A stretch of 64,000 nt of DNA from Chiloscyllium plagiosum (taxonomy: Eukaryota). Position numbers and translations under genes: made by a program. Each line of letters opens with the position of its first letter. Position 1 is the stretch's first letter. The stretch covers positions 68,434,401 to 68,498,400 of the forward strand of contig NC_057718.1 of NCBI RefSeq assembly GCF_004010195.1, in the 5' to 3' direction. The notes under the pieces were generated by a model. The model had not been told where the DNA came from, searched no databases, and worked only from the letters and a program-made list of their open reading frames with translations. Shown piece after piece: positions 1 through 64,000 of the stretch.

Positions 1-1334
1 TGAATGAAAACTGCCTCAGATCTATTTATTCAATCACTAATGTGAATCAAAGTGAAAGCTTTCATCCATTCATTTGGAAGGATTCAAACTTAAAACATAG
101 AGGGATATAACAACAACCAATTGTTTCGAAATTGAACAAGACAAAAATCCGTTTCATAAATAGTTGGATGCGTAGCTATTTCAAGGATTCCCTCTGGCTA
201 CCTCATCGTGCTCTAGGGATGTGATGATTCCAAGTGTGTTTCCAAACATCATGGGTTATGTTTCCAGTTATTTCAGCAAGTCACAAGGAATTGACAAAAC
301 AATGCTTTGTATTTATTTCTGCATGGTTTATCTGAACATAACTTCAGGGCCTTGACGTATTCTTAAAACAAAAGTAACATTTTGTTTCATTTTTTTTAAA
401 AATGAAGCTTGTCCTTCAAATTTCCTTATTTTCAATGTGAGGTTCAAAAACTAAATTTAGAAAGTGATAGAAAAATATTTAGAATCCTTTCTGTTATGTG
501 ATACAGCCTGAATATGTTTAAAAGGGCTATCTGATCAGATATCTGTAAAAGTAATTTTGTCTTTGAATGAAAATAAAAGTGCGTTGAAGACTATATATTG
601 ATAAACCTGGCAGTTAAATGTGGCAGGTGTTTGGGCGCTTTATCCACATAGGTACTTATCTACTTTCTCTACATATAATTTAGCCCAGACGTTCTGCCAT
701 AATTTATAGAATTGCTTTCTTTTTGAACTTTCAAAGTAATTAAAAACGCAGTGTTAAAATAGCTCAGTCATCCATCTAAGTTCATCTGTACAGAAATATC
801 CAATGGTTGACTGCTGCAATATCCAGTAACTCATGAGCCCCACTGACTATCCACAAGTATCTTTTTATGTCTGAAGAAGAACTTGCTGATATCTGATCTA
901 AATTTGCCTTTCATTGTTATGAGTCTATATACTTTTCTCCTATTTTCACTTTAGTTTGAAGTAATGATCTGGATCCAGCTATTCATAATGTTATTCATAC
1001 AATCTCCTTTGAATCATCTGAAATTTATGTGTTCTTCATTCTTCAAACTTCTGTTATGGCTGTTGTCTGAATAAGCTCACCCTGGATCAAAAGTACCTCC
1101 CCACGTATTAAAAGCTAGAAATAGACGTAGTTCTTATCAATTGTAGTCTAACTAGAATATTTTACAATTTAAACATGGTTTCCTCTGACCTTGAGAGTTT
1201 TGTTTTTATAGTTCAGCATTTTCTTTGATGAGATGACAACTTGGATGAACAGAAAGACATAGAAAGGGATAGAACATTCAGCCTGTTTAGCTTGCTTTGC
1301 TGTTCAGTTTGACCATGACACTGTTATCCTTTAC

Positions 1335-2110
1335 TGTGAAAGGAATTGAATTTAAAAATAAAGGATTTCTGCTTCAGTTAGATGACTGTGGTGAGATCAC
1401 AATTTGAATACGGTGTGCAGTTTCAGTCTCTTTATTTAAGAAATTGTATAAATATGTTGGAGGCAGTTCAGGGGAGGTTTATGAGATTAGAATAAGCGTG
1501 TTGTCATATGAGGAGTGGTTGGATAGGATGGGCTCCAAACTAGAGTTTAGAAGTGAAATAATTGCACAGAAGTCACTATCCCATCACCCAGTCACCCTTT
1601 ATTTACTTGTTCATAGTACACTGGCTGCGGCCAGCCAGCTCAGAATCAGTCACCTGAACTGAGGAGATTCTCATCCCCTGGTTATTTTTTTAATATCCCC
1701 TGGTTATATTAATCAGGCATGGCTGATTTGCCCAGGTTAACAAGCCCAATCAATGACCTTCTCAACAAGGTCAACCTGATTCCAATCATACAAGAAGCTA
1801 TAGGGGTGACTTGATTGAAGTATTTAGGATCCTGAACGGTCTTGGACAAGATGAATGTGGAAAGGATATTACCTTTTGCAGCTAAGCCCAGAACTAGGGA
1901 ACTTCAGGGTACAGGTTAGTCTGTTAGACGATTATATAAGTTTGCAACTCTCTGCGACAGAAGGTGGAGGTGGTAGAGCCTCTGAATATTTTGAAGACAA
2001 ACTTATATAGATTCTTGTTAGACAAGGTTTTCAGAGGTAGCTGAAAATATAGAATTTAAAACAACCATGACTTTATTGAATGGCAGAGCAGGATCAAGAA
2101 GCCAGTTGAC
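1335..2110 (+). mobile_element. Old CR1-type LINE 3' fragment interrupted by a solo LTR
   Basis: Decayed RT C-terminal sequence (EYGVQF-like, LSYEEWLDRMG) homologous to the other CR1 3' ends in the window. Confidence 0.7.
1554..1792 (-). mobile_element. Short solo LTR (239 bp)
   Basis: TG...CA termini with imperfect inverted ends (TGAAATAATTG / CAATCATACA). Exact 5-bp TSD AGAAG at 1549-1553 and 1793-1797. Minus-strand AATAAA at 1598-1603. Confidence 0.7.
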
Positions 2111-3563
2111 TTAAAGTTCACATGTTCAATATATTGTTGATCTGATTGTAGCCTCAAATTCACATTTCTGCCTACCTGCCATAACACTCAATTCTCTTGA
2201 TCAAACATTTGCCTAACTCAGACTTGAGTATATTCAATGATCTATCCTGCACTGCTTTCTGGTGAAGAGTATTTGAAAGATTAATAATCCTCTAAGAAAA
2301 TAAGTTATTTTTCATTTCTGTCTTAAAAATGAGACTCCTTATTTTGAAACTATTGTTCTGGATTCACCTGCGAGAGGAGCAACCCTTGCAAGCCCCTCAG
2401 AATCATATGTGTTGAGTAAGATCACTTCCGTTTATTCTGAATTCCAGTGAGTACACCTCAACCAGCTTAACTCTTTCACATAAGAATTTGAAGAAACAAC
2501 CCAATGAACCTTTTCTGAACTGTTTCAAATGCTAGTGTGTCCCTCCATGCATAAGGTGACCAAAGATATATTCACTATTCTCGTTTAAGTACAGTCTCAT
2601 CAATGCCATCTGCTGTTTCAGCAAAACTTCCCTGCTTTGTACTTCATTTCCCCTTAAAATAAAGACCAACAATCCCATCTGTTAGTAATTATTGCTCACA
2701 CTGAAGCTTCACAAGTTCTGAATCTGCCTTAACATAGAATTTTCCAGCGCAGTACGTGCCCCTCGGTCTTTGATGTTACGTCGACCTGTGGAACCAATCT
2801 GAAGCCTATCTATCTTTTATTCCATTTTCATCCATTAGTTTATTCAATGACCATTTAAATGCCCTTAAAGTTGGCGAGTCAACTTCTGTTGCAAGCAGTG
2901 TATTCCATGCCCCTACTACACTGAGTAAAGAAACTACCTCTGACATTTGTCCTATATCTATCACACCTCAATTAAAGCTATGTCCTCTCGTGCTAGCTAT
3001 CACTGCCTGAGGAAAAAGGCTCTCACTGTCCACCCTATCTAACCCTCTGATTATTTTCTATGTCTCAATTAAGCCACCTCTCGACCACCTTCTCTCTAAT
3101 GAAAAAAGCCTCGTCCCTCAGCCTTTCTTCGTAAGACCTTCCCTTCATACCAGGCAACACCTCAGTAAATCTCCTCTGAAACCTTTCCAAAGCTTCCATA
3201 TTCTTTCTATAATGTGGTGACCAGAACTGTACACAATATTCCAAGTGTGGCTGCAGCAGAGTTTTGTACAGCTGCAAGATTGACCTCTTGGTTCCAAAAC
3301 TCAATCCTTCTACCGATAAAAGCTAACACACAGGTTTGTTAAGAAGCCATACGTTATCAACCTTGGTGGCAACTTTCAGGAATCTGTGTACCTGGACACG
3401 AGATCTCTCTGTTCATCTACATTACCAAGAATCTTACCATTAGCACAGTACTCTGTATTCCTGTTGCTCCTTCCAAAATGAATAACCTCACACTTTTCCA
3501 CATTAAACTCCATTTGCCACCTCTCAGCTCAGCTCTGCAGCTTATCTATGTCCCTCTGTAACC

Positions 3564-4879
3564 TGTAACATTCTTCGACAATATCCACAACTCTACCAAC
3601 CTTAGTGTCTTCCGCAAATTTTACTAACCCATCCTTCTAAACCCTCATCTAGGTCATTTATAAAAATGACAAGCAATAGTCCCAAAACAAATCCTTGCGG
3701 TACACTTGTAAATGATATGTGGAACTTGTTCAAGGGGCAACTATTGAGTGTCCTTGATAATTATGTACCTGTCAGGCAGGTAGGAAAGGGTCGTGCGAGG
3801 GAGCCGTGGTTTAATAAGGAATTGGAATCCCTTGTTAAATGGAAGAGGGCGGCCTATCTCAAGATGAGACGTGAAGGTTCAATTGGGGCGATTGAGAGTT
3901 ATAGGGTAGCCAGGAAGGACCTGAAGAGAGAGCTAAAAGCAGCAAGGAGGGGACATGAAAGGTCCTTAGTAGATAGGATTAGGGAAAACCCTAAGGCTTT
4001 CTATAGGTATGTTAGGAATAAAAGAATGACTAGGGTAGGAATAGGTCCAGTCAAGGATAGTAGTGGGAAGTTGCGTGTGGAGGCGGAAGAGATTGGGGAG
4101 ACACTGAATGAATACTTTTCTTCAGTATTTACTCAGGAACAGGGCATTGTCGTCGATGTGAATACTGAGTCACAAATAAGTAGAATGGATGGCTCTGAGG
4201 TATGTAGAGAAGAGGTGTTGGAAATCCTGGAAAAGGTGAAAATAGATAAGTCCCCTGGGCCTGATGGCATTTATCCTAGGATTCTCTGCGAAGCAAGGGA
4301 GGAGATTGCAGAGCCATTGGCCTTGATTTTTATGTCCTCTTTGTCTACAGGAGTAGTCCCAGAAGACTGGAGGATAGCAAATGTGGTACCCTTGTTCAAA
4401 AAGGGGAGTAGGGATAACCCTAATAACTATAGGCCGGTGAGTCTCACTTCTGTTGTGGGCAAAGTCTTAGAGAGAATTGTAAGGGATAGGATTTATGCAC
4501 ATCTGGATAGGAATAATGTGATCAAGGATAGTCAGCATGGTTTTGTGAAGGGCAAGTCGTGCCTCACAAACCTTATTGAATTCTTTGAAAAGGTGACGAA
4601 GGAGGTTGATGAGGGGAAAGCGGTAGATGTGGTATATATGGATTTTAGTAAGGCGTTCGATAAGGTTCCCCATGGTAGGCTACTGCAGAAAATACGGAGA
4701 TATGGCATTGAGGATGAGTTGGAGGTTTGGATTAGGTGTAACATTCTTCGACAATATCCACAACTCTACCAACCTTAGTGTCTTCCGCAAATTTTACTAA
4801 CCCATCCTTCTAAACCCTGATCTAGGTCATTTATAAAAATGACAAGCAATAGTCCCAAAACAAATCCTTGCGGTACACT
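3564..4879. repeat. 143-bp direct duplication (3564-3706 and 4737-4879)
   Basis: Both copies run tgtaacattcttcg...gcggtacact and differ at one base (ccctCatc vs ccctGatc). Confidence 0.95.
3707..4736 (+). mobile_element. Internal 1030-bp fragment of a young CR1 ORF2 (RT N-terminal part) with neither element end
   Basis: Stop-free reading frame with KSPGPDGIYPR, NYRPVSLTSVVGK, QHGFVKGKSC and DFSKAFDKVPH. Bounded by a 143-bp duplication of the host element. Confidence 0.93.
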
Positions 4880-7066
4880 ACTAGTAACTGAACTCCAGGG
4901 TGAGCGTTTCCCATCAAACACTACCCTCTGTCTTCTTTCAGCTAGCTAATTTCTGGTCCAAACCGCTAAATCACTCTTAATCCCACCCCTCTTTATTTTG
5001 TGCAATAGCCTACCTGGTGGAGCCTTATCAAACACGTTACTGAGATCTACAATTACCACAGCAACTGCTTTACCCTCATCCACCTGTTTGGTCACCATCT
5101 CAAAGAACTCAATAAGTTTGTGAGACACAATCTATCTTTCACAAAACTGTGTTGACTATCCCTTTAACATATTCCTTTCTAAATGATTATAAATCCTATC
5201 TCTTATAACCTTTTCCAACATTTTACCCACAACCGAAGTAAGGCTCACTGGTCTATAATTACCAGGGTTGTCTCTACTCACCTTCTTGAACAAGGGGACA
5301 ACATTTGCTATGCTCCTGTCTTCTCGCACTATTCCTGTAGGCAATGACGACATAAAGGATCAAAGCGAAAGGCTCTGCCGTCTCCTCCCTGGCTTCCTAG
5401 AAAATCCTAGGATAAATCCCGTCCGGCCCAGGGATCTTATCTACTTTCTCACTTCCCAGAATTGCTAACACCTCCTCCTTGTAAACCTCAATCCTGTCTG
5501 GTCTAGTAGCCTGTATCTCCATATTCTCCTCAACAACATTGTCTTTTTACAGTATGAATATTGATGAAAAATGTTCATTTAGCACTTCCCTTAGCTTTTC
5601 AGACTCCATGCACAACTTTCCACTACTATCCTTGATTGGTCCTAATTTTTCTCTAGTCATTCTTTTATTCCTGATATACCTATAGAAAGCTTTCGGGTTT
5701 GACTTGATCATATCTGCCAACGACTTCTCATGTCCCCACCTGGCTTTTCTTAGCTCTCTCTCTTTAGGACTTTCCTGGCTAACTTGTAACTTTCAAGCAC
5801 CTAACTGAGCCTGCATGTGTCATCCTAACGTCTTCCTCCTTACTCTTGACAAGAGATTCAGCTTCTGTAGTAAACTATTGCATCTTCGCTTGACCATTTT
5901 CCCCCCCTGCCTGACAGGTACATACTTATCAAGGACACGCAGTAACTGTTCCTTGAATAAGCTGCACATTTCAACTGTGCCCATCCCTTGTAGTTTCCTT
6001 TGCCATTTGATGCATACTATATCTTGTGTAATCGCATCATAATTCTTTCCCCCAGCTATAACTCTTGCTCTATGGTATATACCTATCCCTTTCCAAAACT
6101 AAAGTAAACATAACCAAATTGTGCTCACTGTCACAAAGTGCTCACCTACCTCCAAATCTAACATCTGACCAGGTTCATTACCCAGTACCAAAACCAATGT
6201 ACCTCGCCTCTTGTTGGTTTGCCTACATGCTGTGTCAGGAAACTATCCTGCACACATTACAAAAACTGACCCATCTAAAGTACTCAAACTATAGTATTTC
6301 CAGTCAATATTTAGTCCCCCATAACAATTACCCTGCTACTCTCGTCCTATCCAGAATCACCTTTGCTATCCTTTTTCTCTAGATCAATTTCCTCTGGAAC
6401 TATTCGGAGGCCTATAGAAAACTCCCAAAACTGTAACCACCTTTCCTGTGTCTAACCTCGGTCAATACTCCCTCAGTAGACGAGTCCTCAAACATCCTTT
6501 CTGCCACCCTAATACTGTCCTTGACTAACAATGCCACACATCCCTCTCTTTTACCATCTTCTGTGTTCTTACTGAAACATCTAAATCCTGGAACCTGCAA
6601 CAACCATTCCTGACCCTGCTCTATCCATGTTTCCGAAATGGCCACAACATCCAAGACCCAGGTACCAACCCATGCTGCAAGTTCACTTTAACTTCATTCT
6701 TAACTTTCAAGAACATTTTCTAAATGATGGTTTGTATCCCAACCATTGAAGAGACAATAGTATTAAATTAAATGCCCTATGGGTTTGGATGCAAGATGTA
6801 GAAAATTGATTAAATATGACAATTCTAGTATCGTTGAGCAGAGATCAGATTACAGATACTATGCTCTAAACCTGGATGTCGGAAACCCATTTTCCATTTT
6901 GGCATTAGTGTTAGAGAAGGCAGCCAAGATTGCTCTCCACAGGGTAAAGTGATCAATATTGTGATTATCAACCACCAGCATCATAGATTTGAATCATTTT
7001 GTTTGTAAAAGTTTCATTCTTGTGAAATTTGTACCAGACTAAGATGTTGGGAATACTTCCTTATAG

Positions 7067-7147
7067 CTTAAAAATGTGTTGCTGGAAAAGTGCAGCAGGC
7101 CAGGCAGCATCAAAGGAACAGGAGAATCGACGTTTCTGGCATCAGGG
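7067..7147 (-). mobile_element. Truncated Penelope-like terminal repeat (pLTR)
   Basis: aaaatgtgttgctggaaaagtgcagcaggccaggcagcatc...gaatcgacgtttc, same family as 58670-58770. Confidence 0.8.
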
Positions 7148-8422
7148 CGTCTTCCTTATAGTTGGGCGAAGGAGCAAGTGTTTAGAGTTTGAAGAGATAC
7201 TGATCAAAATGATTGTTATCTTGGACATGTTTGTTTCTTGTTGAAGCTTTGTCATAATAGTAATGCTTGATTTCAACATGCAATCCAAGAACCAGCAACA
7301 TCTGAAATCTGCTATGGCCCTGGTCCTTAGGCTGCCAGATTTTAGAGAAAGTACCTTCATTATAATGTAATTTTTTTTCCCCAGAGTATCTAATCAGTTT
7401 CTTCCAGTGCTCACTTTTTGTAATTATTTTGACATTAGTAAGATCTAGTTGGCTAGTTCAATGCATTTCCTAAGAGCCCAAGATATTCATATGCTGCAAG
7501 TGGACACTCAGTCTCTCTCGGTTGAGGCCAGAAAATACTTGTTTGTTTTAATGGTTTCTCATAGTCAGCTCTTGTAACTCTTCCTCTCTACTCCTCTCCC
7601 TCTTCCCTCTCTGCCTCCCCTCACTCTCCCCTGGCCTTTCTCCCCCTCACCCCTGCCCACCTCGCCCCCCGCAACAGACCATAGTATCCTCCAAATAAAC
7701 AAAGCTGATTTTAAGAGTTGTAAACAAAGTCAGACACAAGCAATTGGATTGCAGCCAAAATCCCATGAAAAACCCTAAGCAAGCCAGCAAACTTCACAAT
7801 CCATTAAAGCAATAGAAAATAATTAAATATTCACACATTGTTCTCATCCTGGGCTACCATTTCAATATTATGAATTGTACTTTAGTGGCTTATGTATTAG
7901 ATAAACATTTTTAACTTGCCAGAAAGCTTTTCCAAATTCATAATTTTGACTTTTTTGACATCACCAGTTGGGATACGTAACTATTTGGGGAACACATTGG
8001 ACATTGGTTAAGGACATTCTTGCCTTAAAGAATGTGATCCCCTTTTAACACAAAAACCAACATTTAGTATACAATTATTGAAGTTTGTATTATAGGTCAA
8101 GGTACATCATATAAATGCAAAAAAAATGTATTTTTGAAGCTCTTCTTCCCAAACCTGCGGTCTACTGACAATCCCTTATTAAATCCACCTTCCTCTCAAT
8201 GTCTCTTATCATGTTGTGTTCAAACATTTGTAATGCAACTATTCACACCTCACATGGACACATCTATTTCTTTATTATACTAACTACCAATCCTTTTGTT
8301 TTTTTCAAATTATATTAATCTCTCCTGCCCTGCATCTGACCACAGACCTTCACTGACCTACTGAGTATTTCTAGCATTTTCTGTATAAATGTGTCATTGC
8401 ATGGTACTATGGATGAATTTCC

Positions 8423-8518
8423 TCATTCCTGAAGAAGGGCTCATGCCCGAAACGTCGATTCTCCTGCTCCTTGGATGCTGCTTGACCTGCTGCACTTTTC
8501 CAGCAACACATTTTCAAC
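8423..8518 (+). mobile_element. Penelope-like pLTR mini-insertion with a long TSD
   Basis: Same family as the pLTR attached to the GIY-YIG fragments. actatggatgaatt is duplicated at 8406-8419 and 8517-8530. Confidence 0.85.
8425..8460 (+). ncRNA. Minimal hammerhead ribozyme-like motif
   Basis: AUUC CUGAAGA A GGGC-ucau-GCCC GAA ACGU C GAUU. Confidence 0.7.
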
Positions 8519-9644
8519 TATGGATGAATTCCCAATTTCCTCATTTACCCAGATACGTCAATGAATATGAGTGGGAGGAGCCTCAAGTGCAGCAAAAAAT
8601 GCTGGCATAGAACTGAGTGGCCTGTTTCTGTATTATACCTTCTATGTCCAGTAGTTGTATGCCACTTTCTGATGTGAATGTGGTCTATAAACTTTATTGC
8701 TTTCATTAATTGCAATTCAGGTGCCATTTGCCAACTATGTCATGGTTCACTGCTTCTTATCTTTGCCTTGTTCTAAACCCTCCTGCCCTGAATTACATCT
8801 TTCCTATTTTTGCTCCTTTTACTCTCCATCCTAGGTCTTACTGGGCGTCCAGCATCTTTCAGTTTATACCAGGATTTTCTTTGCAAAATTTAAGTTTAAT
8901 TTGACTGCTTTAAAATAACTCGTGAGATTTGATCAGTATACAGGATTACTTGGAAGTGGAGAAAACAAATCTAAGAAATAAAGCAGATACTTAATAGTGA
9001 AAGAAATTTTAGACAAAGAAGTAAATTGATATCTTAGTTACTTTTTTCTCTCTCTGAACGTCACTGTCCAGATGCCAAGTCTGTTGCAGATACAAAACAT
9101 TTTAAACTTTCTGAATGCTTTTCAACTGCCATTGCTTTCTCTTGCACATTCTCCTCAATTTTCTTTCTTCCTCCTTCACCTTTTTGTGTTCCTCCCCAGG
9201 TTTTTACTTCATAGATTGTTGCAAGACTCCCCTCATAATGGCTATGTTGTGCAGCATATTGATACAGATATCAGTATTTATTGAGCTGAATACTGCAGCG
9301 CTCCTCTAGTGTGGTACAGGTAGTGGAAGCATTGTTTGTCTGTTCTCCTTGTATTCCATATTGGAGCCCTGAACCATGGTGTTAACATTGGTTGGTAGCC
9401 AACCTTCGATCTGCAGTGCTAGGTTAAATCAGATGGAACAGCGCCCAGAGCAATGCATGGGCTGCGAGTCTTGGAGTAGCCCGAGGGCAGCGAGAACTGG
9501 CTGGAGACCGGTGCGGGGAGGCAGTCATGGAATTTACCTTGGAGCAGCTGAATGCTCTTACAGAGCAAACTGGAGGCTTGAAGCGAATGGGGATGGCTGT
9601 TGGACAATTGCTATCAGAAGCCAGAAGAAATAATCCAGGACCTA

Positions 9645-11870
9645 ATGGAGTCATGGAGACCTACAGCACAGGAAAAGGCCCTTCATGTCTACACCAGTCA
9701 AAAACAACCGCCTAACTATTCCACTTGGCCCATAGCATTGTATGCCTTGGCATTACAAGTGTGCATCTCAATACATCTTTAATGTAGGTTTCTTCCACTA
9801 CCCCCCTTACAGTGAGTTTCAGATTTCCACCACCCTCTGGGTGAAAACACTTTTTCTCACATCTCCTCTAAACCTTCTGCCCCTTATCTATGTCCCTTAG
9901 TTATTAATCCTTCCATCAAGGGGATAAATGTCTTCCTGCCTACCCTCGACATGCCCCTCATAATTTTCTAAATCTCAATTGTGTCCTCCTTCAATCTCCT
10001 TTGCTTGAAGAAAAACTACCTCAGACTGCCCAATATCTCTTAATAACTGAAGCTCTCCAGCCCAGTTAACATCCAGGAAAATCTCCCTTGCACTTTCTAC
10101 AGTACTATCACATCCTTCATATAAGTGGATTCCAGAGCTGCACGCAGTATTCTAACTGTAGCCAACTAATGTTTCATACAGTTCGAGCATAACCATCCTG
10201 CCCCTAAACTCTGTGCTTCAGCAAGGCAGCTATCTCATATGCCTTCCTACCCACTTCATCCATTGTGCTGATACCTTAAGGGATCAGTGTATATCATGCC
10301 TTGGTCTCACGGAGCCTTTGTGCTTCCCAGGCTCCTACCAGTCATCATGTATTCCCTTGCCTTGATTGTCTTGCTCGAGTACATCACCTTACATTTATGT
10401 GGGTTGTATTCCATTGCTGCTGATCAGCCTGTCTGTATCATTCTGTAATCCAAGGTTATTCTCCTCTCCCTTTATCACTCTGCCAATTTTTGTAGTATAC
10501 CCAAACTCAGCAATTGTGGATCCAATTCACCAAATTTCCTTGGATTCCATGGGCCCTTTTTGCTATCAGTCTCTCTTATGGGACCTTGTTAAAAGTCTTG
10601 CTGAAGTCCAAGTAGATGACCTCAAAAGCATTGCCCTCATCTACACACCTCATCACCTCTGAAAAATTCAATCAAGTTGGTTAGACATCACCTCCCCTTA
10701 ACAAAACTGTGCTGACTATTCTTAATTAATGCTTGTCTCTCCAAATGTAGATTAATCCTACCTCTCAGAATTGCTTCCAATCGTTTCCGCACCACAGAGG
10801 TTATGTTGACTGGCCTGTAGTTTCCTGGTTTATCCCTGCTCTATTCACGAAATGGAACTACGTCGGCTGTCCTCCAATTCTCTGGCACCTCTCCTGCAAT
10901 CCAAGAGGAATTGAAAATTTTTCCAAGCACCCTTTCTCTTTCCTCCCTCAACAATTTGGGATATGCTTAATTTGGCCCTGGAAGTTGTATCTACTTTTAT
11001 GCCTGCCAGATAACTCAGAACCTTCCTTCTATCTATGCTAATTTATTTAATGGTATCACAGACCTTCACCCCCTCACTAATGAACTCCAACACAGTATTA
11101 ACATAGAACCCTACTTACATCCTCTGGCTCAGCATAGAAATTATTGCTGTGGTCCTTAATGGGCCCTGCTTATTCCCTCGTTATCCTTTTGTCTGTAATG
11201 AAAAAAAACTTAATTTTCCTTTATTTCACTTGCCAGTATATCCCCAATTAGTTCTCCTAACTTCATTAAGTTCCCTCTTGCACATTCTGTACTCCTGTTG
11301 GGCTTCTCTTGTCCTGAGGCCTTGTTATCTGCCATAAGTCTCCCTTTTTCTTTTAATCCCTGTAGATCCTATGAAATCCAGCATTCACAAGATTTGATTC
11401 TCCCACCTTTTCTCTTTATTGGAACAAGTTGACCCTGTACTCTCCATATTTCCTTCTTGATTTCATCCCACTGTTCTGAGACAAATTTACCTGAAAGAAG
11501 GTGCTTCTGTTCCTCTCTTGTCAAATCATATCAGATCTCCTTTAGATTAGCCTTCATCCAGTTTAGAATTGATTTCAGGCTCATTCTTGTCCTTTTCCAT
11601 AACAATCTTGAGTCTAATGGAGATACAATTGCTGTTTGCAAAATATATTGACCACTTACCCAGCTTCGTAAACTAAGATTAAATCCAGGACTATGCCTCC
11701 GCCTTTTATGTATTGGCTTAAAAAAAACTGCCCTCGATGCATTTTAAGAATTCTGCTCACTCTAAATCTTTCATACAAAGACCACCTCAGTTAACATTGG
11801 GAAGTTGAAATCTGCTAGTATCACTACCCTATTACCTTTACACTTTTCTGAATCTATATATTCTTCATGA
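9645..11870 (-). mobile_element. Diverged CR1-type LINE with internal deletions
   Basis: Decayed 3' tail, RT and APE segments homologous to 2731-6700. Confidence 0.8.
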
Positions 11871-12156
11871 TCACTGAAGAACCTTCCACAGGATTATTTA
11901 AAAACTATTTAATGTGTCTAGCTGTTTGAGATTATGTTCTTACCTGTGCATTTACTTATGGTATCCCGCAAGACTCCATCCTCAGGCCATTTCTGTTCTG
12001 CATTTTCAGCCTAATCCTTAGCAGCATCAACAGTTTCCAGGTGCATACTGCCAACATCCAGCTTCATTGTTGTTTTCTTGACTCCTCCACAGTGTCTACG
12101 TTATCAGGTTGCTAGTCTCAGTCTCAGAACTAGGTGCACAGAAATTCCTTGTAATT

Positions 12157-12190
12157 ACACTGTAATGTAATCTAATCTAACCTAATCTAA
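12157..12190 (+). repeat. Isolated HE1/CR1 3' tail (acactgtaatgtaa followed by TCTAA repeats)
   Basis: Matches the 3' ends of the full HE1 copies in this window. Confidence 0.65.
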
Positions 12191-12480
12191 ATGTTACAAA
12201 CTGCAAGTGTATTTTCTGGGTCTTTTGAGACCGATCCCATTCCGTGGCCATTGTTGAATAATGGAAAATTTACAGCACAGGTAGAGGTCAATTGCCAGTC
12301 ATGTCTCTGCAAGTCAGGAAATAATCAACTTTCTTTCTTTCCGGCATTTGGACCACATCCTTGACAGTTACAGCATTTGAGATGCATATCCAACACTTTT
12401 TAAATGATTTGAAACTTCCCATCTCTGCTCCTATTTCAGACAGTTCTAGATCACTAACACCCTCTGGGTGAAAATAATCT

Positions 12481-12790
12481 TCATAGAGTCATAGAGATGT
12501 ACAACACAGAAACAGATCCTTCGGTTCAACTTGTCCATGCTGGCCAGATATCCTAAATTAATCTATTCCCATTTGCCACCACTTGGCCCATTTCCCTCTA
12601 AACTCTTTCTATTCATATATCCATCTAGATACCTTTTAAATATTGTAATTGTACCAGCCTCCATCACTTCCCCTGGCAACTCATTCCACACGTGCACCAC
12701 CCTCTGCCTGAAAAGGTTGCCCCTTTGGTCTCTCTTAAATCTTTCCCCTCTCGCTGTAAACCTATGCCCTCGAGTTCTGGACTCCACCAC
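12481..12790 (-). mobile_element. CR1 3'-end fragment
   Basis: ORF ESRTRGHRF...FFRQRVVHVWNELP-like C-terminus; tcatagag tail repeat. Confidence 0.85.
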
Positions 12791-12829
12791 CGCTCTAATC
12801 TTTTACCAATCACTTCAAATCTAATCACT

Positions 12830-14335
12830 AGACTAGAGTGCAGATGAACATGTAGCTGCAGGGCTGCTGCAGGAGGGAAGGCTTCAGATATGTGGATCAT
12901 TGGGATACCTTCTTGGGAAGGTGGGACCTGTGCAAGAAGGATGGGTTGCACCTGAACTGAAGGAGCACCAATATCCTGGGCAGGAGGTTGCTGGAGCTCT
13001 TTGGGAGGGTTGAAACTAGATTGGCAGGGGGGGGTGGGAACTTGAGCTAAGGATCAGGTGACGGCATAAGTAGTGAATAGCCAGATAGTGTGCAGAGACT
13101 TTACAAGGAGGGATTGGGACTTGATAGGGCAAAGATACAGTCAGTGTGATGGATTGAAGTGTGTCTCTTTTAATGCAAGAAGCATCAGGAAAAAGGGTAA
13201 CAAACTCAGCATGGATCAGTACCTTGAATTATTATGTTGTGTGGCCATTACAGAGCCTTGGATATGATAGGGGTAGGAATGGTTGTTGGGTGTTCCAGGT
13301 TTTAGATGTTTCAAAACGAATGGTGGGTTGGTAGTGGATGGAAAGCATTCAGCCTGGAGCTTGGTAGTCAATGATGTTGCGTAGGGATTGGTTCTGGGAC
13401 CTCTGATCTTTGTGATTTTTATAAATGACTTTGATGAGGAAGTGAAAGGGCAGGTTAGTAAGTTTGCTGATGACATGAAGGTTGGAGGGGTTGCGAATAG
13501 TGTTGAGGGCTGTTATAGGTTAAAATGGGACATTGACAGGATGCAGAACCGGGCTGATAAGTGGCAGATGGAGTTCAACCTGGAAAAGTAGAATTTGAAT
13601 GCAGAATATAAGTTTAAAGGCAGAAATCTTGGCAGTGTAAGTAACAGAGGGATCTTGGGATACATGTCCATAGATCCAGCGAAGTTGCCACACAGGTTGA
13701 TAGGGTTGTTAAGGAGGTGTATGGCGTGTTGGTTTTCATTAGCAGGGTATTGAGTTTAAGAGCCGTGAAGTTATGCCACAGCTCTATAAAGTCCTGGTTA
13801 GAGCACACTTGGAATATGATGTTCAGTTCTGGTCGCCTCATTCGAGGAAAGATGTGGAAGCTTTAGAGAGGGTGCACAGGAGATTTACCAGGATGCCGCC
13901 TCGACTGGAGAGCATGTCTTATGAAGAAAGGTTGAGCGAGATAGGGCTTTTCTCATTGGAGCGAAGAAGGATGAGAGGTGACTTGATGGAGATGTTCAAG
14001 ATGTTGAGAGGCATAGATAGAGTGGATAACCAGAAACATTTTCCAATAGCGGAAATGTCTATCACGTGGGGGCATAATTTTAAGGTAATTGGGGAAAGAT
14101 TTAGGAGAGATGTCAGAGGTAGATTCTTTACTCAGAAAGTGGTTGGTGTTTGGAATGCATTGCCAGCAGTGACAGTAGAGTCCGATATGAGGGACATTTA
14201 TGCGACTCTTGGATAGGCACATGGAAGATAGTACAATGAGGGGATGTAGATTAGTCTGATCTTAGAGTATGATAAAAGACTGGCACAACATCGAGGACCG
14301 AAGGTCCCTGTACTGTGCTGTACTGTTCTATGTTC
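12830..14335 (+). mobile_element. CR1 LINE with a large internal deletion (ORF1 esterase end and APE start joined to RT C-terminus)
   Basis: DHWDTF...KKDGLHLN (SGNH esterase), LKCVSFNARSI (APE), jump near 13320 to VLGPLIFVIFIND...SKFADD, tgttcta tail. Confidence 0.88.
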
Positions 14336-14519
14336 ACTGATTTTTCTGCAAAGGTAAATAATAGGACCTTCCCATCGACTCTATCCAGGCTCCTCACAAT
14401 TTATACAGCTCAATAAAATCCGCTGTTCAAGGAAAATAACATTGCTTATCCAATGTTTCCTCATTGCTGAATTATAATACCTCCTCCCTGGCAATGATCA
14501 AAGGTAGTTCCCTCCTTTG

Positions 14520-14645
14520 AGGAGAAAGTGAGGACTGCAGATGCTGGAGATCAGAGCTGAAAATGTGTTGCTGGAACAGCGCAGCAGGTCAGGCAGCATC
14601 CAAGGATCAGGAGAATCAACGTTTCGGGCATAAGCCCTTCTTTAG
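14520..14645 (-). mobile_element. Penelope-like pLTR, about 125 bp
   Basis: aggagaaagtgaggactgcagatgctgg...cgtttcgggcataagcccttc. Confidence 0.85.
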
Positions 14646-15157
14646 GAGGTCTAGGTTCAGATGCAAGTGGAGAGGGTTGTGGCAATTTTGGGCTCTGGGA
14701 TTTTGCTAAGTGTTTGGAGTTGAAGGGGAACTTGCATGCTCCATGGGATTCATTATTGTTGAGACTACTGATGAATTCTTCTCACACTGCTGATATGAAA
14801 GTCCAAATGTCCCATATGTCTAATACAAATATAGAAGGTAATATTACTAAGTGACTGCATTAGGTAATAAATAAGTAATTTAGAATGAAAAGATAGCCCT
14901 CAACAGGACCTTCTTACAAAAAAACGTGCCCTGCTTTCAACCACACATGTATGCCAGACCATCTATTTCCACCTTTGTTACATAGCCTGATTCTGTCCAA
15001 ACCTCATCCCAGTTGCCGCTGAAATCCTCATATATCTTTACTACTTGATTATTCACTCCACTCACACCCATGTTCCCATGATCTACCCTCTTGCATCCAA
15101 AATCTTGTTGTTCATGTTGTAACTCTAATTATATCACATTCGCCCATCATCAATTGT

Positions 15158-15467
15158 GGGTGGCACAGTGGCACAGTGGTTAGCACTGCTGCCTCACAGC
15201 ACCAGAGACCCGGGTTCAATTCCCACCTCAGGTGACTGACTCTGTAGAGTTTGCATGTTCTCCCCGTATCTGCGTGGGTTTCCTCCGGGTGCTCCGGTTT
15301 CCTCCCACAGTCCAAAGATCTGCAGGTCAGGTGAATTGGCCATGCTAAATTGTCCGTAGTGTTAGGTAAGGGGTACATGTAGGGGTATGGGTGGGTTTCG
15401 CTTCGGCGGGTCGGTGTGGACTTGTTGGGCCGAAGGCCTGTTTCCACACTGTGTAATCTAATCTAAT
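15158..15467 (+). mobile_element. HE1 V-SINE
   Basis: tRNA-derived head (A box TGGCACAGTGG, B box GGTTCAATTCC), V-domain, CR1-derived tail with TCTAA repeats. Confidence 0.92.
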
Positions 15468-16111
15468 CATCCCTGTGCTCAGTGATCTCCACTGGTTCTT
15501 GGTTAAGCAGTTTTGAGTTTAGAATTGTAATTCTCATTTTCAGATTCAGATTCCTTCATGGCTTCACCCCCCTCAATTCCTAATTTTAATTGCTGTACTT
15601 TTGGGGGTATCTTCTGGTTCCATCGAAAAGCTTTTGATTTGCTTCATTAAACCTCACTATATCTCAATATCACTGTCCTACTTTAAAGTACTCATCAAAC
15701 TTGATCATCCACCAAATCTTTCAGTCACTATGTCCCTGTGGAAATACTTTAGGAGGTTTTAAAATACCCTTTCCCAAGTTGGAATCTTGCACCCTTCTCA
15801 CCATCTTAAAGCTTAATTTAACCCATCTTGGTTCTGTTGCCTACCTGTTCTCAGTGAAAATAATTTACTTATGTTAATCTTCCTGCAAGTACTAAAATTA
15901 CCTTTATCCTCCTTCCCCAACCGCACTCAGTCTGAAGTAAGCAATTTCAGAAATGTATATAGTAATTCAAATATGACCTTACCAAACAAGTTATAGAAGC
16001 TTAAAATGATCTTTTTATAGTTTCATACTTTGAAAGGTTAGGCTTGTATTGGAGCATAGAAATTAGGAGCAGAAGCAGGAGTAGGAGTAGGCAATTCAGC
16101 AAAGAGTTGTT

Positions 16112-16760
16112 GAGTCATAGAGCACGGAAACCCTTCAGTCCAACTCCGCCATGCTGACCAGACATCCCAATTTGACTTTGTCCCATTTACCAGCGTTTGG
16201 CCATAGCCCTCTAAACCCTCCCTATTCATATATCCATCTCGATGCCTTTTAAATGTCGTATTCATACCCATCTCCACCACTTCCTCTGGCAATTCATTCC
16301 ATATATTACAACCCTCTGTGTGAAAACCTTCCCCCTCAATTCATTTTAAATCTTTCTCCTCTTATTTTAAACTAGTGCTCTCGTTTTGCACTCCCCCATC
16401 CTAAGAAAAAGACCTTGACTATTCAACCTATTCATGCCCCTCATGATTTTATAACCTCTATAAGATCACCATTCAGCCTCTGATGCTCCAGGGAATAAAG
16501 CCTCATTTGTCCCTATAGCTCAAGACCTCCAGTCCCAGCAACATCCTTGTAAATCTTTTTGCACCCTTCCAGGCTTAACAGCATCTTTTCTACAGAAGGG
16601 TGACCAGAATTGTATACAGTATTCTAGAAGTGGCCTCACCGATGTCTTGTGCAGCTATAACATGACATCCCAACTCCTATAATCGATGCACTGACCAATG
16701 AAGGCATGCTTACCTTCACCACCCTGTCTACATGCAATTCCACTTACAAGGGACAGTATC
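16112..16760 (-). mobile_element. CR1 3'-end fragment
   Basis: Tail gagtcatagag and RT C-terminal homology. Confidence 0.82.
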
Positions 16761-16948
16761 AAGTCCTTTGAGGCCACTTGCCATTTGACTAAATTATGGG
16801 TGATCTAATCCTGGTCTCAACTCCAGTTCCTGCCTTTTCTCCATAGCCCTTTATCCTGCTTTTCATCAGAAACATGTCTTTTTCTTTCTTGAATCAGTTG
16901 ATTGATTCTGCCTCCACAGCACTCTGGGGCAGAGAGTTTCACAGATTT

Positions 16949-17269
16949 GGGTGGCACGGTGGCACAGTGGTTAGCACTGCTGCCTCACAGTGCCAGAGAC
17001 CCGGGTTCAATTCCCGCCTCAGGCGACTGACTGTGTGGAGTTTGCACATTCTCCCCGTGTCTGCGTGGGTTTCCTCCGGGTGCTCCGGTTTCCTCCCTCA
17101 GTCCAAAGATGTGCAGGTCAGGTGAATTGGCCATGCTAAATTGCCCGTAGTGTTAGGTAAGGGGTAAATGTAGGGGTATGGGTAGGTTGCGCGTCGCTGT
17201 GGACTTGTTGGGCCGAAGGGCCTGTTTCCACACTGTAATGTAATGTAATCTAATCTAATCTAATCTAAT
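16949..17269 (+). mobile_element. HE1 V-SINE
   Basis: Same head, V-domain and tail as 15158-15467. Confidence 0.92.
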
Positions 17270-18155
17270 AGTCCTCTGAGTGAAATAGTTTCTCCTCACC
17301 TCCATTTTGAACCTACCTCCTCTCACTCTCCATATATGACCTCTTGTTCTAGACTCATGTTTGTTAGTAATGCTCATCAACAAGTATGCCCCAATTATTT
17401 TCCTTTTCCTAATGTGTACAGGAAAAGTATAGTTGCAGAAAAATTTATCTTATGACTTGGAACCTCTGTCCAATTCACATTTAGTTGTTGCCAATTTTCC
17501 ATGCCACAAAAATCTTGTTCAAGTATTTCATTGATCACTGGAGTCTCACAATTAGTTTAGATTGTGTTTAGTCTGTGATAGTTAATACCAAAGCATCTTG
17601 AATTATTATGGTAGTTTATAAATAATCAAATTGTCCTATTAAATAGAATTTTTTGCCAAATGTTTTAATCCTGTGAACACAATCTTTGTGTGGTGCAAGA
17701 ATGATTATTGTCTGCATATGATATTAACTATGAAAACAAAAAGCTAAATTTCCTCATTGTAAAGATTCAGAAAATACTGGAGTTAGTAGTGAATTACTTT
17801 GTTGTTTTGAATCACGTGAGTAATATTTGTAGTGGTCACGCATCAAAAGTTATTGATTACTCTTTAATTTTATTTAGTGAAAGCAGTCAGCTAAATAACA
17901 TTTGAAGAAATGTAGTTTTAAGGTCTAATTGATTGTAATAACCTTTATTTTCAAATGTGGCAGCATGTTTCTGTAGAACTGCTTTAAATTGGCAAAATTA
18001 ATTTCCATATATTCCTAATATATAAGGCAAATCTTAATAAATATGGAAGGGAGATAGAAATGTTTTTGGAAAGCTCACATTATGGATAATTTACCCCGCA
18101 TTAGCTTTTGTTGCACCGAATGACTGTAAATTAATTCTGCCTTGGAAATTATTTG

Positions 18156-18757
18156 GGGTAGAGTGGTGCTGGAAAAGCACAGGAGTTCAGGCAGCATCCG
18201 AGTAGCAGGAAAATCGACGTTTCGGGCAAAAGCCCTTCATCTGGAATACAGGCAGAGTGCCTGAAGGATGGAGAGATAAATGAGAGGAGGGTGGGGATGG
18301 GGGGAAAGTAGCATAGAGTACAATAGGTGAGAGGGGGAAGAGATGAAGGTGATAGGTCAGGGAGGAGGGTGGTGGAAGGTAGCAGAGTACAATGGGTGAT
18401 GGGGCTGGGATGAAGGTGATAGGTCAGAGAGGAGGGTGGAGTGGATAGATGGAAAAGAAGATAGGCTGGTAAGACAGGTCATGGGGACGGTGCTGAGCTG
18501 GAAGTTTGGAACTGGGGTGAGGTGGGGGAAGAGGAAATGAGGAAACTGGTGAAGTCCACATTGATGCCCTGGGGTTGAAGTGTTCCTAGATGGAAGATGG
18601 GGCGTTCTTCCTCCAGGCGTCGGGTGGTGAGGGAGCGGCAGTGAAGGAAGCCCAGGGCCTCCATGGCTGAGCAGGAGGGGGAGTTGAAATGTTCGGCCAC
18701 AGGGCGGTGTGTTTGATTGGTGCGGGTGTCCCAGAGATGTTCCCTAAAGTGCTCTGC
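18156..18757 (-). mobile_element. 5'-truncated Penelope-like element (GIY-YIG C-terminal part, 3' UTR, pLTR)
   Basis: ORF AEHFNSPS...RRLEEERPIFHLGTLQPQGINVDF. Imperfect TSD of about 20 bp at 18136-18155 and 18753-18773. Confidence 0.88.
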
Positions 18758-19382
18758 TTTGAGAAATTATTTGCCCAATTGCTTTGACTAATACATATGT
18801 AACTGAGCTGTCCAGACTAAAGTTCAACCCTGTTTATCTCAAAGTAACTCATCTCAGCCAGTTTCCTGTTTTTTGAATGCATTGTTTATAGAGAAAAGAA
18901 TGATATTATCAATAAAAACAAAGATTCAATAGATTGAATGACAATTCTTAAACCTTTATTCATTTCATATCAACACTAATGAAAACTTATATTTAAAATC
19001 TTTCAAATATTGATTTCCAACCTTGCACTTTGCATCCATGCTGTATCCACACTTCCTCCTTTATTTATCGGAGGTATTTATTCATGGTCAGCTAATAAAT
19101 GGACAGTTAAGCATATTCCTTTTTTTAAAGATGCAATATGTTATTATCTTCACATGGTCTTTAGTTTTAGAATTTATCTGACTCCTTTAACCTATGAAGC
19201 AGTGATGGACTTGAGTGAAAAGCAATGTATGTACATAGCTTTCATGATACCTTGTAAACACTGCAATGATTTCCGTAAAGAAATTCAAATTCTCAACAGC
19301 AAAGTTGAGGGATCACACAACAAAGGTTAAGTTCAAAAGTTTTTACTACAATAATCCATTTTGTTTTTAATTTATTCAAACA

Positions 19383-19495
19383 CTGGATGTAGGTTTGCTT
19401 GCTGAGCTGGAAGGTTTGTTTTCAGACGTTTCATCACCATACTAGGTAACATCATCAATGAGCCTCCGGATGAAGCACTGGTGGTATGGTCCACT
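19383..19495 (-). mobile_element. Second PLE-type terminal repeat family with a hammerhead-like motif
   Basis: Minus strand 19461-19422 reads UCA UUGAUGA U GUUACC-uaguau-GGUGAU GAA ACGU C UGA. Confidence 0.6.
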
Positions 19496-21664
19496 AAATT
19501 CTGATTGAACACTGAGCAGTTTATACTTTAAACTACAGAAAAAGTACTTTTTCTTTTTATTCTTTGCTTTATACCCCGTACCGTAGTTATACTTCACACT
19601 CCATATTAAATAGACATCCAACTCTCCTGGCACCAGTCAAAGCATTTACTCACTCCTTGGATTAACTTCTTTTCTTATTCTTAGTCAGCCTGGTAACCTG
19701 TAACCCCAGAACCCCTTTCATGTTTTGTACTTTTCTAGAGGTGTTCCATCCAATTTATGTTCCTTTAATTATATGCTCATGAATTTCTTCTGAATTCTTG
19801 GAAAATAAACTGTAGAGACTTGCCATCTCTATTTACTCCCCAGTTCTCTCTTACATTCTGGCAGACCTCTTGTGAAATTTACCATTACATGTCGAAGAAC
19901 TTTGCGAATAAAATCCTGAAGTACCTTTCCCTTTCAAAGCCCAAGTGCATGGTCATGTGAATTAAATGAATCTTGTAGCCAAATAGAAAATCTAATTAGC
20001 TATCCTTTAGACTCCCAATATAATTTTATCTTGAAGATAGCTGAAGTATAACTGTTTGCAAAACCTGACTTCAACACTTTCCTGGGACTTTGGGGCTAAT
20101 AGTCTATCCACTATTAGCACAATTGCTTTTGTTTTTGTGGACAAAGGGAAGCACTTTTTGTACCTGTTTCCCAGCAACGCGGCCACTTTGAATCTTTAAC
20201 TATCACACCGTCAAATTCACATAACCCTCTTCATTCTGCCATTTTAAATTTAAAATATAGTCCTAACAATAAATGGGTTGATAGAAGCCTCGCATTTGTA
20301 ATATTATTCTGTGTTACTCAACATGTTTTTCTTAAACTACTTATATAGTCAATATATATGAAGCTTGAATTTAAAATGTGAATAAATGGAGCTGATTGTT
20401 TAACTCAGCTTACTGCCTATGTGTTAATTGTTTGAGCTAGGGACATTCCAGAACGAGTGGTGTAAGTGGAAAAATTCTTGAATCAAATGGATTGTTAAAT
20501 GGATTACAGCATTTTGTTTTGCATGGTTCTGCTTGCAGTGAATGCTAAATCAGTTTTATAGGAGAGTACAAAGAACTTGCAAATGTGTTAATTTCATGCT
20601 CTGAAAATGAAGTTTACAGTTTTAGTTTTCTCCTGTTAATTTACTGTATCACTAATCTGCTCAATACATGTAAATTCTGCTAATATATTTATACAGGGAT
20701 TTACAGAATCCATGCATCTTGCGTATATCACAATTATTTTCCACTCATTGAGGAAAATAGTCTAGAGTGGACTGTTAAATGTGCTGAAATGAGAGCTGTT
20801 ATTGTCTGTAGCAATCATTTTGTTGTCAAGCTCAATAGTAGTATCATGCTATGCGATACAGATTGTTGTCACTATGAAGATGAGAGTTTGTTTTCATGGG
20901 GACTATGCAACTGCTACTTGTCAGTACCATTGTGAGCAAAAGATAGAAAATGAGAATGAATTAGTTTATTTCTTTATGTTGATTCTATCATTATCAGGTG
21001 CATAACTAACATAGCAGCTATATCCTTAAGGAATTGGTGATGCCAGTAATGATGGTAAAGTCCCTACCTCTGGACCAGGAGGCCTCCTCCAAGAGGTGTG
21101 TAATAACAACTCTGAAAAGGTCGATCAGAAAATATCTATTATTGAACTACTCTTAAGACATTGGTTTTAAGGGTCATGTGGCACAGTGGTAATGTCCTTT
21201 TGGACTAGCAGGAACAGGTTCAAGTCCCACCTGTCCTTGAAGTGTCGTAAGGCACGCTCTGGCTGAAGAATTCCCCCTCATCTCAGTTATGAACGGTCGC
21301 CCTTTCACTCTAAGGTTGTGCTGTCAGGTTCGAGTCTCTCCTATTAGTGGAAATTCCTTCTTTACATTCATTCTGTACAGAATTTTGTAAGTTTTAATGA
21401 GATCCTTTCTCATCCTTTTAAACTCCAAGTACAGACCCAAGATCGTTCTTCATATGACAAGCCCTTCATTCCTGGGATCATTCTTCTAAACCTTCTCTCG
21501 ACCCTGTCCAAAGCATGACATCCTTCCTTAGTTACGGGGCCCAGAAATTGCCCACAGTATTACATTTGTAGTCTGACCAGAGTCTTACATAGCTTCAGCA
21601 GTACATCTCTACTCTTGCATTCTTGCCCTCTTGAATTTAATGCTAGCACTTAAGTGTATAAATT

Positions 21665-22710
21665 AATTATTTGCTCATGGGACATTGGCATCGCTGGCTA
21701 CCCAGGATTTATTGTTTGTCCTAAGCTGCCCTTCAGAAGGTGAGCCTCCTTCTTGAACCGCTGCAATCCACATGCTGTAGGTTGACCCACAATGCCTCAG
21801 GGATAAAATTCAAGGATTTTGAACCGGAAGGAGTGGTGATATATTTCCAAGTCAGGATGGTGAGTGGCTTGGAGGGGATGTCTCAGGTGGTGGTGCTCCC
21901 ATGTATCTGCTGCACTTGTCCTTCCATTGGCCATGAATTTGGAAGGAACTTTCTAAGGATCTTTGAAATTCAGCAGTGCATACTGCTGCAACTGAGAGTG
22001 GATGCTTATAGATGTGATCTCAGTCAAGTGGACTATTTTGTCCTGGATGGTGGTGTTGGAGTTGCACTCACCCAGGCAAGTGAGAGGTATTCCATCACAC
22101 TCCTGACTAGTGCCTTGTACATGGTGGACAGAATTTGGGGCATCAGGAGTGAGTTACACTTCACAGTATTTGTAGCCTCTGACCTGCTTTTGCAGTCACT
22201 GTGTTTGTGTGATGGGTCCACTTGAGTTTCTGATCAATGGTAATTCCAAGGATGTTGATAGGTGGGGAATTCGGTGATGGTAACATTGTTGAATGTCAAG
22301 GGGCAATGGTTAAATTAGCATTTACGTGGTTCAAATGTTACTTCCAACTCGGAATCTAAAGCTGGATATTGTCCAGATCTTGTTGCATTTAAATGTGGAC
22401 TGCTCCAGTATCTGAGGAGTCATCTGAGCTGAACATTGTGCAACCATCAGTGAAGGTCCCCAGTTCTAACGTTATGATTGAGGGAAGGTCATTAATGAGG
22501 CAGATGAAAATGGTTGGTCCTTGAACACTATCCTGAGGAACTCCTGCAGAGATGCCCAGGACTGACCTCCAACACCCATAATCATCTTTCTATGTGCCAG
22601 GTACAACTCCAACCAGCAGAGTATTTGACCCCTGAAACCCACTGATGCCAGTTTTGCTTGGGGCCCTTAATACCACACTTAGTCAAATGCAGCCTTGATG
22701 TCAAGAATTT
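21665..22710 (-). mobile_element. L2/Crack-type LINE 3' part (RT C-terminus and 3' UTR)
   Basis: ORF STMYKALVRSVMEYLSLAWVSA. Decayed GVPQDSVQGP-type motif near 22520-22545. 3' UTR differs from CR1. Confidence 0.7.
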
Positions 22711-23189
22711 TCACTCACTGTCGTCCCTTTCCCACCTCAGTTAAAGCAAAATGCTCAGAGATACCTCCTTCATCTTTATTCCGGGCCCTGGAGGGAGAGA
22801 GAACAATCGCCTGTGTGCACAGAGACATGAGTTCTTGGCCTTCTCTCGAACAGCAGTTTCTTAATGAATTATATAGTCATTCTACAGGGAGGAGCATCCA
22901 GATAAGGCAATATACATATTAATTGGGTGACCGTTACAATCAGCAAGTGTCAAAAGTAAAAATTAAGTCTTCTGGCATTATACAATGAATAACTGGCTTC
23001 ACAAAATGAAGACTTTTCACCTTGTTAACTGACTTTACATACTGAATGCATCTTCATCTTGTTAAATGGCTCCACGTAATGAATGCTTTTCCACCTTGTT
23101 AACCCACTACCCTTGCCTCCAGCACCTCATTGTTTACTGCAAGTTTGTTTGACCTGAAGTCATGAGACTGATTTGATGTTTTTACTGTC

Positions 23190-24765
23190 ACATGTTCCTA
23201 GAGACAGTGAAAAGTTTTGTTTTGCATGCATTTCAGGCAGTTCATACCATAAAAAGTGCTATAGGGTAATAGAACAGAGCAAAGAATGCAATGTTACAGC
23301 TGTAGAGAAGGTACACAAAGAATGAAATGAACGTTAAATTTAAAATTTGAGAGGTCTATTTAGGAGGCTACTAAAAGTGAGAAAGAAGCTGTTCTTGAAC
23401 CTTTTGGTCTGAGTGTTTAAGCTTTAGTATCTTCTGCTTGATGGAAGAGATTGGAAGAGATTATAACTGGGGTGGTAAGGGTCTTTGATTATGTTGGCTG
23501 CTTTCCCAAGGCAACAAGAAGTATGGATGAAAGGTTGGCTTGGGTGAGGGACTGGACTGTGTTCACAACTATCTGTAGTTTTTGATACATCTGGGCAGAC
23601 CAGTTGCCATACCAAGGTGTGATACATCCGGATAGAATGGATTCTATGGTGCAGCTATCAAAACAATTGGAAGTATTTATGTATAGGCCAAATTTCCTTA
23701 GCCTTCTGAGGAAGTAGAGGCATTGTTGTGTTTTCTTGACCATCGCATCAACATGGATGAACCAGTCCAGATTATCACTCTTAGGAACTTGATGCATTCG
23801 ACCATCACTCTATATCATTGATGGAGGGAGGGGCATGCCATCCACCTTCCTTCCTGAAATCAAAGCCCAGCTTGTTTGTTTTGCTGATTTTGAGGGAGAG
23901 ATTGTTAGAGTGTTTGGTGGCATGGTGAAAAGCTATCTCTTGCCTGTATTCTGTCCCTTGTTTGAGATCCGGCCTATAACAGCCATGTTGTCATCAAACT
24001 TGTAGGTGCAGTTAGGATGAAATTTGGGTGCACAGTCATGAAAGTGCAGGGAGTATAGTTCAGGGGCTGAGTATGCAGACTTGTGGGTGCCGGTGTTGAG
24101 TATTATCGTGGAGGAAGTGTTGTCGCCTATTCTCACTTATTTGTGATCTGTGGTCAGGAGATTGAGGATCCTGTTGCAGAGGTTGAATTGGAAACCCAGG
24201 TCTTGGAGTTTGGAGATTAGTTTGGAATTATGGTGTTTAAGCCAGAGCTGTAATCAATAGGTAGGAGCCTGACATAGGTACCCTTGATATCCAGATATTC
24301 TAGGGATGAGTGTAGGGCCAGAGAGATGGCAACTGCCATAGAACTGTTGTGATGGCAGGTGAATTGCAAGGGATCAAGGCAGGCCATGACTAACCTCTCG
24401 CAATACTTCATATTTACGGAAGTCAGAGCCATTGGGCAGTAGTTATTGAGGTGTGCTGCATGAGTTTTCTTGGGCACCAGGATGATGGTGATCTTCTTTA
24501 AGCAGTTGGGTCTTTGGATTGTAGTAAGAAGAGATTAAAGATGTCAGCAAATACTCCTGCCACCTAATATGTGCAGGTTCAGAGTGCACGTGTGGGGACT
24601 CCACTTGGGCCAGTCTCTTTCCATGGATTCACACTCAAAATATCTGATCTGACATCTGCACGGGTGACTGAGGGAACAGGTGCATCCAAGGTTCTCAGGG
24701 CAGGTGACATCGTTTCACTGACCTGTTTAAAGCAAGGGTAAAATGCATTGAGTGCACCAGGGAGG
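23190..24765 (-). mobile_element. Rex1/Babar LINE fragment (RT)
   Basis: ORFs LNNYCPMALTS...DPLQF...AISLALHSSLEYLD...YVRLLPIDYSS, RIGDNTSSTIILNTG and LYFLRRLRKFG...TIESILSGCITPWYGN. Confidence 0.85.
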
Positions 24766-24769
24766 GATA

Positions 24770-25393
24770 TCTTCATTGGGTCCGGAATCAATGTTGAGAG
24801 CTCTCAGGGCATCTCTCTCCTGACTGTTTACCAGTGTGGTGTCACCTCAGCTGGGTCTGCCCTGCCTGTAGGACAGGGCATGTCCAAGTCTGGTGATGGT
24901 GTGATGGTGGTGTCTGGGACATTGGCTGTCTGTGAGGGATGATTCAGTGAGTCAGGTTGTTAATTAACCCCCCCCCCCAAGATCCTGATAAGGAGAGCTT
25001 TGCAGGGTTAGCAGGGCTTTCTCTGCTGTTGTCTTTTCCAGTGCTTAGGTCAATGTCAGGTGGCCTGTCCATTTTCATTTCTTTGTAACGATTCCTACAA
25101 CTGAGTGGCTTGCTAGGCCTTTCAGAGGGCACTTGGGAGTGAGCCACATTACTGTGGGTCTGGAATCCAATGTAGGTCAGACCAGGTGAGGATGGAATAT
25201 TTCCTTCCCTGAAGGACATTTGTGAGCCAGATGTGTTTTTCCGGCAATTAGTGACGGTTTTGTGGTCATGAGCAGATTCTTAATTGCAAATTTCACCATC
25301 TGTTGTGATAGGGTTTGAATTTGGGTCCCCAGAACGTTAGCTGAGTTCTGGATTAATAATCTAGCAATAAAACCACTAGGTCATTGCCTGCCC
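24770..25393 (-). mobile_element. LINE 5' end: tRNA-like head followed by a decayed APE endonuclease N-terminus
   Basis: Minus strand has A-box-like TGACCTAGTGG and decayed B-box AATTCAAACCC, then APE-like remnants (TES...NVPDTTIT...LNIDSGP) at about 24950-24780. Confidence 0.6.
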
Positions 25394-27909
25394 TTCATGT
25401 CCAACTGAACCTGCATGTTAACATTGAGAATTCTCAACTAGGAATCCTAAGTCCCTCAGAAGTCTGAAGCCTTTCTGTTCTGAAAGTAGTTTGCATCTCT
25501 TCTTCCTACTAAAGTGCATAACCTCTCACTTCTCCACATTTGTATTCCATCTGAACATTATATTCCATCTGCCACTTTGCCTACTCTTCTAGCTTGTCCA
25601 AGTCCTTCTGCTTCCTCAACACTACTTGACCTTCACTTACCTTTGTGTCATCTGCAAACTTAGCGACAATGCCCTTAGTCCCTTCATCCTGATTATTAAT
25701 GTATAACATGAGTAGTTGTGGTCTCAACATGGACTCCTGTGGAACTCTATCCATGCCTGTCACATGCTCGTACAAACCATAATTGTGTACTGTGTTCTGC
25801 AGCAGTTAGATTATGATCAGCTTTTTTCACATAAGATTTGATAATAGCCATTTAAGAAATCTTTGTCCACAATTACCTTAGATTTGTTGTCAACTTTGAG
25901 AAGCTTTTATTAATATTGTTGCAAAATAATTAGCAACATCTTTCTCCTTTTGATTGTCCTTATTTTCTATTTATGATCTTTTGTTGGAAAACTATTCACC
26001 ATCAATGTCTCATTTTAAAAGTTAGTTGCATGAGAAACTTTTTTCTGTAATATCTCTAAATTTCATTTAAATTTCCACTGTGCCTCTCCTGGCATCACCC
26101 AGTGAGACTCATCCTAAGCTTCCAGAATTTTGGTATCACCATTGAGACGTGGGCATTGATGAGGCTTACTGGGGAATCTGAGCGTTCCACACTGGAGACA
26201 CCCCAGTTAACTCAGGGCTGTACTGAAGATCACCCAGCTGGTTGAGCCAATAGAAGGATGGGCAAATCCCTCCAGAATTAGATACCGCCATAATTATGCC
26301 CTTCATCGGCATAGCTCTGTCAATGGGCATGGAATCTCTGGCTCCAGTCAGCGACAGGGAGGCCAGCTGCAATGAGTTCAGTTTCTGCACACACTGGGTT
26401 GCCAATTTGCCAGTGGAAAAATGCAGTGCTGTTGCAGATGGTCCTTTGTTTCCTTGGAATCACACATGAACACAACATATCTATACTATGAGAGCAGAGT
26501 ACCGATTGTTTGGCAAGAGGACTCTGGTAGAGGTATTCCCATTGGAAAATGTGTCAGTTAATAATGACTGACCATTAACAGCCAGACGTTGTTTAAGTTC
26601 TAAACCGTTCAGGGTGACTCCCATTGGTCAAGATATTTCCTTGAACAATGAAACAAAGAATGGCTGACAACTATTTTGTTAAGTTGAAACAAATGCAGTC
26701 TATGCGCATGGAGTTTGAATGGAAATCCCATTTATCACCCAAATGAGACATCATCAAGAGGAGAGGGAGGAATGAGATTAGATTTGGAAGCAAGGCTTTG
26801 GGATTTGAACAAGGGAGCAGTCACCAACTTTGGGACAGCATTGAAAGGGAGCGTGGGAAGAATTGTTGGAAGTTGAGAGATAAATGAGACTCTGAGGTGG
26901 GGCACATGGGAGGACCATCAGCCATAATGGAATACCATTGAAATGGAAGGAGGCATCTTAGATAAGAATGGTGCAGGGCAGGCCCAATTTAGAGGTGACC
27001 CACAAGACCCCTTTACTTCAACTTACGCTCCTTTTGGACCTCGATAGATACTGTAGAACAGTCCCAATAGCTGATGTAAATTGAGAAATAAAGAAGGGCC
27101 TATAGAATCTGACGCATCTTAATTTTGGGGAAAAAAAATCATTTGATCCTTTTTTCTAATCAACTTGTTCAGAGGTGTTATTACAGACTTCTAGAGCAGG
27201 TGGGACTTGAACGTGGGTCTCTTGGTTCAGGGGTAGGGACATTACCTCTGCTCCACAAGAGGTCTCCTTGGTGCATCTTAATTGGCCACTGCTGAATGTT
27301 GTTCAGAAGCCACCATTAGCCAGTTATCATATAAATTGGGATGGTCTGTGTGTCTGACTGCTTTGGACACTGAACATCTTGATTTACAGGCTATTTGGCA
27401 AATGTTCCTGGGTCCCCTTCAAGGCATGGGCCCTTTTGATCAATACCATATGCACCAGCTCCTCCTGAACCCTTCCTCCGGGATCAAGCCCAAGTGGAAC
27501 AGATGACACTCGATCATTTTAAACACTCCCTGCCTTTTTAGTATCTTTTCTCCATCTTTTAATTATTTCCAATATTTCACGTGCTTAATTTGTCACAGCT
27601 TTAGAAAAATCCTATTCCGAACAAAGCACCGATGTAAAGCACTGATTTAGTATGTTGGGCATGTATTATTAATATGTCTTTACTTTTGTTAATATGCTTT
27701 TACTCTTTGGTTTCTAAATTCCGTATATTCGCTCTGCTACTTCCTCTTCCTTCTCTTGACTTCTTCCTTTCACCTGATTCTTCCTTGCATTATCTAACTG
27801 AGACCTATTATCGATGAACACTGACTTTGAAACAAAAACAGAAATTCCTGGAAAATCTCAGCAGCTCTGGCAACACCCGCGGAGAGAAATCAGAGTTAAC
27901 GTTTTGGAT

Positions 27910-30205
27910 GATAAGATCATAAGATATAGGAGCAGAAATAGGCTATTCAGCCCATCGAGTCTGCTCCACCATTGAATCATAGCTGATAAGTTTCTCAACC
28001 TTATTCTCCCGTTTTTTTCCCCATAACCCTCGATCCCCTTGATACTCAAGAACCTATCTATCTCAATCTTAAATATACTCAATGACCTGGCCTCCATATC
28101 CTTCAGTGGCAATGAATTCCATAGATTCACCACTCTCTGGCTGAAGAAGTTTCTCCTTCTCTCCATTCTAAAAGGTCTTCCCTTTACTCTAAGGCTGTGC
28201 CCTTGGGTTCTAGTCTCTTCTACAAATGACAACTTCTTCCCACCATCTACTCTGTCCAGGCCATTCAATATTCTGTATGTTTCAATTAGATTCCCCTCTT
28301 ATCCTTCTAAACTCAGAGTATAGACCCACAGTCCTCAAATGTTCCTTAAAAGTTAAGCTTTTCATTCCTGGGACAATTTTCATGAATCTCCGGGACCATG
28401 TCGGAGGTATGCGGCCCAAAACTGTGCACAATACTCCAAATGTGACCAGACCACAACCTCAGAAGTGCATCCATGCTTTTATATTCAAGTCCTCTCAAAA
28501 TAAATACCATCATTGCATTTGCCTTCCTAACTACTGACTCAACCTCAAGTTTACCTTGAGAGAATCCTGAACTAGAACTCCTAAATCTCTTTGCACTTCG
28601 AACTTCTGAACTTTCTCCCCATTTAGAAAATAGTCCATGCCTCTTTTTACCAAAGTGCATGACCTCACACTTTCCCACCTTATACTCAATCTGCCACTTC
28701 TTTGCCCACTCTCCTTCTGCAGCCTCAATGCTAGCTGTCCCTGTGCCTATCTTTGTATCGTCTGCAAAATTAGCCAAATGCCCTTAGTTCCTTCATCTAG
28801 ATCATTAATGTATAAAGTGAAAAGTTGTCCCAACACTTGATCCTTGTGGAACACCACTTGTCACTGGCTACCATCCTGAGAAGGGCCCTTTTATCCCCAC
28901 TCTCTGCTTGCTACCAGACAGCCAAACTTCTATCCATGCTAGCACCTTGCCTCTGACACCATGAACCCTTCTCTTACCCTGCAGCCTCCTGTGCGGCATC
29001 TTGTCAAAGGTCTTCTTGAATTCCAGGTAGATAACATCCATTGGCTCTCCTTGGTCTAACCTGCTCGTTACTTCCTCAAAGTATTCTAGCAGATTCGTTA
29101 GGCATGACCTCCCTTTGATGAAGCTACGCTGACTTTGCCCTATTTTAACCATACACTTCGAAGTATTCAGAAATCTCATCCTTCACAATGGATTCCAGGA
29201 TCTGACCCATGACCAAGGTTAGGTCAATCAATCTGTAATCATCCCTCTTTTGCCTTATTCCCTTTTTAAACAGGGGAGTTAACATTCTTTCAGTCCTTTG
29301 GAGTTCTCCCTGATACTAGTGATTCCTGGAAGATCACTACTAATGCATCCATCTCTTAGCTATCTCCCTTAGAACTTCTGGGGTATAGTTCATCTGGTCC
29401 AGCTGATTTATCCACCTTCAAGCCATTCAGTTTTAATAGCACCTTCTCCTTGATGATTGCCACCATACTTACCTCACTGTCTTGAATTATTGGGATATTA
29501 CACTTGTCTTCCAAAGTAAAGACTAGCCAAAGTAATTATTCAATTCCTCAGCCATTTCCTTGATCCTCACTACTAACTCTCTAGCGACATTTTCCAGCAG
29601 CCCAATGTCCACTTTTGCCTGTTTTTTACCCTTTGTATATCTAAAGAAATCCGTACAATCTTCCTTTACATTAATGGCTGTCTTACCCTCATATTTAATC
29701 TTCTCCCTCCTTATGTCTTTTTTTGTTTCCCTCCAGTGCTGTTTGTAAGCTTCCCAATCTCCTGGTTTCCCACTGCCAATCGCCACATTATCTACTTTCT
29801 CGTTTGCTTTTATGCTATCCCTGACTTCCCGAGTTAGCTATGGTTGCCTCATCCTCCTTGGACCTTTTCTTTTTCCTTGGGATAAATCTCTGCTGTATCT
29901 CCTGAATTACTTCCAGACACACTTGCCATTGCTGTTCCACTATCCTTCGTATTAGGCTTCTCTCCCAGTAAATTCTCCCAAGCACCTCCCTCATGCTTCT
30001 TTAGTTACCTTTCTTCAGTTGTAATGCTGTTACCTCTGATCCTGTCTTCTCCCTCTCAAATTGCAGAGTAAATTCAATCATATTATGATCTCTTCCCTCC
30101 TCCGGGTTCCTTAAATTAAGCTCCCTTATCAAGTCTATCCCATTGCACAACACCAAATCCAGTATTGCCTCTTCACTAGTGGGTCCACTACAAGCTGCCT
30201 CCAAT
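27910..30205 (-). mobile_element. CR1 LINE ORF2 inserted into an older pLTR
   Basis: ORFs ILDLVLCN (APE), SCLTNLLEYFEEVT, ANFADDTKIG and RRNFFSQRVVNLWNSLP. ataagatc tail. pLTR halves at 27830-27907 and 30206-30230. Confidence 0.9.
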
Positions 30206-30291
30206 GATCCAGTGACCCTTCTCCAGAACATACAGTTCTGGCTATGGTTGCCTTTCTTTATCCCCATTGGGAATTGCCGAAGCAGTGCTTA

Positions 30292-30583
30292 GGCGGCATG
30301 GTGGTTCAGTGTCCCAGGTTCGATTCCAGCCTTGGGCGACTGTCTGTGTGGAGTTTGCACATTCTCCCCGTGTCTGCGTGGGTTTTCTCCAGGTGCTCCG
30401 GTTTCCTCCCACAGTCCAAAGATGTGTAGGTTAGGTGAATTGACCAAGCTAAATTGCCCATAGTGTTAGGTGCATTAGTCAGAGGGGAATGGGTCTGGGT
30501 GGGTTACTCTTCGGAGGGTCGGTGTGGACTTGGTGGGCCGAAGGGCCTGTTTCCACACAGTAGAGAATTTAATCTAATCTAAT
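30292..30583 (+). mobile_element. HE1 V-SINE (second subfamily, head partly deleted)
   Basis: V-domain and tail; ggtgcattagtcagagg segment shared with the 38640 copy. Confidence 0.9.
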
Positions 30584-31627
30584 CCGTCACCATTTCAAAA
30601 TTCTCCCATTTCTGCCTCCTTGATTACATTTCTACCTGCCAATACTTAAAGCTACCTGAGCAGATCTTCACTGAAAAAAACATTCTCCAGTTAAGTGTTA
30701 TTCCCACCTGTCCCCAATAACATCTTCAATAATCCATTATGAATCAAGTATCTATCTAATTTTTCCTTAAATTACCCCTCTCTCCACCTCTCTCTAAAGA
30801 AAATGGTTCTAAACACTCAAGACTCTGAGAGGAAAAAAAACCTCATCTCTGCCTTAAATGGGTGACCCATTACTTTAAAATTATGTCCCCTAATTCTTGT
30901 CTCTCCTAAAAGGGGAAATATCTTTTCCATGTCCAATCTGTTGAGTTTCAATAAGAATATCTCTCAACCAAACTCCAATGATACATTTTTTCTAATACTT
31001 TTGTGTCCTTTCATGCATAAGATGACCAAATTGTATACTGGACTTCAGATGAAGAGGCATAATATCCTCTATAACTGTAGCAAAGCATTCCATTCTCATT
31101 GCAATATATGACAACATTAGCAAGTAACTTTGTGTTTCATGTAGTGAGACATTCGGATCCCTGTATAACCGCAAGTTCTGTAATTTGTCTTCATTCAAAT
31201 AAAATGCTGTTTTTGTACGCATTCTGCCAAAGTGAGCAAGTTTATATTTCGCACATTATAATTTATTAATTTTTGCCAAGTTTTTGCCTACTCGCTTACC
31301 ATATCCGTACTATATCATCGTTATGTCCTCTTCAGTACTTGCTTTCCTGTCAACAAAGTTATCAACTTATACGTTCATCCAGATTCACTATTGAAGCTAT
31401 TCTGTTACCTACTATGTAATAAGCTCTTACTTTCTGCAATATTATTTCCTTGCTTTTTGGCAACCAGAAACTCCATATTGTGGCATTCTGCGATCAGAAT
31501 CAGCGCAGCAAGTAATTAGGAAAACAAATGTAATATTTGCTTTTCTTGCAAACGTGATGAAAAACAAAGAGTGAGGTCTTGCTACAACTGTACATCGAGT
31601 TGGTGAGACTGCATCTAGAATATGGTA

Positions 31628-31712
31628 AAGAGTGTGTTGATGGAAAAGCACAGCAGGTCTGGCAGCATCCGAGGAGCAAGAGAGTCGACATTTCAGGCAA
31701 AAGCCCTTCAGC
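31628..31712 (-). mobile_element. Penelope-like pLTR fragment inside an old CR1
   Basis: ggaaaagcacagcaggtctggcagcatcc...gtcgacatttcaggcaaaagcccttca. Confidence 0.75.
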
Positions 31713-33525
31713 CATATATTTTTGCTTTCCTCATTTAAAAATTTATATGCCTGGGTTGAAGTTGATTCAAAGAATGTTCACAAAACTGCTGCTATGTAGC
31801 GTTGTCTTTTGAGGGAAGGTTGAACAGCATGGACCTATAATCATTGCTGTTTAGAAGAACAATAAATGATTTTATTGAAATGTAGTGTTCTAGGAATATT
31901 GAGAGAGTAGATTCTGAGGATTTTTCCCCTCATGGTGGTGAAGGACCATAAGATGTAACCTAGGTAAGCCATTCAGCTCATTGAGCCAGCTGATTTGATG
32001 GTCCTCGACTTTACGTTTCCTGCCCATCCCTGTAATCGTGAACCCTTACTGGTTAACAATCTGTCCACCTCAATTGAGCTTATACTTAATGGCCCATCCT
32101 TGTTAGCCTGTGTGGTAAAAGGTTCCACATTTTTAATACCCTCTGAGAAGAAGTTTTACCTCATCTCTGTCTTGCTCTGAGATTATACGTTCTGTTTCTA
32201 GACTCTCCCACAAGATGAAACATCTGTGTCTACCCTGTCAAGGCCCCTAAGAGTCCTTTTTGTTTCAGTCAGGCTTCATCTCTTTCTTCTGAATTTCACT
32301 GAGCATAAGCCCAGCCTATTCAATATATCCTCATAAGGAAATTCCTTTATACCCAGGAGCAACCTAGCAAATCTTCTGTGGACTTGCTGTAATGCCAGAA
32401 TAGGTAGTTCTTCAATAACCAGACAGTTGCGTTCTTGTCCAACCCTGGATTATCAAAAGAAGCAGCACTTAAAAGTGTTGACGATGTAATTGCGTTACAG
32501 CCAACACATGTTTTAAAAGTTTGTGTTTTACAAACACAGTCCCCAATTTGTCGATCGCCACACAGAGAATTCAGGTTAACAAAATGCACGTTATAGCAGA
32601 ATGACCTGTATATATTTCCTTAGAGGACCAAAACTGTTCACAGTATTTCAGTGTGGTCTGATTACTACCTTGGAAAGTTTAAACAAGACCCTTTTTTTTT
32701 AATATTTGATATAAGGACGAATATTCCATTTGCTTTTCCTCTTTTCTGCTGAACTCAGATGCTAGCTTTTTACGATTTATGCATGAACATCCCCAAATCC
32801 TTCCATTCTGCAGTTTTCTGCAGCCTTTCCCCATTTAACTAATATTCAGCTCTTCTATTTTTCCTTCCGCAGTGCATAATCTCTCATTTTCCTACATTCA
32901 CTTAACTGATCCATATCCTTCTGTAAAGTCTGTCATCCTCCCTACATAACTTCCCACCTATCAGTGTCTTCTACAAAATTGGCAATACTGCACTTACATC
33001 TGTTATCCAAGTAATTAATATATTATAGATAATTGTGTCTGCAGTATTGATCCATGTTCTGAGGAAGGGTCACTGAACCCAAAACGTTAACTCTTCTTTC
33101 TCTCCACCTACTGAATTTTTCTAGCAATTTCTTTTTTGTGTCACTGATCCCTGTGGTACTCCACTAGTTTCAGGTTGCCAATCTGAAAATACCTCCTTTC
33201 TCTGTCTTCTATTAGTTAACCTTCAAGAAGTAGTGGGGAGTGTGGTGAGGGATATAGAACGAGACAGCATAGTTTCAGTATGAGGGGTATCTCAGTTTAA
33301 AATGGAGATGACGTATTTCTTCTTTCAGAAGGCTGTTTGTCTTTGGAATTCATCAAAGACCAGGGAGCAGTGAAGGCTGATTAATTGACTATTCAAGGCT
33401 GAGATTATACAGTTTTGAATGTAAGGAAATCTAGGGTTATGGGGAACGGACAGGAAGCACAGATAAACTCAAAATCAGATTATTAATGATCTTTTTGAAT
33501 GGCAGAGTAAGTTTGTGTTAACCCT

Positions 33526-33961
33526 ATTCCTGATGAAGGGCTTATGCCAGAAATGTCGATTCTCCTGCTCGGATTTTGTCTGACCGGCTGTGCTTTCCAG
33601 CATCACACTCTCGACTCTGGACTCTGGGCGGCACAGTGGTTAGCACTGCAGCCTCACAGCGCCAGAGACCCGGGTTCAATTCTTGCCTCAGGTGACTGAC
33701 TCTGTGGAGTTTGCACATTCTCCCCGTGTCTGCGTGGGTTTCCTCCGGGTGCTCCGGTTTCCTCCCACAATCCAAAGATGTGCAGGTCAGGTGAATTGGC
33801 CATGCTAAATTGCCCGTAGTGTTAGGTAATGGGTAAATATAGGGGTGTGGGTGGGTTGCGCTTCGGCGGGTTGGTGTGGACTTGTTGGGCCGAAGGGCCT
33901 GTTTCCACACTGTAATGTAATGTAATGTAATCTAATCTAATCTACAGTCTTCACTTTCTCC
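33526..33961 (+). mobile_element. Penelope-like pLTR with a nested HE1 SINE
   Basis: Starts attcctgatgaagggcttatgcc and ends cagtcttcactttctcc. Exact 11-bp TSD ttaaccctatt at 33518-33528 and 33962-33972. Confidence 0.88.
33626..33943 (+). mobile_element. HE1 V-SINE
   Basis: Head, V-domain and TGTAA/TCTAA tail. Confidence 0.92.
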
Positions 33962-34324
33962 TTAACCCTATTTCTTATGTTCTTATGTCACTAAAATTGA
34001 ATGCATTGGTATTTGAAAAGACTGTTGCAGACTTGTTTTATAGTGAACTACCAAAGCTTGACTGCAAATTGATACTGGATGAAACATTCAACTTTAATGG
34101 CTCATTTTTTGATTTTAGTTTGTTTTGTAATTCACCATCTCTGTCTGTTTAAAAAGCAGGGATAGCGACTTGACTTGTAATAGTTTCACAATAAAATATC
34201 AGTATCTATTTGACTATATTTGTGAAGAAGGTGTATCATAAAATCTTAAATTATTAAACATAACCCAAATTGTTTCAGTAAAATAATTGTGATTATTTAT
34301 ATTTTCAAATTTCCTTTTTTTCAG

Positions 34325-34486
34325 ATATCGCTAATGGTTCAGGTTCAGGAGGAGGTTATCGACCTCCCCCCAGAACAAAAGAGGTGATAATTAATGGACA
34401 AACGGTCAAGTTAAAATACTGTTTTACCTGTAAAATCTTCCGGCCACCACGTGCCTCCCACTGTAGCCTTTGTGATAATTGTGTAG
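34325..34486 (+). CDS. ZDHHC14: Palmitoyltransferase ZDHHC14 internal coding exon (N-terminal half of the DHHC-CRD), 162 bp, phase 1-1
   Basis: Polypyrimidine tract plus tcag acceptor and GTAAGT donor. Translates as (D)[53 protein letters not shown](E), matching vertebrate ZDHHC14 as recalled. Absent from the ORF track because it has no ATG. Confidence 0.95.
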
Positions 34487-35765
34487 GTAAGTGATTTTCT
34501 TGGGAGGTGTTTTAAAAAAATGTTATGATAAGACAAAAAGAAATGCTAATAATATGAGCTTTGAATCTCCAGTTGCACTACAGTGTTGTAACGAAAACAA
34601 AAATGTAGTTTCTTTGTATAGATGATTAGAATTTGATGAGCTGTATAATTGCACAATAATCTTCTAATGTTTGTATTTTTCTCGTAAGTTTAATTAAAGC
34701 CTATTGTTCTTTACTATTTTATGGTATATATTGTATAATATTATAAAAAGCTTGAAATATTCAATAGGTTATGCTCTAATTCCAGTTGGAGAAATTGTAC
34801 TGCAGTGTCTTCTGTAGCTTGCAATTAAGCTTTCCAAAGACTTGCTTTCACCCAGTTTTCCTGAGCTTCATTCCATACTTGATCATTTTTTTCATCAGTT
34901 CTACATTAAAGAGAGTTTTCATATGTGATATGTTTTCAATATTTAAGTACCTGGTGCAGTTGGAATTTTACAATGATCACAAAGCAGATAATTGTCTATT
35001 AAAATTGAGCTAATGGAATTATGCATTTTTGAATGTATACAATTTCAAAGTAATACATTGCCTTTTATTTCAAAAAAGCATTTTAAACATTTAGCCATTA
35101 TAATGACATTCTTTTACTGAAGTAGAGATGTGGTTTTAAAAATTCTTGAAAAAAGGATCAAATTATTGGATGTTGGCCACCTTCTCTGTGTAATTTATTA
35201 TTTGATTATCAATTGAATTCTGTCATGAATATCATTTTATATTTTGTTTTGTTGATTCAATGTTTTTATCGATATAATGTCCATGCCAATAAATTATTTC
35301 TTATGCTGTAATATAACAGTAACAATTATGTAATGTATTCACAATGTGTTCAGTGTGGTCTTGTTGCTATGGAGTTGGAAAGTGGAAAATTAGTGCAGTT
35401 TCTGATGGTTATCTATATAGAGCGTGTGGGAGTTGAGAGATTGTTAGACTATAAAAAGCTCTAACATTAGTGGAGTAATTATATGTGTGTTTGTACTATG
35501 CTATGGAGATTTCTTTAAAACTCATAACTAAATTCCATGCATAATGTATTTTCAACATAAAATCTTGCAGTTTGAATGAAAGTGATTAAAACAGTAATCT
35601 ACTGATCAACATGGAGGAATAGACATCCGGATTTAAGAGTTTTGAAGCTGGTATAGGTATTTCTGGTATAGCGTGCATTTTAGCAGCGTGATTTGGCTAT
35701 CATGTCGCTGAAGAATTAAGGAACAGTATTTGCCAATGGCGAGATTCTAGCAGAGATCAGTTCTC

Positions 35766-35960
35766 ATGCTTTGTTCTGTGCATGCTCCAATGTCCATGCC
35801 AAACTTTCTGTGCCATTCTGTGCATGCGCGATATCAGCGCCAGTCTTCGTGCTGTTCTGCACATGCACGATATCTGTGCCAAAGTCTCTACGCTGTTCTG
35901 CGCATGTACGATGTCAGCACTGGTCTTTGTGCTGTACTGCACACGCGCCAATGTCAGCTG
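35766..35960. repeat. Degenerate tandem repeat, five units of about 40 bp with a TGCGCATGCGC-like core
   Basis: Cores tgtgcatgctc, tgtgcatgcgc, tgcacatgcac, tgcgcatgtac and tgcacacgcgc, each preceded by gctgttc-like sequence. Confidence 0.8.
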
Positions 35961-37199
35961 CCCACAGGGAGCTTTCTGTGAGAAGTACTGTAGAGAGAGT
36001 AGCTTTCTTACATTTTTTTAAATGTACTGTGTTCAAGTTACTTTTGTTTCATTAATAAATATGATTTCAACCTTCATTCAGGCTGTGCTATACTTTGTGT
36101 TAGACAGTTAGGGATTTTTGAGCGATCGTGAGTGATATTTTTTGTGGGTCTGCCCTCACTCCTCTTTTCCCAGAGGTCCCATTATTTATATTAAGCAATT
36201 TTTTGCTGGAACACAACTACAAAGTTACAGGAAAACTACCTGGATTGTATGTTTACTTAGACTAGCCAATAGTGTTAAGTGTTACATATTTGACTGTGTC
36301 GGATATGATTCTTTCTCTAAACTGAAAATCCATGATTATTTTTAAAAATAGTGCACCAAAAATGCCATATATTGTGGAGAATACCTTATTGCTAGAAAAT
36401 GGGAGAGAAGTGAATTGAGATAATGGAAAAGCAGCCTTACAGGAATGAACTACTGACTTAGGAATCTGTAGTCGATACCCTGATCTTTCTCAGACTGAAC
36501 AAAATAGATGTTTTTACAGGAAGTAAACTATTTTCAACAATGAAGATTGTTAATAAAACATTGTAAAGGCTTACAGGCAGGATTGTGTGTATGTTTTGAA
36601 ATTCCATTACATGCAAGTTAGTGGCATAGTGGACAATTGTGATGTTTTAAAAATCACAAAAATACTGCAGTGACATTGCAGTATTGTTTGAATTCATAAT
36701 TTATTGTATTCTTCAGTGCTTACAACATTTATTCTTGGAAATAACACCTTTTATTTAAATGCATATATTGTTGAGAGTGCTTAATTTTAAAATCAGATGT
36801 GATGACCACCACATAACAGCCTTATTTGAGCATTAATGTTCAATTCTCTGATCTCTTGGATATCCTCCCTAGAAAGAATAACTTTGAATAGGTCTGTATT
36901 GAATTCTGAAAATATTGATGATATGATCCCATGGCTTTTAACTAGTTGATCCAAAAGAATGTGGGCATACTTCAGACATATCATGAATGCTTTAACAGGA
37001 AGTTAATCTTTTAATCAATAATACACCAGCTAGACAGATACCATCAAAAGATTCCAATGAGAAATTGAAGAAGGAACTTTTGCAGCAGAATTTACATAAT
37101 TAGAATACTTTACTAACTGACATTCTTTCAGTTCATTTTAAATCCGGAAAGTGTAGCAGTTCTCAGCAGTTCGTATCACGGCATATGGTGGAACTACAG

Positions 37200-37740
37200 A
37201 AAACGTTGGTTAGGCTACATGTAGAATTTTGTATTCAGTTCATTGTAAGAGCAATATGATAGCACTGGAGAGGGCGCAGAGGAAATTTACCAGGATGTTA
37301 CCTGAACTGGAGAGTTTGTTATGAAGAGATGGATTGAGGTTGTTCTCTTTGGAGCAGAGAAGATTGAGAGGAGACTTGATTGAGCCATATAAAATTATAA
37401 GGAGCATAGACAAGGTAGACAGGAGGAAACTTTTCCCTTTTTGATGGAGAAGTCAATGAGCTATGAGGCATGGATTGAAGGTAAAGGGCAAAAGATTTAG
37501 GAGAGATGCGAGGAAAAACTTTTTCACCCAGAGGGTATTGGGAATCTGGAACTCGCTGCATATGAGAGTGTTAAGCAGAAACCCTCATAACATTGAAGAA
37601 GTATTGAGATGTGAATTTGCGATGCCAAGTCATACACTACTGTAGGCCAACTGCTCGAAAATGGGAATAGAATAAGTAGGTTTTTGACTGGCGTAACTCC
37701 GATGGATTGAAGGGCTTTTTCTGTATTGTGGATATCTGTG
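37200..37740 (+). mobile_element. CR1 3'-end fragment
   Basis: ORF RHGLKVKGKRFRRDARKNFFTQRVLGIWNSL. Confidence 0.82.
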
Positions 37741-38639
37741 ATTTGAGTCTTTTTTTTTATTAAGTCAAGCCAACTCAAGCATTTTCCATTTTTCTTTAAC
37801 TATATGACAGTGCAGTGAAAAGGGCCAGGTAGAGACTATTTTTTAAAACTTATATTCAGCTTCTGTTCACAAAGCTGTAATGCAAGAATAGATTTAAGAA
37901 TTCAGAGAATTTAGAAAAATTCCAAAGGCAATCACATCCTCTCCATCATTCCCCATCTTTTCAGGACATGGTGAAGGACAGTAATGTAATGGTCTCAAAT
38001 AAGCATAAACAATTGATTGTACAGTGATAAATGTTAACCATGTTTCTACTGTTGATTAAACAATCTGCATCTACCTTTCTTGTTGTATTGGCATAAGGTT
38101 TTAGTTTTGATCATGCAAGATGAAGAAGGAAACATTGTACTTTTTACATTATATTACAATCTGTAAAATATCACAAACCAGTATTTGTTTCAAAACCAGA
38201 TGCATTTGCAATTGGTTGACTGTCTGGAAACATTCCTTATTAATTTCATCACTCTGGAACCAGTGAGCAGTATACTTTGTCACCATTCATTCCTTTTCTA
38301 ACCTTACACAGCCTCTGTAGAATCCTGCACAAAAGAGCTGATCATCCTGTGCATTGCTTTTGCGCTGCATAACAAAGGCTGTAGGTAGTACTTGACTCAT
38401 TTTGCGCTATGTTTCTCCTTCAGCCAGACCTATCCAGGAACAATAACTGGGTAATATCCATAGGTTTTACCACCTACTATCCCCACTAATTTGACGACTA
38501 TTTAGCTAAAGCAGTCAGTTTATCATTTGTGCCGAGACTCAAAATTGCATCTGCATAGACAAGATGCACAAAAATTGCCTAATTGACATCATAAAACTAT
38601 TGTCATAGTCTTAGACATCCCTCATTGATCAATTAGTAC

Positions 38640-38953
38640 GGGCGGCACGGTGGCTCAGCGGTTAGCACTGTTGCCTCACAGCAGCCAGGGTTCCAGGTTC
38701 AATTCCAGTCTTGGGCAGTTGTCTGTGTAGAGTTTGCACATTCTCCCCGTGTCTGCGTGGGTTTCCTCCGGGTGCTCCGGTTTCCTCCCACAGTCCAAAG
38801 ATGAGCAGGTCAGGTGAATTGGCCATGCTAAATTGCCCGTAGTGTTAGGTGCATCAGTCAGAGGGAAATGGGTCTGGTTGGGTTACTCTTCGGAGGGTCA
38901 GTGTGGACTGGTTGGGCCAAACGGCCTGTTTCTACACTGTAGGCAATCTAATC
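38640..38953 (+). mobile_element. HE1 V-SINE (second subfamily)
   Basis: A box TGGCTCAGCGG, B box GGTTCAATTCC, V-domain and tail. Confidence 0.9.
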
Positions 38954-39357
38954 ATAATTTTTTTTACAAGTTCCTTAGATGAAACAAAACCTGAAAGTTT
39001 GACCTAAGCTGTAAGTCCTCTCATTCTGGTTCTCTGATTCTCTGAATATGCTAAACATGTCCTAGACCCAACTGTATTTAAATTACATGAGCATTTCTTG
39101 ATAGAGTATACCAAATGTTAATGAAAGTAAAATGTTGTGGATGCTGGAAATCTGAAACAAACACAGAAACTCAACAGAACTGATAGCTTCTGTGCAGAGA
39201 GAAATAGATTTAATGTTTCAAGTCCATTGTGACTTTTCAGAATTGGTAGATACTTTCTTCAACTTCAATCCAGCTTCTTTTTAGAGAGTTCTCAACCAAA
39301 ATAGACAGTAAGAATTCAGCAGAGTAAACTATTAGAAAAGTTCTAATGGCAGTTATG

Positions 39358-42300
39358 GAGTCATAGAGGTGTAATACATAGAAACAGACACTTTGGTCTG
39401 ATACGTCCATGCTGTCCAGATATGCCAAACTAACCTAGTTCACTTTACTGGCAATTGGCCCATATTCCTCTTAAACCCTTCCTTCCTATTTGTATACCCC
39501 TCCAGATGTTTTTTTAAATGTTGTAATTGTACCAGCCTCCACCATTTCCTTTGGTTGCTCATTCCATACGTACCACCCTCTGCTTGAAAAAGTTGCCACT
39601 TGGATCCCTTTTCACCCTAAATTATGCCCTCTAGTTCTGGACTCCCCCAACCCAGGGAAAAGACCTTGTCTATTTATCTTGTCCATGCCCCTCATGATTT
39701 TATAAACCTCTATAAGTTCACCCCTCAGATTCTGACATGCCAGGGAAAACAGCACCAGCCTATTCAGCCTCTCCCTATAGCTCAAATCCTTCAACGTTGG
39801 CACCACCCCTTGTAAATCTGTTCTGAACCCTTTCAAGTTTCACACTCTTTCCTATTGCAGGGAGACCAGAATTGCACACAAAATTCCAAAAGTGGCCTAA
39901 CCAGTGTCCAGTACAGATGCATCATGTCATCCCAACTCCTACACTCAAATGCTCTGGCCAGTAAAGGAAAACATACCAAACTGCCTTAATTTTGCTATCT
40001 ACCTACAACTCCACTTTCAAGGAATAATGAACCTGCACTCCAAGGTCTCTTTGTTCAGCAACACTCCCCAGGACCTTCCTATTAAGTGTATAAGACCTGC
40101 CCTGATTAGCCTTTCCAAAATGCAGCATCCACATTTATTTAAATTAAACTCCACCTACCACACCTTGGCTAACTGGCCCATCTGATCAAGCTTCCATTGT
40201 ACTCTGAGGTAACCTTCTTTGTCCACTACACCTCCAATTTTGGTGTCATCTGCAAACTTACTAACTGTCCCTCCTATTTCATATTCCAAATCAATTATAT
40301 AAATGATGAAAAGCAGTGGACCCATCACTAATCCTTGTGGCATACCACTGGTCACAGGCATCCAGTCTGAAAAGCAACTCTTCACCATCATCCTCTGTGT
40401 CTTCTGTCTTTGAGCCAGTTCTGTATCCAAATAGCTAGTTCTCTCTGTATTCCATGTGATTTAACCTTGTTAACCAGTCTACCATATGGAGCCTTGTCAA
40501 ACACCTTACTGAAGTCCATATAGATCATGTCCACCACTCTGCCCTCATCAATCTTCTTTGTTACTCCTTCAGAAAACTCCATCAAGTTAATGAGACATGA
40601 TTTCCAACACACACAGCCATGTTGACTAACTGTGATCAGTCCTTGCCTATCCAAATCCTGTCCCTCCAACAACTTGCCCACCACCGATGTCAGGCTCACT
40701 GGTCTATAGTTCCCTGGCATTTCCTTACCACCTTTCTTACATAGTGGCACTACGTTAGCCAACCTCCTGTCATCCGGCACCTCACCTGTGACTTTTGATG
40801 ATCCAAATATCTCAGCAAGGGGGCCCAGCAACCACTTCTCTAGCCTTCCACAGAGTTCTCAGGTATACCTGATCAGGTCCTGGGGATTTATTCACCATTT
40901 TGTGTTTCAAGACATCCAGGACTTCCTCCTAAGTAATTTGGACATTTTTCAAGATGTCCCCATCTATTTCCCCACATTCTAGATCTTCCATGTCTTTCTC
41001 CACAGTAAACACTGATGCAAAATATTTGTTTATTATCTCCCTCATCTCCTGCGGTCCACACATAGGCTGCCTTGCTGACCTTTGAGGGGCCCTATTCTCT
41101 CCCCACCCTTTTATCTTTAATGTAGTTATGCAATCCCATTGGATTCTCTTTTACCCTATTTGCCAAAGCTATCTCATGTCTCATTTTTGCCCTCCTGATT
41201 TCCCTCTGAAGTATACTCCTACAGCTTTTATTACTCTTCTAAGGATTCACTCAATCTCTGCTGTTCTACACCTGACATATGCTTCCTTCTTATTCTTGAT
41301 AAAACCTCAATTTATCTAGTTATCCAGAATTTGCTACACCTACCAGCCTTGCCTTTCACCCTAACAGGAACATACTGTCTCTGGACTCTCATTATCTCAT
41401 TTTTGAAGGTGTCCCATTTTCCAGTCATCCTTTTACCTGCAGACATCTGTCCCCAATCAGCTTTTCAGAGTTCTTGCCGTATATCATCAAAATTGGCTTT
41501 CCTGTGGTGTAGAACTTTAACTTTTGGATCTGGTAAAACCTTTTCCATCACTCTTTTAAAATTAATAGAATTATGGTCACTTGCTCTGAAGTGGTCCCCC
41601 ACTGAGAGCTCAAATTATTTGCTCTAACCTATTTCCAAAGAGTAGGTCAGGATTTGCACCTTCTCTAGTGGGAACATCGACATAGTAAATCAGAAAATTT
41701 TCTTGTACACACTTAACAAATTGCTCTCCATCTGAAACCTTAACACTATGGCAGTCCCAGTTTCTGTTTTGAAAGTTAAAATCCCCTACCATAAGCACCC
41801 TATCATTCTTACAGATAATGAGATCTCCTTACAAATTTGTTTCCCCCCCCCCCCCCCCTCCTGTCTTGCCCCCCTTTCTATCCTTCCTATAGCATTTGTA
41901 TCCTGGAACATTAAGCTGCCAATCCATGAGCCACATCTCTGTAATTGCTTTGATATCCCAGTCCAATGTTCCTAACCATGCCCTGAGTTCATCTGCCTTC
42001 CCTGTTAGACCTCTTGCATTGAAATAAATTTAATTTATCAGTCCTACCACGATCTCTGCTTTGTTCCTGCCTGCTCTGATTGTACGACTTGCTCCTTTTC
42101 CCAACTGTACCAGCCTCCGATCGATCTCTTTCCTCACTATCTCTCTGGGTACACCCCTCCATCCCCCAATCTTACTAGTTTAAATCCTTCCGAGCAGCTC
42201 TAGCAAATCTCCATGCCAGTATATTAGTCCCCTTCCAATTCAGGTGCAATCCATCATCTTTTATACAGGCCACCTCTAGTCCAAAAGAGATTCCAATGAT

Positions 42301-42519
42301 CCAAAAATGTGAACCCTTTTCCCCTGCACCAGCTCCTCCGCCATGCATTCACCTGCTCTATTCCTACTTTATTCTGAAGGGAGAATATAGGAAGTTGGCA
42401 GAAATTTAAAAAGGAGGACCTCAACGGTATTAATATCTGGATTACTCCCGGTGCCATGAGCTAGTGAGGGTAGGAATAGGAGCATAGAACAGATGAATGC
42501 ATGGCTGAGGAGCTGGTGA
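39358..42519 (-). mobile_element. CR1 LINE (ORF1 esterase end and ORF2) with an inverted 5' segment
   Basis: ORFs IEQVNAW...FTFLDHWNLFW (esterase), LMVGDFN (APE), NYRPVSLTSVVGK and SKFADDTKIGG. 42377-42519 is ORF1 sequence in the opposite orientation. Confidence 0.9.
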
Positions 42520-42520
42520 A

Positions 42521-42855
42521 GGGTTCACGGTGGTTCAGTGGTTAGCACTGCTGCCTCACAATACCAGGGACCTGGGTTTGATTCCAACCTCGAGTGACTG
42601 TCTGTCTGTGTGAGGTTTGCATATTCTCCCCATGTCTGCGTGGGTTTCCTCTGGGTCCTCCCAACGATGTGCTGGTTAAGTGAATTGGCCTGCTATATTG
42701 CCCATAGTGTTCAGGTATGTGTAGTTTAGATGCATTAGTTAGGGGTAAAATGTAGAGTAATAGGATACGGGAATGCGTCTATAAGGGTTACTCTTCGGAG
42801 GATCGGTGTGGACTTGTTGGGTCTGGTCCACACTGTAGGGATTCTATGATTTCTA
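42521..42855 (+). mobile_element. Diverged HE1 V-SINE
   Basis: Head, V-domain with a deletion, and tail. Confidence 0.85.
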
Positions 42856-43854
42856 TGAATTTTAGATTTAGATTTTAGGTGGTGGGGGGTACCCAGGGAG
42901 ATAATAAGGACAGAGATCAGTCTGAGACTGGTTTCTGAAGAAATCATATCAAACATAAAAACATTAACTCTGTGTCTCTCTTCATAGATGGTGCCAGACC
43001 TGCATTTTCTGTTTGTTATTAATATTTGGGTCATTTGCTTCTGTTCCACTATGCTTGGAGTTGATGTAGCAACTGACCCACTAACTGTTAGATCAGTCAA
43101 AATCCTGCCTCAGCAAGCTGCCATGACTGCTGCAGCTGATCGTGTTGAATTAATAGAGGATGAGTTCCTTTTTCCAACAACAACCATGCTTAGAAAGCAA
43201 GATAGCTATAACTCTCTCACCATTCAATTTATTCTTCAAGAAACTCTAAAATAGCACATGAGCAATCTGTTTCTGTCATATTGTTATGCATAACGTTTTA
43301 CATGAACGCGAGGGTGATTTCTTTGTAACCCTATCAATCCACAGTGCAAATATTTGAACAGAATTAGAATACACTCTATATTCATGTAATCTTTGTTTGT
43401 CTCGTGTTCACTGTGACCGTGCATAAAATGGAACTGTGTTCTTTGCATTCAGGGACTCTTGCACATTCAACAGTTTTCTATCATGCAACCACAATCCGCT
43501 CTTTAGTTCCACCAGCTGCCTTCTTTTATAACAGCTTTTGTGTATTCCATGAATTTGCAATAAAACATTACATTTCTGTTGCATAATTAATCTATGATAT
43601 ACTGCATGTGATTTGTCCACTCATTTGGTTTAGATTTCTCATTAGGCTTCTCTTTTCTAGCAAAGCCCCAAATTGTCCTTGTGGTGCCACATGACATGGG
43701 TAATAATTATTGCGTTTCAGCATGGACTGCTTCAGTATCTGAGGAATTATGAATGACACTGAACATTGTGCAATCATGAGCAAAACCTCGGTTTCTGATG
43801 TTATAACTGGGAAGGTCTTTGAAGCAGCTGAAAGATGGTTGGGCATAAGACAGA

Positions 43855-44505
43855 AAATGGACAGAAAGAGGAGGCCTCCAAGTAGGTAAGGAGAAGACAG
43901 GAAAGCTGCAAGAGGTATGTGTGGTGTAAGTAGAAGGCTGCAAGATGTTGGTGGGAGGCTGCAAAGGTGATTGGATGAGAAGGATGAAGGCAACTAATGG
44001 AGAAGGAGAGATGGGCCAGGGGTGATGGTGGGAGGGAGATGGAGAGCCTGTAAAGGGATGGGGTGAATATGTGGAGGCTGAGAAGGGTATGAGGAAGCTG
44101 CATGGGGCAGCGGAGGATATGAGCAAGCTGCAAAGGTATGGAGGAGTAGACAGGAGTTTGGAGGGAATGGGGAAACTGCAGGGCTGTGACAGGCTATGGG
44201 AGAGGAATGGGAAATCTGAAAGGTGGCTGGGAAAGATGGGGAGGTTTGCAAGGAGGTGGGGGCCATGGAGATCTAGAAAAACCTAGAGATTGGTTGGGGT
44301 GTGGGACTGGGTAGATAGTCTACAGCATGGTGGTGGGAAAGTGAGAAAGGACTGAAAGAGTGGAGGGCTGCAAAGTGGAGAGGGAGCGAGGTGCAAGGGG
44401 ATTGGAGTATGATGGGGAAAGTGGAAGGCTGCAAGAGGTTTGGAGATGTAGGAAAAGGCAGGGAGGCTGCAAGGGAAAGAGTAAAGCAGGCTGCATAGAG
44501 AAGAG
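43855..44505 (+). repeat. Purine-rich degenerate repeat with a recurring RGGCTGCAA motif
   Basis: About a dozen ggctgcaa/agctgcaa-like motifs in a G/A-skewed tract. Confidence 0.7.
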
Positions 44506-47329
44506 AACAGCTTTAAACCTGTCCACAAATGAACATTCTGCTAACTGGGAACAAGAGAAGCTTGAAATCACTGAGGTAATGAATTACTTACAAATGAATT
44601 TAGTATCTCCTTGTTTAAGGCTGCATATGTTCAGAAGCTTCTGTGTGGGCAATTGCATTGGATACTTCTGTAATAAACACTCATTTCCTAAATTTGGATC
44701 TAAGATGCAGTGAAAAAGGTAGTAACTGCCTAGCTGAAATATTCTAGCTTCATGAATGTGCAATGGAAATAGTTTAACTTACAAAGTGCATGTCCGTTGT
44801 TTGATTAAAAAGCCTTTTGTTGTTAACATATGCCCACGGCATTGTTCCAACTTATGTCTTGGAAATCAGTGTTTTCCTTGCCTGTTATGGCTTTAAATGG
44901 AGACCTGATGATTATTAAAGATTTTATTGAATTCTGCATCTGCATGTGTTCAAATGCCTTGTAAATCAACACAAATACAGGAAGTAAGGTTACTATGTAA
45001 TTGCGTCACCTCCTGAATGATTGAGAGAGAACGAAAGGAAATCAAAACATAATCCTGAAAAAATCTCGAGGATCCCTCAAAAACACATTGTTTTAGGCCC
45101 TGATATCTCCAAATCAAGATAAATATTGCTCATGGCAGCAACAAGTTCAAAGTACATCAACCAAAATTAAGAAGTACACATCTTTAAGTCAGTAGCTAAT
45201 TTTTATGCAGATAAATTATTTATGGTGGCTTACAGGAAGTCCATGAAATGTTTGCTATGGTAAGGAGTTGGAAGCAATCCAGAGAAGGTTCACTGGGTTG
45301 ATCCCACTTATGGAGGGATTGTCTTATGAGGTGAGGTTGAGTGGATTGAACTTGCAGTCATTGGAATTTAGGAGAATGTGAGGAGACCTTAATGGAACAT
45401 ATATGTGGAAACGTTGTTTCACATTGTGGGAGAGTCTAGGACCAGAGGGTATCATATCAGAGTGAGGACTTGCCTATTTAAAACAGATTATGGAGAATTA
45501 TTTCTGTCGGAAAGTGGTGAACCTGTGGAATTCTTTAGTACAGAGCATTGTTGAAGCTGCCTCATTAAGTATACTCAAAGTAGACTGGTGTATTTAAAGT
45601 GGATAATTTTAAGATATTATTTTGGTATTAAAAATAAGGAAAACATATACTTATCTGAAAACAAGTTTTTGAGAAGAAAGGAAACTGCAAGTATATACAT
45701 GCGATTTATTTTTTTACTAAAAGTTGCAAAATTAGCCAATAAGGCCATTACAAAAGCAAACTCATTTTGAGAGGAATACATTTGAAAGGAAAATAAATTA
45801 CTTTTTAATAAATTTAATTGGTAGTTAATAACCAAGTCATTGGCCAGTATAGTTTGTTCTGCCACTTCCTGAAAATAAGTGGTTCCATTCCCCCTTGAGG
45901 TTAGTTCTTGAGGGTAGGTCACCCTGCCTCAAAAAATATTTTCCAACATTCAAGAGTTCAGGTGTGCAATCTCTCTTTAGTGGACAGAGAACTTTATGAG
46001 GAGTTAACTGCCTGGATTACATGATTGTCGGTCTTGCTGTGCTGTATGCACAGGTATCTATTAGAATGGAGATCAAAATAATGGCATGGAAGTCACTTGG
46101 CTCAGTACTATGGTCAGTTCAGTAAGGTAGGGAGAGAAAATTGCATTCTGCTCAGCTTGATTTCAAAATGCTAAGCAAGTTGTGATTAATGATCCCAGCC
46201 CCAAAACCATGGGCAAGTAAAATTCTAGCCTTTGGGTCACTTTTAGTTAGAGCAAGGATGAGAGAGAACATCTGATTGTTTTTCATAATGAGAAGCTATT
46301 TTTACTGCAAGTTGGGAGAGCATATATTTAAACTCATCAACAAAGGATAGCTTAAAATTTCTTTTATCCAGAATTTTAGTACGTGCAAACTGTAGTGCAA
46401 GTAAAATATACAACTAATTTGAAAAGCTAAGTAAATAAATATTTGTAAAGCCTTATATTTGTAAAAGTTAATATTGTGGATTAAAATGAGAGGACTGGTC
46501 AGTATGAGTACAGTAGATTGATGCCACTTTCAGGTGTAATGTACTGAATGGTCTCATTCCTTTGTTGTTAGATTCTGTAGTTCCTGTCATATGTAAACAC
46601 TGATTTTCCAAAATGCCAATTTTTCTCACCTAGATATATTTGGTTTCCAACCCTGGCTGTGCCTTAATACCAGCCTTTGCATTTTGCTCTCATGCTGCAA
46701 TTAGTGTTTTTAAAGTGTAGCTATACGTAGGGCAGAAGAAATGTGTTTGTAACAAGTCAAATGGCACACCATGTGAGATCTGACAGCTCTCCTTTACATT
46801 GTGCAACAACTGACCCTTATCCTTCCTCTCTTTATCTTTCCATTGACAGAATGATTAATATATAATAGCTGCATAAAGCTTCTAATCCACTGCAGTTTCT
46901 GAGATTATCAAGATCTTATTTGCTGCATTTCAACAACATGTATAGTGAGTTCTCATATCTTGCTTGTTTCCATTTCTATCCTATTCTAAGTGACTGTTCG
47001 TGATCAAAATTGAAATCTCCTTGACTCCTAATGTTTATAAATTAAAAATGTTAATTTTCTACTTCCAAGTTAAATGCAGAAAGCCACATATTTCATTCAT
47101 GCTCATCCTAGCTCTCTTCAATCATTTGTTTTGATAATGTGCTTATAAACCTGTTCCTCACTTTGCTAAGATCATCTGGTGTCAGTATACTACCCTTTTA
47201 ACCCTGACAATTCTCAATCTTTGAAAACTCTGGAACCTCTAAAGTAAAACCAGATTTATCTCTGTTATTTACAAGTGTCAGCTGTGGTGCCAATATTAGT
47301 TGATATGAGGAATTGAAGAATTGGGAATA

Positions 47330-47670
47330 AAAGCAAAATAATATGGGTGCCTGAAATCAGAAACTAGTACAGAGAATGCTGGAACAACTCAGGTCTGGCA
47401 GCATTTATGGAGAGAAAAAGAGATCGCCACTTTGATTCCAGTATTACTTTTCTTCAGAACCTGGTAATAATGTTAATCAGAAACAAAAGCAAAAATTGCT
47501 GGAGAAACTCAGCAGGTCTGGCACCATCTGTGGAAAGAAAGAAGATTCAGCATTTTGAGTTGAAATGTCAACTGTTTTCTCTTCACAGATGCTGCCAGAT
47601 CTGCTGGGTTTCTTCAGCAATTTATGTTTTCAAACTTTCAGAACTTTAGCATCTGCAGTTCCTTGTTTTT
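47330..47670. mobile_element. Cluster of old pLTR copies including an inverted pair
   Basis: 47481-47540 is approximately the reverse complement of 47575-47632. Confidence 0.7.
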
Positions 47671-47809
47671 TTTTAATGTTGTTAATGTTGACATGTTATA
47701 GCACATCTGGGGCAAGTGCAATTTGGACCTCTATCTTCTGGCCCAGAGGTAGGGACACAACCACTGCTACGAGGCCAAGACATTTATGTAGCACAATTCA
47801 TGCCATCAA

Positions 47810-48510
47810 GTGGTACCAGTACACTTTACAATGAACTACATGTATGTCTAAGCGTGGTCACTTTGGTAATGTAGGAAGCACAGCCAAGTCTCTCAAATAC
47901 CTAGATTTTTATTTGCGATTTACATTTTTTTAAAAAAATTGAGCCTACAAATGCACATAGTAAATATTCTGGGATGTATGTAAACTCAATTAGTATAATG
48001 TGCAATTTAGAGAAAAAAATTAGTGTTTTTTGGTTGAGACATATTCTTGTCTGTTGTCTACTAGTCTGGTCAATTGAGAAATAAATATTTATTAGGACTA
48101 TGGGGAGAGACCTGTTTTTCAAACTGAAGTTGTATCCACCCAAGAATGTGGAAATGCCTTAGTTTAGCATCTCATCCAAGAGATGACATGTCCAACAGTG
48201 TAGGACTCCCCCAAATTAAACATAAAGTGCCATAGTTCTAGTGGATTATAAGGCTGCTTTTTCATTGGGGAGAGATGATTGGTGGTGATTTAATCTGACG
48301 GTCACCATTCCTTGGGAAGAGAGAGGTTGAGGAGGAAAGTCCTTCATGGTAACCTCAGCTGGTGCAGGAGTTGAACCCACGTTGTTGCAAACCAGCCTTC
48401 CAACCAACTGAACTAGCTGATCCTCATCTTCCCCAAGTATTGCACTGGAGATTCAACCTCGATTATGTGCTCAAATCTCTGACTTCAGCTTTAACCAGTG
48501 ACCTTGTGAT
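47810..48510 (-). mobile_element. Old DeuSINE (SacSINE1-like) with another tRNA-derived SINE nested at about 48214-48430
   Basis: gccttagtttagcatctcatccaagagatgacatgtccaacagtgtaggactccc resumes as gtattgcactggag, resembling the reverse complement of the Deu domain as recalled. ccccaa is repeated on both sides of the insert. Confidence 0.55.
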
Positions 48511-49024
48511 TTGAATTTTGGTCCTTCTGGTATCCACTTCCCAAATCAAATTGCGAATTTGGCTTCCCCAATTTTCTAGAAATGTAATAAATTGAGCTTA
48601 ACTTTACTGAAGGTGCATTTAATAGTATTATTCAAATCACATATACTTAGGGCCAGATACTATCTACCAAGCTGTTGGCTTAATTTGGGAAATTGCTTGA
48701 CTTGCTGGACCCATGTTGGTGAAAACAATGCCGAAATGTGTTCAGGAGGGGGGGGGGTTGAAATATAATCAGGCCAGGAAAATTTAGGTGCAGAGCTTAC
48801 ACAGCCACCAGCGTGAGCAAATGCTGATGTGGGCTAGCTAGAAGATCTGACCTAGTTCTTTGGGACTTTCCAATCCTTACCCTCATACCCCTTCTCCACC
48901 TCACTCCAACCCCCATTTAATCCATTCCCCATGGCTGCTCATAAACCTCTATGTTAAATCGGTGCCGTCTCAAGGTTCTACACCATACTTAATGCCCCCT
49001 CAAACCCTCCATGCCACTGCATAG

Positions 49025-49851
49025 TGTTAAAATATAGAGGTCGAACCCCTCTGTTAATTAAAACCAAACACCCAGAAAAGCTTGCCTCGCCTTGTAGTCT
49101 ATTATAATGTGAGTGGCAGAAAACTCCTAAATTCCACTACTTAAAGAAAAATGACCATTTATTTTCCAAACTCTAATAGTGAACACTAAACAAAACGTAT
49201 TCACAAAATCCAAGTTAATTTTCTTAACTACTTGCTATCTCACTCCAACTCTATATATAAAAAAATGCTGTTCCAATACCACAATTATTAAACATTCCAT
49301 TAACTTAATCTCAAGACCACACAGTTTCTGTCTTCTCAGCTGTCTTCAATCTTACACCTGCTGCTCTCCCTGGGTCGTCTTTTCTTTTTACTGTGAGTAT
49401 ATTTTACTTGAAAAGGTACCTTTGAGTGTGTCTTCTAATTTCTTTGAGAGCAAGATTTTAGATAGACAGTTAGCTCTCCAGCTCAACGGCAGTTGCTTGG
49501 TTGATCAATGGCAATTGCTCTCTGACCAATTTTCAAAATTCCGGCGTTTTTTATACCCCCAACATCATACCGTCTCATTGGTCCACGTTGTCAAAACAAT
49601 AAATTCAAACTCGATTGGACTTTAATATCCTGGGCATAATTTAAACTAATTGGTTAAATTTGAATTGTTGTCAAAGCAGCAACTAAAACTCAGGTATCCA
49701 TTTAAAAGCCATTTGCGACATCTATCTGTTCTGGAACAGCTCGTCTCCCAGCCTTTTCCTTCAGGCAACTGAGCCTGCACTTTAAACTTACTTAAATTCA
49801 GAAACCACTTCCAATTTTAAAGTGTACACACATGCTTTCAACTTAGTAACA
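49025..49851 (-). mobile_element. Solo LTR (827 bp), probably Gypsy-type
   Basis: TGTTA...TAACA inverted termini; flanks ATAG / ATAT. Minus strand has three CCAAT boxes (49653, 49618, 49581), TATAAAA (49555-49549) and AATAAA (49163-49158) in U3-R-U5 order. Confidence 0.78.
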
Positions 49852-50086
49852 ATATCGACACATTCAGTGTCCACCATGGGCCTAGGAATCTTTTGGAGAC
49901 TGGGAAAGGAACTTTTAACAACCCTGTATACTTCTACACATTTGAGAGGTTTTTCCTCGCAATAGAACATAGAACAGTACAGAACAGCACAGTACAGGCT
50001 CTTCTGTCCTCGATGTTGTGCCGACCTTTTATCCTACTCTAAGCTCAAACTAACCTACATACCCTACATATTACTATTGTCCATGT

Positions 50087-50313
50087 GCTGAAAATGTGTT
50101 GCTGGAAAAGCGCAGCAAGTCAGGCAGCATCCAGGGAACAGGAGAATCGACGTTTCGGGCATAAGCCCTTCTTCAGGAATCGACAGGACAACGACATGAT
50201 GCAGAGCTGGGCTGAGAAGTGGCAGACACAGCTTAACTTGGAAAGGGGTGAAGTGATTCATTTTGGAAGGTCGAATTTGAATACAAAATACAAGGTTAAA
50301 GGCAGGAGTCTTG
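50087..50313 (-). mobile_element. Composite insertion: pLTR (50087-50180) plus an inverted copy of 50877-51009 (50181-50313)
   Basis: 12-bp TSD ttgtccatgtgc at 50077-50088 and 50311-50322. The 133-bp segment is the reverse complement of the donor with 3 mismatches. Confidence 0.92.
50145..50180 (-). ncRNA. Minimal hammerhead ribozyme-like motif
   Basis: AUUC CUGAAGA A GGGC-uuau-GCCC GAA ACGU C GAUU. Confidence 0.7.
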
Positions 50314-53300
50314 TCCATGTGCCTATCCAAGAGTTACTTAAATGACCCTGATGTGTCTGATTCTACTACTGCTGCAGACAGTGCATTCCACTCACCCACC
50401 ACTGTGTGTAAAGGACCTACCTTTGACATCTCCCCTAAATCTTCCTCCAAGCTCCTTAAAATTATGCCCCCTCGTGATAACTATTTCTATCCTGGGAAAA
50501 CGTCTCTGGCTAGCCATTCCATCTATGCCTCTCATCCTCCTTCTCTCCAATGAGAAAAGCCCTAGCTCCCTCAACCTTTTTTCATAAGACATGCCCTCCA
50601 GTCCAGGCAGCATCCTGGTAAATCTCCTCTGCACTCTCTCCAAAGCTTCCATATCCTTCCTATAATGAGGCGACCAGAACTGAACGCAATATTCCAAAGT
50701 GTGCTCTAACCAGGGCTTTATAAGGCTATGGCATAACCTCGCGGCTCTTAAACTCAATCCCCTGTTAATGAAAGCCAACATACTATACACCACCTTAACA
50801 ACCCTATCAACTTGGGTGGCAACTTTGAGCGATCTATGGACATGGACCTCAAGGTCCCTCTGTTCCTCCACACTGCCAAGACTCCTGCCTTTAACCTTGT
50901 ATTTTGTATTCAAATTTGACCTTCCAAAATGAATCACTTCACCCCTTTCCAAGTTAAGCTGTGTCTGCCACTTCTCAGCCCAGCTCTGCATCATGTCATT
51001 GTCCTGTTGCAACCTAAAACAGCCCTCCACACTATTCACATTTCCACCAACCTTCATGTCATTGGCAAATTTACTAACCCACTCTTCCACTTGCTCATCC
51101 AAGTCATTTATAAAAATCATAAAAAGCAGAGGTCCCAGAACACATCCCTGCAGAACACCTCTGGTTACCAAGCTCCAGGCTGAATACTTTCCATTGACTT
51201 CTATCCTCTGTCTTCTGTGGGCCAGCCAATTCTGTATCCAGATAACGAAATTTCCCAGTATACCATGCCTCCTTACTTTCTGAATGAGCCTACCATGGGG
51301 AACCTGATCAAACACCTTGCTAAAGTCTATATACACCACATCCACTGCTCTACCTTCACCAATGTGTTTTGTCATATGCTCATAAGAATTCAGTGAGGCT
51401 TATGAAGCATGACCTGCCATTCACAAAGCCATGCTGACTATCGATAATCAAACTATGCTTTTCCAAATAATCATAAATCCTGTCTCTCAGAATCCTCTCC
51501 AATAATTTGCCCATCACCGACATACGACTGACTGGTCTGTAATTCCCAGGGTTACCCATATTCCCTTTTTTGAACAAGGAAATAACATTTGCCACCCTCC
51601 AGTCATCAGGTACTACTCTAGTGGACAGTGAGGATGCAAAGAACATGGCCAAAATCGCAGCAATTTCTTCCCTCACTTCCCGTAGTAACCTTGGGTATAT
51701 CCCATCTGACGCAGGGCCTTTTCTATCCTTACATTTTTTTTTCAAAATTTCCAGCACATCCTCCTCCTTAACATCAACCTGTTCGAGCGTATCAGCCTAT
51801 TTCACAGTGTCCTCACAAACGTCCTTCTCACTAGAGAATATTGAAGCAAAGTACTCATTAAGGACTCCCCTACACCGTCTGATTCCAGGCAAAAGTTCCC
51901 TTCAGTTTCCCTGATTGGCCCTACCTTCACTCTTGTCATCCTCTTGTTCCTCATATAAATGTAGAATGCCTTGGGGTTTTCCTTAATACTACCCGCCAAG
52001 GTTTTTTTCATGCCCCTTTCTCGCTTTAAGTCCATTCTTCAATTCCTTCCTGGCTACCTTATAACCCTGTAGAGGCCTGTCTGATCTTTGCTTCCTCAAT
52101 TTTAAGTAAGCTTCCTTCTTCCTCTTGACTAGATGTTCCACCACCTCTTGTCATCCAAGGTTCCTTCACTTGCCTCAGTGGGACAAACATATCCAGCACT
52201 TTCAGCAGGTGCTCCCTTAACCATCTTCACATTTCTGTCCTGCATTTCCCTGAGAATATCTGCTCCCAATTTATGCTCCACAGTTCCTGTCTAATGGCAT
52301 TGTAATTCCCCCTCACCCAATCAAATACTTCCCCAAGCCATCTGCTCCTCTCCCTTTCCATGACTATAGTAAAGGTCAGGGAGTTGTGATCACCATCATC
52401 TAAATGCTCTTCCACCGAAAGATCTGACACCTGTCCTGCTTTGTTGCCAAGTCCCAAAGCCAATATGGTCTCCCCTCTTGTCAGCCTATCTACATACTGA
52501 GTCAGGAATCCTTCCTGGACATACCTGACAAATCTGCTGCATCCAACTACTTGTACTAAGGAAGTTCGAATCAATATTAGGGAAGTTGAAGTCACCCATG
52601 ATAACCATCCAAGATTTTGCCTCCCAGTCTGCTCCTCAATGTCTCTTTTGCTAATGGGGGCGTCTGGAGAAAACTCCTAATAAAGTGACTGTTCCTTTCC
52701 GGTTTCTGACTTCCACTCATAATGACTCAGCAGACAAACCCTCCTTGGCAACCTCCCTTTTTGCAGCTGTTACACTTTTTCTGATTAGCAATGCCACTCC
52801 TTTACCTCTCTCCCTATTCCTTTTGAAACATCTAAACCCTGGAACATCCAACAATGATTCCTGTCCCTGTGATATCCAAATCTCCGTAATGGCCACAACG
52901 TCATTGTTCCAAGTACTGATCCATGCTCGAAGTTTATCATTCCTATTCCTGACACTTTTTGTGTTAAAATAGACACACTTCAACCCATCACAATGACTGC
53001 AACTGTCTATCCTTCCTCACAGACTCTCTGTACACTGTATCTGCCTGTTCAGCAGATATCCCGTCCCCTGATCCCTAGCTCTGGTTCCCATCCCCCTGCC
53101 AAACTAGTTTAAACCCTCTCAAAGAGCTCTAGCAAACCTCCCATCCAGGATACTGGTACCCCTCCAGTTCAGGTGCAACCCGTCCTCCTTGTACAGGTCC
53201 CACCTTCTCCAGAAGGCATCCCAATGATCCATAATGAGGCAACGTACCATCTGGAAGTCTTGTTCGCAAGCATAGACTCCTCTGTCTGTTAGTCTAACCA

Positions 53301-55106
53301 TTGAATTTCCTATCACTATCACTTTCCTATTCTCCCTCCTTCCTTTCTGAGCCACAGAACTAGGCTTAGTGCCAGAGACCTTGTCACTGTGGCCTTCTCT
53401 AGTAGGTCATTTTCCCTTCCCTCCAACAGTATCCAAAGTAGTGTACTTATTATTGAGGGGAGTGGCCACAGGGAATCACTGCACTGACTGTCTATTCCCT
53501 TTCCCTCTCCTGATGGTCACACAGCTACCTTTACCTTGTATCTTAGGTGTAACTACTTCCCTATAACTCCTCTCTGTCACCACCTCAGTCTCCCTAATGA
53601 TCCGAAGTTCGTCCAACTCCAGTTCCCTAACACGATCTATGAGGAGCTGAAGTTGGGTGCACTTCTTGCAGGTGAAGTCAGCAAGAACACTAATGGTGAC
53701 CCTTAACTCCCGTGTCCTGCAAGAGGAACATGCAACTGCCCAAGTCCCCATCCCTCTGCTGTAAATTGCCAAAAGAGATTAAAAATATCCTTACTTTACC
53801 AACCCTCCACACAGTCATTCATTGAATTCAGATAAAATTTTTGTCTTCAAGTGATTTTTTTTTTTGAAAAAGAGATTAATGTCCTAATCAGATTCCACAT
53901 TAAAAAACAACCAATTGTTTAATAAATTATTTAAACTGTCAATTAAACTATGAACTCCAAATACACTACTGAAATAAGTGTAGCTTTTGAATCAGATAAC
54001 CAGACTTTTTTTTTCTAATCTACACCACAGTACCAGTTGTAACTTGTGCTTTTTGTGAAGTTTAAGGAACATGGCCTTTAAATGATTTCAGATGATAACA
54101 GGTACACAGGATTTAATTACTCTTCAAGAGCATTCACATCCACCCATCAATTTGTGACGCAAACTGTAGGTTAAGACCCTTCGATCAGCCAAATCATGTC
54201 TGTTTGAGCTCAGCACTTGTTGAGTTTGGCTTGTCTTTTTGTGTGAATCATGGCCCACCTCCTCCCCTGCTGGCAAATAATGATTCTGTCAAACTTTTGT
54301 AACTGGGTCCTACCTGCCATTTTAATCTTCCATACTCCTTAAGACTCTGACCTTTGTCTGTTACCATGGATTCGAGACTCTTTGATTCATTCTAATGAAG
54401 ATTGCAAAGTTAGAGTTACTTTAATATGATTAGGTCCGTTGAAATATTTTGTTTTCCACACCCACCCCATTCACCCACACTGATCTTATTCAAATGAATA
54501 CCTTCCATAAATAGTGAACCAAAACAAGTTGACATATTTTTAAAATGAAATAAAAGGCCTCCTTGTGGAGGGCAATGTTTCTTCCCAAAATTAATTTTAA
54601 CTCTGTGCATGGCTGACCCTTTTTCCAGTTGGAGTAATAAACTTACCTCCTATTTGTGAAGTATGCATTTGGAAAGGAAAGGACTGTTTGGGGATTGTCA
54701 GCATGGCTTTGTGTGGAAAAATGTCCCATTAAGTTGATTGAGTTTTTCAAGTGCTGACAAAGAAGACTGAAGGCAGAGCAGTAGATATTGTATATATGGA
54801 TTTCAGCAAGGCGTTCAACAAGGTTCCATATCGTAGACTGATTAGCAAGGTTGGATCATATGGAATCCAGGGGGAGCTAGCAGTTGGATACAGAATTGGC
54901 TTGAAGTTAGCAGACAGAGGATGGTGGAAGAGGGTTGTTCTTTGGACTGGAGACCTTTGACCAGCAGTGTATTGCAAGGATTGGTGCTGGGTCCACTTTT
55001 TTTTTTGTCATTTTTATATAAATGATTTGGATGTGAATATAGAGAGGTATGGTTAGTAAGTTTGCAGTTGACATCAAAATTGCTTGTGTAGTGGACAGTG
55101 AAGAAG

Positions 55107-55444
55107 ATTAGATTAGATTAGATTAGATTAGACTACTTACAGTGTGGAAACAGGCCCTTTGGCCCAACAAGTCCACACCAACCCTCCGAAGAGCAACCCA
55201 CCCAGACCCATTCCTCTACATTTACCCCTTCACCTAACACTACGGGCAATTTAGCATGGCCAATTCACCTAACCTGCACATTTTTGGACTGTGTGAGGAA
55301 ACTGGAGCACCTGGAGGAAACCCACGCAGACACAGGGAGAATGTGCAAACTCTACACAGACAGACAGTTTCCTGAGGTGGGAATTGAACCTAGGTCTCTG
55401 GTGCTGTGAGGCAACAGTGCTAACCACTGTGCCACCGTGCCGCC
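55107..55444 (-). mobile_element. HE1 V-SINE
   Basis: TTAGA-repeat tail through to ccaccgtgccgcc head on the minus strand. Confidence 0.92.
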
Positions 55445-55864
55445 AAAGGTTATCTCCAACTACAATGGGATTTTGATCAGATGGGCAAATGAGCTGAGAA
55501 ATAACACATGGAGTTTAATTTTGATAAATGAGAGATGCTGCATTTTGGGAAGGCAAACCAGGGCGAGACTTGTACAGTTAATGATAGAGCCCTTAGGAGT
55601 GTTGCTGAATGAAGAGATCGTGGGGTGCAGGTGCGTAGTTCCTTGAAAATGGAGACGCAGGTAGACATGGTGGTGAAGGAGTTTCGCACACTTGCCTTCA
55701 TTGGTCAGTGCATTGAGTATAGGAGTCATGGCTCATGTTGTGGCTATGCAGAACATCGGTGAGGCCACTTTTAGAATACTGTGTTCAATCCGATCTCCTT
55801 GCTAAAGAAACCTGGAAGGGTTCAGAAAAGATTTATAAGGATGTTGCTGAAATTGGAGGGGTTT

Positions 55865-56182
55865 TTAGATTAGATTAGATTACTTAGTGTGGAAACAGGC
55901 CCTTCGGCCCAACAAGTCCACACCGACCCGCCAAAGCGCAACCCACCCATACCCCTACATGTACCCCTTTTTACCTAACACTACAGGCAATTTAGCATGG
56001 CCAATTCACCTGACCTGCACATCTTTGGAATGTGGGAGGAAACCGGAGCACCCGGAGGAAACCCACACAGACACTGGGAGAATGTGCAAACTCCACACAG
56101 TCAGTCGCCTGAGTCGGGAATTGAACCCGGGTCTCTGGCGCTGTGAGGCTGCAGTGCTAACCACTGTGCCACCGTGCTGCCC
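55865..56182 (-). mobile_element. HE1 V-SINE
   Basis: Reverse complement of the young plus-strand copies. Confidence 0.92.
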
Positions 56183-57132
56183 TAAGTTGAGTTATAGGGA
56201 TTGGCTGAATAGGCTGGGGCATATTTTCCTGGAGTGTCAGACTGAGGGGTGATCTTGTAGAGGTTTATGAAGTGTGGATAGGGTCTAATAGTCAAGGTCT
56301 CTTTTCCAAGGTAGGGGAGTCCAAAACTAGAGGGCATAGGTTTAAGGTGAGAGGGAAAAATTTAATAGGGAACTGAGGGGAATTATTTTCACGCAGTGGA
56401 TGGTGTGTGTGTATGGAACAAACTGCTAGAGAACGTGGTGAAGGTAGGTACAATTCCAACATTTAAAAGCCGTCTAGAGGTATATATGAATCGAAAATGT
56501 TTAGAGGGATATGAGCCAACTGCTGACAAATGGAACTATATCAGTTTAGGATATCTGTTCAGTGTGGACGAGTTGGACTGAAGGGTCTGTTTCTATGCTG
56601 TGTAATTCTGAGTCTATATCAAAATTCAGAAATCGAGAAACATGTAAGATATATTATTAATCATGCAGGTGCTTAAAGTAAGCAACACAGTAGTTCTGCA
56701 TTGTCTGATATTAATTTTATCGTTACATTATTTTCATCGGAGTTGACTGGGTGCTTTCAACTTAATCTGTTTTTTTTTTATCTTGAATGTATTTTATTTT
56801 GTAGTTTTTGTATTTTTAATACAAGAATATGTTTATCTTTGACACACTTATTAAACGAGATCAATATTTTCTATTTGCTAGCTTATTTTCTCCCACATTC
56901 TTTTTCAATGGGAAGCTAAATTCAGAATGGAAATAGCATATTGCAAGATCAACAAAATAGCCCTGATTGTTTCTTGTTGCTGTAGAGGGTGTGGAATGGA
57001 ATGCACTTTAGTTGTGTGATAAATAGACTGTCCTAGGTTAAAAATAAAAACTACGTAAACCTTTTTGTACAAAAAAGCAAACTCTGAAAAGATGGCTCAT
57101 AATCTGATCCAATAATATTTTTCCTCCTTCAG

Positions 57133-57270
57133 AACGATTTGATCACCACTGTCCCTGGGTAGGCAACTGCGTGGGAAAAAGGAACTACAGATTTTTTTAC
57201 ATGTTTATTTTGTCACTGTCATTTCTGACAGTCTTCATCTTCGCTTTCGTCATCACACATGTCATTCTCC
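57133..57270 (+). CDS. ZDHHC14: Palmitoyltransferase ZDHHC14 exon with the catalytic DHHC motif and following transmembrane helix, 138 bp, phase 1-1
   Basis: ttcctccttcag acceptor and GTAAGT donor. Translates as (E)[45 protein letters not shown](R). Joins in frame to the 34325-34486 exon (G|AA = Glu). Confidence 0.96.
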
Positions 57271-57607
57271 GTAAGTACTGTTTTAGGTCAGAATATTTGC
57301 TGCAGAAACTTAGTGTAATCTTGTTCATAACCTCCATTCATGTTCTGAAACAAAGTCAGTTACGCCATTTTATGATTCACTGAAAACTGACTGCAGTCTG
57401 GATCAACTTAGAATGATTTGTGCAGCTATTTACCTTGAATATGCTTTAGTTTCAGGTCAGAAGATCAGTAGTGTAAATATAAATGAAAAGCTATTCACTG
57501 GATCATAAGTTCATCGATTCCAGTGAAGCAGCACTGAAAACAAAAAAATGCTGGCAATCACAACAGGTCAGACAGCATCCATCTAGAGAAAACAGGCTAA
57601 CATTCTG

Positions 57608-57962
57608 GGTGGCACGGTGGCACAGTGGTTAGCACTGCTGCCTCACAGCGCCTGAGACCCGGGTTCAATTCCCGCTTCAGGCGACTGACTGTGTGGAGTT
57701 TGCACATTCTCCCCGTGTCTGCGTGGGTTTCCTCCAGGTGCTCCGGTTTCCTCCCACAGTCCAAAGATGTGCAGGTCAGGTGAATTGGCCATGCTAAATT
57801 GTCCGTAGTGTTAGGTAAGGGGTAAATGTAGGGGTATGGGTGGGTTGCGCTTCGGCGGGTGGGTGTGGACATGTTGGGCCTGTTTCCACACTCTAATGTA
57901 ATCTAATCTAAAAAAATCTAATCTAATCTAATCTAATGTAATCTAATCTAATCTAATCTAAA
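57608..57962 (+). mobile_element. HE1 V-SINE with an expanded TCTAA tail, inserted in an old pLTR
   Basis: TSD attctg at 57602-57607 and 57963-57968. Confidence 0.92.
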
Positions 57963-58669
57963 ATTCTGAGTCTAGATATGAGAGTGAGGGTGACAGAGAA
58001 TGTAGCAAGCAAAACTAAAAGAAAGGGAAGAAATGGGTTCACAATTTGAAGGTGTTGAACTCAATATTGAGCCCAGAAGATTATAAACTGCCTAGTTTGA
58101 AGATGAAGAGTTGCTCCTCCAGTTTGCACTGTGATTTGCAGGACCATTGCAGCATGCCGAGGATAGACACGTGAGCATGCGTTCAAGACCGGCTACGGGA
58201 AGGTCTGGGTCAAGCCTGCGAATAGACCAGAGGTGTCTGGCAAAGTGGTCACCCAGTCTAGGTTTAGTGTCCCCAATGTAGAGTAGGCCAATTAGGTGCA
58301 GCGAATACAATACACAAGATTGGAAGAGGTACAGGTGAAATGCTACTTCACCTGGAAAGATTGTTTAGGCTCTTGGATGGTGAGCAGGGAGGAGGTTACA
58401 TGGGAAGGTGCTGTGGGAAGGGGGTTTGGTGTTGGTTGTTGAGAAATAGACCTGGAGGGGACAATCCCAGCGAAATGCAGACAGGGAGGTGAGGGGAAGA
58501 TGTGATTGGTGGCATACTGTTAGAGTTGTCTGAAATGGCAGAGAGCGATTCTTTGAATGTGGAGAATGGTGGGTTGAAAAGTGAGAACAAAGGGGACCTG
58601 GTCACACTGTTGTGAGCGATGGGAAGGGGAAAGGTTGGACAGCTGGTGTTAGGTCAGATGCAATCGAGG

Positions 58670-59282
58670 TTGAAACTTTATTGCTGGAACAGCACAGCAG
58701 GTCAGGCAGCATCCAGGGAACAGGAGATTCGACGTTTCGGGCACAGGCCCTTCTTCAGGAATGAGCAGAGAGTGTTCAGCAGGAGAAGATAAAAGGTAGG
58801 GAGGAGGGACATGGAGGAGGGGCGTTGGAAATGTGATAGGTGGAAAGAGGTCAAGGTGAGGGTGATAGGTCGGAGTAGGGTGGAGGCGGAGAGGGCAAGA
58901 AGAAGACTGCAGGCCAGGAGGGCGGTGCCGGGCGGCTGGAGGGATTCGGCTGAGACAAGGTGGGGGGAGGGGGGATGAAGAAACTGGTGAAGTCCATGTT
59001 CATCCCCTGTGGTTGGAGGGTTCCCAGTCGGAAGATAAGACGCTCCTCCTCCGACTGTCGGGTTGTTGTGGTTTGGCGGTGGATGAGTCCAATGACCTGC
59101 ATATCCTTGGTGGAGTGGGAGGGGGAGTTGAAATGGTGTGCTACAGGTTGGTTGGGTTGGTTCGTCCGGGTGGCCCAGGGGTGCTCTCTGAATCGCTCCG
59201 CAAGTAGGCGGCCTGTCTCCCCAATATAGAGGAGGCCACACCGACTGCAGCGGATGCAGTAGATGATGTGGGTGGAGGTGCA
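58670..59282 (-). mobile_element. Young 5'-truncated Penelope-like element (GIY-YIG domain, 3' UTR, pLTR) nested in the older PLE
   Basis: Stop-free CTSTHIIYCIRCSRCGLLYIGETGRLLAERFREH...EERLIFRLGTLQPQGMN. 11-bp TSD tgcaat(c/t)gagg at 58659-58669 and 59279-59289. Confidence 0.92.
58727..58762 (-). ncRNA. Minimal hammerhead ribozyme-like motif, best copy in the window
   Basis: AUUC CUGAAGA A GGGC-cugu-GCCC GAA ACGU C GAAU: 4-bp stem I (AUUC/GAAU), 4-bp stem II, palindromic ACGU and GUC cleavage triplet. Confidence 0.75.
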
Positions 59283-61139
59283 ATTGAGGGCCCTGTCAAT
59301 CACAATGGGCGGGAAACCACTATTATGGAAGAAGGAAGCTGCTGTTTTATCTGAACAGATATGACATAGGTGAAGGAACTGGGAGAATGGGATGGAATCC
59401 TTGCAGAACATGGGGTGGCAAGAGCTGTAGTCAGTGGTTTTGTAGTGGATAGCAGTGGAAAGTTTTTTTCCCAAAATGGAGACTGAGAGATCAATGAAAG
59501 GAAGGGGAGTGTTGGAAATGGATGATAAAGTTATGGAGGGGTGCAAATTGGAGGCCAAATTATCAAATTTTTCAAGGTCCAGGTGAGAACATGACCTGGC
59601 ACCAAAACAGTCGTCGATGTACCGAAGAAAAGAGTTGTTGGAGGGAGCCAGTGTAGGACTGGAACAAGAATTGTTCCAATTACCCCATTAAAAAGGTAGG
59701 CGTAATTGGGGCCCAAGCTGGTGCCCATAGCCACTCCTTTGACATGGCAGAAATAAGATGAATCAAAGGAGAATTTGTTCAATATGAGGACAAGTACAGC
59801 CAGGCAGTGGAAGAATTGTGATTTTTCGGGCTTCTGGTTGAGGAAGAAGCTGAGAGCGCTCAGACCATCCTGGTGGGAAATAGAGGCGTAGAGGTATTGG
59901 GCATTCATGGTGAACAAGAGGCAGTTAGAGCAAGGGAACTGGAAATTGGCAATATTGCAGAGGGCATCAGAGGGATCGCAGATGTAGGTGGATAGGGTCT
60001 GGACAAGATGGAGAGAGGATGGAGTCAAGGTAGGGAGAAATTAGCTTGATGGGGCTGGAACAGGCTTATGCAATAGGCCTACTGGTGGAATCTGGTTTGT
60101 AGACTTTGGGGAGAATGTAGGAATGGGCCATGCGGGGTTGGGAGACTAAGGTTGGAGGCAGCGGAGGGAGGGTCTCCGGAGGTGATGAGGTTGGTGACAG
60201 TCCTGGCAACAATGGCTTGATGCTTGGATGTGGATTCGCGGCCTTGGGAAAGGGTGGGCATTGAGCCTGTGCAAGGTAAAGATCAGTGCGCCAGATGACA
60301 GTGGCTCCATCTTTGTTGACAGGTTTAATAATGAAGTTAGGCTTGGACCTGAGAGAGCAATGTGTGGCTATTTCAGAAGGGGGCAGGTTAAAGTGGGTGA
60401 GAGCAGCAGTGAAATTGATATCATGCCAGTAGTTTTCAATGAAGAGATCGAGTATAGGTAAGAGAGCAGAGGAACGGGTCCAAGTAGAGGGTGAATACTG
60501 GAGGTGGGTGTTGAGATCAGTGGAACTGGGCAGGGGGTAATCCTTCCCAAAGAAGTGAACAAGGAGACTAAGGCAGTGGAAAAACGGTTTGACATCCTAG
60601 TAACCGTAAAATTTATTAAAGTGGAGGTGTTGGTGTATGCAGCTGGGGACAATAGGTTCAGCCTCAGATGGGAAGGTCATGAGGCATTGTGAAAACATGA
60701 CAAGGGCTGGAGTTTGGGGGAGTGACTTCTGAGGAACAGAAAGGAATGGCATCTGAGAGCTGGGAAGGGGTGGGTGCTAAGGGACCATAAGAGATCAGCT
60801 CTGAGTGATTGGAGGGGATGGATCGGAGAGGCGTGAAGAAGGCACTGCAGGATGAGTGTTGCAGTCCATAAGTTGCTGGAGCTTGCATGCCTTGATGCCT
60901 GAAACAAAGAGAAAAAGTCTTTTGTTGAGATGACTGATGACGTGAAGGATGCAGGATGCTCATGGATCACAGGATGCAGGTGAAGCAGCAGTCTGAGGAA
61001 CATTGTATATCATAGAGATTAATCCTGATGGATTCAAAACACAAAGGGTGAAACTTGAGTTGAAATCCATGTCAACTAAGTCTGAGTCATTGGCAGTCGC
61101 TGAGAAAGGGAACATGACAACTGTGAAAGTGATTTTTGG

Positions 61140-63010
61140 CAAACACCTTGGACTTCTACCTGCCCACGGTCTCTTCATTGAAACCTGCTAGCACGTCATC
61201 AGCTATCTCAATTTCACTGCTGCTCTCACTCACTCTAACCTGTCCCCTTCTGAAATTGCTTTGTTCTCTTGGGTCCAACCCTAACTTTGTTATCAAACCT
61301 GCTGGAAAAGGTGGTCTGACACTGATCTTTACCTTGCTGAGGTTCAATGCCATTTCTCAAACACTTCTTCCTATTTTCCCCTGGACCTGAACAATCGCCA
61401 TACACCTCCATTTTCCTCGGTTTGGCTGAACTTGTTCTCTCACTGAACAATTTCTCCTTTTAATTCATCTGACTTCTGCCATGTCAAAGGAGTGTCTATG
61501 GGTACCAGCATGAGTCCCAGTTATGCATGTCTTTTTATAGTGTATGTGGAACAATTCTTGTTCCAGTCCTACCCTGGCCCCTTCTGACATTTTTTTTCAG
61601 TACATTGATGACCAAATTGGTGCCACTTCATGCTCCAAACTGAACTTTGAAAAGTTTGTTAGTTTTGTCTCCAATTTCCACCCCACTATAGCTTTCACAT
61701 CGTCCATTTCCAACACTTCCCTTCCTTTCGTTGATGTCTCCGTCTCCAAATTTTTCGGGGAATAAACTGTCCACTGCCATCCACTGACTTACATAGCTAC
61801 TTTCCCACCCCAGTCCTTCAAGGATTCCATCCCATTCTCCCAGTTCCTTCGCTATATGATATCTGTCCCGATAATGCCACTTTCCAAACCAGTGTTGCTT
61901 ACATGGTTTCCTTCTTCCATAATGCTGGTTTCCTGCCCACTGTGGTTGACAGGGCCCTCGACTGCATCCAACCTATCACCCAAGCTTCTGCCCTTGCCTC
62001 TTTCCATTGCTTGCAACAGCGTGATTGGGTCACCCTTGTTCTCACTTTTCACCTCACCAGCCACCACGCTCAAAGGATCATTCTCTGCCATTTCAGACAA
62101 CTCCAGCAGAACACCACCAGCAAACACATCTTCCCCTCAATCCCCAGTCTGCATTTCGTAGGGTTCATTCCCTCTCGGACACTCCAGTTCATTCCTTAAC
62201 CACCAACACCACCTTCCCTTCTCATGGCACCTTCCTGTGTAACTGCGGAAGGCGTATCACCTGTCCCTTCACCACCTCCCTGCTCACTATCCAAGAGCCT
62301 AAACAGTCTTTTCCGATGAAGTAGCATTTCACCTGTACCACCTCCAATCTTGTGTATTGTATTCACTGCACCCAACGTAGCCTATTCTACACTGGGGACA
62401 TTAACCCAGACTGGGTGACCACTTTGCAGGTCACCTCTAGTCCATTTGCAAGCAAGACCCCAACCTTGCCATAGCCAGTCATTTTAACGCAGCGTCTTGC
62501 TCTCATTCCACTTGTCTGTCCTTGGCATGCTGCAATGCTCCAGCCAATCACAGCGAAAACATGAGGAGCAACATCTCCTCTTCAAATTAGTCACTTTACA
62601 ACTTTCTGGGTTCAATATTGAGTTCAACACCTTCAAATTGTGGAGTAATTCCTTCCCTTTCATGTTACATTCTCTGTCACCATGTCGCCTCTCCCCTCCC
62701 TGGACTCCAGTGGCATTATCTGTTGTTTCCAGTCTGGCGGTTAGACATACCAGTGTTCTGCTCTTCTCACATTCCGATCATCTAATCTGAACTATCAACT
62801 ATTTCAACTTTCTTCTGCAGCACTTCAACCTCCCCTGACTATTGTATAAATGCTGCCTCCTCTACACTTCAGTTTAGCTCTCCCCATGAAAAGTCATCCT
62901 GACTCAAAACTTTAGCTTGTTTTTCTCCTTGGATGCTGCCTGACCAGCTGTGATCTCCAGCATTTTATGTTTTCAGTTCAGATTCCAGCATCTGCAGTAA
63001 TTTGCTCTTC
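61140..63010 (+). mobile_element. Old Penelope-like element fragment inverted relative to 57535-61135
   Basis: VIKPAGKGG, FFQYIDDQIGA (YIDD), GIY-YIG remnants near 62330-62630 and a pLTR at about 62885-63010. Confidence 0.85.
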
Positions 63011-63177
63011 CAATGAAGCGGCAGTTCATGTTGAAACATTATCAATCAAAATTAATGCTACCTTTTTTCCTAAGATCTAATAGCATATTAATAATTTATA
63101 TTGAAGAAAATAAAACAAATTCTATTCGGGGTCTAAATTAACATGAATGCAAGAGAACTTAATGCTTGTTCTCATCT

Positions 63178-63492
63178 GATAAAAATCACACAACACCAAG
63201 TTATAGTCCATCAGGTTTATTTGAAAGCACTGGCTTTCGAGGCGCTGCCTCATCATTAGATAGCTGTGGAAAGCTAGTCCTTTCAAATAAACATGTTGGA
63301 CTACAACTTGGTGTTGTATGATTTCTAACTTTGTCCTGAAGAAGGGCTCATGCCCGAAATGTCGATTCTCCTGCTCCTTGGATGCTGCCTGACCTGCTGC
63401 GCTTTTCCAGCAACACATTTTCAGCTCCGATCTCCAGCATCTGCAGTCCTCACTTTCTCCCACCCCATCCAACACTGGCACCTCCAAATCAT
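63178..63492. mobile_element. Third pLTR family as an inverted pair, with a first-family pLTR (63335-63460, +) nested in its right arm
   Basis: 63181-63238 is approximately the reverse complement of 63269-63326. The arm resumes as caccccatccaacactggcacctccaaatc after the nested copy. Confidence 0.75.
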
Positions 63493-63942
63493 CTGATAAA
63501 ATTACGCTTAGCTCTTTGAAATAGGATCTTTGAACTATATCTGATTGTAACTGAGTGACTGCATATTTTATGAATTTGTATGTAAATGTTGCAGCTCTTC
63601 ATCTAAAAGAGTGGCTGTTTTATTTCTTACGTCAGCCATCCTAGGGCCTCTTTTATGATTTAGGAAAATTGATTGTACAATTTTGTGCTGTGGCACATAG
63701 TGTTCAAACTGAAGTAAAACACCCAAAATTCAATTCATAAAGTGACAGTTCACAGAGGAGTCAGTTAATAGTCTTATCAGCTCTGAATGTGTACCCAAGC
63801 TGAAATAAAAGGCCAATGACTAATTCTGATCTCTGAGTGATTTATATTTGAATATTAGCCCAAACAGACTGTTATTTTAACTTTAAACAGACTAGACTCT
63901 AAAATGTATTGCCTCAAATGCGGTGGAGGTGGGTACCAATCA

Positions 63943-64000
63943 GGATTTGGAGATGCCGGTGTTGGACTGGGGTGTACCAAGTTAAAAATCACACAACACC
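63943..64000 (-). mobile_element. Another copy of the third pLTR family, cut by the window edge
   Basis: gatttggagatgccggtgttggactggggtgtaccaagttaaaaatcacacaacacc matches the reverse complement of the split arm at 63310-63490. Confidence 0.75.

What the first reader, a model, noticed from the sequence alone, without database searches (positions are those of the whole stretch)
58727..58762. Minimal hammerhead ribozymes in the Penelope-like terminal repeats, with structure-consistent variation
Seen: the pLTR attached to GIY-YIG fragments folds as stem I (AUUC/GAAU), CUGANGA, stem II (GGGC/GCCC), GAA, ACGU, C, which places a GUC cleavage triplet. Across copies (8425, about 14630, about 18230, about 31700, 33526, 50145, 58727, 63336) stem II is largely kept while its loop varies (UCAU, UUAU, UUUU, CUGU). 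The one free core position N7 also varies (CUGAAGA, CUGAUGA, and CUGAGGA at about 33059). Established: PLEs of many animals carry minimal type I hammerheads thought to cleave as dimers through a palindromic stem III. Inference: these shark versions are very reduced (stem III is only ACGU, with an extra A before stem II), and the sense-strand copy at 8425 lies in ZDHHC14 pre-mRNA.
Basis: partly seen in the sequence, partly recalled or inferred. Interest (0 to 1): 0.72.

Follow-up and report, generated by a model that had tools for sequence, protein, structure and literature searches.

The report
Ordinary Penelope minimal hammerheads, shark
This is a real copy of a tiny, already described self-cutting-RNA (hammerhead) motif at the end of a Penelope-type jumping gene in what is likely a shark; the family's common variants spare the ribozyme's shape while individual copies decay at its catalytic letters, so the copies are likely dead and likely do nothing to the host gene.

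Summary
The motif at 58762-58727 (minus) is real: 4 strict matches in the window, none in 20 shuffles. It ends a 606-nt, 5'-truncated Penelope-like (PLE) insertion, likely Neptune-type, nested in an older PLE and antisense to ZDHHC14. It fits the published minimal-hammerhead consensus (Cervera and De la Pena 2014), including the 'extra A' and the missing helix III, so it is not unusually reduced; that paper lists no shark.

The variation claim half holds. In two DNA runs, non-CpG variants of 5% or more hit 0 of 23 constrained and 3 of 7 free positions. But CpG decay hits six core or closing positions (G12 among them) at 5-16%, only 3 of 9 window copies are intact, and stem II shows no compensatory change within the family. 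The perfect stem I of this copy is a minority form.

No step or pile appears at the cut site in RNA or DNA. Copy ends pile at the motif's first base after a G, a lead from earlier notes that suggests copying of capped, uncut RNA. Cleavage is untested; nothing supports an effect on ZDHHC14. The scan has noted this family many times, in this genome and others.

The parts
58727..58762 (-). Minimal type I hammerhead motif: stem I 5' 58762-58759, CUGAAGA 58758-58752, extra A 58751, stem II and loop 58750-58739, GAA 58738-58736, ACGUC 58735-58731, predicted cut between 58731 and 58730, stem I 3' 58730-58727
58670..59275 (-). 5'-truncated PLE insertion (GIY-YIG C-terminal part, 3' UTR, hammerhead, conserved downstream tail), nested in an older PLE
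   Evidence: tblastn; Pfam GIY-YIG E=1.5e-4, 22.5 bits against cut-off 22.6; blastn against an uninterrupted old copy
59276..59289 (-). Target-site duplication, 5' copy (14 nt, 2 mismatches)
58656..58669 (-). Target-site duplication, 3' copy
59276..60905 (-). Older decayed PLE, RT part, interrupted by the insertion
57989..58669 (-). Older decayed PLE, linker and endonuclease part, continuing the RT part
8425..8516 (+). Intact solo copy, sense to ZDHHC14, with a 14-17 nt target-site duplication; no endonuclease fragment
50087..50180 (-). Intact solo copy, preceded by a G directly before A2.4
63334..63460 (+). Solo copy with C15.2U, inserted into another repeat; begins at about position 2.2
14521..14647 (-). 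Solo copy with G5A and C17U
18160..18760 (-). Second 5'-truncated PLE (endonuclease end, 3' UTR, hammerhead with U4A and N7=U), 11-nt target-site duplication
33526..33614 (+). Solo copy with N7=U, C11.1A and C15.2U
31629..31711 (-). Copy truncated inside the 5' core, with C11.1U and C15.2U
7066..7146 (-).
34325..34486 (+). ZDHHC14 internal coding exon
57133..57270 (+). ZDHHC14 coding exon with the DHHC motif

Best explanation
The motif is a minimal type I hammerhead at the 3' end of a 606-nt, 5'-truncated Penelope-like insertion; in the active source element it likely cuts after GUC only weakly and likely needs a second motif or the element's own protein, whereas the scattered genomic copies are likely dead, neutrally decaying copies that were likely made from uncut RNA. 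Shown: sequence and position, nesting with a target-site duplication, match to the published consensus, the pattern of variation, and that copies span the cut site. Inferred: selection for the fold acted on source elements (common non-CpG variants avoid core and stems); after insertion, CpG decay destroys about half of the motifs; stem I is too weak to form unaided, so activity would need a domain-swapped dimer through ACGU or protein help, as reported for other PLEs. No host function is needed to explain anything seen.
For: Descriptor 4 hits against 0 in 20 of 20 shuffles. Fits the consensus of PMC4209133 Fig. S3. Lies 3' of a GIY-YIG remnant 68% identical to a shark PLE protein. Reads and contigs from many copies laid on the 8429 copy: non-CpG variants of 5% or more at 0 of 23 constrained, 3 of 7 free and 10 of 53 (X1) or 8 of 53 (X11) downstream positions; Fisher p=0.009 constrained against free, p=0.03 and 0.10 against downstream. 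All 6 CpG positions (C11.1, G12, C15.2, G16.2, C17, G1.1) vary at 5-16% in all three runs; about 43-54% of copies would keep all three CpGs if independent. Stem II pair probability 0.8-1.0, stem I under 0.1 in a 136-nt context. About 1,600 RNA reads cover each side of the cut site without a step (1,601 at 8456, 1,622 at 8457). In the anole PLE the hammerhead cuts only with the element's protein, is dispensable for insertion, and uncut RNA is the main template (PMC11167929).
Against: No cleavage assay. In the RNA run, 3 of 23 constrained positions (A2.4, A14, A15.1) vary at about 6%, and the contrast with downstream sequence is not significant there at the 5% threshold (p=0.09). The downstream tail is itself conserved, so it is a weak control. 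Reads with mismatches near the 5' end are clipped (piles at 8434), which hides variation in the 5' core; frequencies depend on the reference (GAAU form 1-9% on the 8429 copy, up to 25-34% on the 58758 copy). No compensatory change within the family. The predicted double hammerhead (-9 to -13 kcal/mol) is less stable than competing folds (-18 to -22), though the model ignores core contacts. No motif folds better than its shuffles (z -1.8 to +0.5).
Confidence: 0.8

Rival explanations
1. The motif no longer cuts in sharks. It is kept in source elements for another reason: it forms the start of the element's RNA and acts as an internal promoter or as a binding site for the element's protein.
For: No step or pile at the cut site in RNA or DNA. 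Family-typical stem I is 2 bp plus a mismatch plus 1 bp and rarely forms. Copy ends pile at A2.4. Drosophila Penelope has an internal promoter at its pLTR transcription start (PMC2377424, passages). Cervera and De la Pena do not exclude other functions.
Against: Variation falls at the positions that hammerhead chemistry leaves free (N7, loop II). Other families in the window keep the core with different pairs at 2.1-1.1: C-G, U-A at 33059, A-U at 19458. Related motifs cut in vitro as dimers or with protein.
Confidence: 0.13
2. Intact sense copies such as 8425 cut the ZDHHC14 pre-mRNA, alone or paired with another copy, and so tune host expression.
For: The 8429 copy has an intact core and is by inference sense and intronic. 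RNA reads of the family come from both strands.
Against: Its stem I pairing probability is about 0 in context. The nearest sense family copies lie 25 kb (33530, C11.1A) and 55 kb (63336) away. It is an ordinary insertion with a target-site duplication. The named 58758 copy is antisense. 3 sense against 6 antisense copies is not significant (p=0.25).
Confidence: 0.03
3. The roughly 95-nt solo copies are an independent, non-autonomous hammerhead retroelement (retrozyme-like) that spreads through cut and circularised RNA.
For: 7 of 9 copies are short and lack coding sequence; the terminal 90 nt has several times the depth of the rest of the element.
Against: The same sequence is continuous with GIY-YIG remnants in 2 of 9 copies. 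Copies are dispersed (3.6-18 kb apart), not tandem. 0 of 9 begins at the cut site, which copying from a cut RNA would predict.
Confidence: 0.04

Closest known systems
Minimal hammerheads (min-HHR) in pLTRs of metazoan Penelope-like elements (Cervera and De la Pena 2014, PMC4209133; main text parts 1-2 of 4 and supplement file 2 parts 1-2 of 3 read; supplement file 1 not searchable)
   Same: CUGANGA plus one extra base, G10.1-C11.1, GAAA, palindromic 15.2-16.2 with no loop III, UH, short stem I; at the 3' end of PLEs; mostly single dispersed motifs. The Acropora Neptune example has a 4-bp stem II starting GGGC and the same CGUC end.
   Different: No cartilaginous fish among the rows of Fig. S3 or Table S1. 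Stem II is 4 bp, at the short end of the range. Family-typical stem I has a U-U mismatch.
Hammerhead of Poseidon from Anolis carolinensis (Frangieh et al. 2024, PMC11167929; parts 1-2 of 4 read)
   Same: Vertebrate PLE pLTR hammerhead; no reads beginning or ending at the cut site in public RNA data; uncut RNA serves as template.
   Different: Poseidon clade, tested in vitro (protein-assisted, dispensable). The shark element's relatives carry the Neptune-type linker and nothing is tested.
PLE hammerhead variants that cleave as dimers (Lunse, Weinberg and Breaker, RNA Biol 14:1499; not held, seen only as a citation and through passages of review PMC6765202)
   Same: Very short palindromic stem III, type I, PLE-associated.
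   Different: Could not check whether shark motifs are among them.
Non-LTR retrozymes (bioRxiv 10.64898/2026.07.22.740005; passages and section 14 read; supplements closed)
   Same: Type I hammerhead, derived from PLE pLTRs, reported in one chondrichthyan.
   Different: Defined as tandem repeats with a hammerhead in each unit; the copies here are dispersed and single.

Membership tests
min-HHR of metazoan PLEs | Core CUGANGA ... GAAA ... UH | tested here: met
   58758, 8429, 50176, 63336 pass a strict descriptor
min-HHR of metazoan PLEs | Extra base between 9 and 10.1, and G10.1-C11.1 pair | tested here: met
   A at 58751; G58750-C58739; consensus
min-HHR of metazoan PLEs | Palindromic 15.2-16.2 with little or no helix III | tested here: met
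   ACGU at 58735-58732
min-HHR of metazoan PLEs | Short helix I | tested here: met
   4 of 4 pairs possible at 58758, 3 of 4 in typical copies; predicted to form rarely in context
min-HHR of metazoan PLEs | Located in the terminal repeat of a PLE | tested here: met
   About 220 nt 3' of a GIY-YIG remnant at 59275-58980; same at 18243
min-HHR of metazoan PLEs | Weak self-cleavage as a dimer, none as a monomer | not testable with these tools
   No assay; folding energies only; no cut-site ends seen
Canonical type I hammerhead (Rfam families) | Reaches an Rfam gathering score; 6-bp helix I with loop contacts | tested here: not met
   0 matches in the window; no extended helix I in folds
Neptune clade of PLEs | C-terminal GIY-YIG endonuclease with the CCHH motif after an RT | tested here: met
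   CxxC between the GIY and YIG motifs and two downstream histidines; relatives carry RT plus GIY-YIG
Neptune clade of PLEs | CX2-5CxxC linker between RT and endonuclease (PMC8557442, passages) | tested here: inconclusive
   Present in 31 of the 35 relatives (of 38) with a recognisable YIG motif, including the three closest; this truncated copy does not reach the linker. Nematis also has a linker motif.
Neptune clade of PLEs | RT groups with Neptune references in a tree | not tested
   No named reference set was fetched
Non-LTR retrozyme | Tandem repeat with a hammerhead in each unit | tested here: not met
   Copies are single and 3.6-18 kb apart

The most novel reading that the evidence does not exclude
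The hammerhead is the very first 36 bases of the element's capped RNA. The many 95-130 nt solo copies are run-off cDNAs of that uncut front end, with the cap copied as an extra G. The genome would then record that shark PLEs start transcription at stem I, prime reverse transcription about 100-130 nt inside the RNA, and transpose mostly without ribozyme cleavage. Support here: loose ends at A2.4 in 505 and 525 contigs of two species' DNA runs, against about 350 at each neighbouring base, with G as the commonest preceding letter among otherwise AT-rich, unrelated flanks; a lone G between joints at A2.4 in 3 of the 12 listed rows; 5 of 9 window copies begin within about 3 nt of A2.4 and 0 of 9 at the cut site. 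The reading comes from earlier scan notes; that an RT copies the cap as G is recalled, not from a paper found here.
Probability: 0.5. Interest if true: 0.55.

Novelty: new member of a known kind. Interest (0 to 1): 0.3.

Why it matters
What hammerheads do in animal PLEs is still open (PMC8557442 calls it unclear; PMC11167929 finds it dispensable in vitro). A very abundant shark family gives a natural data set on that question: source elements appear to keep the fold, copies lose it, and copy ends suggest that uncut RNA is the usual template. The subfamily-like form with a perfect stem I (as at 58758) is a good substrate for a first cleavage test. No effect on ZDHHC14 is expected.

Tried and rejected
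No whole genome is held, so no genome-wide covariation alignment or R-scape test was possible; reads and contigs were used instead. Rfam at gathering scores: 0 matches. A 19-nt motif from the downstream tail found 0 loci in viral contigs and 81 in metagenomes; none of the 81 looked like a PLE end by eye, and the 2 flagged by a loose filter lack the motif's architecture. Folding z-scores give no support for a stable fold. The loose-end pile at 58762 in the RNA run (208 reads) was not taken as evidence of a start site, because long copies of the N7=U subfamily diverge from the reference at that same base; the same holds for the 212 RNA reads at 8425. No RNA holder was listed for 56900-58900; run X22 gave no reads; run X21 gave no reads on the flanks of the 8425 copy: none of these is evidence on expression. 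No empty-site joint for the 8425 copy is among the 15 of 23 joints listed, so its age is unsettled. A cross-family MAFFT alignment was out of register and not used for pair counts. Lunse et al. is not held. Searches for hammerhead + Penelope + shark gave one review where 'shark' describes the shape; a shark-genome search listed nothing on these motifs; two searches for cap-derived G gave nothing usable. 'Unusually reduced shark form' was rejected against the published consensus. Orientation bias in the window is not significant.

Full report
Observation. The minus strand at 58762-58727 reads AUUC CUGAAGA A GGGC CUGU GCCC GAA ACGUC GAAU. In hammerhead numbering C3 is 58758, C17 is 58731, and the predicted cut lies between 58731 and 58730. 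A strict descriptor (exact core, stem II of 4 bp or more, stem I of 2 bp or more, pairing 15.2-16.2) finds 4 sites in the window (8429+, 50176-, 58758-, 63336+) and none in 20 of 20 dinucleotide-preserving shuffles; with one core mismatch it finds 8 against at most 1. Rfam gives 0 matches at gathering scores. Nine copies of this family are in the window, the eight named plus one at about 7146.

Setting. The motif lies about 220 nt 3' of a GIY-YIG remnant (Pfam E=1.5e-4, just under the cut-off; 68% identical over 107 aa to a Chiloscyllium protein). The three best hits of 38 are from a whale shark, a bamboo shark and a ray, so the host is likely a shark (inference). The remnant and the motif form a 606-nt insertion, 59275-58670, between 14-nt target-site duplications with 2 mismatches. 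It interrupts an older PLE: an uninterrupted old copy on the + strand aligns to 59833-59270 and then to 58669-57989 with an 18-nt overlap. 31 of the 35 relatives with a recognisable YIG motif carry the CX2-5CxxC linker that marks Neptune and Nematis but not Penelope/Poseidon (PMC8557442 passages); this copy is too short to show it, so Neptune is likely, not proven. Two DHHC exons lie on the + strand at 34325-34486 and 57133-57270; the second is 100% identical to many proteins named ZDHHC14, and exon 2 was not found in the window with five full-length homologues. The named copy is therefore antisense to the gene, and the 8425 copy is by inference sense and intronic.

State of the copies. Three of nine keep core, stem II and ACGU intact (8429, 50176, 58758). 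63336 has C15.2U; 14645 G5A and C17U; 18243 U4A; 33530 C11.1A and C15.2U; 31711 and 7146 are truncated inside the motif. Two are attached to endonuclease remnants (58758, 18243). By eye, five begin within about 3 nt of the first stem I base, two inside the motif, none at the cut site. The CUGAGGA site at 33059 is another family with G12A.

Is the variation structure-consistent? No genome is held, so reads of one RNA run and contigs of two DNA runs (two organisms by their codes) were laid on the 8429 copy at 80% likeness, listing variants of 5% or more (2,037 reads; 44,400 and 47,541 contigs; 40 of 41 rows shown). Setting CpG sites apart, variants hit 0 of 23 constrained positions and 3 of 7 free positions (N7, loop II) in both DNA runs (Fisher p=0.009), against 10 of 53 and 8 of 53 downstream (p=0.03 and 0.10). 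In RNA the counts are 3 of 23 (each about 6%), 5 of 7 and 18 of 53 (p=0.007 and 0.09). So common, subfamily-like variants respect the fold. All six CpG positions, C11.1, G12, C15.2, G16.2, C17 and G1.1, vary at 5-16% in all three runs; if independent, 43-54% of copies keep all three CpGs. This is the pattern of selection on source elements followed by neutral decay of copies (inference). Stem II shows no compensatory change within the family; it simply does not vary apart from C11.1. Real alternative pairs appear only between families: 2.1-1.1 is C-G here, U-A at 33059 and A-U at 19458. Limits: clipping near the 5' end hides variation in the 5' core, contig depth is not copy number, and frequencies depend on the reference. 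The perfect stem I (GAAU) makes up 1-9% on the 8429 reference and at most 25-34% on the 58758 reference; the usual form has a U-U mismatch.

Could it cut? Stem II forms with probability 0.8-1.0. Stem I forms with 0.3-0.5 in the isolated 58758 motif, under 0.1 in typical copies, and under 0.1 in all three intact copies in context. A domain-swapped double hammerhead scores -9 to -13 kcal/mol against -18 to -22 for competing dimers; for typical copies the competitor pairs through a palindrome across the cut site. The model ignores core contacts, so this shows weakness, not inactivity. In RNA, 1,601 reads cover 8456 and 1,622 cover 8457, with no step, and no place where many molecules begin or end is listed. 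Only the six largest loose-end piles per run are shown (the smallest has 136 reads in RNA), about 2% of the run was read, and the library is a poly(A) single-cell one, so cutting of a few percent would be missed.

Copy starts. In both DNA runs the largest listed loose-end pile is at A2.4 (505 and 525 contigs, against 344-369 at the neighbouring bases), the flanks are unrelated (agreement 0.31), and the commonest letter before A2.4 is G, whereas the two long copies in the window have C or T there; the 50176 copy shows this G. Earlier scan notes read this as copying off the capped front of an uncut RNA; I took that reading from them and my data agree only in part, since the share of G is not given and fold-back copies can also supply a G.

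Comparison with print. Cervera and De la Pena define exactly this motif: consensus CUGANGAH, G...C stem II, GAAAN-palindrome-NUH, with the extra base, G10.1-C11.1 and no helix III; a Schistosoma monomer did not cut and dimers cut weakly (PMC4209133). Their lists hold lamprey, coelacanth, bony fish, Xenopus, turtle and snake, but no cartilaginous fish (supplement file 1 could not be searched). In the anole Poseidon element the hammerhead cuts only with the element's protein, mutants still insert, and no RNA-seq reads start or end at the cut (PMC11167929). A 2026 preprint reports pLTR-derived retrozymes in one chondrichthyan (supplements closed). Lunse et al. could not be read and may include sharks. 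My searches found no paper on shark PLE hammerheads, which is not proof of absence. The scan's index holds 364 findings with these words in at least 32 genomes, and 2,410 notes in this genome fit 'hammerhead Penelope'.

Verdict. A real, textbook minimal PLE hammerhead in a lineage not listed in the defining paper: a new member of a known kind.

Noticed in passing
window 19462-19420 (minus): A hammerhead-like motif of another family: UUGAUGA core (C3U), extra U, 6-bp stem II, GAAACGUC, stem I UCA/UGA.
   Followed up: partly
window 33055-33090 (+), 62885-62990 (+), 47563-47330 (-) and 47551-47699 (+), 27909-27824 (-), 57610-57525 (-): Older, decayed PLE ends that share the downstream tail motif with this family; several have longer stem II remnants. 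The 47.5 kb copies form an inverted pair.
   Followed up: partly
window 58713-58675 (minus) and all family copies: The tail 3' of the hammerhead is conserved across at least three families in the window (15 matches) and can form a short hairpin; it may be the site the element's protein recognises. Untested.
   Followed up: partly
window 8421-8425 joined to 8458-8460, and 8425 to 8436: Fold-back joints in DNA contigs (1-3 contigs each) link the motif's first bases to bases 1-3 nt after the predicted cut site; one joint also shows in 15 RNA reads from 13 starts. Could be stem I microhomology or a trace of cut RNA.
   Followed up: no
window 63170-63335: An inverted pair of another short repeat with a decayed hammerhead-like stretch near 63258 (minus); the 63336 copy is inserted at its end.
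   Followed up: partly
window 61150-62661 (+) and 60905-57989 (-): Two old PLE bodies in opposite orientation, about 74% alike.
   Followed up: partly
run X21: Family reads come from both strands at about 60 to 40, the majority sense to the element if the second mate reads the RNA strand (assumed).
   Followed up: no
window 15153, 16944, 30257, 33613, 38636, 42526, 55970, 57602: A roughly 280-nt SINE-like repeat family (resembles shark HE1 SINE, name recalled); one copy interrupts the old PLE end near 57602-57925.
   Followed up: no
window 3606-4776 (+) and 51399-50394 (-): Long open frames that look like CR1-type LINE reverse transcriptase (label by recalled resemblance).
   Followed up: no
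window 34325-34486: Two shark ZDHHC14 isoforms among the homologues (P0086, P0157) lack this exon, so it can be skipped in some annotated isoforms.
   Followed up: no
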